DNA from: Verrucomicrobiota bacterium
GTDB taxonomy: Bacteria > Verrucomicrobiota > Verrucomicrobiia > Verrucomicrobiales > DEV007
Direction of reading: 5' to 3'
Assembly (NCBI GenBank): GCA_045046875.1
Contig: JASFYY010000085.1
Coordinates: 1-48,026 of the forward strand
Length of the DNA stretch: 48,026 bases
Position numbers and translations under genes: made by a program. Positions within the stretch are counted from its first letter, which is position 1. Every line of letters starts with the position of its first letter. Shown here piece by piece: positions 1 through 48,026 of the stretch. The notes below the pieces were generated by a model that did no database searches, had not been told where the DNA came from, and saw only the letters and a program-made list of their open reading frames with translations.

Positions 1-63
1 TTGGTTCGTGGTGCTTAGTTCTTAGTTTTCAGTGCTTCGTTTTTTGTGAGCACGGTTAATTTA

Positions 64-112
64 TAGCGCAACTCACTGACAGCCCTATGTCAGGAGACTT
101 GTGTTTTTTTCG
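64..112 (-). promoter_or_regulatory. Palindromic operator CTGACA-N6-TGTCAG (76-93) next to a -10-like TATAAA; probable WYL-regulator-controlled promoter for a gene beyond the left edge
   Basis: Palindrome read directly. A near-identical ~48-nt copy lies exactly 1800 nt away (1864-1910). The minus strand reads TGTCAG-N10-TATAAA. Confidence 0.65.
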
Positions 113-248
113 GGTAGTTGGGAATATTTAAAATTGTGGAAGTTAGGAAGGCTCGCGGGTGAGGGGCATAAGTTCTTATCGCTAAGCAGCTAAAGAAGTC
201 GCATTTTTTCCCAATAAAAATTACACTTCAGGATATTTTTTTAAATTG

Positions 249-394
249 AAGAATTAAACCACTGATTTCACAGCCGACTGAAAGGAGACAGCCGGAAATT
301 ATTACTTGAAGGCAAACTAGCACTGATAGGAAAGAAGAAATTAGTCGTAAATATTATACCCATCAGTGTTTATCAGTGTCGATCGGTGGTTAAA
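249..394. repeat. Inverted pair of dispersed 'aaccactgat / atcagtg...ggttaa' repeat units
   Basis: ttaaaccactgat at ~254-267 and cccatcagtgtttatcagtgtcgatcggtggttaaa at 359-394. Relatives at 1730-1764, 8943-8975, 19605-19634, 26497-26528, 30097-30125 and 31188-31219. Confidence 0.7.
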
Positions 395-493
395 TATTTT
401 TTGTTGAATAGTATGGATGCAAATACTTACGCAACGCTTAATAGGGCGGGTGGGGATACCCGCTCTACGGGCGTTTTTTTATCTTCACGCTTT

Positions 494-1678
494 TTACGGG
501 CTGAAAAGTTTTTTGATAGGACTTGCCAGTTTTTCAGGTGTGACCTTGGATACCCTGATATGCTGGCAGTTGTTGAATCTGGCAAAACGATGAACGGTTT
601 TGGCGAAGTGAGACATAAAATGATCAAGATCGATTGCCTTGGCCTCAAGGTGCATATGAATGAGTTCAAAATGGCCGGTTTTGCGGTGGGCTTTGCAATC
701 GACCCGGCCGAGCAAGCTATCTTGATAGAGGATGGGTAAGCAGAAATAACCAAACTGGCGTTTGGCTTTTGTGGTGTAACACTCCATCCGGTAGTCGAAT
801 GCAAATAATTGCTGCATGCGGTCCCGGTGAATGATGGCGTTATCGAAGGGGGACAAGAGGTGGACATTAGCCGTGGGGCGCTTTATTTTTCGCTCGAAAA
901 TATCTGGAGCGGCATAAACGGGAGGCATGCCAGCTATGGTGTATTTGTTTATCGATCCGTCTTCGATTTGTTGTTGTAACACTGTAGTGAGCGCCTGTCG
1001 CAGTGCGCGACCGGTTCTTAAATGGGTGAGTTGTCTGAGGCTGGTGAAACCATGGGCATTCAGCGAGGTGTTGATCAAGTATTCGGAAAACTCCTCCAGG
1101 GAGGGTTCGTGAGTATTGGTATCAGCGGGCAAAACTCTTTCTCTCAGGTCATACACTTTCTCCATGCCATCGCGACGGGTGATCATTAGATCGCCCTGCA
1201 TGAATAGCTTTACTAAGGCCCTCTTGGCGGGTTTCCAGTCCCACCATTTGCCGTTTTTGCCGGGGCTTGATTCAAAATGCCGGGCTTTCATCGGGCCTTC
1301 GCTACGAATGCGCGCAATGGCGTGAGACATATATTTCGCATCGGCATCAGCGTAATAAGGTGACTCGCCCCGTCTGATCGAGGCCATTTGTCGTAAGGCA
1401 AAACGATAATCTCGCATCGGCAGATAGGAGGCTGCGTGAAACCAATACTCAAAAGCCTGCCGTTCGTGAACTAACTGGTTCAGGTGATCCGGGTGGTAGT
1501 CGGGGATCCGGGTCCAGAGTGTGTGATGATGGGCGCGTTCAACCACCGACAGAGTATCGATCTGAATATATCCAAGGCGTTCCAAGGCACGCTGGGTTGC
1601 TTGAGATCCCTTGCCGAATGCTCGCGTGGTGCTAAGACCTTGATGAGATAGGGCGATACGGCGTAATTGTTGGAGCAT
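494..1678 (-). CDS. ycaQ: YcaQ/AlkZ-family (HTH_42) winged-helix DNA glycosylase, interstrand-crosslink repair
   Basis: QIDTLSVVERAHH (QxD catalytic motif), FEYWFHAASYLP, LLSPFDNAI, FDYRMECY, RQFGYFCLPILY, GRVDCKAHRK; 394 aa. Confidence 0.9.
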   Translation of the reverse strand: MLQQLRRIALSHQGLSTTRAFGKGSQATQRALERLGYIQIDTLSVVERAHHHTLWTRIPDYHPDHLNQLVHERQAFEYWFHAASYLPMRDYRFALRQMASIRRGESPYYADADAKYMSHAIARIRSEGPMKARHFESSPGKNGKWWDWKPAKRALVKLFMQGDLMITRRDGMEKVYDLRERVLPADTNTHEPSLEEFSEYLINTSLNAHGFTSLRQLTHLRTGRALRQALTTVLQQQIEDGSINKYTIAGMPPVYAAPDIFERKIKRPTANVHLLSPFDNAIIHRDRMQQLFAFDYRMECYTTKAKRQFGYFCLPILYQDSLLGRVDCKAHRKTGHFELIHMHLEAKAIDLDHFMSHFAKTVHRFARFNNCQHIRVSKVTPEKLASPIKKLFSP

Positions 1679-1729
1679 GATTTGGAGGTAGAGTTGTTAG
1701 AGTTAGCCGCTGGGCATGGCAAAAAGAAT

Positions 1730-1764
1730 TTTAACCACTGATTACACTGATAAACACTGATGGG
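1730..1764. repeat. Dispersed repeat unit, inverted relative to 359-394
   Basis: Reverse complement cccatcagtgtttatcagtgtaatcagtggttaaa is nearly identical to 359-394. Confidence 0.75.
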
Positions 1765-1859
1765 AGGAATGCGATGAGGCTTAAGAGATTGGTGATGATT
1801 TGACTCTGTTCGTCGGTCTTTGTTTTGTTGTGGCTGTAGTTTCATTTCTTGTGACTAAA

Positions 1860-1910
1860 ATGGTAGCGCAGCCTCCTGACACCCCTATGTCAGGAGGGTT
1901 TCGTTTTTTC
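1860..1910 (-). promoter_or_regulatory. Palindromic operator CCTCCTGACA-N6-TGTCAGGAGG (1872-1897) with -10 TACCAT; probable WYL-activated promoter upstream of ycaQ
   Basis: Perfect 10-bp arms. The minus strand reads TGTCAG-GAGGCTGCGC-TACCAT. Lies directly downstream of the WYL regulator gene. Confidence 0.7.
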
Positions 1911-1991
1911 AACTTTGTGCATTCTTGGCCGCCGAAGTCTGGACGGAGGAGGTTGGGTGAGACCTTTTTCTCTTTGGTTCAAAGTAGACTT

Positions 1992-2957
1992 TTAATCAGA
2001 ACCAGGATCGGGGTTTTGGTGGTGTTGCATGGTTTTTTCGGCGAGTGCGGCGAGTTTTTCGCGGAGGAGAGCGGGCTCGAGGATGCGGATTTGATCGGCC
2101 AAGCCCAGTAGCCAGGCGGCAATGTATCGCATATCTTCGCTGCCGTAGTTGAGCCGAACCCGGACCGTTTTGTCAGCAGTGGTTTGCTCGTCCATTAACA
2201 TGGGGCCCCAGAAACGGCGTGTGGTTTCGAGTAAATAGGCGGGCAGTTCGATCACCGCGACCCGATCGGGATCGGGGGCCATGCAGCGCTCGAAATATTC
2301 GCCGATATCAAAAGGGCGTGCAGCGGCCGTTTCGGGCAGGGCCTGGCATTGCTGAATACGATCAACCCGGAAGTCGCGGACGTCATCGCGCAGGCGGCAC
2401 CAGGCAAAGAGGTGCCAGTGATCCAGATAAAATACCAAGCCGAGCGGTTCGACGGTGCGTTGGGTTGTTTGATCGCGTGCCGCGCCATGATAGTGCAGGT
2501 GCAGCACCTGTTTTTGGGCAAGAGCCATCTGGATTTCACCGAGCGGCACGGTGTTTTTATTGGAGGAGCGGGTCTGCACCCGCATGGTTTTGCCCAGTCG
2601 TTCGATGCGATCCTGAAGATCCGAGGGCAGCACGGCGACGACCTTGCCCACCGCGGAGCGTGTGGCTTCGCGCATGGAGGCATCGGTCATGCTCTCGCTC
2701 AGCAGGCCACCGGTCACTAGCGCCAGAGCCTCATGCGGTGAAAACATCACCGGAGGCAGATGGTAGCTGCGCTTTGACAGGCTGTAACCCACGCCGGCCT
2801 CGCCAACAACCGGCACACCGGTTTCCGCCAAGGCAACAAGGTCGCGATAGACGGTGCGCTCAGTGATTCCAAAATGCTCGGCTAACTGGGCAGCAGTGAT
2901 CACACGGCGTGATTGCAGCAGCATCACCATGGCGAGCAGTCGATCGGTGCGGTTCAT
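1992..2957 (-). CDS. YafY-family transcriptional regulator (HTH_11 + WYL + WCX)
   Basis: MNRTDRLLAMVMLLQSRRVITAAQLAEHFGITERTVYRD N-terminal HTH; RTVEPLGLVFYLDHWHLFAWCRLRDDVRDFRVDRI WYL core. Confidence 0.95.
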   Translation of the reverse strand: MNRTDRLLAMVMLLQSRRVITAAQLAEHFGITERTVYRDLVALAETGVPVVGEAGVGYSLSKRSYHLPPVMFSPHEALALVTGGLLSESMTDASMREATRSAVGKVVAVLPSDLQDRIERLGKTMRVQTRSSNKNTVPLGEIQMALAQKQVLHLHYHGAARDQTTQRTVEPLGLVFYLDHWHLFAWCRLRDDVRDFRVDRIQQCQALPETAAARPFDIGEYFERCMAPDPDRVAVIELPAYLLETTRRFWGPMLMDEQTTADKTVRVRLNYGSEDMRYIAAWLLGLADQIRILEPALLREKLAALAEKTMQHHQNPDPGSD

Positions 2958-3514
2958 TCGTCTTCCTCCTCCGGGAGCAGATACTGATCGCCAAAGGGCA
3001 GCCAGGTATCTCTTTTGATTTCGGGGGCGTTGCTGCGCACGATGTTGAGCGTGGTTTGCAGCTCGACGACGGCGGTATTGATACGGGACTTGCTGATGTC
3101 CTCATCGGGGGAAATCGCGCGGCGCAGTTCGGCGCTGGTGTGGGGTTCGGCTTTGATCAAGGCAAACAGCTCGCGGGCGAGCGGTTTGCAGCTTGATACA
3201 GGGCGGTGATGTGCGGGGTAGTGTTCGTTTTGCAGATGATCCAGGCACATCAGCACGGCAAGCCCGCCTGGCAGTTTGCCGTAGAAAATCTCGTCGGGGA
3301 ACAGCGCGGGCAGCTCGTTTTTCCAGACCCAGATAGCTTCCACTTTTTTGCCCCAGCCTTTTTGGCCGGGTTGACGGCCTGGCAGATCGACGTTGTCCCA
3401 GAGGCTCGGCAGGGGTGAGCTATCAGAGCCAAAGATGAGGCAGGTTTTCACTTTCAAAACAAAGTCGTAAGCTTGTTCGAGAGTTTTAATTTTGGCAACG
3501 GCAGAGGCTTTCAT
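2954..3514 (-). CDS. Hypothetical protein, resembles small AlkZ-related winged-helix proteins; translationally coupled to the WYL gene
   Basis: PSLWD...IWVWKNELP...IFYGKL pattern and a C-terminal HTH-like segment (TSAELRRAI...RINTAVVELQ); 4-nt ATGA overlap with the WYL gene. Family assignment from memory of motifs only. Confidence 0.55.
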   Translation of the reverse strand: MKASAVAKIKTLEQAYDFVLKVKTCLIFGSDSSPLPSLWDNVDLPGRQPGQKGWGKKVEAIWVWKNELPALFPDEIFYGKLPGGLAVLMCLDHLQNEHYPAHHRPVSSCKPLARELFALIKAEPHTSAELRRAISPDEDISKSRINTAVVELQTTLNIVRSNAPEIKRDTWLPFGDQYLLPEEEDE

Positions 3515-3596
3515 GCGGGTGTTATTATGTCATTGGGAGTGGTTCAAACAAGCTGAAAATTATTGCTCTTTTTATGAAGATTTGCAAGGGTGTGGA

Positions 3597-4895
3597 ATGG
3601 AGATGGCTTTGAGTGAAAATGGTAGCAGGCGACCGACGCGGGAAATAATAAGGCATTTGATTTTGTCGGGTGTTTGTTTGTTGGCCTTGCTTAAGGCACA
3701 CTCGGTTTGGGCTGGTGAGGTAGATCCTAGCACGCTAACAGGCAAGGTGATGTGTGGTTACCAAGGTTGGTTTAATTGCAGCAATGATGGGGCGCAAATG
3801 GGGTGGAAACACTGGACGGTAGGAGTTGCTGAAGAGTTCAAGTCAGCAGAGCTGACTTTCGATTTATGGCCGGATATGTCGGAGTATGGGGAGGGGGAGC
3901 GTTTTGCCACAGGGCTCAAACAGGCTGACGGATCGGAGGCTGAGCTATTTAGCTCTTTCAAGCGGGCGACAGTGGTGAGGCATTTTGAATGGATGCGGGA
4001 TTATGAAATTGACGGGGTGTTTTTTCAGCGGTTTGCCAATGGTCTGAAAGCGGGGCGATTGAGGGATAATAAAGATGTTGTATTGGAAAATGTCCGCGTG
4101 GGTGCAAAATTATCCGATCGAGTGTACGCGGTGATGTATGATCTCAGTGGTTTGAAAAAAGGTGAGGTGATGAATGTGGCTGACGATTGGTTGCGCTTGC
4201 GGCGGGAAAAAAATATAACTGAAGACCATAACTACCTGAAACACAAAGGACGTCCTTTGGTGGGAATATGGGGAGTAGGTTTTAATGATGGACGCAAATA
4301 CTCTTTAGCAGATTGCCATGCCTTGATCACATTTTTTAAAGATAATGGCTGCTCTGTTTTGCTGGGAGTTCCGTCATGGTGGAGGACAGGGAAGCGTGAC
4401 GCCGTTGATGATCCGGAGTTGCTGCAAGTCATTCAACTGGCGGACGTAGTGAGTCCGTGGACGGTCGGTCGATACCGGACGCCGGAAGAGGCGAGGAATC
4501 ATGCAAAGAGCGTTTGGCGGCCTGATCTTGACTGGTGCCAAAAACAAAAAGTCGATTTTTTACCAGTCGTTTTCCCTGGTTTCAGTTGGAGCCATTTGAA
4601 AGGCGGAGGTGAGCAGTTGAATGCTATCCCGCGTTTAAAGGGGCAGTTTTTATGGTCCCAATTTGTCGCCGCCAAAAGAGTTGGTTGTGATATGGTTTAT
4701 GTCGGGATGTTCGATGAGGTGGATGAGGGCACGGCTATTTTTAAATGTAGCAATAACCCGCCAATTGGATCGAGTTTTGAATTTTCAGATATGGAAGGTC
4801 TGCCGAGTGATTTTTATTTAAAATTAACCGGATCTGGCGGGAGATTATTGAGAGGCGAGATCCCTGTTACTGATGAATTGCCTGAGTGGAAGTGA
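3597..4895 (+). CDS. Glycoside hydrolase family 71/99-like secreted protein
   Basis: GKVMCGYQGWF, DLWPDMSEY, HFEWMRDYEIDGVFFQRF, MFDEVDEGTAIFK; signal-peptide-like segment; start chosen at an internal ATG (3597 or 3603). Confidence 0.8.
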   Translation: MEMALSENGSRRPTREIIRHLILSGVCLLALLKAHSVWAGEVDPSTLTGKVMCGYQGWFNCSNDGAQMGWKHWTVGVAEEFKSAELTFDLWPDMSEYGEGERFATGLKQADGSEAELFSSFKRATVVRHFEWMRDYEIDGVFFQRFANGLKAGRLRDNKDVVLENVRVGAKLSDRVYAVMYDLSGLKKGEVMNVADDWLRLRREKNITEDHNYLKHKGRPLVGIWGVGFNDGRKYSLADCHALITFFKDNGCSVLLGVPSWWRTGKRDAVDDPELLQVIQLADVVSPWTVGRYRTPEEARNHAKSVWRPDLDWCQKQKVDFLPVVFPGFSWSHLKGGGEQLNAIPRLKGQFLWSQFVAAKRVGCDMVYVGMFDEVDEGTAIFKCSNNPPIGSSFEFSDMEGLPSDFYLKLTGSGGRLLRGEIPVTDELPEWK

Positions 4896-4968
4896 GGGGG
4901 GCGTGCCTTGCACCACCAGTATCACGGACAGTTAATTTAGAATCAATTTTTGCGGATGTTACGTTTGC

Positions 4969-7900
4969 TTGATATATACTTGTGCAATTCTGAACAATAT
5001 TGATATTTTGAGTTCCATTCTTCCCAAAATCAAATCACTGCTTGAAGGCAAAGATGCTGAGGGGCTAAAAGTCTATCTTGAGGGGCTAAAAGCGACTGAA
5101 AAAGGCCCAGCATTTGAGCTGTTCCTAGAACTGCTTTACAACGGCAATGGTTACACGGCGATAAGGCAAGGTGGCAGAGGCGATTTAGGCGCGGACATTC
5201 TTTTATATGATTCTGCAAAAGAAGGCATCTACTGCATTATTCAGGCGAAGAACCATTCCTCTCCACTGAATTTTGACGACACAGTAAGTGAACTCAATAA
5301 GTTTGAATCAAAAGCTTCTGAAAATTACGATTGCCGCGAGTTTGAAATTATCTCTATGAACGGCTTTGTGGCTGAAGCGGCTAAACTGGGGCGCTTCAGA
5401 TTGAATCTCAGGGATTGGAGTTATGTTGAGGGTTTGATCGAAACATATGATCCTGACAATAAGTCCCAGCCTGTCATCCGGCTGCATTCGCATAACCAAG
5501 AGACTTTTGACGCCGCGATAATATCACTAAATACAGGGAGCCGAGTTGCCTGTATTCAAGCGACAGGCACAGGGAAAAGTTACGTGATTGCGGAAACGAT
5601 GAACCAGTTCCCCAAGGAAAAGAAACTGGTTATCGCTCCGTCAAACTACATCCTAAAACAGCAAATGGGGGTTGCACGTTGGTTGAATCGTAGCACCAAA
5701 TACATGACGTATGCCGCGGCCAAAAACCTTACTGCTTCTGATATCGAAAAGATGAATCCGGCACTTATTGTTCTGGATGAATTTCACAGAACAGGGGCTG
5801 ATGTCTGGGGAGCTGGTGTTGAAAAAATACTAAAACAATGCCCAGATGCCAAAGTGCTGGGAACAACGGCAACACCAATTCGCCATCTCGATGGAGAACG
5901 GGATATGTCTGATGAGCTATTCGACGAAGAAGCCGTAAACCTCCCGTTGGCTGAGGCTATCCAACGCCGTATCTTGCCATCTCCAAACTATGTTTCCTCA
6001 CTCTACACACTTAATGAAGAAGCAAACAATCTGCTGGAGAACCTCGCCAAAAGCAGTCTGTCAGATGATGAAAAGAAAAAGCTTAAGGGCGACATAGAAC
6101 AAGAAACAATAAACTGGGAGAAGTCTTCCGGTGTCCCTGAAATTCTTAAGAAGTATCTCAGCAACAGTAAAACCAATAAGTTTATTGTGTTTTGCAAGGA
6201 CAAGAAACATCTGGACGAATTGGAAGATGAAGTTCGTAAGTGGATTCGCAAGACTGGTCTATTTGAAGATCGGGAAACTTATCGGGTTTATTCAGGATAC
6301 AGAAAAAGCGATGCGAACCTTGAAGAGTTCCTAGCGGCAAAAGACAAAAAGACGGCTCATATCCTAATGGCCATCGACATGCTCAACGAGGGTATACACG
6401 CTCCCGATGTTGGTGCTGTTTTATTATTTAGACCCACTGAATCTCCGCGCATTTTTTATCAGCAAATTGGTCGCTGTCTTCAAGTCGGAACAGACGCTGA
6501 GCCAATTATTTTTGATTTTGTAAACAATTTCCAATCTATTAGAGTTGGAGATTTTCTTAATGACTTGAACGAAGCGGGTGAAAAAGAGAGAAAGCTTCGT
6601 GACCAGTTTGGGTTAAGTGCAGATTATTTGCCGAAGATACTTGTTCATGATGAATGTCTGGAAATATTGGAAACGTTTAAGGGAATTGATGAAAGGCTTG
6701 GTAGCTGGGAGATTCAATTTCAAGAGTTGGTGAGCTATAAAGAGGAATATGGGGATTGTTTGGTTCCTGGTAGTTGGGAAAACAAACAGTTGGCAAACTG
6801 GGTAGTAAACCAGCGAACGATCAAGAAAAAGGAGAAGCTTGATGGAGATAGAATCAAACGGCTAGATGAGCTGGGGTTTGCATGGGATACAATCGAGCTA
6901 GCGTGGGAGATTCGATTCAAAGAGTTGGTGGACTATAAAGAGGGGTATGGTGATTGCTTAGTGCCCCATTTCTGGAAAGAAAACCAGCAGTTGGGGAAAT
7001 GGGTCGCCAAACAGAGGGTAACCAGGAAAATAGGTAAGCTTGATGGGGATAAAATCAAGCAACTGGATGAGCTGGGGTTTGAGTGGGATTTGCTCCAACA
7101 AGCGTGGGAGATTCGGTTTCAAGAGTTGGTGAGCTACAAAGAGCAGAATGGTGATTGCTTAGTGCCCCATTTCTGGAAAGAAAACCAGCAGTTGGGAAAA
7201 TGGGTCGCCAAACAGAGGGCGAAAAGAAAAACGGGCAAGCTTGATGACGATAGAATCAAGCGGCTGAATGAAATCAGCTTTGCTTGGGATGGCATCAAGG
7301 AATATTGGGAACAGCTATTTCAAGAGTTAGCGGCCTATAAAGGTGAATATGGAGATTGCTTGGTTTTAAAAGGTTGGAAAAACAAACAATTGGCATCGTG
7401 GGTTAACAGACTTAGAGATTTTAATAAAAGGGGCAAGCTTGATGGCGATAAAATCAAGCGACTGGATGAGCTAGGGTTTGTCTGGGAGCCTGACAAACTA
7501 GCATGGAAAATTCGATTCCAAGAGTTAGGGGCCTATAAAGAGGAGCATGGCGATTGCTTAGTGCCGGCTCGTTGGGCAGAAAACAAACAATTGGCATCGT
7601 GGGTCAGTGTTCAGCGAACGATCAAGATAAAGGGAAATCTTGACGGTGATAAAATCAAACGGATGGATGAGCTTGGGTTTGTATGGGAGCCTAACGAAAA
7701 AGCATGGGATATTCGACTCCAAGAGTTGGTGAACTACAAAGAGGAGCATGGCGACTGCCTGGTTCCTCAACGTTGGGCAGAAAACAAACCACTGGCAACG
7801 TGGGTCGGCTCACAGCGAACTATCAAGAAAAAAGGGAAGCTTGATGGTGATAAAATCAAACGACTGGGTGAGCTTGGGTTTGTATGGGAACCCGACAAAC

Positions 7901-8100
7901 AAGCGTGGGAGGTTCGACTCCAAGAGTTGGTGCGCTACAAAGAGGAACATGGTAATTGTTTGGTTCCTGGTAGTTGGAAAAACAAATTATTGGTAACGTG
8001 GGTTAGCAATCAGCGAGCCTTCATGAAGAAGGGCAAACTTGGTGCGTTAAGAATCAAACGATTGGAGGAAATTGGGTTTGCCTGGGATGCTAAAAAATAG
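4969..8100 (+). CDS. Mrr-like restriction endonuclease + SF2 (DEAD/DEAH, ResIII-like) helicase + 7 helicase-associated (HA, PF03457) repeats
   Basis: GDLGADIL...IQAKN (PD-(D/E/Q)xK), QATGTGKS, LDEFHR, TATP, DMLNEG, QQIGR; seven WxxxFxEL..YK...GDCLVP...L..WV..QR...KL...IKRL.ELGF.W units. Start codon uncertain (TTG at 4969 or 5008). Confidence 0.9.
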   Translation: MIYTCAILNNIDILSSILPKIKSLLEGKDAEGLKVYLEGLKATEKGPAFELFLELLYNGNGYTAIRQGGRGDLGADILLYDSAKEGIYCIIQAKNHSSPLNFDDTVSELNKFESKASENYDCREFEIISMNGFVAEAAKLGRFRLNLRDWSYVEGLIETYDPDNKSQPVIRLHSHNQETFDAAIISLNTGSRVACIQATGTGKSYVIAETMNQFPKEKKLVIAPSNYILKQQMGVARWLNRSTKYMTYAAAKNLTASDIEKMNPALIVLDEFHRTGADVWGAGVEKILKQCPDAKVLGTTATPIRHLDGERDMSDELFDEEAVNLPLAEAIQRRILPSPNYVSSLYTLNEEANNLLENLAKSSLSDDEKKKLKGDIEQETINWEKSSGVPEILKKYLSNSKTNKFIVFCKDKKHLDELEDEVRKWIRKTGLFEDRETYRVYSGYRKSDANLEEFLAAKDKKTAHILMAIDMLNEGIHAPDVGAVLLFRPTESPRIFYQQIGRCLQVGTDAEPIIFDFVNNFQSIRVGDFLNDLNEAGEKERKLRDQFGLSADYLPKILVHDECLEILETFKGIDERLGSWEIQFQELVSYKEEYGDCLVPGSWENKQLANWVVNQRTIKKKEKLDGDRIKRLDELGFAWDTIELAWEIRFKELVDYKEGYGDCLVPHFWKENQQLGKWVAKQRVTRKIGKLDGDKIKQLDELGFEWDLLQQAWEIRFQELVSYKEQNGDCLVPHFWKENQQLGKWVAKQRAKRKTGKLDDDRIKRLNEISFAWDGIKEYWEQLFQELAAYKGEYGDCLVLKGWKNKQLASWVNRLRDFNKRGKLDGDKIKRLDELGFVWEPDKLAWKIRFQELGAYKEEHGDCLVPARWAENKQLASWVSVQRTIKIKGNLDGDKIKRMDELGFVWEPNEKAWDIRLQELVNYKEEHGDCLVPQRWAENKPLATWVGSQRTIKKKGKLDGDKIKRLGELGFVWEPDKQAWEVRLQELVRYKEEHGNCLVPGSWKNKLLVTWVSNQRAFMKKGKLGALRIKRLEEIGFAWDAKK
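6706..8090 (+). repeat. Intragenic tandem array of seven ~198-201-nt HA-domain units
   Basis: Repeats visible in protein and DNA; 6947-7018 vs 7148-7219 differ at 1 of 72 nt. Confidence 0.95.
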
Positions 8101-8120
8101 CCACACCCAATTTGACGGGC

Positions 8121-8144
8121 AAGCTGAGGTTGATGCCTCAGCTT
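8121..8144 (+). terminator. Hairpin after the helicase stop (possible terminator, no U-tail)
   Basis: aagctgagg-ttgatg-cctcagctt 9-bp stem, 20 nt after TAG. Confidence 0.4.
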
Positions 8145-8228
8145 ACGCAGACGGAAGCAGAAAAACAGATGCCGACAAGTGGGGAGTAATGGTGTGATCC
8201 AATATCAAAGGAAATAATGATGGTGGTG

Positions 8229-8630
8229 TCATTGTAAAATCTCCAGAGAATCACATACGATTTCCCATTCTTCGGATTTACCAGTTCCATGTAATAGATC
8301 GTTTACAAACTCTTCAAATTCGGAAAAAGGTTGCCAATCAGAATAACCTTCAATGAAATGAAACGTGGAGAAAAAGTCATTTCCCGTGGAGACAATAATT
8401 TTTTGCAAAGAAGCTGAAAATTGATCACTGGTTATATCTACATGCCAGTTGTTATCAATTTTAAGCCACACATGGCCTATTCCCTCATCATTAGAGTTGT
8501 TCAATGGAGTAGCCAGTATTTGATCAGCAGTGCATATGGAGCCATTTCCAATGAACACGTTCATGCGGTAATGATCGTATAATAATACGTAAGACAAATA
8601 TCATAACAACCCAGGACAAATTTTGGTATA
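8229..8630 (-). pseudogene. Probable truncated/frameshifted papain/transglutaminase-like (Cys-His-Asp) hypothetical protein
   Basis: GHVWL...VDITSDQF His/Asp motif in the 8229-8597 ORF; a Cys-containing segment (PKFVLGCYDI) lies just upstream in another frame. Confidence 0.35.
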
Positions 8631-9236
8631 ACTATCTTAACAAGATCCCGGTAGCCGCGATCTACAATGACGTGTCATCCGGGCTGACTTCTGAGTCTTT
8701 TTCTCCTTATCTGAAGACGTCCAAATGGCTAAGCTTGTATTTTGACGAATTCAAGCGAGGTATTTGACGGAGAGAAGTGCTTCTTGATCAATCCACCTGA
8801 TTTTGAGTTGATAGCTCTTGTGTTTTCAGGCGATTTAATTCTATCCATGTCTTCCGGTTTTCTATTGAACATTATCGTAGCGCGGTTGGTGAGTTCGGCC
8901 GTTGGATCAAAGTAGAAGAACACAGGTTAATCCCAAGTCAGAAAGAATTAAACACTGAAAAACGCCGACTGAAGAAACTGCGCATTCCCCCTCGCTGGGC
9001 TCAGGTCAGCACACCTTCGGGAACGGCCAACGCACAGCGAGGGGTAGTGCGGTCACCGAGCAACTTGACTCATCCTGTTTACACCTTAACCTGAATCGCA
9101 ATCTGTTCAACAAACCCGACCGGCTCTATTTTAAAGCTGAACAAGATGAAAGAGGCAAAGAAACTCCCTTCGTTTCAAATACCGTTTAATGAGGGCGTTT
9201 TGAATAAGATGTATTCTATTACACAATTACTAAAGA

Positions 9237-10169
9237 GTGACCAAAAAAGAAGAAATACATAAAATTCCTGAGTTGCCTGAAGAGATAATAGAAGCAGGTA
9301 AGAATGGGCAGCTTGTAATGTTTGTCGGAGCAGGTGCATCCATGATGCAGAACCTCCCCTCCTGGAATCAACTTGCAACAAAAGTGCTATATTCAATGCA
9401 GGCCAAAGGTTACATAACTTTTGCAGACATTGAGCAGCTCAGGAGTCTAGATGCTAGGAAACAGTTGTCCATTTCTAAATCAATTGCTGATTCGAATGGT
9501 GATAGAGTGGATTTAAGCACCCACCTTACTGGAGGAAGTCCAAATAAAGGTATTTACAAAATAATAAATAATATCGGGTGCGTCTGCGTTACAACAAACT
9601 ACGACTCCCTGTTAGCTCCTTGCATAGATGGGACAGATGATTTTGACGGCAGCACAGCTGCCAGATCTGTAAGAAGGGTATATCGAAGGGATGAGCTACT
9701 AGCGAACGTTTTGGATGAACCTGGAACAGTCATCCATCTTCACGGATCAATTGAGGACGAAGATAGTTTAATTTTCACAACAGAGCATTACTTGAGGCAC
9801 TATGACTCTGAAAGTGTGCAACATTTTTTAGGCTCACTCTTTGAACGTAAAACGGTCTTATTTCTAGGCTATGGCCTCGAAGAGGCTGAAATACTCGAGC
9901 ATATCTTGAGAAGAGGCATGGCAAGAGTTGGTAAGGAAAAAACGAGGTTTTCCATTCAAGCCTTCTACAAGTCGCAAGAGCCCTTGTATTTACAATTAAG
10001 AGAATACTACGAAAATACATTTGGCGTCCATTTAATAGGATTTAATCGAGATTATCAAGATTACAACCAGCTCGAAATAGTGATGAGGAAATGGGCAGAA
10101 AAAATCCAAATCAGAGAGCCTTCTTTAGTCGAGGATTTAAATGTAATGAAATCTGTTCTTAATAAATGA
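9237..10169 (+). CDS. SIR2_2-family (sirtuin-like) NADase, probable defence effector
   Basis: MFVGAGAS..NLPSW, TTNYDSLL, IHLHGSI, VLFLGYGL; catalytic Asn and His intact; GTG start. Confidence 0.9.
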   Translation: MTKKEEIHKIPELPEEIIEAGKNGQLVMFVGAGASMMQNLPSWNQLATKVLYSMQAKGYITFADIEQLRSLDARKQLSISKSIADSNGDRVDLSTHLTGGSPNKGIYKIINNIGCVCVTTNYDSLLAPCIDGTDDFDGSTAARSVRRVYRRDELLANVLDEPGTVIHLHGSIEDEDSLIFTTEHYLRHYDSESVQHFLGSLFERKTVLFLGYGLEEAEILEHILRRGMARVGKEKTRFSIQAFYKSQEPLYLQLREYYENTFGVHLIGFNRDYQDYNQLEIVMRKWAEKIQIREPSLVEDLNVMKSVLNK

Positions 10170-12985
10170 CCGCCCTCTCTACAGACGAACTAGACTTACT
10201 TGATCGCATCAAGAAAAAGCCTGAATTACAGCCTTTCTTCTTCAGAGATGCGAAGGGACTCAAGTGGTTCGACCACTTGATGGATGGCGGATATTTTGAT
10301 CCAAAAAACAACCCTGCCCCGATACCAACCAACGAAGGGAAATATGTAAAAATTTCCTATTGGCCGGTGGTTACATATTTGGTTAATAATAGCGCTGAAT
10401 TAGGAATTCCTGAGAATGAAAAGTATGCCAAGCAACTGCTTGATCTTATTCGTCAAGTTACTGAAAGTTCCAAAACTAATGAAATGAGTAATCATCGTAC
10501 TTGGTGGCAGTTTTCAATAATATTAGGTCAAATCCCAACTAATTTGCTAACAATAGATTATTTGGATTGTATAGATCATTGGCTGAACGACAAATACGAG
10601 AAAAACTTAATTGCTCAAGAAATTGGAGAAACGTGGGTTCGTCGCCTTTTGAAGATTAACAGCCCTCATGAACTATCTTTAGCCCTCAAATTGATCGAAT
10701 TGCTCTTCAAATTGACGTTCAAAGAACGGCAATTTGGTAATACAAGTGGTCTAGTTGCCCGATTTCGTTACAGCACCCATTCTGCCTATAAAATATCCAA
10801 ATCGATTTCAAGTTATGCAGGGAAAACTATAGGGATAAAAGTCGTTCAAGTCTTTATCATGCATCTTAAGCAATGTGCTGATAAGCTGAATTTAGAGCAG
10901 CACTCAAGCATTTGGCAGCCTTCCATTGGAAAGCATGAGCAAAATACCCATAAAGACGAACCCTATAATATACTTGTATACGCAAGCCGCGATTCATTGG
11001 CTGGATTTATAGAGAACTTTCCAAATGGTGCAGTTAGTCAAGTGGAGAGCCTGCTAAATGAAAAAATTCAAATCCTTGAAAGGATAGCTATCCATTCGAT
11101 TTGTGAAAATTTTACATTATTAAATGTACTGGTAAACCGCTTAATTGATAAACGGTATTTTACTGGCAATTACAGGCATGAAATGTGGAGGTTGCTAAAC
11201 CTGAAATATTTAGAGTTTGGTGACGAAGAGAGAGGTGAAATATTAAAAATAATCTCAGAAATTGAAATAGATAACGATGGCGAACGCAATGAAACAGCGA
11301 CGGCTTATCATAAAGCTATTTGGTATAGCGCAATAAAAGATCACGGAGTAAACGAGAAATTTAAATACAAAGAAAGTGTTAGTATTGCAGGCACTGAGCC
11401 GGAACACCCTGATTTTGCAGTACATTTCACCGCTTCAAGCTGGGGTGACTTGGAGCCTCCTATACCCATCGAAAAGCTTCGGCGCAGCTCAATCGATGAA
11501 TTATTGGAACTGTTAAACCAATATGAAGGCCCTGATAGCCCAGCGTTACCAGGGGCCAATGATTTGGCGAAAGCTTTAAAACAAATCATTAAAGAATCTC
11601 CTCTAGATTATTATACTGATCTTGATAAACTCGCTAATCTGAATCTCCCATTTATTTCTCATGTAATTTACGCTTTCAACGAGCTTTGGAGCGAAAGAGC
11701 AAAATTACCTTGGAATGACATTTGGCATCATGTCCTTGATTTTTGCCTGCAAGTCATTAAAAAAGACTCATTTTTTTATTCTGCAACCCCCGTTAACTCC
11801 AGTTATAGACTGGGAGCAAATAGGAGCAGTATAGTCTGTGGCATTGGCCGATTGCTCGAAGCGGCGACAAAATATGATGATAATGCCATAGATGAAAGTG
11901 AGCATGAATCAATTGAATCCATTCTTCAATACTTGCTGAATAATGTAGAAGGAAGAGAAATTTCCGATTCGGAAGATGCTGTATCAGTGTCAATAAACAC
12001 AGCCAAAGGCCAAACTATAATTGCTTTGATAAATTTAGCACTGCGCACTTGTCGTATTGAAGACAAGAAAAACAATAATGAGCACGTCAAGGCGTGGAAT
12101 CAATTTCAGCACTACTTCAACATCGAGTTAAAGGCCGGTAAATCGTCCCCTCCAGAGCATGAGTTCTCGACCCTAGTTACTCTTTATGCGGCTAATTTTT
12201 CTTATATGTCGAAAGAATGGGTAATGGAAAATCTTGAATCAATTTTCGACCGAAATGACGAATCGCGTTGGATTTGTGCAATGCGAGGATATTCTTATGT
12301 AGGGAATCCTCTGCCTGATATATTTTCTTTTCTACAATCTCGAGGTGATTTTGATAAAGCTTTAGATAATGGAGCGGTCAAAAATGATATACTTGAGCAT
12401 ATCATTGCCAAAGGAGCATTTGCATATCTAACAGGCTTAAGCTTGTTAGATGATGAAAAAAGCTTTGTGAGAAGTTTATTGGATAGAAACAAGGAGGCTG
12501 AGTTACATCATCTTATTACCTCCATTTCTAGATTCGGAAGAGAAGATGATATTAGTATAAGGGATAAAGTATATGCGCTTTGGCCACTGATCTTAAAGAA
12601 TACTAATATTTCAACTCAAGCAGAAAAAAAACTAGCTTCTAGATTGTGCAGTTTGACTAAGTATATTGATCGAATCGACGAAAAGAGAAAAGAGTGGTTG
12701 CTCCAAATTGCACCTTACGCAAATGAAGAATTTTTTTCATATGAGCTATTTGATAATCTTGCTAGACTCAGTGAGCGTCAACCAAGGGAGGTATGCCCAA
12801 TATGGCTAGAAATGCTAAAAACCATTTCTCCTGATTATTCAGAAGAAAATTTAAGGCAGCTATTCACTAACCTAATTAAAGATGGTAACGATGGGATACG
12901 AGACGCGAAAAATATTGCAAGTGAACATGTGAGATTAGGGGATGAGCGAGCAAACAACATCCTCAATGATCTTCTAGCAGTTTAG
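10166..12985 (+). CDS. Large, probably alpha-helical hypothetical protein coupled to SIR2 (candidate sensor/scaffold)
   Basis: 939-aa ORF with ATGA overlap on the SIR2 stop; N-terminal FF..A..LKWFDHL..GGYF.P..NP.P...YWP..YL motif; no Walker A seen. Confidence 0.8.
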   Translation: MTALSTDELDLLDRIKKKPELQPFFFRDAKGLKWFDHLMDGGYFDPKNNPAPIPTNEGKYVKISYWPVVTYLVNNSAELGIPENEKYAKQLLDLIRQVTESSKTNEMSNHRTWWQFSIILGQIPTNLLTIDYLDCIDHWLNDKYEKNLIAQEIGETWVRRLLKINSPHELSLALKLIELLFKLTFKERQFGNTSGLVARFRYSTHSAYKISKSISSYAGKTIGIKVVQVFIMHLKQCADKLNLEQHSSIWQPSIGKHEQNTHKDEPYNILVYASRDSLAGFIENFPNGAVSQVESLLNEKIQILERIAIHSICENFTLLNVLVNRLIDKRYFTGNYRHEMWRLLNLKYLEFGDEERGEILKIISEIEIDNDGERNETATAYHKAIWYSAIKDHGVNEKFKYKESVSIAGTEPEHPDFAVHFTASSWGDLEPPIPIEKLRRSSIDELLELLNQYEGPDSPALPGANDLAKALKQIIKESPLDYYTDLDKLANLNLPFISHVIYAFNELWSERAKLPWNDIWHHVLDFCLQVIKKDSFFYSATPVNSSYRLGANRSSIVCGIGRLLEAATKYDDNAIDESEHESIESILQYLLNNVEGREISDSEDAVSVSINTAKGQTIIALINLALRTCRIEDKKNNNEHVKAWNQFQHYFNIELKAGKSSPPEHEFSTLVTLYAANFSYMSKEWVMENLESIFDRNDESRWICAMRGYSYVGNPLPDIFSFLQSRGDFDKALDNGAVKNDILEHIIAKGAFAYLTGLSLLDDEKSFVRSLLDRNKEAELHHLITSISRFGREDDISIRDKVYALWPLILKNTNISTQAEKKLASRLCSLTKYIDRIDEKRKEWLLQIAPYANEEFFSYELFDNLARLSERQPREVCPIWLEMLKTISPDYSEENLRQLFTNLIKDGNDGIRDAKNIASEHVRLGDERANNILNDLLAV

Positions 12986-13099
12986 GGCTCATTCCAAACC
13001 GCTGCCGGCATTCGGTCGCGTATCCCGTTCCTTAGCCCCTTGCGGACACGCTTTATAATTCTAGCTTTAATATTAGTCAGCGTGCATGTTTTTAGCACC

Positions 13100-13150
13100 T
13101 TTGATCTTCGCGATGGGAGAAGCTTTCATACGGGGAGGAACATACCTTGG
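13100..13150 (-). pseudogene. Remnant copy of the promoter + first ~10 codons of the 2954-3514 gene
   Basis: ATG at 13129 reads MKASPIAKIK vs MKASAVAKIK; -10-like TATGTT ends 9 nt before the ATG, as in the intact gene. Confidence 0.6.
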
Positions 13151-13176
13151 TGAAATATTCAGCCGAGGCTAAATCT

Positions 13177-14544
13177 TCATTTTGCTTTCAATAATTTGCG
13201 GATTTTTGACAGGAATAACTTTTCGCAAGGACCGGCGAAGGCATAAGTTTGTTCATAACCTCCGCGATCTGTGAAGATTCGATCGCCTCCGATGTAACCC
13301 ATACCGCAATCTCCATACCCAGCGACACAGACAAATCTATCGGGTCGCATTTTCTGCGCTGCTAGTTGATACTGCACAAAAGGTTCGCCTGGCAGATCTA
13401 ACATTTTCACGGTTCCAATCGACAGGCAGCTTAGTTCGACGGGTTTAGCTGATTTCACTCGTTCTATCCAAGCTAAGGCGATCGCTGCTTTGCGTTGTTG
13501 GCTCGCTTGCGCTTTTGCATCACCGAGAATTTTGCGTTGGCTGGCTTCGCTGAATGCCTCATCCGTGCGCAGGGGAAACTGCATGGGTTCAACCGACCAG
13601 GTCATCAACTCGACGGGTTGTGGTTTGAGACTTGCGATGGATTTTTCGATGCCTGCTTGAAGTCTGGCAGCAAGTTCTGCGCGGGCTTTTTTTGAGCCAT
13701 CGTTGTATTTGCCAAAGGCGATATCTCCACCACAACCCGTCACATAAAGTTGGAAGGCTCCGGTTTTCTTTTGTAGGCGTTCGCGAATCATTCCCGGCAC
13801 GTCGTAACTCGCTCTGCCGTCACCATAAAAGCTTTGCGGGTGGGAGGCGTAATAATGCAACTGCACGATCGAGTTGTCAGCACCATCAAACGAGACCGTA
13901 CGCACCCAGGGATCGATCAGGCCTTCTGGTAATTCGCGCAATTCGGGTTTGCCTTTGGTGCTGCTGCCCCGCCCCTGAATTCCACCGTCCGCCTTTGGCA
14001 ATCGACGGCTGGAGGCCACACGGTTCACTTTCGCTTTACCAGTGCTGATGGTGTTTACTTTGCTCCAGTTTTTCTGGCTCTCTTTGATCGCCTGTGATAT
14101 TTTTTTCGCGACATCAGACAAATATTCGGTAGAAGCAATCCGTCGCGGATCGTTTTCATCAAGATCGAGTTGTTGCGACCTTTTTGAAATAGCAGGCGCG
14201 GTGTGCTGGTGCAGGCAGTGCAAAGCAACTCGCGATTCCGAAGTGCCCGCCGCTTTGGCAATCGCCTGACGCAGCAAGTCATAAGACTCATTATGCACTT
14301 CCATCCAGTCTAAGGTGACGATGGCGCAGGTCATGCCCGAATCCTTGAGGATCATCCCACGAGCTAGTAGCGGGTGCTCCTTCGTTTTGAGAATAGGAAT
14401 GTAACCCAGACCTACCGGTGCTCCGAGTGGGGGAGTGATGTCCACCGAGAAGGTGGTCACCTTCAATGTGTCATTCGCAGCTTGTGAATGACACAGCAAT
14501 AGGAAAAGGAGTGAGAAGAAAAGGGGGATGATAGGTGGTTTCAT
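13177..14544 (-). CDS. Secreted neutral/alkaline ceramidase-like PVC-family hydrolase
   Basis: VDITPP, HQHTAP, YASHPQS, GCGGD, LPGEPFVQYQL, GYGD...GYI, GGYE; signal peptide from MKPPIIPLFF. Confidence 0.75.
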   Translation of the reverse strand: MKPPIIPLFFSLLFLLLCHSQAANDTLKVTTFSVDITPPLGAPVGLGYIPILKTKEHPLLARGMILKDSGMTCAIVTLDWMEVHNESYDLLRQAIAKAAGTSESRVALHCLHQHTAPAISKRSQQLDLDENDPRRIASTEYLSDVAKKISQAIKESQKNWSKVNTISTGKAKVNRVASSRRLPKADGGIQGRGSSTKGKPELRELPEGLIDPWVRTVSFDGADNSIVQLHYYASHPQSFYGDGRASYDVPGMIRERLQKKTGAFQLYVTGCGGDIAFGKYNDGSKKARAELAARLQAGIEKSIASLKPQPVELMTWSVEPMQFPLRTDEAFSEASQRKILGDAKAQASQQRKAAIALAWIERVKSAKPVELSCLSIGTVKMLDLPGEPFVQYQLAAQKMRPDRFVCVAGYGDCGMGYIGGDRIFTDRGGYEQTYAFAGPCEKLFLSKIRKLLKAK

Positions 14545-14721
14545 GGCAGTATCTATCAAGGGTAACACTTGATTCTATTCGCACAAGGTTGCACGGAATT
14601 CACTTCGAGTTCTTCATTCATAAACTCAGGTTAAAGTGGACACCCTCAATGCAAAAAAAATAGTGGAGCGGAACTGGAGTCCTTGAGATACGGGAAAGGG
14701 AAAGAGTTTTCTGGTTATTAT

Positions 14722-14800
14722 TTTCAGAACAAAGTGATAGGCTCGTTCGAGAGTTTTGATATTGGTGGAGGAAGAAACTTCCATGCGGCCGGTAACATTT
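14722..14800 (-). pseudogene. Remnant copy of the promoter + first ~22 codons of the 2954-3514 gene
   Basis: ATG at 14784 reads MEVSSSTNIKTLERAYHFVLKI vs MKASAVAKIKTLEQAYDFVLKV; DNA 14722-14788 aligns without gaps to 3452-3518. Confidence 0.75.
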
Positions 14801-14861
14801 CGCGATTGAATCAACAGGCAATAAAAAATGGATGTTGATGGGCGTTGACTTGGTGCACTCG

Positions 14862-15470
14862 TCAGGGATTCAACTTCTTTAAATAATCTATCAAAGGCTG
14901 ATAATCGAAGTCATCCGCTCGCTTTAAAGCGGCGATGTATTGCTTCCGTTCATCGCTATTTACATTCAAGGTATCGCTCGCCCAGTTGATAGGTTTCACC
15001 TCAGTCAAACGTTTGAGCACAACGTCGCAGACCAATCGCGACCATCTTCCGTTGCCATTGTTGAAAGGGTGAACCCGAACCATGGCATGATGGTAGCTGG
15101 CGATAAAGGGTATCAGGTTCTCTTGATCATAAGTTTTCCATTTTTCATTGTAATTCATTGCCACACGTCCGAGTTCCATCGGAACCATTTCCGGAGCTAC
15201 ACCGATATTCGGTCTTACTCCTGTCTCCGAGCGCAGAGTACCGGCCCATTGCCACACTTGGTCGTACATTCGTTTATGCAGTTTTTCATAAAACTCCACT
15301 GTGAATAGATCTCCAAGGCGACCGCCTTCTATCCAGTCTTCTGCGCTGAGGATATTCAATGTCTCCGCCGCATTCAGTTGCTTGCGGGTGGTGATTTCAT
15401 CACGGAGTAAACCTGAAATGTCGTCCAGCGGTGTTGCTCCATCCGGCTGGTCTGTAATTTTGTCAGTCAT
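14862..15470 (-). CDS. Mobile mystery protein B (Fic domain)
   Basis: PDGATPLD N-terminus, VWQWAG, intact Fic motif HPFNNGNGRWSR, YIAALKRAD; start 15470 overlaps the upstream gene's stop. Confidence 0.9.
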   Translation of the reverse strand: MTDKITDQPDGATPLDDISGLLRDEITTRKQLNAAETLNILSAEDWIEGGRLGDLFTVEFYEKLHKRMYDQVWQWAGTLRSETGVRPNIGVAPEMVPMELGRVAMNYNEKWKTYDQENLIPFIASYHHAMVRVHPFNNGNGRWSRLVCDVVLKRLTEVKPINWASDTLNVNSDERKQYIAALKRADDFDYQPLIDYLKKLNP

Positions 15471-15930
15471 TCCAGAGGTCCGTCGGCCGCTCGACTTCAA
15501 ACTCTCTGGCTAAATCCAGAATGGCTTCAGATAAAGTGATGTCATTGACTGCCGACGCCTCAAGCGCTTGAGATTGATTGACTCGCTTGAGTTTTTGCTT
15601 TGCGCGACATAGTGACTGTTCAGATACCATCTTCGCAATAGGTTTTTTCGGGACTAACATATAAGCCAGTTCGCAACCAAGTGCATCCGCCGTATTCTGA
15701 AGGGTAGCGAGAGTGATGGCGCCCCTTAGCTCATTGCTTTCAAGTTCAGCCAGACTTTGCCGGGTGATGCCTACCCGCTTTGCTGCTTGAGTTTTATTCA
15801 TGCCAAGAGCTTCGCGGATAGCGGTCAACCAACCGTTTCTGGGCTTGTGTGGCACGTTGGAAGTCGCGATCACTTCATCGAGTTGTCTTGTCCTCTGACG
15901 GGCAGTTCTGGATTGTGCGGAGCTCGGCAT
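15463..15930 (-). CDS. Mobile mystery protein A (XRE HTH)
   Basis: PRNGWLTAIREALGM...AKRVGIT...LESNELRGAITLATL...ALGCELAYMLVP...QSQALE. Confidence 0.9.
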   Translation of the reverse strand: MPSSAQSRTARQRTRQLDEVIATSNVPHKPRNGWLTAIREALGMNKTQAAKRVGITRQSLAELESNELRGAITLATLQNTADALGCELAYMLVPKKPIAKMVSEQSLCRAKQKLKRVNQSQALEASAVNDITLSEAILDLAREFEVERPTDLWND

Positions 15931-15960
15931 AGTCTGATCTTTTTGTTGGGTTTACACTAA

Positions 15961-16017
15961 ATAGTAGGGTGTTACCTGCTATAAATCAATGAAAAAGAAG
16001 GTTATGCCCTGCTATAA
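15961..16017 (-). promoter_or_regulatory. Two imperfect palindromes upstream of mobile mystery A (candidate autoregulatory operators)
   Basis: ATAGTAGG-N6-CCTGCTAT at 15961-15982; CCTGCTATAA is repeated 33 nt later (16008-16017). Confidence 0.4.
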
Positions 16018-16101
16018 TAACTTGTGCTTGCAGGGAGTAGCCTGCGTAAACTACGAGAAAAGCCACCCCACCCCTTTCCCTAATTTTTGGTGGAGACTCA
16101 G

Positions 16102-16175
16102 TGGAGGCGAGGGCGGGAATCGAACCCGCGATAATGGTTTTGCAAACCATGGCCTTACCACTTGGCGACCTCGCC
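16102..16175 (-). tRNA. tRNA-Cys (GCA)
   Basis: Reverse complement GGCGAGGTCGCCAAGTGGTAAGGCCATGGTTTGCAAAACCATTATCGCGGGTTCGATTCCCGCCCTCGCCTCCA: cloverleaf, GCA anticodon, TTCGA T-loop, encoded CCA. Confidence 0.97.
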
Positions 16176-16340
16176 GTTCCGATCGTGATGGGCGGATGCC
16201 CTACGAGTGAACGCTGGCAATTATCGCGGATTTTGCTACGCTGTCAATGGGACGAGGGAATTAAAGTGAAGAATGAAGAATGTAGAGTGAAAAACGAGGG
16301 CCGCGCTGGTTGCGCAAAGGCCTGTTTTGATGGGCCTGCT

Positions 16341-17678
16341 TTATTTGGAATAGGTGATTTTGAGGCCTTCTTCCCGCCAAGCACGGGCGACATCTTTTTG
16401 TAATTGCTCGTAGCTGCGGCCATCGAGCAAATACTTTTGTTGTGCGTTGCCGTCGGCTTCTCCTTTTAATCGGGCATTGATGTAGGCTTTGAGGCGTTCG
16501 CCTTTTTTCTGACCATCGAGGCGGAGAAAATAATAAAGCAGTATGCTGGCTGAGCGGTAGTTCTGTTGACCTTCACGGTCGGCGACGGCGGCGCTCCACG
16601 ACTGCGGGGACATGCTCATCAATTGCAGCACGGGCACCATTTCAAAGGAACGCCCCGCACCGGGGCCGCTGCCGGTGCTTTCGCGTACGGATTTGGACAT
16701 GCGTGAAAGGCGGAACAGTCCGGCTTCGTAAGGCATGGCCGAAGTGACTTCGGCAAAACCTTCTCCCATCCAAATCGGGATGAGCGGTAACCAGCGCATC
16801 ATAACCTGGTGGGTGACTTCGTGGATGAGGGTATTGCCTGCGGCTCCCCGGTTTACCCGGATGTTGTTTTGTGAACGTTTGATTCCGAGGCTGGTTAAAG
16901 GCACCAGGATTTTTCCCGAGGAGGGAAAAAAGGCTCCGGCACTGCCGCTGGGGCCTCCCGCGTTGAAATAGTCTTCTTTGGTGGCATAGAGTTCGGTGAT
17001 GTAAAATCCGTTACCGCCCGGTGTGGCTTGCAAGTCGATCGGCATGGCGTTGGCGAGATCGTAGGTGGACTCAAATATTAGTGAAAACTCGCGCACTGCC
17101 CGATGCGGCAGGCGGAAGGGGCTGCGGAATTCGAAGTGGGGACTGCGGTAGATGTAACCTTCTTTTTTAGTTTCGCTGATGGTTTTGATATCGGCGGGGG
17201 AAAAAGTGGTTTTGACTTTTGCCGGCCATTTTGCCGAGCTTGTTGGTGATGCGGAGGGGCGCAGTGATGGGGTGGGCACTTTGATGGTGGCGGTGCTGGG
17301 CGTAGTGGCGGTGGCTGGGTTGGTGGAAGGGGGGATTCTACTGCGGCTGAAGCCCGGTGGCAGTTTGCTCATCGGGATACCCGGATTCTGCAGTTTTTTG
17401 GTATTGGATTTGCTGCGCTTGATGAAGAGCAGGTCTTCGTCGCTGAGTTTGCTGAGTGGCAGCGAGATCGTTCCGGCGGGGCCTTTGATCGTCACGTTTT
17501 TTGTGGACATGAACATGAGGCTGCCGCGGTGTTTGATACCGTCCTTGGTGGTCCAGTAGCGCTCTTCTTGGGCGGATACGGGACATGTGAAAAATAAAAA
17601 AAATAAAGTGAGCAAGAGGTACAAGGAGACCACAGGCGAATGGGGTTTGACCGGGTTGGGAGCTGGTGATGGTTTCAT
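16341..17678 (-). CDS. Secreted SHD1-like domain + zinc metallopeptidase (MA/DUF1570-like) protein, paralog 1
   Basis: Signal peptide, RYWTTKDG...LPLSKLSDEDL (SHD1-like), P/S/T-rich linker, HEVTHQ + WMGEGFAE (HExxH...E). Confidence 0.75.
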   Translation of the reverse strand: MKPSPAPNPVKPHSPVVSLYLLLTLFFLFFTCPVSAQEERYWTTKDGIKHRGSLMFMSTKNVTIKGPAGTISLPLSKLSDEDLLFIKRSKSNTKKLQNPGIPMSKLPPGFSRSRIPPSTNPATATTPSTATIKVPTPSLRPSASPTSSAKWPAKVKTTFSPADIKTISETKKEGYIYRSPHFEFRSPFRLPHRAVREFSLIFESTYDLANAMPIDLQATPGGNGFYITELYATKEDYFNAGGPSGSAGAFFPSSGKILVPLTSLGIKRSQNNIRVNRGAAGNTLIHEVTHQVMMRWLPLIPIWMGEGFAEVTSAMPYEAGLFRLSRMSKSVRESTGSGPGAGRSFEMVPVLQLMSMSPQSWSAAVADREGQQNYRSASILLYYFLRLDGQKKGERLKAYINARLKGEADGNAQQKYLLDGRSYEQLQKDVARAWREEGLKITYSK

Positions 17679-17695
17679 AGGAGATTACGAGTGAA

Positions 17696-18949
17696 TTATT
17701 GAAAGGTGAGCTTGAGGCCTTCGCTGCGCCAGCCTTCGGCGACTTCTTGCTGCAATTGTTCGTAGCTGCGTCCGGCTAAAAGGATCTCTACAGAGGCTTC
17801 TTGTTTGTCCGTTCCTGCTACCACAGCCTTGAGATAATCCACTAGACGTTCGCCCTTGCCATCACCATCGATCCTGAGAAAATAGTAGAGCAACAAGTTG
17901 GCTGAAGCGTAGTTTCGTCCGGCTTCACGAGGGGATGCGGTCGAGTTCCAACTCTGGTCAGACATGGTCATCAAGCTTTTGAGGTTGAGCATGGAAAAGT
18001 CACGCTGTGAGGCGCGGTAGCGGGTGATGGCATCTTTGACCGCGCGCCCCGTATCGGTGAGCCGGAAGCGTCCTTTGCTATAGATTTGGGAGGAGGTGAC
18101 TTCGGCAAATCCTTCGCCCATCCAGATGGGCATGAGAGGCAACCAGCGCATCATCACCTGATGGGTGATCTCGTGGGTGAGGGTATTGCTGCGTTTGCTG
18201 TTATCGACGATAAAACGCGTGCCGGTATTTTTTACTCCCAGATTGCCTAGAGGTATGTGGATCATGCCTTTATCGCCTCTGAAAACAAACATTCCCAGGC
18301 TTCCCGGGATACCGCCATTGGAAAAGTATTGCTCTTCCAGTTCGTAGAGCCGGGTCAGATAAAACCCTTCACTTGAAGGCTGGGCATTGAGGCCAACCGG
18401 GAGGGCGTTTGTCAATTCGTAGGTGGCTTCAAAAATTCGCGAAAACTCCCTCACCACGCTTTTTGACAAGCGCACGTTGCTTTGGAATTCGAAGTGCGGG
18501 CTGCGGTAGATGTATTCTCCGGATTTATCTTCTTTGACGACCTGGATTTGATCGAGCTCGAATTCGGCGGAGACAGATTTGGGCCATTCGCCTAATTTAA
18601 GATTATCAAAATTTCCGATGGACCCATTATTAGGATTTTTGTCATTGGGTGAGGGCAGGTTTGATGGAGTCGTTTTGGCTTTCCACTCACTCACATATTT
18701 TTGATCTTCTTTACTCAGGCGTGAAAGCGGAAACTTGAAATTGCCACGACTGGTTTTTAAGGTGAGCTCATCATTTTCGAAAGAGACGATACTGCCTTTG
18801 ATTTCCTTGCCTTCGCTGCTAGTCCAGGTGCGGGATTTTTCTGCCGTTTGAGCAGTGGTTTGGGAAATGGCAATAGCGGAAAGAGCGATAATAAACAGTC
18901 GCAAAGAGTTTATTAGGAGGCGGGAATGTTTGAATGTGAGAGCATGCAT
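17696..18949 (-). CDS. Secreted SHD1-like domain + zinc metallopeptidase protein, paralog 2
   Basis: RTWTSSEGKEIKG...FPLSRLSKEDQKYV; HEITHQ + WMGEGFAE; shares YIYRSPHFEF and HQVMMRWLP with paralog 1. Confidence 0.75.
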   Translation of the reverse strand: MHALTFKHSRLLINSLRLFIIALSAIAISQTTAQTAEKSRTWTSSEGKEIKGSIVSFENDELTLKTSRGNFKFPLSRLSKEDQKYVSEWKAKTTPSNLPSPNDKNPNNGSIGNFDNLKLGEWPKSVSAEFELDQIQVVKEDKSGEYIYRSPHFEFQSNVRLSKSVVREFSRIFEATYELTNALPVGLNAQPSSEGFYLTRLYELEEQYFSNGGIPGSLGMFVFRGDKGMIHIPLGNLGVKNTGTRFIVDNSKRSNTLTHEITHQVMMRWLPLMPIWMGEGFAEVTSSQIYSKGRFRLTDTGRAVKDAITRYRASQRDFSMLNLKSLMTMSDQSWNSTASPREAGRNYASANLLLYYFLRIDGDGKGERLVDYLKAVVAGTDKQEASVEILLAGRSYEQLQQEVAEGWRSEGLKLTFQ

Positions 18950-19156
18950 GGTGTGGGCGGTGGGAGAAAGGTAGGGGCAAAGCGATTTTTGAGCAATTGA
19001 ATAGGCTGGCATTTAGTTGGCATCGGACTTGGCTTGCTTTTTGGAATATAACTCTATTTATAGTTATGTCTGGCTTCGGATTTGGAAAAAAATGGCGGGA
19101 GCATATGGAGACAGGGCAGTGGATCGTTTAGTGGGTCAAGTCTCCTACAAGAAAAT

Positions 19157-19274
19157 CGGGAGGCTTAATTTGAAGCGTGAGCCTTTGCTTCAGCCGCTAG
19201 GTGAGGCAAAATTCATGCTGCCCCCAATGGGGTGGGATCGATTGATCCGGTTACCAAAAGGTATAGGCCTCCCG
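19157..19274 (+). ncRNA. Candidate multi-branched structured RNA (unassigned)
   Basis: 11-bp closing stem plus four internal hairpins found by manual pairing; all G-U wobbles favour the + strand. Confidence 0.4.
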
Positions 19275-19366
19275 GGAGGGGCGAGGAAGTGAGTGCTCGA
19301 GGCTAGGTCATGTCTGATGAAACTGATTTCCTTGACTTAAGTTTGCTGAAATGATAAGCCGGTAAT

Positions 19367-19549
19367 ATGGCTTCAAAAACGATGGTATTGGCGGAATTGG
19401 GTAATGTGGTGGTTCAGGCGGCAAAAGTCGTCAAAGAAAAAAACACTCCTACCCAGAAACGGCAGCAATGGCTGAAAGTATTGACCGAGGCGTCGGAGGC
19501 CTATGCCGCGATCAGCGATGCGGGGCCAGCTCCGAAGAAGAGGCGGTGA
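19367..19549 (+). CDS. Small hypothetical protein (60 aa, helical, basic tail)
   Basis: ATG start with TTGACT upstream at 19332; amphipathic composition; sits alone in an intergenic gap. Confidence 0.55.
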   Translation: MASKTMVLAELGNVVVQAAKVVKEKNTPTQKRQQWLKVLTEASEAYAAISDAGPAPKKRR

Positions 19550-19669
19550 TATGTTGAGAGGGGCGCTCGCAAGGCTTAAAGATCGCAAAGCCCCCCCATT
19601 TTATTTCTGTGTTTCTCTGTGAGCGCTGTGGTTTTCTTTTAAGGTCGTTCATTGTGTGCCGATCACTCG

Positions 19670-19980
19670 GGGTGTAAGGCAATATAGTTAAGCTGCTGAC
19701 CGCTATGCGTTGCGCCCTTTGCAGGGCTGGAAGAATTGGCTTTTTTACCCAGCGCTTCGCACTGGGCTATCTCAGTGAGCACCGTTGGTGCAAAAGAGAT
19801 GAAAGCATACTGTCCTGAAAGGACAAAATGCGATAGCCCGGGGCGAAGCGCTGGGCTGACTCATTGAGAACCGTTGGTGCAAGAGATATGAAAGCAAACT
19901 GTCCTGTAAGGACAAAATGTGATAGCCCGGTGCGAAGCGCTGGGGTTAAATCGGATTTATTACCAGCCCTGAACGGGCGA
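19670..19980. repeat. REP/REPIN-like composite: nested inverted repeats around two tandem 89-nt units
   Basis: Units begin at 19762 and 19851 (next ctggg at 19940). Outer IRs cgccctttgcagggctgg / ccagccctgaacgggcg and cccagcgcttcgcactgggctatc / gatagcccggtgcgaagcgctggg; internal tgtcctgaaaggaca hairpins. Confidence 0.85.
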
Positions 19981-20107
19981 AATGATGTTGATGGGTGATA
20001 AGGGAGCTTTCAATAAACAAGGGCTAACTTTTTTACCCTGCACCCATCATCGGGAGCAAAGTGTCTTGTGGCTTGCGGTGGGCATTTTTTTCGGGCAGGA
20101 TGAGACT

Positions 20108-22324
20108 GTGGCGAATGAACAACAGTCTGGCACCGCTTTAAGCACGGTGACGCACGATCCATGTGAGGCTTTGGAGAAGCATTTTGGCTTCCGCGAGTTT
20201 CTCGATGGGCAGGAGCAGGTGGTTTCGGCGATTCTCAGCGGTCGGGATTCACTGGTGGTGATGCCGACAGGCGGGGGCAAATCTTTGTGTTATCAACTGC
20301 CTGCGCTGGTGATGGATGGCCTCACCATCGTGGTGAGCCCTCTGATCGCGCTGATGAAGGATCAAGTGGACGGGCTGGTAAAAAAGGGAGTGGCAGTGAC
20401 AATGATCAACAGCACTTTGTCGCCTGCCGAGCAGCGTGACCGCATCCGGAGGATGAGGGAGGGGGAGTATAAGTTGGTGTATGTGGCACCGGAGAGATTC
20501 CGCAGCGATAGCTTTGTCAGTGCTTTGCAACAGGTGCACATCGCCTTGTTTGCGGTGGATGAGGCGCATTGCCTGTCGGCCTGGGGACATGATTTCCGAC
20601 CGGATTATTTACGGTTGAAATATGCACTGGAAAAACTAGGGCATCCGCAAACGGCGGCTTTTACGGCGACCGCTACTCCGGAGGTGCGCAAGGATATCCA
20701 GGAGCATCTCAAGTTGAAGGATCCGGCGGTTTCGATCAGCGGTTTTGAGCGTCCGAATTTGAGCCTGCGGGTGAGTCAGTGTTCGGGTAATAAGGAGAAA
20801 TATGCGCGGCTGCAATCGGTGGTGAATGAACAGGGCACGGGCATCGTGTATTGTGCGACCCGTAAGAAGGTCGAGGAGGTTTGCGCATCACTGGAGTCGC
20901 TGGGGGTCAAAGTGATCGCTTATCATGGAGGCATGGAGGACAAGGCGCGTGAGCACGCGCAGAATGAATTTATCAGTGGGGGCTGTGATGTGGTGGTGGC
21001 GACTAATGCTTTTGGCATGGGCATCGATCGTTCCGATGTGCGTTTTGTGGTTCACTATGAACTGCCGGGCAGCATTGAGGCCTATTATCAGGAGGCGGGG
21101 CGTGCTGGGCGTGACGGTGAACGCGCGGTGTGTGAGCTTTTGTTCAATTATGCGGATACACGCACGCAGGAGTTTTTCATCGAAGGAAATAATCCTGGTT
21201 ACACTTTGATCCATGACTTGTATTTGCTGCTGCAGCGTTTTGCCGGTGAACAGGGGGAATTGGTCATGACGATCAAGGAGATGTCCCAGGCTCTGGGAGC
21301 TAAAAATGACATGGGGGTGGGATCGGCTTTGTCAACATTGGTCAGATCGGGTTATATCCAGCGTTATGATGTGTCGGGCAGTCGGGCCAAAGGGACTCGT
21401 TTGTTGCGTCCGGAGGTGGCGGCGGATGATCTCGATATTGACCGCGAGGCTTTGATCGAAAAAGAGCGGCGGGACCGCGCCAAGCTCGACGGTATGGTGA
21501 GTTTTTCCTATGCCAGTGAATGCCGTCAGCAGTGGATCTTGAAATACTTCGGGGAGAAAGAGTCGCAGCCTTGTGGCACTTGTGATCAGTGCGGAGGTTT
21601 TGCGGATGAAAGTGTGGGAGATCAGCGGGCGGGGGATGAAGGTGAACTTTTGAATGCACGCAAATTATTGAGCGGTGTGGCGCGAATGTCGCGAGGAGGG
21701 AAGGGCGGTGACTGGGAGGGGCGTTTTGGCAAGGGCAAGATTGTGGCGATGTTGACCGGCAGTCGCTCGCAGGGAGTGATCAGTGCGCGCCTCGATCAGC
21801 TGACCACTTACGGTATTTTAAAAAAACAGGGCACGGCTTATGTCAATGCGCTGTTAAAAGAGTTGGAGCGGGTGGGTTTTGTCAAAACGGAGAGACGTGA
21901 TCAGTATCCGCTGACTACCCTGACCCGGCGGGGCGATGCGGTTATGCGTGGCAAAGACGGGCAGGAGGATTTGCGGTTGAATTGGCCAACTGACCCAGCA
22001 TCCGGGGCAGGGGGAGCTTCGGCGAGATCAGGTGGGGCTGCTAGAGTGAAGGAGGAGGCGGGCACTGCCAGTGGGGTGCATTTGGGCGAGTTGAACTTTG
22101 ATGAAAAATTGTATCAAAAATTGCAGAAAAAACGTGCTGAGTTGGCTGTGGCAGCAGGCAATGTTCCGCCTTATGTGATTTTTTCGAATCAGACCCTGGA
22201 GTTTTTCACCCGCCTGCGTCCCAAAACCGTCGAGCAAGGTTTGAACATTCGTGGAGTGGGGGAAGTGAAAGCCGAGAGGTATCTAGAGGATTTCCTAGAG
22301 GTGATTAGAAATTGGGGCAGCTGA
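20108..22324 (+). CDS. recQ: RecQ-family ATP-dependent DNA helicase (RQC + HRDC)
   Basis: MPTGGGKSLCYQLP, VDEAHCLSAWGHDFRP, ATNAFGMGID, YYQEAGRAGRDG, CGTCDQC, PPYVIFSN; start set at GTG 20108. Confidence 0.92.
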   Translation: MANEQQSGTALSTVTHDPCEALEKHFGFREFLDGQEQVVSAILSGRDSLVVMPTGGGKSLCYQLPALVMDGLTIVVSPLIALMKDQVDGLVKKGVAVTMINSTLSPAEQRDRIRRMREGEYKLVYVAPERFRSDSFVSALQQVHIALFAVDEAHCLSAWGHDFRPDYLRLKYALEKLGHPQTAAFTATATPEVRKDIQEHLKLKDPAVSISGFERPNLSLRVSQCSGNKEKYARLQSVVNEQGTGIVYCATRKKVEEVCASLESLGVKVIAYHGGMEDKAREHAQNEFISGGCDVVVATNAFGMGIDRSDVRFVVHYELPGSIEAYYQEAGRAGRDGERAVCELLFNYADTRTQEFFIEGNNPGYTLIHDLYLLLQRFAGEQGELVMTIKEMSQALGAKNDMGVGSALSTLVRSGYIQRYDVSGSRAKGTRLLRPEVAADDLDIDREALIEKERRDRAKLDGMVSFSYASECRQQWILKYFGEKESQPCGTCDQCGGFADESVGDQRAGDEGELLNARKLLSGVARMSRGGKGGDWEGRFGKGKIVAMLTGSRSQGVISARLDQLTTYGILKKQGTAYVNALLKELERVGFVKTERRDQYPLTTLTRRGDAVMRGKDGQEDLRLNWPTDPASGAGGASARSGGAARVKEEAGTASGVHLGELNFDEKLYQKLQKKRAELAVAAGNVPPYVIFSNQTLEFFTRLRPKTVEQGLNIRGVGEVKAERYLEDFLEVIRNWGS

Positions 22325-22357
22325 TGTTTAGCCGTCAGCGCAAATTTTCCAGGGGTT

Positions 22358-24076
22358 TCACTTCGGTTGCCGATTACTGGAAGCGTCTTCCAAATAATAA
22401 ATCTTAGGCATCCCTTTTGCGGGTTGCTCGACTTTTTCTTTTTCGACAAAGGATCGTTCTGCCCAGTCGTTCCAGACTTGGTCCATTTGCTTTACTTTGT
22501 CGGGATATTTTGCGGCCAGATTGTTCATTTCGGAGCGATCGCTTTCGATGTCGTATAACTCCCACTTTTTGGTGAAGTTGGTCCATACGATTTTCCATTT
22601 CCCCAAGCGCAGGGCGCGATTGCCTTCGTGTTCAAAATAGATCGGACGTTTTTTCAGGGTTTCTCCTTTGATAAGCGGCATCAGACTGGTGCCTGCCAGA
22701 GGGGTGATGCTTTTGCCTTGCCAGGTTTTGGGGTATTTTGCCTGACCTACTTCGAGCAGGGTGGCACTCAGGTCGATCACATGAGCGGGTTGTCGGTCCA
22801 GTTGTCCCTGGCGTTTCATGGTGCTTGGCCAGTGGATGATCATGGGAGCGGAGATCCCGCCTTCGTGATTGTAGTGTTTATACAAACGGAACGGAGTGTT
22901 GCTGGTATTGGCCCAACCGGTGCCATAACTGTGGAAAGTGCCGGCTTGTCCCATCGTATCCAGGTCGGCTCCGCTATACAGTCGGTTGGTGGGGTAGGGG
23001 TTGTTATCAAAACCGTAAGGATCCCATTCCGAGCAGGCGCCGTTGTCGGATAGAAATACCAGCAGGGTATTTTCCAGTTCTCCATGTTGCTTCAAGTTGG
23101 TCATCACCCGGCCGACATTGTCATCGAGGATTTCCACCATGGCGGCGTAGGTCGCCATGCGGCGGGCCAGATCATGTTGCCGCTTTGCATCGAGATCCTT
23201 CCATGCGGGGATCTGTTGGTCGTAATAGGGGGAGTTGCGATTCCGGTTGGGGACTTTTGGCACATGGCCTCTTGGAGAGAGTTGAAAGCTCGGTTTGAGA
23301 ACTCCTAGTTTCAACATGCGTTGATAACGTTCTTCGCGAAGTTCATCCCAGCCTTTTTTGTAAACGTCGATGTACTTGTCGATCATCTTTTTGGGCGCAT
23401 GCAGAGGGAAATGAGGGGCATTGTAGGCCAGGTAGAGGAAGTAGGGCTTTTTGCTTTCACGGGATTGATCGATGAATTTCAAGGCGTAATCGGTGATGGC
23501 GTCGGTGGCGTAAAAATTATCAGCAGTGTAATTGGGCTGGGGTCGGTCCTGGGGCAAACGGATGTAAAGATCGGGGCGCCAGAAGCTGGCAAAAGCTTTG
23601 TAGTGGCCGTAAAATTCGTCAAAGCCTCGATTGATCGGAGTGCAGTCGGGATCACCAGCGCCTCGCAAATGCCACTTGCCTGACATGTAGGTCTGGTAAC
23701 CGGCTTGTTTCAATAAGCTGGGGAGCGTGACGCTGCGATCAGTTAAAAACCCCCGATAGCCAGGTTTGCCGTTATCCGCTGTCATAAACCCCAGGCCGGC
23801 TTGGTGTGGATATAAGCCTGTCAGCAGAGATGCCCGGGTCGGGCAGCAGCGAGCGGTGTTATACAGCTGGGTCAAACGCAGTCCGCCTGCCGCCAGGCGG
23901 TCAATGTTGGGGGTGTGGATTTCGCCTCCGTAACAGCCGAGATCGGAGTAACCCAGGTCATCGGCTAGAATCAGGATGATGTTGGGGCGTTTGTCCTGAG
24001 CTTGAGCTTGGGTGGTGGCTGAGAAAATCAGGCTGGCATAAAACAAATAGGCGGTCAGGAGTCGGGGAAGCGGCAT
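22358..24076 (-). CDS. Arylsulfatase (formylglycine-dependent)
   Basis: PNIILILADDLGYSD, CCPTRASLLTG (CxPxR), GKWHL, SDNG; signal peptide. Confidence 0.95.
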   Translation of the reverse strand: MPLPRLLTAYLFYASLIFSATTQAQAQDKRPNIILILADDLGYSDLGCYGGEIHTPNIDRLAAGGLRLTQLYNTARCCPTRASLLTGLYPHQAGLGFMTADNGKPGYRGFLTDRSVTLPSLLKQAGYQTYMSGKWHLRGAGDPDCTPINRGFDEFYGHYKAFASFWRPDLYIRLPQDRPQPNYTADNFYATDAITDYALKFIDQSRESKKPYFLYLAYNAPHFPLHAPKKMIDKYIDVYKKGWDELREERYQRMLKLGVLKPSFQLSPRGHVPKVPNRNRNSPYYDQQIPAWKDLDAKRQHDLARRMATYAAMVEILDDNVGRVMTNLKQHGELENTLLVFLSDNGACSEWDPYGFDNNPYPTNRLYSGADLDTMGQAGTFHSYGTGWANTSNTPFRLYKHYNHEGGISAPMIIHWPSTMKRQGQLDRQPAHVIDLSATLLEVGQAKYPKTWQGKSITPLAGTSLMPLIKGETLKKRPIYFEHEGNRALRLGKWKIVWTNFTKKWELYDIESDRSEMNNLAAKYPDKVKQMDQVWNDWAERSFVEKEKVEQPAKGMPKIYYLEDASSNRQPK

Positions 24077-24113
24077 GGGAAAGAGTTTTTTTGCTGAAGC
24101 CGGGGCGGTGATT

Positions 24114-26309
24114 TTATTTTACGCCTAGGGATTCGAGCATTTTTTTGATGTCGATGGTGGGCAATTGGCAGGCAAAATTGGTGCAAACGTAGGCAGTGGC
24201 TTTGCTGCCCAGGCTGGCCTGGGTCTTGGTATAAGGAGCAAGTTTGGCGATGGGGTCCGGATTTTTTTCCGGGCGGAAGATGAGCACTTTATTTGGCAGG
24301 AAAGGTTTTCTCACAGCGGCGAGCATGGTCTGGGTGTCTTTGCGATCGAGTTGGCCAGTGATGACGATTTCATTACTTGGACCGAAGAGGAAGTCGAGTG
24401 CGATCAGGGCGACGGGGAAGGCGCTGGGAGCTTTGCCGATCTCGCCAGAGAAGGCTTTGATGGTGGCATGGGCTTCTGTTTCGTATTGATCGTTGGCGGT
24501 CATGCGGTGCAGTCGGGTGAGATTGAGGACGGCCACGGCGTTGCCGCTGGGGATGGCGCCGCCGTAGAGTTTTTTACTGCGCACCAGCAGTTGCTCGGCA
24601 TCGTCGGCAGTCATGAAAAAACCGCCACTCTTGTCATCTTTGAAATGTTTGACCATCAGGTCATTGAGCCGGATGGCTTCGGACAGGTAGCGGGTATCGA
24701 AGCTGGCTTCGTAGAGGTCGAGCAGTCCCCAGACAACAAAGGCGTAGTCTTCCAGATGGGCGGTGAGTCCGGCTTTGCCGAGTCGTGAGCGCTTGAGTAA
24801 GCGGCCGTTTTTATCGCTCAGGGTGCTGAGCACGTAGTCGGCAGCTTTTTTGGCGGCAGCGGTGTAGCTGGGATCGTTGAGCACTTGCCCGGCGCGGGCG
24901 AGGGCGGCGATCATGAGTCCGTTCCAGTCGGTGAGGATTTTGTCATCTTTCTGAGGATGGATGCGTTTTTCCCTGGCGGTGAAAAGCTTTTGCCTCAGTT
25001 TTTCAATTTTATCAGCTTGATCGGTAGGAATGGCTGCGGTGAGGTGGGGGATGTTGGTGCCGGTGGATCGTCCGGTGGCTTCGTCTTGAAAATTCCCGCT
25101 GTCTTTGATGTTGAAGGTGTTGGCAAAGAGGGTGCCGTCTTCTTCGCCGAGGATCTTTTTGACTTCTTCAAGTGTCCAAACATAAAAGGTACCTTCTTCG
25201 CCTTCGGAATCGGCGTCTTCAGCTGAATAAAAGCCGCCTTCGGGAGAGGTCATGTCCCGCAGCACGTAGGTCAGGATGTCGCGAGCGGTTTGGGCAAAAG
25301 CTTCGTTGCCGGTGGATTGATAGCCTTCGAGGTAGGCCATGGTCAGTAGGGCCTGGTCGTAGAGCATTTTTTCAAAATGCGGGGTCAACCAGACGGGGTC
25401 GGTGGAGTAGCGGTGGAAGCCCAGACCCACTTGATCAAAAACACCGCCCTTACGCATTTCGATGAGTGTTTTGCTGACCATGTCGATCGCAGCGGGGTTG
25501 TGGCTGTGTTTGGCGTAACGCATCAGGAACATCAGGTTGGGTGACATGGGGAATTTCGGGGCGCTGGAAAATCCGCCATTGGTGGCATCGTAACGTCCTT
25601 CGAATTGCTCGAAGGCGGTGTCGAGAATGGTCGGTGGCAAATCTTCGCCGGGAGCTCCTCCCGTCATGGTCAGTAATTGACTGGCAATCTGGTTGGCGGA
25701 TTTATCGATGTCCTCGCGGCGGTCTTTCCATGCGGTGGTGAGCTGGTCGAGGATGGTCATCAAACCGGCACGGTTGCCCTTGTTTTCTTTGGGGAAATAG
25801 GTGCCAGCAAAAAAGGGCTTTTTCTCTGGAGTCATGACAATGGTCATCGGCCAACCACCACTGCCGGTCATGCCCTGGGTGACAGTCATATAAACTTCAT
25901 CGATGTCGGGTCGCTCTTCACGATCCACTTTGATGCAGATGAAACCTGCGTTGAGTTTGTCAGCGGCTTCCTGATCTTCGAAAGATTCGTGTTCCATCAC
26001 GTGGCACCAGTGACAGGTGGTGTAACCGATGGAGAGGAAGATTGGTTTGTTTTGTTTTTTTGCTGCGGCAAAAGCTTCTTCGCCCCAGGGATACCAGTTG
26101 ACCGGGTTGCGGGCGTGTTGCAGCAGGTAGGGGCTTTGGGAAAAGATGAGACGGTTGAACTCTTTGCCGCCGTCCTTGGGCAGTTTGGCAATGACTTCAG
26201 GGGTGGGCAGGGCTTGGCGGACCTTGTCAGGGGAGGTTTGTTTTTCAGCAGACATGGCGGGTAGAAGCAGAGAGAGCAGAACTAGGCAGATAGTGGATAG
26301 AGTTTTCAC
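24114..26309 (-). CDS. Thioredoxin-domain protein of YyaL/SSP411 (DUF255) family
   Basis: [66 protein letters not shown]. Confidence 0.93.
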
Positions 26310-26535
26310 GGGGCTAGGGTCGCATGAAGGCCGGATAAGCACAAATGATGAATATGGAGAAGAGGTGGGTGCGAATCACTGTTGTTAAAGCTTCGGTAAG
26401 TAAAGATACGCACCTATGGGCGTGGATAGGATGGGGTTTAAATGGTAGCTGGGGGGATTTTCTGATCCTAACTTCAAACTACGGATTTACGTTTTTCTCA
26501 GTGGAGTTCTGTGTTTTCTGCGGTTAAAGAATACT

Positions 26536-27990
26536 ATGAAGTTATGCTCGATTATATTTTTGTTAGGGATGACCCAAGCTGCCTGTTTTTGCAAGGATTC
26601 CTGGCAGGAATTGCTTGGTAGAGCTGCTCCAGCCCAGGTTCTCGTTTTCAGCACGGATAGCAACCCTCCTGAAAGTTATTATTTTATCCCGGAACGGCAA
26701 GATGAAGCCGCGATTGCATATCAATATGTGGGGAATAAGGTTTTGGGAAGTTTTCGCAGCACTCTTAAGCGTGAAGACAAAACAGGTGAGGAGGCAGCAC
26801 TTATTGGATGGACGCATTTTAGGTTGAGTGATGGGAAATGGGTGTCGCTGCAGCTACACCGGCGAGTTTCCGACGGCAAGGTGATGCTGATTCCACAGAC
26901 TGGCGCTTGGCTTTTAACGGATTCCTTTGTGTTGCGAATGCGTAAAGAAGCTCCGAGCTTGCTGGAAGCCGTTCCTGTTGTAAAAAAGGAAGCTTCCAGT
27001 TCTTCAGAAGAGATTCGATACGGCTCATTTGAGATTGAGGGAAAAGAGATCGCTGCAAAAGGGGCCTTTGAGCAAGTATTTGATACATGGCCCGAGGAGC
27101 GTAGGGATTTGGGTGATTATAAGGAGTTTCCTACGGATGGTTTTGACATCAACAAGGAAACGCTTCGGGTATTTGTTCCAGAGAGTTACAAGGCCGGCGA
27201 AGCGCACGGCATGCTGATTTTCATTTCTGCTGGAGATGGACTCTATCAGTTTAGTCCTGAGTGGAAATCGGTTTTTGAAGAGAAGCAAATCATCTGGGCC
27301 ACAGCTAAGGATATAGGTAATAAAAAACCTTCTGGACGTAGGTTTCGATTAGCGAGAGAAGCGCGAAATTATCTGGGGCGCCATTACCGTATTGATCCTC
27401 AACGTGTGTATCTCAGTGGTTTTTCTGGTGGAGGTCGAATGTCAGCAGGAATGATCGCCAAATTTCCTGGAAGTTTTACTGGAACTATTCACTTTTGTGG
27501 CGTGAGCGCGCTAGCCAGGGCGATCCCTCATTATTCTAAGGCGAATGTTGAAATTTATGGATGGCCACCAGAGGGCAATGCTTTGAATACGGCGAAACGG
27601 CTCAATCATTTCGCCTTGATTACGGGTCCTAAAGATTCCAACTACGAGGACACCAAAAACGTTTTTGGTTGGATGGAGAAAAACCGTATCCCGGCGCGCC
27701 TCATCGAGGTGCCGGGCTTAGCTCATCAGGTTCCGCGGGAGCCCGGTCCGATTCGCGAAGCGATTGAGTTCCTAGATCAACCTAGAAAATCAGTAAAATC
27801 TGAGAGTGATGATTCTGAGGAGAATGCTCCATGGAGTAGAGATCTAGAGCAGCTCTCACGCCTTGCCGCCACTCAGCCGGTGAAGGCCAGGGCATTCGCT
27901 GTTCAGTTGTGGGATCGTCATGCGGAGATTCATAATGATGCATCATTTCTCCAGTTGCTTGAGAAGTTGGAGCAATGGCCAAGCCCGTGA
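26536..27990 (+). CDS. Secreted protein with alpha/beta-hydrolase (esterase/PHB-depolymerase-like) domain
   Basis: IDPQRVYLSGFSGGGRMS (GxSxG), TGPKD, GLAH; signal peptide. Confidence 0.7.
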   Translation: MKLCSIIFLLGMTQAACFCKDSWQELLGRAAPAQVLVFSTDSNPPESYYFIPERQDEAAIAYQYVGNKVLGSFRSTLKREDKTGEEAALIGWTHFRLSDGKWVSLQLHRRVSDGKVMLIPQTGAWLLTDSFVLRMRKEAPSLLEAVPVVKKEASSSSEEIRYGSFEIEGKEIAAKGAFEQVFDTWPEERRDLGDYKEFPTDGFDINKETLRVFVPESYKAGEAHGMLIFISAGDGLYQFSPEWKSVFEEKQIIWATAKDIGNKKPSGRRFRLAREARNYLGRHYRIDPQRVYLSGFSGGGRMSAGMIAKFPGSFTGTIHFCGVSALARAIPHYSKANVEIYGWPPEGNALNTAKRLNHFALITGPKDSNYEDTKNVFGWMEKNRIPARLIEVPGLAHQVPREPGPIREAIEFLDQPRKSVKSESDDSEENAPWSRDLEQLSRLAATQPVKARAFAVQLWDRHAEIHNDASFLQLLEKLEQWPSP

Positions 27991-28159
27991 GCCGCGAGTT
28001 GTAGGAGCTTAAAATTTCGCTGCGAGTTTTTTTAATATGAAGAGGAATATGAAGGGAGGATCCCCATGCAAAAAAGTTCTTGTGCGGGGTGGATGTTGTT
28101 GTATTATGGGGGGAGGGAATATTCGGGGGAGCCGAAGAGCTTGGGAAAGGAGATCACTT

Positions 28160-29215
28160 ATGAGGAAAATACGGGAGTTTTTGTTGGGGCCGGAGGGGCA
28201 GACGAATTATTATCATGTGGTGAGCCGGACGACGGGGAGGGATATCTTGTTTGAGGATGATGAGAAGGAAACTTTTCGGATTTTGATGCTCAAGCAGCTA
28301 AAATTCAGTGGGCTGCGGGCGCTGGCTTGGTGTTTTATGGGCAATCATTTTCACTTGCTGTTGGAGGTGCCGGATAGGGGGCTGGCGACGGAGGGGTGGA
28401 CGGATGAGGATTATATCAAGCGACTGGAGGTATTTGAGAATGAGTGGTCGAGTAAGTTGGCGCTGGATGAGGTGGAGATGTTTCGCGCGAATGGGGCGAC
28501 GGAAAAGGTGAGCGAGATTGTGGAATCGGTGAGGGCGCGGTTGTTTGATCTTTCGATGTTTATGAAGGAGTTGAAGTTGAAAATGACATTGGCTTATAAT
28601 CGGAAACATGGCCGGGTGGGGACTTTGTGGGAGGGACCATTTAAGAGTGTGCTTTTACAGGGGTCGGGTGAGGGAGAGAGCAGTGATGCGTTGCGCATGG
28701 TGGCAGCTTATATTGATCTGAATCCGGTTCGTGCGGGGCTGGCGCAGGAGCCGGAGGGTTATCGCTGGTGTTCGTATGCGGCGGCGGTGGCCGGGGTACG
28801 CGGGGCGCGTCAGGGTTTGTGTTATGCGGTGACGGGACGTAGTCGAGTGGCGTGGAGGAAGGTGGCGCAGGAGTATCGGTGTTTGTTGTATGTGAAGGGA
28901 GGACAGGTGAACGCAAGTGAAACCGTGGACGGTTACAACAAAGGTAAGGGAGGTTTTAGTCGGGCGGAGATCAAAGAGGTAATGGAATCAGGTGGGCGCT
29001 TGTCGGTGGCGGAGGCATTGAGATGTAGGGTGAGGTATTTCACCGATGGGGCGGTGTTGGGCAGCCAGAGGTATGTGGATGACTTTTTTGAGAGCAAGAG
29101 GGATCACTTTGGTGCGCGGCGTAAGGATGGCGGGCGGAAGATGCGTGGGGCGCAGTGGGGGGAGTTGCGGGTATTGCGGGATTTGAAGAGGGGAGTGCTG
29201 GAGGCCAATCGTTGA
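28160..29215 (+). mobile_element. HUH Y1 transposase, REP-associated tyrosine transposase (RAYT)/IS200-like family
   Basis: YYHVVSRT, CFMGNHFHLLL (HUH), LWEGPFKS, AYIDLNPVRAGL, YRWCSY; AAGGAG RBS before ATG 28160. Confidence 0.88.
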
Positions 29216-29274
29216 GCGGAGAAGTGCGGGGATGAAAGTTTGTTATTCTGCAAACGACAGTTACCTATTCTGAG

Positions 29275-30078
29275 ATGAGATCTTTTCTAGTTATAACATC
29301 AGTGCTTATCATGGTCGCACCCTTTTGCTCTGCGGGGATGGATGAGCTTGCTCCTGCAGTGTCCGCTGGGGTTGAGTCCAAGAGTGTGATCTTGTGGCAG
29401 GATTTCAGTTTAACTTATTTGTATGGGGAGGGTTTCACCGTGGACCCGCCAGAGCAGCACACCATGACCTTTGAGTATACGGCTGGGTTAAGTTTTGGTG
29501 ATGTTTTCACTTTTACTGATTTCACCTATTATCAAGATAGTTCTGAATCTAATGGAATTTACGGTGAGCTCACTCCGCGTTTTAGTTACAATAAGATTTT
29601 TGATCAGGATTTTTCAATGAAGCCAGTTTCTGACGTGTTGTTAGCGACGTCTTTGGAATACGGCAGCAACCCGGTGGAAGCTTTTTTGTTTGGGCCTGGA
29701 ATTGATTTAAAAATTCCAGGGTTCAAGTTTTTCCAGTTAAATTTGTTTTATCGATTGGGGCTGAATAGCGAGAACCTTTCCGGTGGGTGGCAACTGTCGC
29801 CTTCTTGGTCGGTTTCATTTCCTGTTGGAAGTTCGGAGATTGTATTTGATGGGTTTATCGACTGGGTATTTGTGACTGAAAATTCCAATTACGAACCTAA
29901 TTTTCACTTTAATTCGCAGCTAAAATATAATGTGGGGAAACTCCTTTGGGGTGAGGATGGTAAACTTTATGCGGGCATTGAATACCGTTATTGGTTGAAC
30001 AAATATGGAATCAAAAATTCCAAGGCCTTTGATAGCAATGATAATGTAGTGAGTTTTCTGGTGAAATATCACTTCTAA
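29275..30078 (+). CDS. Tsx/OmpK-family nucleoside-specific outer-membrane channel
   Basis: TYLYG..F, TFEY, GDVFTFTD, YGELTPRFS, FDGFIDW, GIEYRYWLNKYGI, C-terminal YHF. Confidence 0.85.
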   Translation: MRSFLVITSVLIMVAPFCSAGMDELAPAVSAGVESKSVILWQDFSLTYLYGEGFTVDPPEQHTMTFEYTAGLSFGDVFTFTDFTYYQDSSESNGIYGELTPRFSYNKIFDQDFSMKPVSDVLLATSLEYGSNPVEAFLFGPGIDLKIPGFKFFQLNLFYRLGLNSENLSGGWQLSPSWSVSFPVGSSEIVFDGFIDWVFVTENSNYEPNFHFNSQLKYNVGKLLWGEDGKLYAGIEYRYWLNKYGIKNSKAFDSNDNVVSFLVKYHF

Positions 30079-30143
30079 CAGTTCTCTGAAATTTTCCTCT
30101 GTGAACTCGGTGTTCCCTGTGGTTTATTCATGTTTTTAATAAT

Positions 30144-31178
30144 ATGATGAAAGCGCTGACTCTGACGGAATACGGGAAATTTGAATTTGGTGAAGTTGTG
30201 GAACCGGAAGTGGGTAAGTGTGAGGTGAAGATTCGGGTGAAGGCTTGTGGCATTTGCGGTAGTGATGTGCATGGTATGGACGGAAGTTCGGGCAGGAGGA
30301 TTCCTCCGATCATCATGGGTCATGAAGCGGCGGGGGAGATTGTGGAAATTGGGCAGCAGGTAGAAGGCTGGCAGGTGGGGGATCGAGTGACTTTTGATTC
30401 GACGGTTTATTGTGGAGAGTGTGAGTCTTGTAAAAGCGGGCAGATCAATTTGTGCCCGCAGCGAAATGTGCTGGGGGTGTCTTGTGATGATTACCGTCGT
30501 CATGGAGCGTTTGCGGAGTTTGTCACCGTGCCGCAACATATCCTGTATGCTGTGCCGGATTCTTTGCCCTACGAACAAGCGGCATTTGCCGAGCCGGTAT
30601 CGATTGCTCTGCACGGGGTGAGCCGAGTGCCGTTAAAACCGGGGGATTCGGCGGTGGTGATCGGAGCGGGCTTGATTGGTTTGTTGGTGGTGCAGGCACT
30701 GAAAACGGCGGGAGCAGGGTTGGTGGTGGCGGTGGACGTGGATGAGGATCGACTGAAGATGGCTTTGGAATTGGGCGCGGATGCGGTGGTGGTATCGGGG
30801 GACGGGGCTTTGGAAAAAATACGCCAGGCAGTAGGTAATGAAGACGGGGCTGATGTGGCGATGGAGGTGGTGGGTTTCACACCGACGATCCAGTTGGCGG
30901 TGAACTGCGTGCGCAAGGGGGGCTCGGTGGGCTGTGTGGGCAATCTGCAGGCGGAAGTTCAGTTTCCTTTGCAGGCGGTGGTGACCCGGGAGCTGTCTGT
31001 ATTTGGTTCCTGTGCATCGGCGGGAGAGTATGGGGATGCGGTAAAGGCTGTGGCTGATGGCAGCATTCGGGTGGAACCCTTGATGAGCGCGGTGGCGGAT
31101 TTGCATGAGGGGGGAGAGTGGTTCGATCGTCTGCACGCGCGGGAAAAAGGTTTGATGAAGGTGATCTTAAAACCGTGA
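30144..31178 (+). CDS. Zinc-dependent sugar-alcohol dehydrogenase (galactitol-1-P/L-iditol dehydrogenase-like)
   Basis: CGICGSD, GHE, CGECESC...C, GAGLIG. Confidence 0.9.
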   Translation: MMKALTLTEYGKFEFGEVVEPEVGKCEVKIRVKACGICGSDVHGMDGSSGRRIPPIIMGHEAAGEIVEIGQQVEGWQVGDRVTFDSTVYCGECESCKSGQINLCPQRNVLGVSCDDYRRHGAFAEFVTVPQHILYAVPDSLPYEQAAFAEPVSIALHGVSRVPLKPGDSAVVIGAGLIGLLVVQALKTAGAGLVVAVDVDEDRLKMALELGADAVVVSGDGALEKIRQAVGNEDGADVAMEVVGFTPTIQLAVNCVRKGGSVGCVGNLQAEVQFPLQAVVTRELSVFGSCASAGEYGDAVKAVADGSIRVEPLMSAVADLHEGGEWFDRLHAREKGLMKVILKP

Positions 31179-31309
31179 AATATTTGCTAACCACTGATTC
31201 ACACTGATGGGCACTGATGTTAAGAAATGAATGAGGAACTCTCGTTTGAAACGGCAGTGCTTGAATTTGATGGTGCACCTTTTTTATTAAGCCTGAATAG
31301 TTACAAAAA

Positions 31310-32281
31310 ATGAACACCAAACTAAAATGGGGGGTATTGGGCACCGGGATGATAGCGGGCAAATTTGCCGGGGATCTTCCGAAATCGAATATGGGAGTGT
31401 TGGTGGCCGCGGGTTCGCGCACGCAGGAATCGGCGGATCGTTTTGCGGGGCAATACGGCGGACGGGGAGTTGAGGGCTACGAGGATTTGATCAATGATCA
31501 GGAGGTGCAGGCGGTTTATAATTGTCTGCCCAACGGATTGCATCATGAGTGGTCGATTGCAGCGATGCGCGCAGGCAAACATGTGTTGTGTGAAAAGCCT
31601 TTTGCTCTGAATGTGACGGAGGCGGAGCAAATGTTTGCGGTGGCGGAGGAAACCGGGAGGGTTCTGGTGGAGGCTTTCATGTATCGGGCGCACCCGCAGA
31701 CGCAGAAGTTGATTGAAATGGTGCGAGGTGGGGTGATTGGGGACTTGAGATTGATTCGTTCGAATTTCACTTTTTATCGTGCGCCAAGCATGGATGATGC
31801 TCGTTATCATCCGTCTCAAGGCGGTGGAGCGATCATGGATGTGGGCACCTATTGTGTGAATATGATTCGCCAATTGGCGGGATCAGAGCCGACGGAAATA
31901 CAGGCGATGGCGCATTTGTACCAGGGCGATGGGGTGGATGACTATGCGACGGGTCTACTGCGTTTTGGCAACGACTTGCTGACGACGTTCACCTGCGGTA
32001 TGACGGTGGATTCGGATCAGGGGACTTATATTGCAGGCACTGAGGGGGTGATTGAAGTGGATGCCTTTTGGTTTTGCAAAAATAGTTTTACGGTTAACAA
32101 GGGGGGTAAAAAAGAAGAGGTGAAGGTGGATGAAGGACGGCCGCTTTACGCAGTGGAGGCGGATGCTTTTGCGGCTGCGGTATTGGATGGGGAGGATCCG
32201 TGGGTTAGTAAAGAGGATACACTGGGGAATATGCGGGTGATGGATGTTTTGCGGGAAAGTGCGGGGGTGCCGGTGGAGTGA
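31310..32281 (+). CDS. Gfo/Idh/MocA oxidoreductase
   Basis: WGVLGTGMIA, GKHVLCEKP, GGGAIMDVGTY. Confidence 0.92.
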   Translation: MNTKLKWGVLGTGMIAGKFAGDLPKSNMGVLVAAGSRTQESADRFAGQYGGRGVEGYEDLINDQEVQAVYNCLPNGLHHEWSIAAMRAGKHVLCEKPFALNVTEAEQMFAVAEETGRVLVEAFMYRAHPQTQKLIEMVRGGVIGDLRLIRSNFTFYRAPSMDDARYHPSQGGGAIMDVGTYCVNMIRQLAGSEPTEIQAMAHLYQGDGVDDYATGLLRFGNDLLTTFTCGMTVDSDQGTYIAGTEGVIEVDAFWFCKNSFTVNKGGKKEEVKVDEGRPLYAVEADAFAAAVLDGEDPWVSKEDTLGNMRVMDVLRESAGVPVE

Positions 32282-32344
32282 GGGGAAGAAGGTCAGTGGG
32301 GTAGGGAACTTGCTTTTGGTTTATTTTGATGTTTCTAGGGCCGC

Positions 32345-32370
32345 GGGACAGGTTTGGAAACCTATCCTAC
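32345..32370 (-). repeat. GTAG-class REP-like hairpin overlapping the isomerase stop; related hairpins at ~37993-38017 and ~39080-39102
   Basis: Reverse complement GTAGGATAGGTTTCCAAACCTGTC; others read gtcggggcggaggcccgacctat and ggagcgcggacttttcagtccgc. Confidence 0.55.
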
Positions 32371-33162
32371 GAGTTTTTGCATTTTCTCTAGGCCGGTTTT
32401 GGCTACCTCTAGCGGGTCTTTTTGCCAGAGATCGGCATTGAAGAGTTCCAGGCTGATCCATTTGTCGTAGCCTTTTTCTTTGAGGATTTTGATTTCGGCG
32501 GGGAGGTCGATCTGGCCTTCGCCAAGCATGACGCGGTCGGGGTCGGTCTGGGTGCCGGAGGCTTTGCTTGGATCGGCGTCGTCGATGTGGTAGTGGGCGA
32601 TGCGTTCGAGTGGCAGGGCGCGCAGGTCGTCCAGAGTGGTGGAGTTATTCCAGTTGTGGAAGGCGTCGAGGATGGTGCAGGCATCGGCATCGCCGGTGCG
32701 GTCGAGCACGGTCACGGTGTCTTTGACGTTGTTGAGCGAGGCAAAAAAGCTGATGTACTCGAGCACGGCCTGCACACCGGTTTCGCGTCCGATTTGCAGC
32801 AGGTCTTTATAACCTTCGTGCAGTTGTGAAATGTCGTCGTGCAGCATCGGCGGGGTGCAGACCATTAATGGAGATCCGAGCCGGGCGGCGAGTTCGAATC
32901 GCCGCCGTGCTTCGTCGAGGGCGAGTTGGTATTCCCAATCACGGGTTTCGCCCCAATTGCGCACGGCGATGAAACAGGGAACTTCAAGCCCCTGGTCGGT
33001 GAGCGCTTTTTCTACATCGGAGACTTCGCCTCCGCGACCGACGTGTTGGTAGATTTCGGTTGCCCACAGTTCGATGCCGTCGTAGCCGGCTTCGCCAGCG
33101 ACACGGATCTTGTCCAGCAGCGGGGTGGTTTTGATAGTGGAGGCGTTGAGGGATAGTTTCAT
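32362..33162 (-). CDS. Sugar phosphate isomerase/epimerase (xylose-isomerase-like TIM barrel)
   Basis: AGYDGIELW, LEY, LDAFH, HYHIDD, RVMLGEG.ID, SLELF. Confidence 0.88.
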   Translation of the reverse strand: MKLSLNASTIKTTPLLDKIRVAGEAGYDGIELWATEIYQHVGRGGEVSDVEKALTDQGLEVPCFIAVRNWGETRDWEYQLALDEARRRFELAARLGSPLMVCTPPMLHDDISQLHEGYKDLLQIGRETGVQAVLEYISFFASLNNVKDTVTVLDRTGDADACTILDAFHNWNNSTTLDDLRALPLERIAHYHIDDADPSKASGTQTDPDRVMLGEGQIDLPAEIKILKEKGYDKWISLELFNADLWQKDPLEVAKTGLEKMQKLVG

Positions 33163-34262
33163 GCCAGTAGTTCTGCGATTTGTTGATTGCTGAGGAAGTG
33201 GCCGACCAGAGGTTGGGAGAGATCATCCTGGGATTGCTGCCAAGTGGCGAAGATGCCGTCATCGGTGACCAGAGTTCCAACATAACGGGAGCAGCCGGTG
33301 CCCATGGGAGAGATGAAAAGTGGTGCGTCGACGGTGATGGATTCGATGTTGGGAAAGTCGGCATCGTTGCCAAGGGCCAGGCCGCCGATTTCCTCGCAGG
33401 ACCAACCGCGTGGACGAGCGACGGCTTTGGGGTTGTCGTCGAGTTGGCGCAGGCATTCGGCGCTGTCGTAAAAATAGAGTGATTGATCGGGTTGGGCAGC
33501 AAAAGCTCCGATTTTTGGAATCGGCAAACGATCAGTGACCCGGGCGGCGGCGATGTCCCATACCGGGCCGCGGTTGAGCATGGAATCGGTGCGGTGTTGG
33601 TATTCGGACGAGCCCGGCGCGCGGGTGATGACCGAGGTGCCCGAGCTGGACCAGGAAAAAGGGTGGGTGCAATAGATCAGAGCAAGGCTGCCGTCGGGCA
33701 GGTCGGTGGTCACGGGGTCTTTGACATGCAAGTAGGGAGGAGGACCAAAAGGGATGATTTCCTCGATATTGGCGGGTGAAAGCTCATCGACGGTCGCTGC
33801 GTGGATACGGTCGATGGACCAGACTCCGGTGCCGGGTTTTTGAAAGTCTTTGTGGCTTTCGGGATATAGGTCGTCTTTTTCGGTGGAGATAAAGAGCTCT
33901 ATGCCCTGCTCGGTGAGATGCAGCGCACAGCCTTCGATGGAAACCACTTCGCGACCTTCACAAGTGAGGTCGGTTTTGGAAAAGCTAACAATTTTAGAAA
34001 AATCACCACCAGGAGAATCGGCGCGAAAGATAGCCAGTTCCAAGCCGCGTGCGCCAGCGCCGGTACCGGTACGGGAATCGCCAAAGTTGCGGTAGCGTCC
34101 ACAGGCCAGGATCGAACCATCTTTATCTTGCACCACATTGCCGCCGCCAAACCAGAATCCGGTGGATGGGTCTTGGGCAGGGATGAGGATGCGCGCTTCT
34201 TCTTGGTCGATCAATGCAGAAGCAAATGCGGTGAGCTTGGTGGAAGTGGAATCATCAATCAT
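33159..34262 (-). CDS. Hypothetical protein, probable beta-propeller glycosidase/sialidase-like
   Basis: GFWFGGGN, GRYRNFGDSR, HVKDP motifs; ATGA coupling to the isomerase. Confidence 0.55.
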   Translation of the reverse strand: MIDDSTSTKLTAFASALIDQEEARILIPAQDPSTGFWFGGGNVVQDKDGSILACGRYRNFGDSRTGTGAGARGLELAIFRADSPGGDFSKIVSFSKTDLTCEGREVVSIEGCALHLTEQGIELFISTEKDDLYPESHKDFQKPGTGVWSIDRIHAATVDELSPANIEEIIPFGPPPYLHVKDPVTTDLPDGSLALIYCTHPFSWSSSGTSVITRAPGSSEYQHRTDSMLNRGPVWDIAAARVTDRLPIPKIGAFAAQPDQSLYFYDSAECLRQLDDNPKAVARPRGWSCEEIGGLALGNDADFPNIESITVDAPLFISPMGTGCSRYVGTLVTDDGIFATWQQSQDDLSQPLVGHFLSNQQIAELLA

Positions 34263-34297
34263 GTGAGGACGATCAAATAAAAATTACTGCACTGCAA

Positions 34298-34325
34298 GGA
34301 GTTTTTATAAATTCATAAAAACTCC
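34298..34325. promoter_or_regulatory. Perfect 11-bp-arm palindrome in a divergent promoter region
   Basis: ggagtttttat-aaattc-ataaaaactcc, immediately upstream of a TTGCAG -35-like hexamer on the minus strand. Confidence 0.5.
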
Positions 34326-34499
34326 AATATCCCTGGTTTGGGCAGTGAGAGTTCAGGTTGAGGCAAATAGATTCGTTGAAATTGCGGGAAAGCTTTACGA
34401 AGCCGGTTATTTGTGTGAAAACCTAATTTCTCCTAGTGAAGAACTTTTTACGGTAACAGGGGTTGTATGGTTTCCGGGTGGATAATTGATCGGGTAAAT

Positions 34500-35183
34500 A
34501 TGATATTTTTTAGTAAAAGAGGGGTGCGTGCCTGGACTTTATTTCTATACGGCATAGGAGCTGGGGGATTTATTGATCATTTGCATGCCCAGCAATCGGG
34601 GGCAGCTTCAGGAGCTGTTTTGGAGGATTTACCCCCATCGGTGGAGAAGAAGAATTTCAGTGAATTGATGAAAAATTCGCCGTTCACGCGTTCATTGGAT
34701 TTATCCGATTCCTTGATTTTGACAGGGGTGGCCAAGGTGGATGGGAAAACGGTGGCGACTTTGATCAACAAGGAGACCAAGGAAACCTACGTGATTTCAG
34801 AGCATCCAAATGCCCAAGGCTGGAAAATGGTGGGAATAAACGAGGGGGAGGATTTGGAAAAAGTGACTGCCAAAATAGCCCTGTCGGGAGGCGAAGTGGT
34901 GACGGTGAGGTTTGATGAGTCGCGGTTGAAACCCGGCGAAGCCAAACCTGCGGCTGGTCCGGGAGGAGAGAAAAAGGAAGGCAAGGACGAACGGCGCAGG
35001 CGGAAACATGGCGGGCCACCTCCTGAGGTGATGGCAAAATTAAAAAAGTTGAGTGACGAACAGCGTGGCAAATTGCGTGAATACATGACTAAAAAGATGC
35101 AGGGGAGTCCGGATATGACGACTGAAGAACGCCGGGCGTTGTTAGGGCAGGCGGTAGAGCGGTTAACGGCGGGCAACAAGTAG
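34500..35183 (+). CDS. Hypothetical exported/membrane-anchored protein upstream of the secretin (possible GspC-like accessory)
   Basis: N-terminal hydrophobic segment, SPF...LILTGVAKVDGKTVATLIN beta-rich domain, helical tail; start at 34467 or 34500. Confidence 0.5.
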   Translation: MIFFSKRGVRAWTLFLYGIGAGGFIDHLHAQQSGAASGAVLEDLPPSVEKKNFSELMKNSPFTRSLDLSDSLILTGVAKVDGKTVATLINKETKETYVISEHPNAQGWKMVGINEGEDLEKVTAKIALSGGEVVTVRFDESRLKPGEAKPAAGPGGEKKEGKDERRRRKHGGPPPEVMAKLKKLSDEQRGKLREYMTKKMQGSPDMTTEERRALLGQAVERLTAGNK

Positions 35184-35259
35184 GGCTTGGGGATAAGAAT
35201 TGTGAAATAGGAATTGCGTCGGGTTGGTAGTATGAGTTAAAGAGCTAGGGGAAGAATTC

Positions 35260-37980
35260 ATGGTAGTAAGTCTAAAAAGTATCAAAGTAGCAGTGTGCCG
35301 TTTGGGAGGAAATTCCAAACGGCAGGCGGCGGCTTGGTTACTGGGCGGTATTTTGGTTTTGACCGGAGCTGTGGCGGGTGGCCAGACAGCCCGGGCGCCC
35401 CGGGTGAATCGCAACTTGCAGATTCTGGCTCAAAGCCAGAAAGCGGCGGCAGCGGCGGTGAATGCGGTTAAAAAGGTCGAAGAAAAACCGCAGGAGAAAG
35501 CTACGGAAGCTAAAGGGAAAACGACTGTAACGGTTGCTGCTCCCACAACTGAGACGAAGCCAAACAATCAAGCCCAGCGTCCACCGATAGGAGGGCGGCG
35601 GCCGGACACTTCTCGACGACCAGGTGGGGATCGGGTGAGTTTGCAATTCCCACTCAACCCGGTGTCGGATATTTTGAATATTTACGAGCGTTTGGTGGGA
35701 AAGACGATCATCAAGGATACCACTATTTTTGATGGGCCACAGATCAGTCTGGTGACACCGGTGGAGGTCAGCAAGGAGGATGCGATACGTTTGATCGAAG
35801 CCTCTCTGATCACTAACGGTTATGTTCTTGTTCAGGGTGAAGAGGGGAAAACGGTTAAAGTGCTGAGGGCTTCAGGAGGAAAAAGTCCGGCGTCTTCGTT
35901 TACTGAAGGTTTGTTGATGTTCACTACGCCGGAGTCTTTGCCGCATGGCGACACCTTGGTAGCTTATTATATGGGGGTTCGTTTTATGGATCCGGAGGAG
36001 CTGGCGACGATTTTTGCCAATCACGTTACTTTGCATTCGTTTGGCCGGGTGACCCCGATCGCTACGCCGCCGGGTTTGTTGATCACTGAAAACGCATCGA
36101 TCATTCGTCAGTTTATCAAGTTGAAAGAGCTGATCGATGTGGTGCCGGAAGATGCTCCGCTGATGACGGAGTTTGTGAAGATCAAATATGCCGAAGCGAA
36201 TGTGGTGTCGCAAATCATTCAAGCTGCGATGGATGCCCGGATGGAGGAAAGTCTGCGCATGAGTGAGTCTGGGCGGACTTTGAGTGGAAAGGTGCAGACC
36301 GCAACGGCCACTAAAAATAATAAAACTTCCAATCGCCCCGCGAGTTCCCAGCAGGTGACGATCAGGACGGCGAGCGGACAACTGGTTCGAGGTTCGACCC
36401 AGGGCGCGGCGAATAACGGCATCGGTACGGCGGAACGTCCGGCGGCCCAGTTGATTCCTGACGACCGCTTGAATCGGATCATGGTGGTCGCATCACCCCA
36501 GGATCTTGCTTATGTGTTGCAGATGATCAAAGAATTTGATCAGCCCTTGGTATCTGAAGAAGCTTTGGAGCGTCCGCTGAATTATGTGAAAGCGAATGAT
36601 ATCCTGCCGGTGGTGGTCGATATTTTACAGGACACGGGAACGGGGCAGACGATTTTGCCCGGTGGCAGGCAAATCAATACCCGTCCGACTCCGGTCACTT
36701 CATCACAGCTTTCGGTTTTGACCGGAACCCAGAACAGGCAGCAGCAAACGCGGGTGCAGGGCAATGCTGCTGACAGTTCGGGCAGAGCGGATCAATTGGC
36801 TTTCCCTGTGGATGATGTGGCTCCTATTTCAGTTTTGGTGGGTAAAACGCGGATCATTGCTGACCGGCAGGGCAATGCGATTATTGTGATTGGGTCCGAT
36901 GAATCCAAAAAACTGGTTTCCAAAATCATTGATATTTTGGATCGCAAACCCTTGCAGGTTTATCTGGCAACGGTGATTGGTCAATTGCAGTTGGAAGAGG
37001 GGGCAGAGTTTGGTATTGATTACCTTCAGCGTTATACTCAATTTGATTCGGCGAATCCGGCTGCAGGAGGCATCGCCAGCAGTTTGTTCAATTCCCGTCG
37101 TGATGTGATCACTAACCGGAATGTGGATGATTTACGCAGTAATGTGGTGACTACGCCCTTTGGGCCAGCCGATGGATTGAATGTTTATGGGCAGCTTGGA
37201 GACTCTCTTGATGTGTTTATCACCGCACTTGAGAGCACGGATCGTTTTAAAGTATTGTCCCGGCCAGTGGTTTATACTCAAAATGGTAAGCGGGCAGAGA
37301 TCACCTCGGGTTCGAAAATTCCGGTGCCGAGAGAGAGTTTGTCTGATACGACGAATAATGTGAATACCACGGCGGTGCGCACCACGATTGATTTTGAGGA
37401 TGTGGTACTGAAACTCGAAGTGGTGCCGACGATCAATAGGGAAAATCAGGTGACTTTGGATATTGTGCAGGTGAATGATAATGTGATCGGGACGACCATA
37501 GTGGCTGGTAGTGAGGTGCCGATCATCGGAACCCAGGAGTTGAATACCACGGTGACGGTGCCGCATCGTCATACAATCGTATTGGGAGGTTTGATTTCAG
37601 AGGAGAATAACGATGCGGATACCGGGGTGCCGTTTTTGAGTCGAATTCCGGTATTGGGCTATCTGGTGAAAAATACCAGACGAGGCAACAAGCGTTCGGA
37701 GTTGTTGATTTTTATTCAGCCAACCATTGTCGATGATGAAAAATCGTTGAAAGCTGCGAGCCGTGATGAAGACGCACGCACTTTGGTGGGGGGGGAAGTT
37801 GCCCGAAGTTTTCCTGAAGCGGGGCAACCGACCCGTGAGCAAGCTCGATCATTTCAGGTAAATCCTCCCAAGGTGAAAAAGAAAAGGGGGTTTCTTTGGT
37901 TCAAAAAAAGAACCCCCAAGGAGGTGAATGATTCTTTTGATCGATCAGAATGGCCGAGCATCGTGCCGGGCAATGGTTGA
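35260..37980 (+). CDS. gspD: Type II secretion secretin (GspD/PulD-like)
   Basis: N0 domain, repeated N domains (IPDDRLNRIMV, IIADRQGNAIIV), LDRKPLQVYL, KVLSRP, GVPFLSRIPVLGYL...RSELLIFIQP. Confidence 0.88.
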   Translation: MVVSLKSIKVAVCRLGGNSKRQAAAWLLGGILVLTGAVAGGQTARAPRVNRNLQILAQSQKAAAAAVNAVKKVEEKPQEKATEAKGKTTVTVAAPTTETKPNNQAQRPPIGGRRPDTSRRPGGDRVSLQFPLNPVSDILNIYERLVGKTIIKDTTIFDGPQISLVTPVEVSKEDAIRLIEASLITNGYVLVQGEEGKTVKVLRASGGKSPASSFTEGLLMFTTPESLPHGDTLVAYYMGVRFMDPEELATIFANHVTLHSFGRVTPIATPPGLLITENASIIRQFIKLKELIDVVPEDAPLMTEFVKIKYAEANVVSQIIQAAMDARMEESLRMSESGRTLSGKVQTATATKNNKTSNRPASSQQVTIRTASGQLVRGSTQGAANNGIGTAERPAAQLIPDDRLNRIMVVASPQDLAYVLQMIKEFDQPLVSEEALERPLNYVKANDILPVVVDILQDTGTGQTILPGGRQINTRPTPVTSSQLSVLTGTQNRQQQTRVQGNAADSSGRADQLAFPVDDVAPISVLVGKTRIIADRQGNAIIVIGSDESKKLVSKIIDILDRKPLQVYLATVIGQLQLEEGAEFGIDYLQRYTQFDSANPAAGGIASSLFNSRRDVITNRNVDDLRSNVVTTPFGPADGLNVYGQLGDSLDVFITALESTDRFKVLSRPVVYTQNGKRAEITSGSKIPVPRESLSDTTNNVNTTAVRTTIDFEDVVLKLEVVPTINRENQVTLDIVQVNDNVIGTTIVAGSEVPIIGTQELNTTVTVPHRHTIVLGGLISEENNDADTGVPFLSRIPVLGYLVKNTRRGNKRSELLIFIQPTIVDDEKSLKAASRDEDARTLVGGEVARSFPEAGQPTREQARSFQVNPPKVKKKRGFLWFKKRTPKEVNDSFDRSEWPSIVPGNG

Positions 37981-38049
37981 TGGGTGATGCGTGGTCGGGG
38001 CGGAGGCCCGACCTATGGGCGTGGAGTGAACAAGGGGCGAGGCGGCAAG

Positions 38050-38856
38050 TTATTCGATGACGATCTTGGCAGGATCAAAATCGATGTCGGGGAAGTTCAT
38101 GTTCATGGCTTCGAGAGTTTTGATCATTAGTTGGGTCACCACTAGATTACGGTGCCACTTGCGGTCGGCAGGGATCACGTGCCAGGGGGCGTGATCGGTG
38201 CTGGTGCGGGTGATCATATCTTGAAAGGCGGTCATGAATTCGGACCAGCGGGCGCGGTCGTCGAGGTCGTCGACGTTGAATTTCCAATTTTTTTCAGGAT
38301 CATCGAGGCGAGCCTGAAGGCGTTGTTTTTGCTCTTTGTTGGAGATCAAGAGGAAGAGTTTCACAATGGTGGTGCCCTCGTCGCTGAGCATTTTTTCAAA
38401 GGCGTTGATGTGTTCGTAACGTTTCGACCAGACGCTTTTTGGGGCGAGGTTTTTGACTTGCACGGCGAGAATGTCTTCGTAGTGGCTGCGGTTGAAGATG
38501 GCGATTTTTCCTTTGCGGGGCACGCGGTAGTGGATGCGCCACAGGTAGTCCCGGTCGAGTTCGTTTTCGCTGGGTTTTTTGAAGGATTTCACCCGTACTC
38601 CGGCAGGGTCGGTGCCGGCAAAAACCTTGCGTATGGTGCCGTCCTTGCCGCCGGCATCGATTGCTTGCAGGATGACCAGCACCTTGTGTTTTTTCTCGGC
38701 GTAGAGCAGCTCTTGCAGTTCGCCGAGACGGGTGGTGAGAGCAGGCAGCATGGCATTGCCTTGTTCCTTGCCGATAGGGTAAAGACTGTCGTCCTTGGTA
38801 TTGATTTTAGAAAAGTCGGCTTGTGAGCCGGGAGTGATGAGGTATCTGGATGGCAT
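38050..38856 (-). CDS. ppk2: Polyphosphate kinase 2 family (polyphosphate:nucleotide phosphotransferase)
   Basis: QAIDAGGKDGTI, SFKKP, DYLWR, IFNRSHYEDIL, PWHVIPADRKW. Confidence 0.93.
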   Translation of the reverse strand: MPSRYLITPGSQADFSKINTKDDSLYPIGKEQGNAMLPALTTRLGELQELLYAEKKHKVLVILQAIDAGGKDGTIRKVFAGTDPAGVRVKSFKKPSENELDRDYLWRIHYRVPRKGKIAIFNRSHYEDILAVQVKNLAPKSVWSKRYEHINAFEKMLSDEGTTIVKLFLLISNKEQKQRLQARLDDPEKNWKFNVDDLDDRARWSEFMTAFQDMITRTSTDHAPWHVIPADRKWHRNLVVTQLMIKTLEAMNMNFPDIDFDPAKIVIE

Positions 38857-39128
38857 GGGGAAAGAGGGCGATTTAGTTGAACAGAGAGATGATTTTGTTG
38901 AGAGCGGGAAAAAGTAATAGTTGGATGAAAGCCAGGACGAGAAAAACGCCAAGAGCTGCGAGTTCCAGGAAAAGGGCAGGGGTGATCCCGTAAGGTGTCG
39001 TTTTTTTACCAGCTCTTTTTTTCATGGCTGGTAAAAATATAGCCTCCGTCTAGCAGTGAAAGCAAGAGCAAAGGCCAAAGGAGCGCGGACTTTTCAGTCC
39101 GCAGCGGAGGGGTGAAGAAGGTGAGGGG

Positions 39129-39686
39129 TTATTTTTCCATCTCTATGAGATGGTAATCAAAGGCACCCAATAATTCACCGGGTTCAACATCGTGGCATTT
39201 GAGGCATTCTTTTTTTGCCGGGATAGGAGCGAGGATGTGTGTGATGTAAGTCTCTTCATCCTGGGTGACTTCGGCAAAGGTCGAATGCTTGCGTAGCTGT
39301 TTGATTGCCTCGAGTTCTGGAAAGGTGAGGCGGCGGTTTGATTTTTTTAATAGTGAGGACTTTTTGTCAGGATGGCTGGCAAGATAATAGTGCTCTCCAT
39401 ATTCGGGGGTGAGTCCGATTAAGCTGATGGTTTTTGAAACGAATCTTTTGTCATTATAGGATACGTTCATGTCATTCCAGTAAACGCTTCGCTTGAAGCG
39501 TGAAACTCCAAAGTTGTCACCTTCCATGAATGAGGTGAGCGCTCGAGTGTGTGCTTTTTCTAGAGATGAGGTTGTTCGAATTCCTGAATAAGGGCCATTG
39601 ATATAGAACTGGGTGATGGCAAAGGCAGGTAAGATAAGGATCAATCCTGCAAAAAAAAGGCAGCTTTTGGTTTTCGTTTTAAGCAC
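39129..39686 (-). CDS. Membrane-anchored single-heme c-type protein (DUF3365-like)
   Basis: N-terminal TM helix; C-terminal CLKCH...GELLGAFDY. Confidence 0.6.
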   Translation of the reverse strand: MLKTKTKSCLFFAGLILILPAFAITQFYINGPYSGIRTTSSLEKAHTRALTSFMEGDNFGVSRFKRSVYWNDMNVSYNDKRFVSKTISLIGLTPEYGEHYYLASHPDKKSSLLKKSNRRLTFPELEAIKQLRKHSTFAEVTQDEETYITHILAPIPAKKECLKCHDVEPGELLGAFDYHLIEMEK

Positions 39687-39738
39687 GCAGATAGCTTACG
39701 AATATATACGAACCCATCACAAGAAAAAAGGTAAGGCT

Positions 39739-41868
39739 TTATTTTGCCAATGCTTCCACCTCCGCAGCTGTCAATGCGCGTTTGTAAATTGATACTTCGT
39801 CGAGGCGGCCTTCCCAGTTGTCCTGGTTGTCACAGCGTCCACCGATGAAGATTTGCTCGAACTTGGCGGGGAAATCAGCGGGCAGGTCGGTATCGATTTC
39901 TTTTTTTCCATTGAGGTAAGCCGTGACGTGTTTGCCTTTGCGCACCAAGGCGACGTGGTTCCAGGTCCAACGGGGGATGATGCTTTTTCCGGCGACTTGT
40001 TTTTTTGCACCGTGTTGCAATACCAGTTTGCCGGCATTTCCAGAGCTGCCGCCGATGCCGAGGTGCTCGCCTTGAGTGCCGAGCATGTGGTCTTTGTCAC
40101 GGGAAAACATCCACCCTGTGAAGGGGCGCCCTTGGTTGGGCATACCGTTCCAGATCCACAGGGAGATGGAGTAATCGTTGTCGAGGCCGGTGATCTGTGA
40201 GCGCAGGCGACCGCCTGCGAAGTGGGCGCTGCGGTTGATGTCACCGTTTTGGCAGAAGGCGGACGAGCGCGGGCCGTCGAGGTGGAAGACTACCCCGGCT
40301 TCATATTGTGCGTCGTGGTGTTGGGGCGATGAGTCGGCGGCATGGGGCGCTTCAAACTCGTCGAGCCGCCACCAGGCGTCGGGGCGACTGTTGTTGATAG
40401 CTTTGGCTGCGGGACCGCGTGAGGCGACGTAGTTGCGGCGGTTTTTTCCAGCGATCACTTCCTGCAGTTGGGTCAGGGTTTCGACGATTTTGGGTTCGGC
40501 TTGGACTTCGAGGCCGGCCGATCGGGCTGGCCAGGTATTGTAACCGCCGAGTGGGTGTTGTTCGGGTGGCGGGATGTAACCTTCGGCGCCGTTGGCGAGT
40601 TCGATGGTCATGTTGCCGGCGAGCGGGGTCGATGCCTTGAGCTTGAGACCGGTCAGGGCGTAGGTTTCGTTGGGGGTGGTGGTGATGCTGAAATCGCCGA
40701 TACGGATAGCTTGCAGGATGAGTTCGGTTTTTTGTTTTTCGTGCAGCAGGATGGCTTCACGGGCATAAACCTCCTGCAGAGTTTTGGGCTCTTCGGTTTT
40801 CATTTTGTCCAGCACTTCCAGGGCCCATTCGAGCCGTTGTTTGTCGGGCACACGATAGTTCAAGGGCAACAAACGCTGGGCCATGCTGAGCGAAATGTTG
40901 TCCTGGTATTTGATTTTGGCGTGGGCATCGAGGGCGATTTTCAGCAGGCCTGCGGTGTAGCTGTTGATGTCATGGGGTTTTCCCTTGGGAGCGGGTTTGG
41001 AGTAATCGCGATTGTAGATATCTCCACTGGCACCGTGGGACATGGCACCGACGAAGTCGGGTTTGTTTTGGGCGGCCTTGGGCGCGAGTTTTTGTTTCAG
41101 GCCTTCGGAGAAGAGGCCAAAATAATCGGCGCTGACGGGTGAGTCGCCGTAGTAGTGCATCGAAAAATTGGCAAATACGGCGATCGGACGTCCGTCCTTG
41201 GATTGGAAGGACAAGAGGGTGAGATCGGGATCCTCGGGACCGGATTCGCCGGTGGCGTCTTCACTGAGATAACCGGGGTGCATGTTGGCGCGCACGGTGA
41301 AATTGCCAAATGGGTCGACTTTCAAGCGGTCGGGGCGGCGGATCCAGCGCCGCAGGGCGGTGTGCTCGGGAGCTTGAGCGACGGTCCAGCCGAAGCGGGC
41401 GGGTTCGAGGTTTTTCTCGGCGGCGATGATGGCTTTAGCCAGACGTTTGACTAAGAGTTTCTGGTAAACTGGATCGGGGTCGGTGCCGAGGCAGCCAAAA
41501 CTGGATGGAGCCGAGTGGGTATGTGTGGCCGAGATCAGCATGTGATCAGGGTCGATGGAACAAGTTTTGGCGGCGAGCTTTTTGGCTTCGTTGAGCAGTT
41601 CGGTCGGCATCATGCAAGAGTCGGTGATGACGATGGCGAGGCGGTTGGCCGGATTGCCGTCGTCGAGCACCAGGGCGCGGGCGTTGACCTCGGTTTTGAC
41701 TTTATCAGCGATGTGACTGGTCATACTGCCGTTGATCAGTACCGGAAAAGTCTCCGGGGTTACGCTGATGACGGCGGCACCTGCTTGGAAGGCGGGGTTC
41801 TCGGCTTTAATGGCGGTAGGAACCAGAAAGAGGGCGACGGTAAGAAGGTAGAGGGATGTTTTTTTCAT
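39739..41868 (-). CDS. Ceramidase-like hydrolase with C-terminal LamG/ConA-like domain
   Basis: ISATHTHSAP, FSMHY, ELANGAEGYIPP, GGYNTW; C-terminal WNHVALVR...EGRLDEVSIYKRAL. Confidence 0.8.
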   Translation of the reverse strand: MKKTSLYLLTVALFLVPTAIKAENPAFQAGAAVISVTPETFPVLINGSMTSHIADKVKTEVNARALVLDDGNPANRLAIVITDSCMMPTELLNEAKKLAAKTCSIDPDHMLISATHTHSAPSSFGCLGTDPDPVYQKLLVKRLAKAIIAAEKNLEPARFGWTVAQAPEHTALRRWIRRPDRLKVDPFGNFTVRANMHPGYLSEDATGESGPEDPDLTLLSFQSKDGRPIAVFANFSMHYYGDSPVSADYFGLFSEGLKQKLAPKAAQNKPDFVGAMSHGASGDIYNRDYSKPAPKGKPHDINSYTAGLLKIALDAHAKIKYQDNISLSMAQRLLPLNYRVPDKQRLEWALEVLDKMKTEEPKTLQEVYAREAILLHEKQKTELILQAIRIGDFSITTTPNETYALTGLKLKASTPLAGNMTIELANGAEGYIPPPEQHPLGGYNTWPARSAGLEVQAEPKIVETLTQLQEVIAGKNRRNYVASRGPAAKAINNSRPDAWWRLDEFEAPHAADSSPQHHDAQYEAGVVFHLDGPRSSAFCQNGDINRSAHFAGGRLRSQITGLDNDYSISLWIWNGMPNQGRPFTGWMFSRDKDHMLGTQGEHLGIGGSSGNAGKLVLQHGAKKQVAGKSIIPRWTWNHVALVRKGKHVTAYLNGKKEIDTDLPADFPAKFEQIFIGGRCDNQDNWEGRLDEVSIYKRALTAAEVEALAK

Positions 41869-41970
41869 AAACGGGTAGGGGGCGGAAGTCTTTATAGACA
41901 AGCTGCATGGACTTATGTTGAAAAATACGCAGGAAAAGGTGTAGGCTCAGGTGGTCAAAAGAAGTGTGTG

Positions 41971-43203
41971 ATGAAAACAGGTGTTTATTTAATGATGGCG
42001 GTGGGATTGAGTTTGTTTATGTCGGCACTATCGTTGGCGGCGGATTGGCCGGGCTGGATGGGACCGGATAGGAATGGGATCACAGCTGAAAGGTTGGCTG
42101 GGGATATGGGCAAGGTGAGTTGGCGAGTCAAGGTGGGCATCGGTTTTTCGAGCATGGCGGTGGTGGGGGATCGTTTGCTGACCATGGGGCACAACGGAGA
42201 AAAACAGGGGGGTAAGGAAACCGTGTGGTGTCTGGATGTGAAGACGGGCAAGGTGTTGTGGTCGGATTCTTATACGGCGGAGTTATTGGACAATCTGCAC
42301 GTCGGAGGGCCGGCAGCGACTCCGCTGATCGATGGGAAGGTGGTGTATAGCTTGAGTCGTGATGGGCAGTTGCGGTGTTATTCTTTAGCGGAGGGAAAGC
42401 TTGTCTGGAAAGTGGATATGATGAAGACCTCCGGGATGAAACAAGTGCCGGAGTGGGGTTTTTCTGCTTCGCCTTTGTTGATCGGAGACCAATTGATCAT
42501 CGAAGCGGGGGCGACTTTTTGTTTGGATAAAAAATCGGGTAATGTCATCTGGAAGAGCCAAAACTATCGCCCGGCTTATGGCACGCCAAGCGCTTTCAAG
42601 GCACCGGACGGGCGGCAATGCCTGGCGGTGTTAAAAACGGATGGATTGGTTATTTTGGATAGGACCGATGGCAAAAGCCTGGCGTTTGCAAAGTGGGAGA
42701 CTTCTTTTAATACCAATGCCACCACGCCGATTGTAGTGGATGGTCGTTATGGTTTTATTTCAAGCGGTTATGACAGGGGCTGTGCTTTGTTTGATTTTCA
42801 CCAGGGGGCTTTGAAGCCGGTTTACGAAAAGGCGGTGATGAGTAATCACATGAACAACAGCGTGCGGGTGGGGGGACACTTATATGGTTTTGACGGCACG
42901 GCGCACCGGGGGCGACCGACGGAGTTTGTCTGCATGGATTTTAAAACGGGAACCGAGCGCTGGCGGGTGGGAGCTGAAAAATTACTGGGCTGTGGATCGC
43001 TGGTCGTGGCAGCCGATCAAATGTTGATTTTGACTGAACGCGGGGAATTGATTCGCGCCAAGGTGTCGGCGGAAGGGTTTGAGTTGGAGGACCGGGTGCA
43101 GGTATTGGGTGGGCGCTGTTGGACTCCTCTGGTTTTAGCGGGTGGGCGGGTGTTTTGCCGCAATTCCCGGGGAGATTTGATTTGTGCGGGTGGCGCTCAG
43201 TGA
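41971..43203 (+). CDS. PQQ-binding-like beta-propeller protein (BamB-like, PVC family)
   Basis: ADWPGWMGPDRNG, GKVLWS, ATPLI, WGFSASPL, CWTPLVLAGGRVFCRN; true start ATG 41971. Confidence 0.88.
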   Translation: MKTGVYLMMAVGLSLFMSALSLAADWPGWMGPDRNGITAERLAGDMGKVSWRVKVGIGFSSMAVVGDRLLTMGHNGEKQGGKETVWCLDVKTGKVLWSDSYTAELLDNLHVGGPAATPLIDGKVVYSLSRDGQLRCYSLAEGKLVWKVDMMKTSGMKQVPEWGFSASPLLIGDQLIIEAGATFCLDKKSGNVIWKSQNYRPAYGTPSAFKAPDGRQCLAVLKTDGLVILDRTDGKSLAFAKWETSFNTNATTPIVVDGRYGFISSGYDRGCALFDFHQGALKPVYEKAVMSNHMNNSVRVGGHLYGFDGTAHRGRPTEFVCMDFKTGTERWRVGAEKLLGCGSLVVAADQMLILTERGELIRAKVSAEGFELEDRVQVLGGRCWTPLVLAGGRVFCRNSRGDLICAGGAQ

Positions 43204-43311
43204 GTTGCTTTTAGGGCGTATCAGGAATTGAGTATCATTTTTGCAAAAAAAATGCTTTTTGGATTCGATTTTTCTTTCTTTTGGAGCGGGTTTTCATGCA
43301 CAATAGCAACG

Positions 43312-43617
43312 ATGTCTGAAGAATCCTTCATGAAGACGCAACGTGAGATGATAGAGGAGCTGATTTGGTCAGGTTTTCCTCAAGGCTACGTGGCGTTAAG
43401 AAATCCCGAATATTTAGCGGGGGTGATCGATGAGTTCATCGATAAGGATAATCGTGATCCGGTGGATATGTTGCAGGATTCGGTGTCGTTGAACCATGTG
43501 GCTTACCGCATGGCCAAACCCGACGAGCGTTTGGAGGATGACAAGGTTCAGATGTACCGCGACCTGGCCGAGTATGTTTGCCGTGGGCTTGCTTTGGCGG
43601 GCTCGGTAGAGGGCTGA
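43312..43617 (+). CDS. Hypothetical protein (101 aa)
   Basis: Acidic helical ORF with protein-like composition from ATG 43312. Confidence 0.6.
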   Translation: MSEESFMKTQREMIEELIWSGFPQGYVALRNPEYLAGVIDEFIDKDNRDPVDMLQDSVSLNHVAYRMAKPDERLEDDKVQMYRDLAEYVCRGLALAGSVEG

Positions 43618-43619
43618 AA

Positions 43620-43645
43620 TACCTTTTTCAACCGTTGAAATGGTA
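43620..43645. terminator. Hairpin between convergent genes
   Basis: tacc-t-tttcaa-cc-g-ttgaaa-t-ggta type stem directly after the 43617 stop. Confidence 0.35.
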
Positions 43646-43717
43646 TAAGGTTTCCCTAGGCGTGTCTCTACGAGATGGCCATGAAGTAGAGTTTTACTAG
43701 AAGCTGTTGGATCTCCC

Positions 43718-44059
43718 CTAAAAAACTGTCTGGAACAACCAGTAGAGCATGGCGCATAACAGCAGGAACAGGCAGAAAAAGTTGAACAAGTGGTGGTGTC
43801 TTTCCTGACGCGCGATTTTTTGATGTTTGCGGCTCAGGCGCTTTTTTTTCTGGGAAGTCGCGCGGCGGGGACGTTCCGGTGCTGAGATAATATTGCGCGT
43901 GGCGATTTTGTGTTTTCGCTCACGGAAAGGGGCGTCGGCGATGAACTCTTCAAGCCGCCCGATCTGGGCATGGAGCTTTTGCTCTTTTTCTTCCAGATTT
44001 TTGCGGCGGTTGCCAGGCTTGGTGGATTTTTTTGTGGAAGAAATGCGCTTTTTTCTCAT
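43718..44059 (-). CDS. Basic hypothetical protein with coiled coil and C-terminal TM helix
   Basis: K/R-rich; FFCLFLLLCAMLYWLF tail; co-oriented with the upstream operon. Confidence 0.65.
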   Translation of the reverse strand: MRKKRISSTKKSTKPGNRRKNLEEKEQKLHAQIGRLEEFIADAPFRERKHKIATRNIISAPERPRRATSQKKKRLSRKHQKIARQERHHHLFNFFCLFLLLCAMLYWLFQTVF

Positions 44060-44143
44060 GACGCGAGTGGAGTGCGACCTTTTGTCAGGCTGATCGTGGG
44101 AGGGAGGAAGGTGAGCTTTGGATTATCGGGGTGATAAAAAAGC

Positions 44144-44773
44144 TTATTTGGCCAATGTGTGTTGGATGAACATCAACAGTGAGGCTGCGATCATCAAGGG
44201 CAGGGTGAAAGCCAGGCCGCGCATCATCCAGTAGGAAAAACTGCTTTCATCACCGGATGACAAAGCGTTTTTCATCGATTGGGTTTTCAGCTTGGGCGCG
44301 GATTTCATGCCTTCCATGATGTGAGCAGATTTGTTGATTTGCTCCTGGGCATCATCGATTTTATCAATCGCCCGATTGAGCTCATTGCGCAGCTCTTTGC
44401 GGCTCCAGACTTCAGGACGCAGGGCTTGCACGATCTTAAGCTGGTGCTCGAAATTCTCTTTGGTGTCGAGGTAGGTGTCGGCGCGTTTTTGTGCTTCGAC
44501 GGCCTCCCGGTCAAGTGAGGTGATGCAGCGTGAAAGTTTGTCGCTGACTTCACTGCGTCCTTTTAGGAAGTCGTCTTTTTTGCGGTGCAGTTCTTCCAGT
44601 TCCGCTTTTTGGCGCTCGACCGCTTCCTGTCTCTGGCGCAACTCCTGCAGCTGCTCCTGAGCTTCATGAACCTGGTCTTCGAAGTCCTCTTTATATGGGG
44701 TGACTGCCTCAAAGGCGTTGTCATCGAAGTGAATCAATACATCCTGATCATCATACTTGGTTGCGGTGCTCAT
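44144..44773 (-). CDS. Coiled-coil protein with C-terminal membrane anchor
   Basis: EAQEQLQELRQRQEAVERQKAELEEL heptads; GLAFTLPLMIAASLLMFI. Confidence 0.8.
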   Translation of the reverse strand: MSTATKYDDQDVLIHFDDNAFEAVTPYKEDFEDQVHEAQEQLQELRQRQEAVERQKAELEELHRKKDDFLKGRSEVSDKLSRCITSLDREAVEAQKRADTYLDTKENFEHQLKIVQALRPEVWSRKELRNELNRAIDKIDDAQEQINKSAHIMEGMKSAPKLKTQSMKNALSSGDESSFSYWMMRGLAFTLPLMIAASLLMFIQHTLAK

Positions 44774-44804
44774 AGGTCTTAAAACTAGTTAAGAACTATT
44801 AATA

Positions 44805-46541
44805 TTACAATTCGTCTAAAAATACCAGCTTATTTATTGTTTTTATGGAAAAAATAACTGGTAGGGCGGTGGCGAGAATGGTTAAGGTAAAAGCGCTCAA
44901 CACGGCGATCAAGGCATGGGAGTTGGCTAGGATCGAGTAAATGTGGGTGGTGGAGCCGGTTTTGATAAGGGAGATGTGGGCAAAAATAAGGCAGCCGATG
45001 AACGAGGCGACATAAGCGAAGCTGGTGATCAGGCAGAGCGTGCCGCCAAAACCGGAGACGATTTTGGCGGAGTTGCTTTCTTTTAAGTTGGGGAAGATGG
45101 CGCCAAAACCGACCGCGATGGCATTCAGTCCGATGCTGAGCAGGACGATGGCGGTGGCAAAAAAGGTGATATCACTTCTGGGTAGTTGCAGCATGTGGCC
45201 GGAGAGAATGAGGATGGCAAAGGTCGCACTGCCGGTGAAGAGGGTGCTGAGGATCAGTTTTTGGATGATGATGCGGGAGAGTTGGATCGGAGACATGACG
45301 AGGATCCAGAAGCGCCGTCCTTCGAGGCTGAACTGGGGGAATACAAAGCGGGTGGTCAGGGTGGATAGGGCGAGGGCGCAGACGCTCAGATTGAGAAAAG
45401 CGAACATTTGCGCTTCTTGTGAGTTGCTGCGGTCGTATTCCATGTGGCGCAGGCTGATGGCATAGAGTGAGAGCAAAGCGAAGATGATGAGGAATTGCAG
45501 CCATTGACCCGGTTCGCGCACAAAGCTGCGCAGATCCTTGAGGCTGATGGCGATCATCGGAGATTTGGGTAGTTTGAACCACCAGTTCAGCGAGTCGGGG
45601 GAATCCAGGTCTTTGAAGTTGCGTTTTCGTTGACGGGCGGCGGTGGCGGCGGCGTGTTGCAGGCTGCGGCTTCTTGCGGGAAAAAAGTAATATTTGGCTA
45701 ACCACGAGGCGAGCAACAAGACCATCAAGGCGTTGCTGTATAACAAGGATACGTTGAGCGGATCCTTGCTGAGTCGCCAGGGATGTGTCCAGTCGATGGT
45801 AGATTTGGCCAGCCAGGTCGAGGGCAGCAGAGGGGAGGTGCTGATGTCAGTATGTCGCAAGACGAGTTGCAGGGTTAATGCGGCATTGAGGCCGGTTTTT
45901 TCGCTGAGTTCTTTATCCGACTGGTAGGTTTTCAGCGCAGAGTATCCGCCGATCAGGGCAATGATGATGGTGGCGTAGATGAGGTGGGATCGCCGAAACC
46001 AGCGCACGGTGATCAGCAGAAAGGTGATGGAGAGGCCGGTGCTGAGGATGACAAAAGGGATCATCGCACTGGCTGTTTTGAGATAAAAACCCAGGCCGAC
46101 ATCGCGGTGACGGGCTATGGCAATCAATAGCGGTGCGGTGATGAACAGCAGTCCCCAACTGGAAAAAAGGGAGGCTTCCAGACATTTCCACAAACACACC
46201 ACCCGGTGACTGAGGGGCAGGGTGAGCATCCACGAGGTTTCTTTGCTGCGGAAGAGGGCGATGTAACTTGCGACGCCAGCGGAGAAGGCCAGCATCAGGA
46301 AAAAGCAGAAAAAAATCAGGTGAATGATGCGGTCGGTCAGCAGGTCGCCGGCGGCGGGCAGGGTGGAGATGTATTTCAACCCCCGGCTGAAAATGACGTA
46401 GGCGGTGATGCTGTAGAGAATGAGGAACAGGCCGATGGTGGCACTCATCAACCGTGAGCGGCTGACATGGGCGACCAGGCGGTGGCGCAAAATCTTGATA
46501 TGGACTTTGCACAGCAGGCGCAGTTGTTCGAACTCGCTCAC
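44805..46541 (-). CDS. Putative ABC-2-type transporter permease
   Basis: About 12-14 TM segments, WMLTLPL, KDLRSFVREPGQWLQ, FPQFSLEGRRFWIL; GTGA overlap with the methyltransferase. Confidence 0.8.
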   Translation of the reverse strand: MSEFEQLRLLCKVHIKILRHRLVAHVSRSRLMSATIGLFLILYSITAYVIFSRGLKYISTLPAAGDLLTDRIIHLIFFCFFLMLAFSAGVASYIALFRSKETSWMLTLPLSHRVVCLWKCLEASLFSSWGLLFITAPLLIAIARHRDVGLGFYLKTASAMIPFVILSTGLSITFLLITVRWFRRSHLIYATIIIALIGGYSALKTYQSDKELSEKTGLNAALTLQLVLRHTDISTSPLLPSTWLAKSTIDWTHPWRLSKDPLNVSLLYSNALMVLLLASWLAKYYFFPARSRSLQHAAATAARQRKRNFKDLDSPDSLNWWFKLPKSPMIAISLKDLRSFVREPGQWLQFLIIFALLSLYAISLRHMEYDRSNSQEAQMFAFLNLSVCALALSTLTTRFVFPQFSLEGRRFWILVMSPIQLSRIIIQKLILSTLFTGSATFAILILSGHMLQLPRSDITFFATAIVLLSIGLNAIAVGFGAIFPNLKESNSAKIVSGFGGTLCLITSFAYVASFIGCLIFAHISLIKTGSTTHIYSILANSHALIAVLSAFTLTILATALPVIFSIKTINKLVFLDEL

Positions 46542-47707
46542 CAGGCAGCCATTTTTTGAAAGATAAACCCTTTGAGGTATTCAGACTCGGGGATGAGAGG
46601 AAGCACGGGGTGATCCTGTCGTTGGGAGTGGGACGAGAGCAAACGCAGGCTGGATTTGGCGTCCACGGCGGCGTCACAAATGGTATCGAGGAACATCTGC
46701 CGATTGACGTGATGCGAACAGCAGAAAGTGGCGAGGATGCCATCTTTATCTAATAACTTCAGGGCGCGCAGATGGATTTCCTTGTAACCGCGCATGGCGT
46801 CTTTCACCGATTTGCGATTGCGGGTGAAGGACGGTGGATCGAGAATGATCAGATCGTAGGGCGGGGTTTCGCTGTCGGTGGTTTTGAGAAAATCAAAGAC
46901 GTTGGCGTTGGTGAACTCAATATCGAGTTGGTTATTGCTCGCATTTTTCTGCGCGCAGTCGAGTGCGGTTTCGCTGCTGTCGATGGCTTGCACCGATTGT
47001 GCTCCACTGCGGGCGCAATGCAGGGCAAAACCGGCTTCGTTGCAAAAGCAGTCCAGCACGCGTCGACCTTTGGCCAGATCACCAACCGCTTGGTAGTTGT
47101 CGAATTGATCGAGGTAGAGTCCGGTTTTGTGCCCGTCGAGTGGATCCACCGCAAAGGCGATGCCCTGCACGGTGACTTGAAAAATACCGGGAGCTTCACC
47201 GTAGAGGAGGCCTTTTTCGAGCGGCAGGCCTTCGGCTTTGCGGATCGGGCTGTCGTTGCGTTCGATGATAGATTTAGGTGAAAAAATCTGCACCAGGGCC
47301 TGGGTGATCAGATCTTTGCGCTGATCCATGGCGAGCGTCAGGGTTTGCAGCACCAGGTGGTCGCCGTAGCGATCGATGATGACTCCCGGCAGGCCGTCAC
47401 TTTCGCTCCAGGTCAGACGGTAAACGTCGTCGTCAAAAGACATGCTGTTGCGCAGGGCCAAGGCGCGTTCGAAACGACGGATGAAAAAATCGTGATCGAG
47501 TTTTTGAGTGCGGCGGGAAAAACGACGCGCAATGATTTGCGATTCGGGATTGTAGATGGCGGTGCCAAGTTTGCGGTCTTTGAAGTCTTTGACGGAAATG
47601 ACTTCGCCGGGTTCGGGTTTGCCGAAAGTTTTATGAACTTCGCTGGTGTAGACCCAGTCGTGTCCGTGAAAGATGCGTGATCTGGGTTTGACGATGATTC
47701 CTGCCAT
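46538..47707 (-). CDS. rlmI: Class I SAM-dependent rRNA methyltransferase, RlmI/RlmK family (PUA domain)
   Basis: GHDWVY, SESDGLPGVIIDRY, GHKTGLYLDQ, VLDCFC..AGF, LIILDPPSF, DHP...PESEYLKG. Confidence 0.85.
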   Translation of the reverse strand: MAGIIVKPRSRIFHGHDWVYTSEVHKTFGKPEPGEVISVKDFKDRKLGTAIYNPESQIIARRFSRRTQKLDHDFFIRRFERALALRNSMSFDDDVYRLTWSESDGLPGVIIDRYGDHLVLQTLTLAMDQRKDLITQALVQIFSPKSIIERNDSPIRKAEGLPLEKGLLYGEAPGIFQVTVQGIAFAVDPLDGHKTGLYLDQFDNYQAVGDLAKGRRVLDCFCNEAGFALHCARSGAQSVQAIDSSETALDCAQKNASNNQLDIEFTNANVFDFLKTTDSETPPYDLIILDPPSFTRNRKSVKDAMRGYKEIHLRALKLLDKDGILATFCCSHHVNRQMFLDTICDAAVDAKSSLRLLSSHSQRQDHPVLPLIPESEYLKGFIFQKMAAW

Positions 47708-47873
47708 GATATTAAAAAAGTTATTTAATTGAGTGAGTGCTGCGAGTTGAGACTGCGCAGATGCCAGTGCTGACACGCTAGATGATAAATTTCGTCAGAC
47801 GCTGGCGGTCAAATTTGCACTCGTCTAGAGTAGCGGAGTTTGGAGCGTTTTACCATGCGAAAGTTTTTCCAAT

Positions 47874-47943
47874 GGGTGTAAGGCAAAATAGTTAATTGCC
47901 GCGGCGCTAAGCTGCTGACCGCTATGAGTTTCGCCCTTGCAGG
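47874..47943. repeat. Second, partial copy of the left end of the 19670-19980 element
   Basis: gggtgtaaggcaa(a/t)atagttaa ... gctgctgaccgctatg(a/c)gtt(t/g)cgccctt(t)gcagg, with a 15-nt insertion relative to 19670-19725. Confidence 0.8.
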
Positions 47944-48026
47944 CATACGCGTCAACTTAAGGCAAGAGCGTAGAAAGATTCATGATAATTTTTTCGCCGC
48001 CTCTTATCGTAGCAGCAATATTTCCT

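Follow-up and report, generated by a model that had tools for sequence, protein, structure and literature searches.

The window, which is the whole 48,026-nucleotide stretch of Verrucomicrobiota DNA analyzed here, contains a low-GC islet with a gene for a nuclease-ATPase that ends in a tandem array of HA domains, followed by a split Dsr1-like gene (Table 1). In another genome of the same genus (G094), 141 bp stand in place of this islet, between flanks that match at 94% and 86%, and neither a recombinase nor terminal repeats were seen within the islet itself. Presence is patchy, with a match in 2 of the 134 genomes of the family (counting the window genome) and in 0 of the 5 others of the genus. 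As noted originally, no DNA methyltransferase lies nearby: a scan of 33 window ORFs revealed none, and the single methyltransferase of the window (46538-47776) is a PUA-containing enzyme of the rRNA type. The context of the islet supports a role in defense. Among 25 related loci, methyltransferase-bearing neighbors occur at 2, both of them self-contained fused R-M enzymes, and 15, as a raw count, have no recognizable defense-system gene within about three genes.

Table 1. Features of the islet and of the nuclease-ATPase-HA gene, in window coordinates.
Feature	Position	Strand	Details
Low-GC defense islet	4898..13099	.	8.2 kb; 41.4% GC vs 50.5% and 51.8% in flanks
Nuclease-ATPase-HA-array gene	5008..8100	+	1030 aa; frame open from TTG 4969
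Mrr-family PD-(D/E)xK nuclease	5008..5448	+	Pfam Mrr_cat; motif residues
SF2 ATPase, ResIII/SauUSI/Type ISP kind	5479..6537	+	Walker A QATGTGKS, Walker B DEFH, motif III TAT
Helical connector, ATPase to array	6538..6702	+	Model helices 514-533 and 551-563 of P0001; conserved R544
HA unit 1	6703..6900	+	Helix 1-GDCLV scaffold is the end point of sequence common to alleles
HA unit 2	6901..7101	+	
Conversion or duplication tract, unit 2 loop and helix 2	6947..7018	+	71/72 identical to 7148-7219
HA unit 3	7102..7302	+	
Second tract copy, in unit 3	7148..7219	+	71/72 identical to 6947-7018
HA unit 4	7303..7500	+	WVNRLR, without the usual Q
HA unit 5	7501..7701	+	
HA unit 6	7702..7902	+	Folded alone: three helices, 2KTA match
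HA unit 7, C-terminal	7903..8097	+	
122-aa ORF, function unassigned	8229..8597	-	Inside islet; no Pfam, PADLOC or NCBIfam match; Atlas: hypothetical clusters only
SIR2 domain, N-terminal part of split Dsr1-like protein	9237..10169	+	PADLOC Dsr1 profile 3-302, E 7e-56
C-terminal part of split Dsr1-like protein	10166..12985	+	PADLOC Dsr1 profile 311-1201, E 2e-116

The ORF at 4969-8100 (+) encodes 1043 aa counted from its first TTG; we place the gene start at residue 14 (TTG 5008), in agreement with the deposited gene call and the N-termini of homologs. Pfam assigned Mrr_cat to residues 45-140 of this ORF (25.9 bits against a cutoff of 21), ResIII, DEAD and Helicase_C to residues 171-505, and seven tandem copies of HA (PF03457) to the part behind the SF2 helicase (E 7e-130, 423.9 bits against a cutoff of 28.4). 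The AlphaFold2 model of the protein has a pLDDT of 86.6 and a pTM of 0.56, and the helical segment between ATPase and array may serve to connect the two. No system model in PADLOC-DB 2.0 or NCBIfam 20 matched the protein over its full length: PADLOC matches are partial and restricted to the ATPase region (best E 1.5e-21), and all NCBIfam scores are far under cutoff.

In ORF numbering, the nuclease motif residues are E50 (motif I), D72 and D76 (DxxxD, motif II) and Q92 and K94 (QxK, motif III), and these provide counterparts for all five motif residues of LlaGI (E38/D74/D78/Q92/K94, as given in the available part of PMC2790908). Over 113 cores, D72, Q92 and K94 are each conserved in 98, D76 in 102 and E50 in 86%, and the key SF2 residues (Walker A, Walker B DExH, motifs III and V) are invariant in 113 of 113. 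The consensus of SF2 motif VI is QxxGRxxR, with both arginines. Here the motif reads QQIGRCLQ. All domains of the original description (an Mrr nuclease, a complete SF2 helicase and seven HA units of about 67 aa) are in place, but in this motif the helicase departs from the canonical pattern. At the column of the last arginine, arginine does not rank among the four most frequent residues of the 113 cores, and only 1 of the 117 helicase ORFs from the fetched loci carries it. Because it is missing family-wide, processive translocation by the SF2 ATPase is uncertain. The best fold match found by Foldseek is LlaBIII (4xqk, E 7e-15), whereas the best PDB match by sequence is SauUSI (7clg); the model supports a Type ISP nuclease-motor as the best fold match of the nuclease-ATPase part.

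The HA units of the window are 66-67 aa long, with 64-81% DNA identity among them, and unit 6, folded alone, is predicted to adopt the three-helix fold of 2KTA, the only fold matched among the rows listed; among the best 50 matches listed, we found no link to homeodomain, Myb or TALE folds, in a comparison that does not detect permuted helix order. The units had been described as mosaic at the DNA level, and this is borne out by the incompatibility of neighboring sites (p=0.0006 by site shuffle, 0.007 by codon shuffle). The tract shared by units 2 and 3 is indeed identical at 71 of 72 nt, compared with 92 of 129 outside it (p=0.0001 in a codon-shuffled maximum-segment test, p=0.002 after correction for 21 unit pairs), and in a plain longest-run test p was 0.0002 when sites were shuffled and 0.01 when codons were. 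The motifs reported as shared by units 1 and 7, 4 and 5, and 5 and 6 are present, but fail correction (p=0.02, 0.07 and 0.94, respectively), which leaves the unit 2/3 tract as the only statistically firm one among the reported stretches.

Recombination is most evident among relatives. In a sister clade labeled Akkermansiaceae, 31 proteins with core identities of 88.8-100% (median 94.7) carry 22 array types, whose 202 units fall into 116 families, and mean best-unit identity is below 70% in 94% of the 465 protein pairs. Blocks of 3-5 units are common to otherwise different arrays (P0004 and P0131, for example, have units 2-5 in common), and identical arrays recur in separate records, so that misassembly is an unlikely source of these patterns. 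In the five allele pairs displayed, common sequence stops at or near GDCLV(P) of unit 1; P0002 and P0130, for instance, have just 5 differences over residues 1-565. The sister-clade arrays and unit-1 breakpoints strongly back exchange of the array by recombination, as had been predicted. A repeat order fixed across strains, which had been named as evidence against that prediction, was found in another clade (13 proteins with 11 units each) but not in the Akkermansiaceae-labeled one. The number of units per array ranges from 1 to 14 among relatives. Since enzymes that are otherwise nearly identical differ completely in their repeats, it is probably the repeats that select the target of the enzyme.

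Within the unit, variable positions lie in helix 2 (33, 36, 37, 40 and 41) and in the preceding loop (23 and 24); the two variable patches recognized earlier, in the loop and after WV, are real, but variation also extends to positions 33, 40 and 41. That the helix 2 positions form one face rests on their helical spacing (i, i+3, i+4, i+7, i+8). Acidic residues are scarce at the variable sites (7.8% vs 34.6%), and the net charge of the unit sits on helix 2 (+3.8). Across 49 distant proteins, positions 23, 33, 36, 37, 40 and 41 are the top six by variability rank, with 24 ranking ninth. Related sequences enter all of our tests of these sites, so that the p-values overstate: in the sister clade and its close kin, the 7 variable sites took 80 recent substitutions and 13 other outward sites took 73 (p=9e-6), and in the fixed-order clade orthologous units differ less at sites 23, 36, 37, 40 and 41 (mean 0.215) than at other outward sites (0.383; Wilcoxon p=0.0098, n=11), although the same test with all seven variable sites gives p=0.054 only. 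At these five sites, differences in that clade are 0.85-0.93 between paralogous units and 0.12-0.22 between orthologous ones. The substitution patterns support the view that selection acts on the variable face. Among 640 dereplicated units, we counted 189 different pairs at the two post-WV sites (gaps included) and 631 five-residue patterns, a diversity more in keeping with reading by several residues than with a small code. The proposal of a TALE-like array is therefore not supported in its strict sense, given the match of the unit to the 2KTA fold only and the absence of a small two-residue code.

Our best explanation, to which we give slightly less than an even chance, is a methylase-free, single-chain, ATP-dependent and restriction-like defense nuclease resembling Type ISP enzymes and SauUSI, acting against phages or mobile DNA and aimed by a recombining array that reads DNA. 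The array would bind double-stranded DNA, with each unit offering the basic face of helix 2 and the preceding loop and reading a few bases, as in zinc-finger or Myb arrays. Indirect signs of DNA binding are the charge of the units and the Myb-like repeats that occupy the slot of the array in distant relatives. Binding would turn on the SF2 ATPase and thereby license the N-terminal nuclease, by homology to Type ISP enzymes and SauUSI. New specificities would arise as homologous recombination acts through the conserved scaffold, and the sequences show exchange of whole arrays, blocks or single loop-helix cassettes. In the weakest step of the proposal, the multi-unit target would be long enough to be missing from the host's own genome, so that no host methylase is needed. 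Several points weigh against this explanation: random long specificities would seldom hit a phage, and a route of target acquisition is not apparent; in addition, order and number of units are fixed in one clade, the motif VI arginine is missing, and nuclease-less relatives lie at integrases and polysaccharide operons. It is rather unlikely, in our estimate, that the enzyme is a protein-programmed restriction nuclease in the full sense, in which HA units read short DNA words through helix 2 largely independently, populations reshuffle them, and the long composite site separates self from non-self without methylation.

The missing methylase would also be explained by Type IV-like, modification-dependent restriction, in which the array recognizes base modifications of phage DNA together with some of the surrounding sequence. 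We consider this improbable, even though the nuclease is of the Mrr family, the ATPase is 27% identical across 349 aa to a SauUSI-like neighbor protein, partial matches to PADLOC type IV models were obtained, GmrSD genes adjoin 2 of the 25 related loci, and the available part of PMC12191111 counts PLD nuclease-HA fusions among modification-sensing modules. A Pfam scan found no SRA, EVE or PUA domain in the enzyme, and the HA domains of TniQ target-selection proteins, as described in literature excerpts, suggest that ordinary DNA sites are read. Moreover, the 116 unit families of a single clade far outnumber the known base modifications. Streptomyces TtrA, a protein with HA domains in tandem and a role in telomere transfer according to similar excerpts, is the model for another reading, an accessory motor of a mobile element with an optional nuclease. 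Its array would hold the ATPase to sites of the element itself during transfer, excision or inversion, and would change along with those sites. Among nuclease-less gut relatives, polysaccharide-synthesis genes are among the first two downstream genes at 20 of 24 hand-picked loci, and a tyrosine-recombinase gene lies upstream at 11 of 19 loci scanned; in addition, 4 nuclease-bearing loci of Bacillaceae have resolvase genes no more than three genes away. The islet, however, is without a recombinase, the nuclease residues are retained in 86-90% of the 113 cores, and wholesale turnover of arrays on a 95-99% identical core would better suit an arms race, which makes such a motor quite improbable.

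Immune receptors that sense proteins typically have repeat arrays of which one face is hypervariable, and the HA array might likewise sense a phage protein and unleash the nuclease on host DNA in abortive infection. This would fit the Dsr1-like neighbor and would make a methylase unnecessary, but the variable helix has a basic character and few acidic residues, and in distant relatives DNA-binding repeats take the place of the array, either Myb-like (over the Pfam cutoff in 4 of 14 proteins scanned) or HTH; HA reportedly binds DNA, going by the title of Mills et al. 2013. We regard such a receptor as very unlikely. Similarly low is the probability that we assign to a non-specific DNA clamp, diversified by neutral drift and tandem-repeat slippage. 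Outward helix positions vary in any protein, the number of units spans a wide range, and pN/pS at the variable sites of the seven window units is about 1 (0.574/0.554, uncorrected) and not above it. Nevertheless, the variable sites are conserved between orthologous units in the fixed-order clade, whereas in the sister clade their rate of change is about twice that of other outward sites, and drift cannot yield the 50-60% unit identity seen in relatives beside a 99% identical core.

HA repeats are common, yet in the available excerpts of the literature their function receives only passing mention: HA is named merely as a possible DNA-binding module, and these excerpts describe no allelic array exchange, specificity positions or Mrr-ATPase-HA enzyme, while the structures listed include no HA-DNA complex. 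The family presented here is a natural allelic series, with 22 arrays on one nearly constant enzyme. With candidate residues for specificity named and the nuclease as an intrinsic read-out, this series makes sequence reading and modularity of HA directly testable. If HA arrays read DNA, this would explain how a restriction enzyme gets by with no methylase, would bear on targeting by the HA-bearing TniQ and TtrA, and would offer a programmable DNA-binding scaffold. Should the protein-programmed nuclease reading be true, bacteria would have a third route of targeted immunity in addition to R-M and RNA guides, and a new modular scaffold for reading DNA would be available in hundreds of natural variants.

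Among known systems, Type ISP enzymes (LlaGI, LlaBIII; PDB 4xqk) share with the window enzyme a single polypeptide with an N-terminal Mrr nuclease (E/D/D/Q/K), an SF2 ATPase and a C-terminal specificity module. The window enzyme differs in having a tandem HA array instead of a methyltransferase and a Type ISP target-recognition domain, and in the missing last arginine of motif VI; Pfam gave no match to N6_Mtase, ISP_coupler or Type_ISP_C, and the connector and HA units fill the residues after the ATPase. With the SauUSI-type Type IV enzyme (PDB 7clg), which has the closest ATPase by sequence among solved structures, it has in common the order of nuclease, ATPase and sensor and the lack of a methylase, but its nuclease is Mrr rather than PLD and its sensor an HA array rather than a single domain; in the Pfam scan, Mrr nuclease and HA units were found, and no PLD nuclease or modification-reading domain. 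With TAL effectors, C2H2 zinc-finger arrays and the domain shuffling of Type I HsdS, the array shares a near-identical tandem scaffold with localized hypervariable residues, and recombination through conserved segments that swaps the variable cassette; the TAL effector repeat has about 34 aa, a variable pair of residues and a small alphabet. Compared with these, the HA unit is a three-helix unit of 66-67 aa with five to seven variable residues and no small two-residue alphabet, and the HA array, a candidate reader only, is naturally fused to a nuclease and a motor. According to the literature excerpts, HA arrays (PF03457, PDB 2KTA) are also carried by Streptomyces TtrA, TniQ and PLD nucleases.

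All unit borders, variable residues and four cases of DNA-level sharing between repeat units that had been described in the original prediction were verified in the sequence. Among the shared tracts, only that of units 2 and 3, which spans the loop and helix 2, exceeds chance after correction (71/72 identical inside versus 92/129 outside, p = 0.0001, codon shuffle). The motifs shared by units 1/7, 4/5 and 5/6 are present but singly non-significant (p = 0.02, 0.07 and 0.94), while the mosaic nature of the array at the DNA level was borne out for the array as a whole (p = 0.0006 and 0.007). Coordinates are collected in the table.

Features of the window and of related loci (L numbers)
Sequence	Coordinates	Feature	Remark
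Window	494-3514	AlkZ-like glycosylase, WYL regulator, AlkZ-related gene	Just upstream of islet
Window	4898-13099	Islet: nuclease-ATPase-HA gene, 122-aa ORF, split Dsr1-like pair	41.4% GC; 141 bp in its place in same-genus genome G094
Window	4969-8100 (+)	Frame of 1043 aa: Mrr_cat, ResIII/DEAD/Helicase_C, seven HA (Pfam)	Deposited protein and homologues start at TTG 5008
Window	8981-9051	Intergenic 20-nt inverted repeat, 31-nt loop	Ahead of SIR2 gene
Window	9237-12985	Dsr1-like pair: SIR2 gene and 939-aa gene	4-nt overlap; natural split or frameshift
Window	14862-15930	Fic/HTH pair	Downstream of islet
Window	16102-16175	tRNA-Cys	Downstream of islet
L037	833-2484	Shortened close relative (as in L002), 94% over matched stretch	Integrase-core (IS-type) gene after it; MazG and McrBC-like genes alongside
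L008	2138-5356	1073-aa ORF, Pfam RdRP match (E 6.5e-17)	Directly behind helicase-HA gene; L018 has an ORF of like size without Pfam hit
L027	9923-13171	Same-family Mrr-ATPase, 520-aa tail without Pfam hit	Distinct W...RQxK-type repeat
L107	8022-12478	ATPase, tandem Myb-like repeats replacing HA	Viral contig; two consecutive such genes
L018	7001-9310	ATPase, tandem Myb-like repeats replacing HA	
L009	6962-8929	ATPase, tandem Myb-like repeats replacing HA	

The nuclease-ATPase-HA family is wide yet patchy: 1655 of the 7998 candidates scored were family hits and a genome scan confirmed at least 557 stretches, with a match in 2 of 134 genomes of the host's family. One chromosome carries three copies (L040, L041 and L042), two fragmented and one without HA units. 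Across 120 proteins, some of them partial, arrays hold 1 to 14 units. The original prediction had proposed that recombination could reprogramme the array, and exchange of arrays by recombination is strongly supported in one of two clades compared. In a sister clade of 31 proteins (after cluster members were added; the proteins that have names are labelled Akkermansiaceae or “bacterium”), whose cores are ~73-82% identical to that of the window gene, median core identity is 94.7% versus 22 array types, and clustering at 80% splits the 202 units into 116 families. Unit families are held in common by P0004 and the P0013 group (five), P0005 and P0139 (four) and P0011 and P0035 (three), and separate records repeatedly carry identical arrays. 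Judging from these sequences, blocks of units move between arrays. In the five pairs displayed, shared sequence takes in the connector plus helix 1 of the first unit, stopping at or near GDCLV(P), so that crossovers use the conserved scaffold. Units of the window gene matched no other unit at more than 75% identity. In a second clade (13 proteins of 11 units each), unit number and order are constant; shuffling is thus lineage-specific.

Over 890 units, the positions with the highest variability include 23, 24, 33, 36, 37, 40 and 41, which flank the conserved W34, V35, Q38 and R39; six of these seven also rank at the top in 49 distant proteins taken alone. From their periodicity along the modelled helix, the variable sites of helix 2 would share one face. 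Of the residues at variable positions 7.8% are acidic, versus 34.6% at the remaining outward sites; the net charge of the unit (+3.8) resides in helix 2. Comparing units that share at least 80% identity within the shuffling clade and its close kin, we counted 80 substitutions at the seven variable sites versus 73 at 13 controls (p = 9e-6), a significance inflated by sequence kinship and relative to controls picked by hand from the helix pattern. The ratio is reversed in the fixed clade (139 versus 393), where the difference between orthologous units is 0.215 at positions 23/36/37/40/41 and 0.383 at the control sites (n = 11, p = 0.0098; p = 0.014 with 33 replacing 23, p = 0.054 with all seven sites). 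Within the window gene, pN/pS is ~1 at variable sites versus 0.30 elsewhere. Diversification in one lineage and fixation in another is the signature that specificity-determining residues would leave.

Indirectly, the candidate ligand of the array is DNA. The sole fold match listed for the HA unit is 2KTA, a solved HA domain for which the title of Mills et al. 2013 (cited in PMC12191111) reports DNA binding, and in distant family ATPases Myb-like or HTH repeats occupy the HA slot. According to excerpts of recent work, HA domains are found on TniQ proteins, whose C-terminal domains choose target sites (10.1101/2025.07.27.667033; PMC11406308; 10.1101/2024.11.13.623437, which calls for further study). 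A TALE-like reading in the strict sense is not supported, the residue alphabet of the units being too large for a TALE-type code; by analogy, several bases per unit, as in zinc fingers, would fit better.

In the nuclease, E50, D72, D76, Q92 and K94 are counterparts of E38, D74, D78, Q92 and K94 in LlaGI, a Type ISP enzyme, for which passages of PMC2790908 give D74, D78 and K94 as essential. D72, D76, Q92 and K94 are retained in 98-102 of 113 cores (120 listed hits minus 7 N-terminally partial). None of these cores departs from the key residues in Walker A, Walker B, motif III or motif V, and motif VI reads QQIGRxx, lacking its last arginine. That arginine occurs in 1 of 117 ORFs of the fetched loci, probably a SauUSI-like neighbour; given this family-wide loss, translocation by the ATPase stays putative. 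An AlphaFold2 model (pLDDT 86.6, pTM 0.56) best matched the Type ISP enzyme LlaBIII (E 7e-15, with a low TM-score), and no PADLOC or NCBIfam model fits the gene product outside the ATPase.

We scanned ~three genes per side in 25 related loci (126 proteins: 128 listed, minus four fragments of the gene itself, plus two added; 45 also against PADLOC). Genes of defence systems adjoin ten of the loci, a raw count (GmrSD twice, Mrr, McrBC-like, fused R-M twice, DRT3 with a Type IV enzyme, and three PADLOC candidates), and a PIN or Fic gene adjoins in two further loci. Neither a conserved partner gene nor a cognate methylase was found within this range; modification-dependent restriction is a rival reading. 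Protein sensing by the array is another, to be set beside the indirect indications for DNA, as is neutral array variation, to be set beside the substitution counts.

The HA-ATPase scaffold may instead serve mobile elements, and excerpts on Streptomyces TtrA describe HA arrays serving DNA transfer. The strongest counter-observation to a defence enzyme comes from nuclease-less gut relatives, sampled as 24 hand-picked loci (within L052-L097) of 49 Clostridia-type loci (L050-L098), with 67 of 116 listed neighbours scanned. Directly after the helicase-HA gene lie polysaccharide-synthesis genes in 20 of the 24, PIG-L plus 3HCDH in two and NusG in one; of 19 upstream genes scanned, 11 encode a tyrosine recombinase and one encodes a resolvase. 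No published account of this arrangement was found in the literature searched.

Nor did that literature, which left subscription journals largely uncovered, describe an Mrr-ATPase-HA enzyme, the exchange of HA arrays or the residues behind HA specificity. That the gene product is a truly modular, protein-programmed nuclease we consider rather unlikely. Coupling of target binding to the ATPase in Type ISP enzymes is treated in passages of PMC7049714, and in its predicted working the gene product is like these enzymes and the Type IV enzyme SauUSI, but it is a member of neither group.
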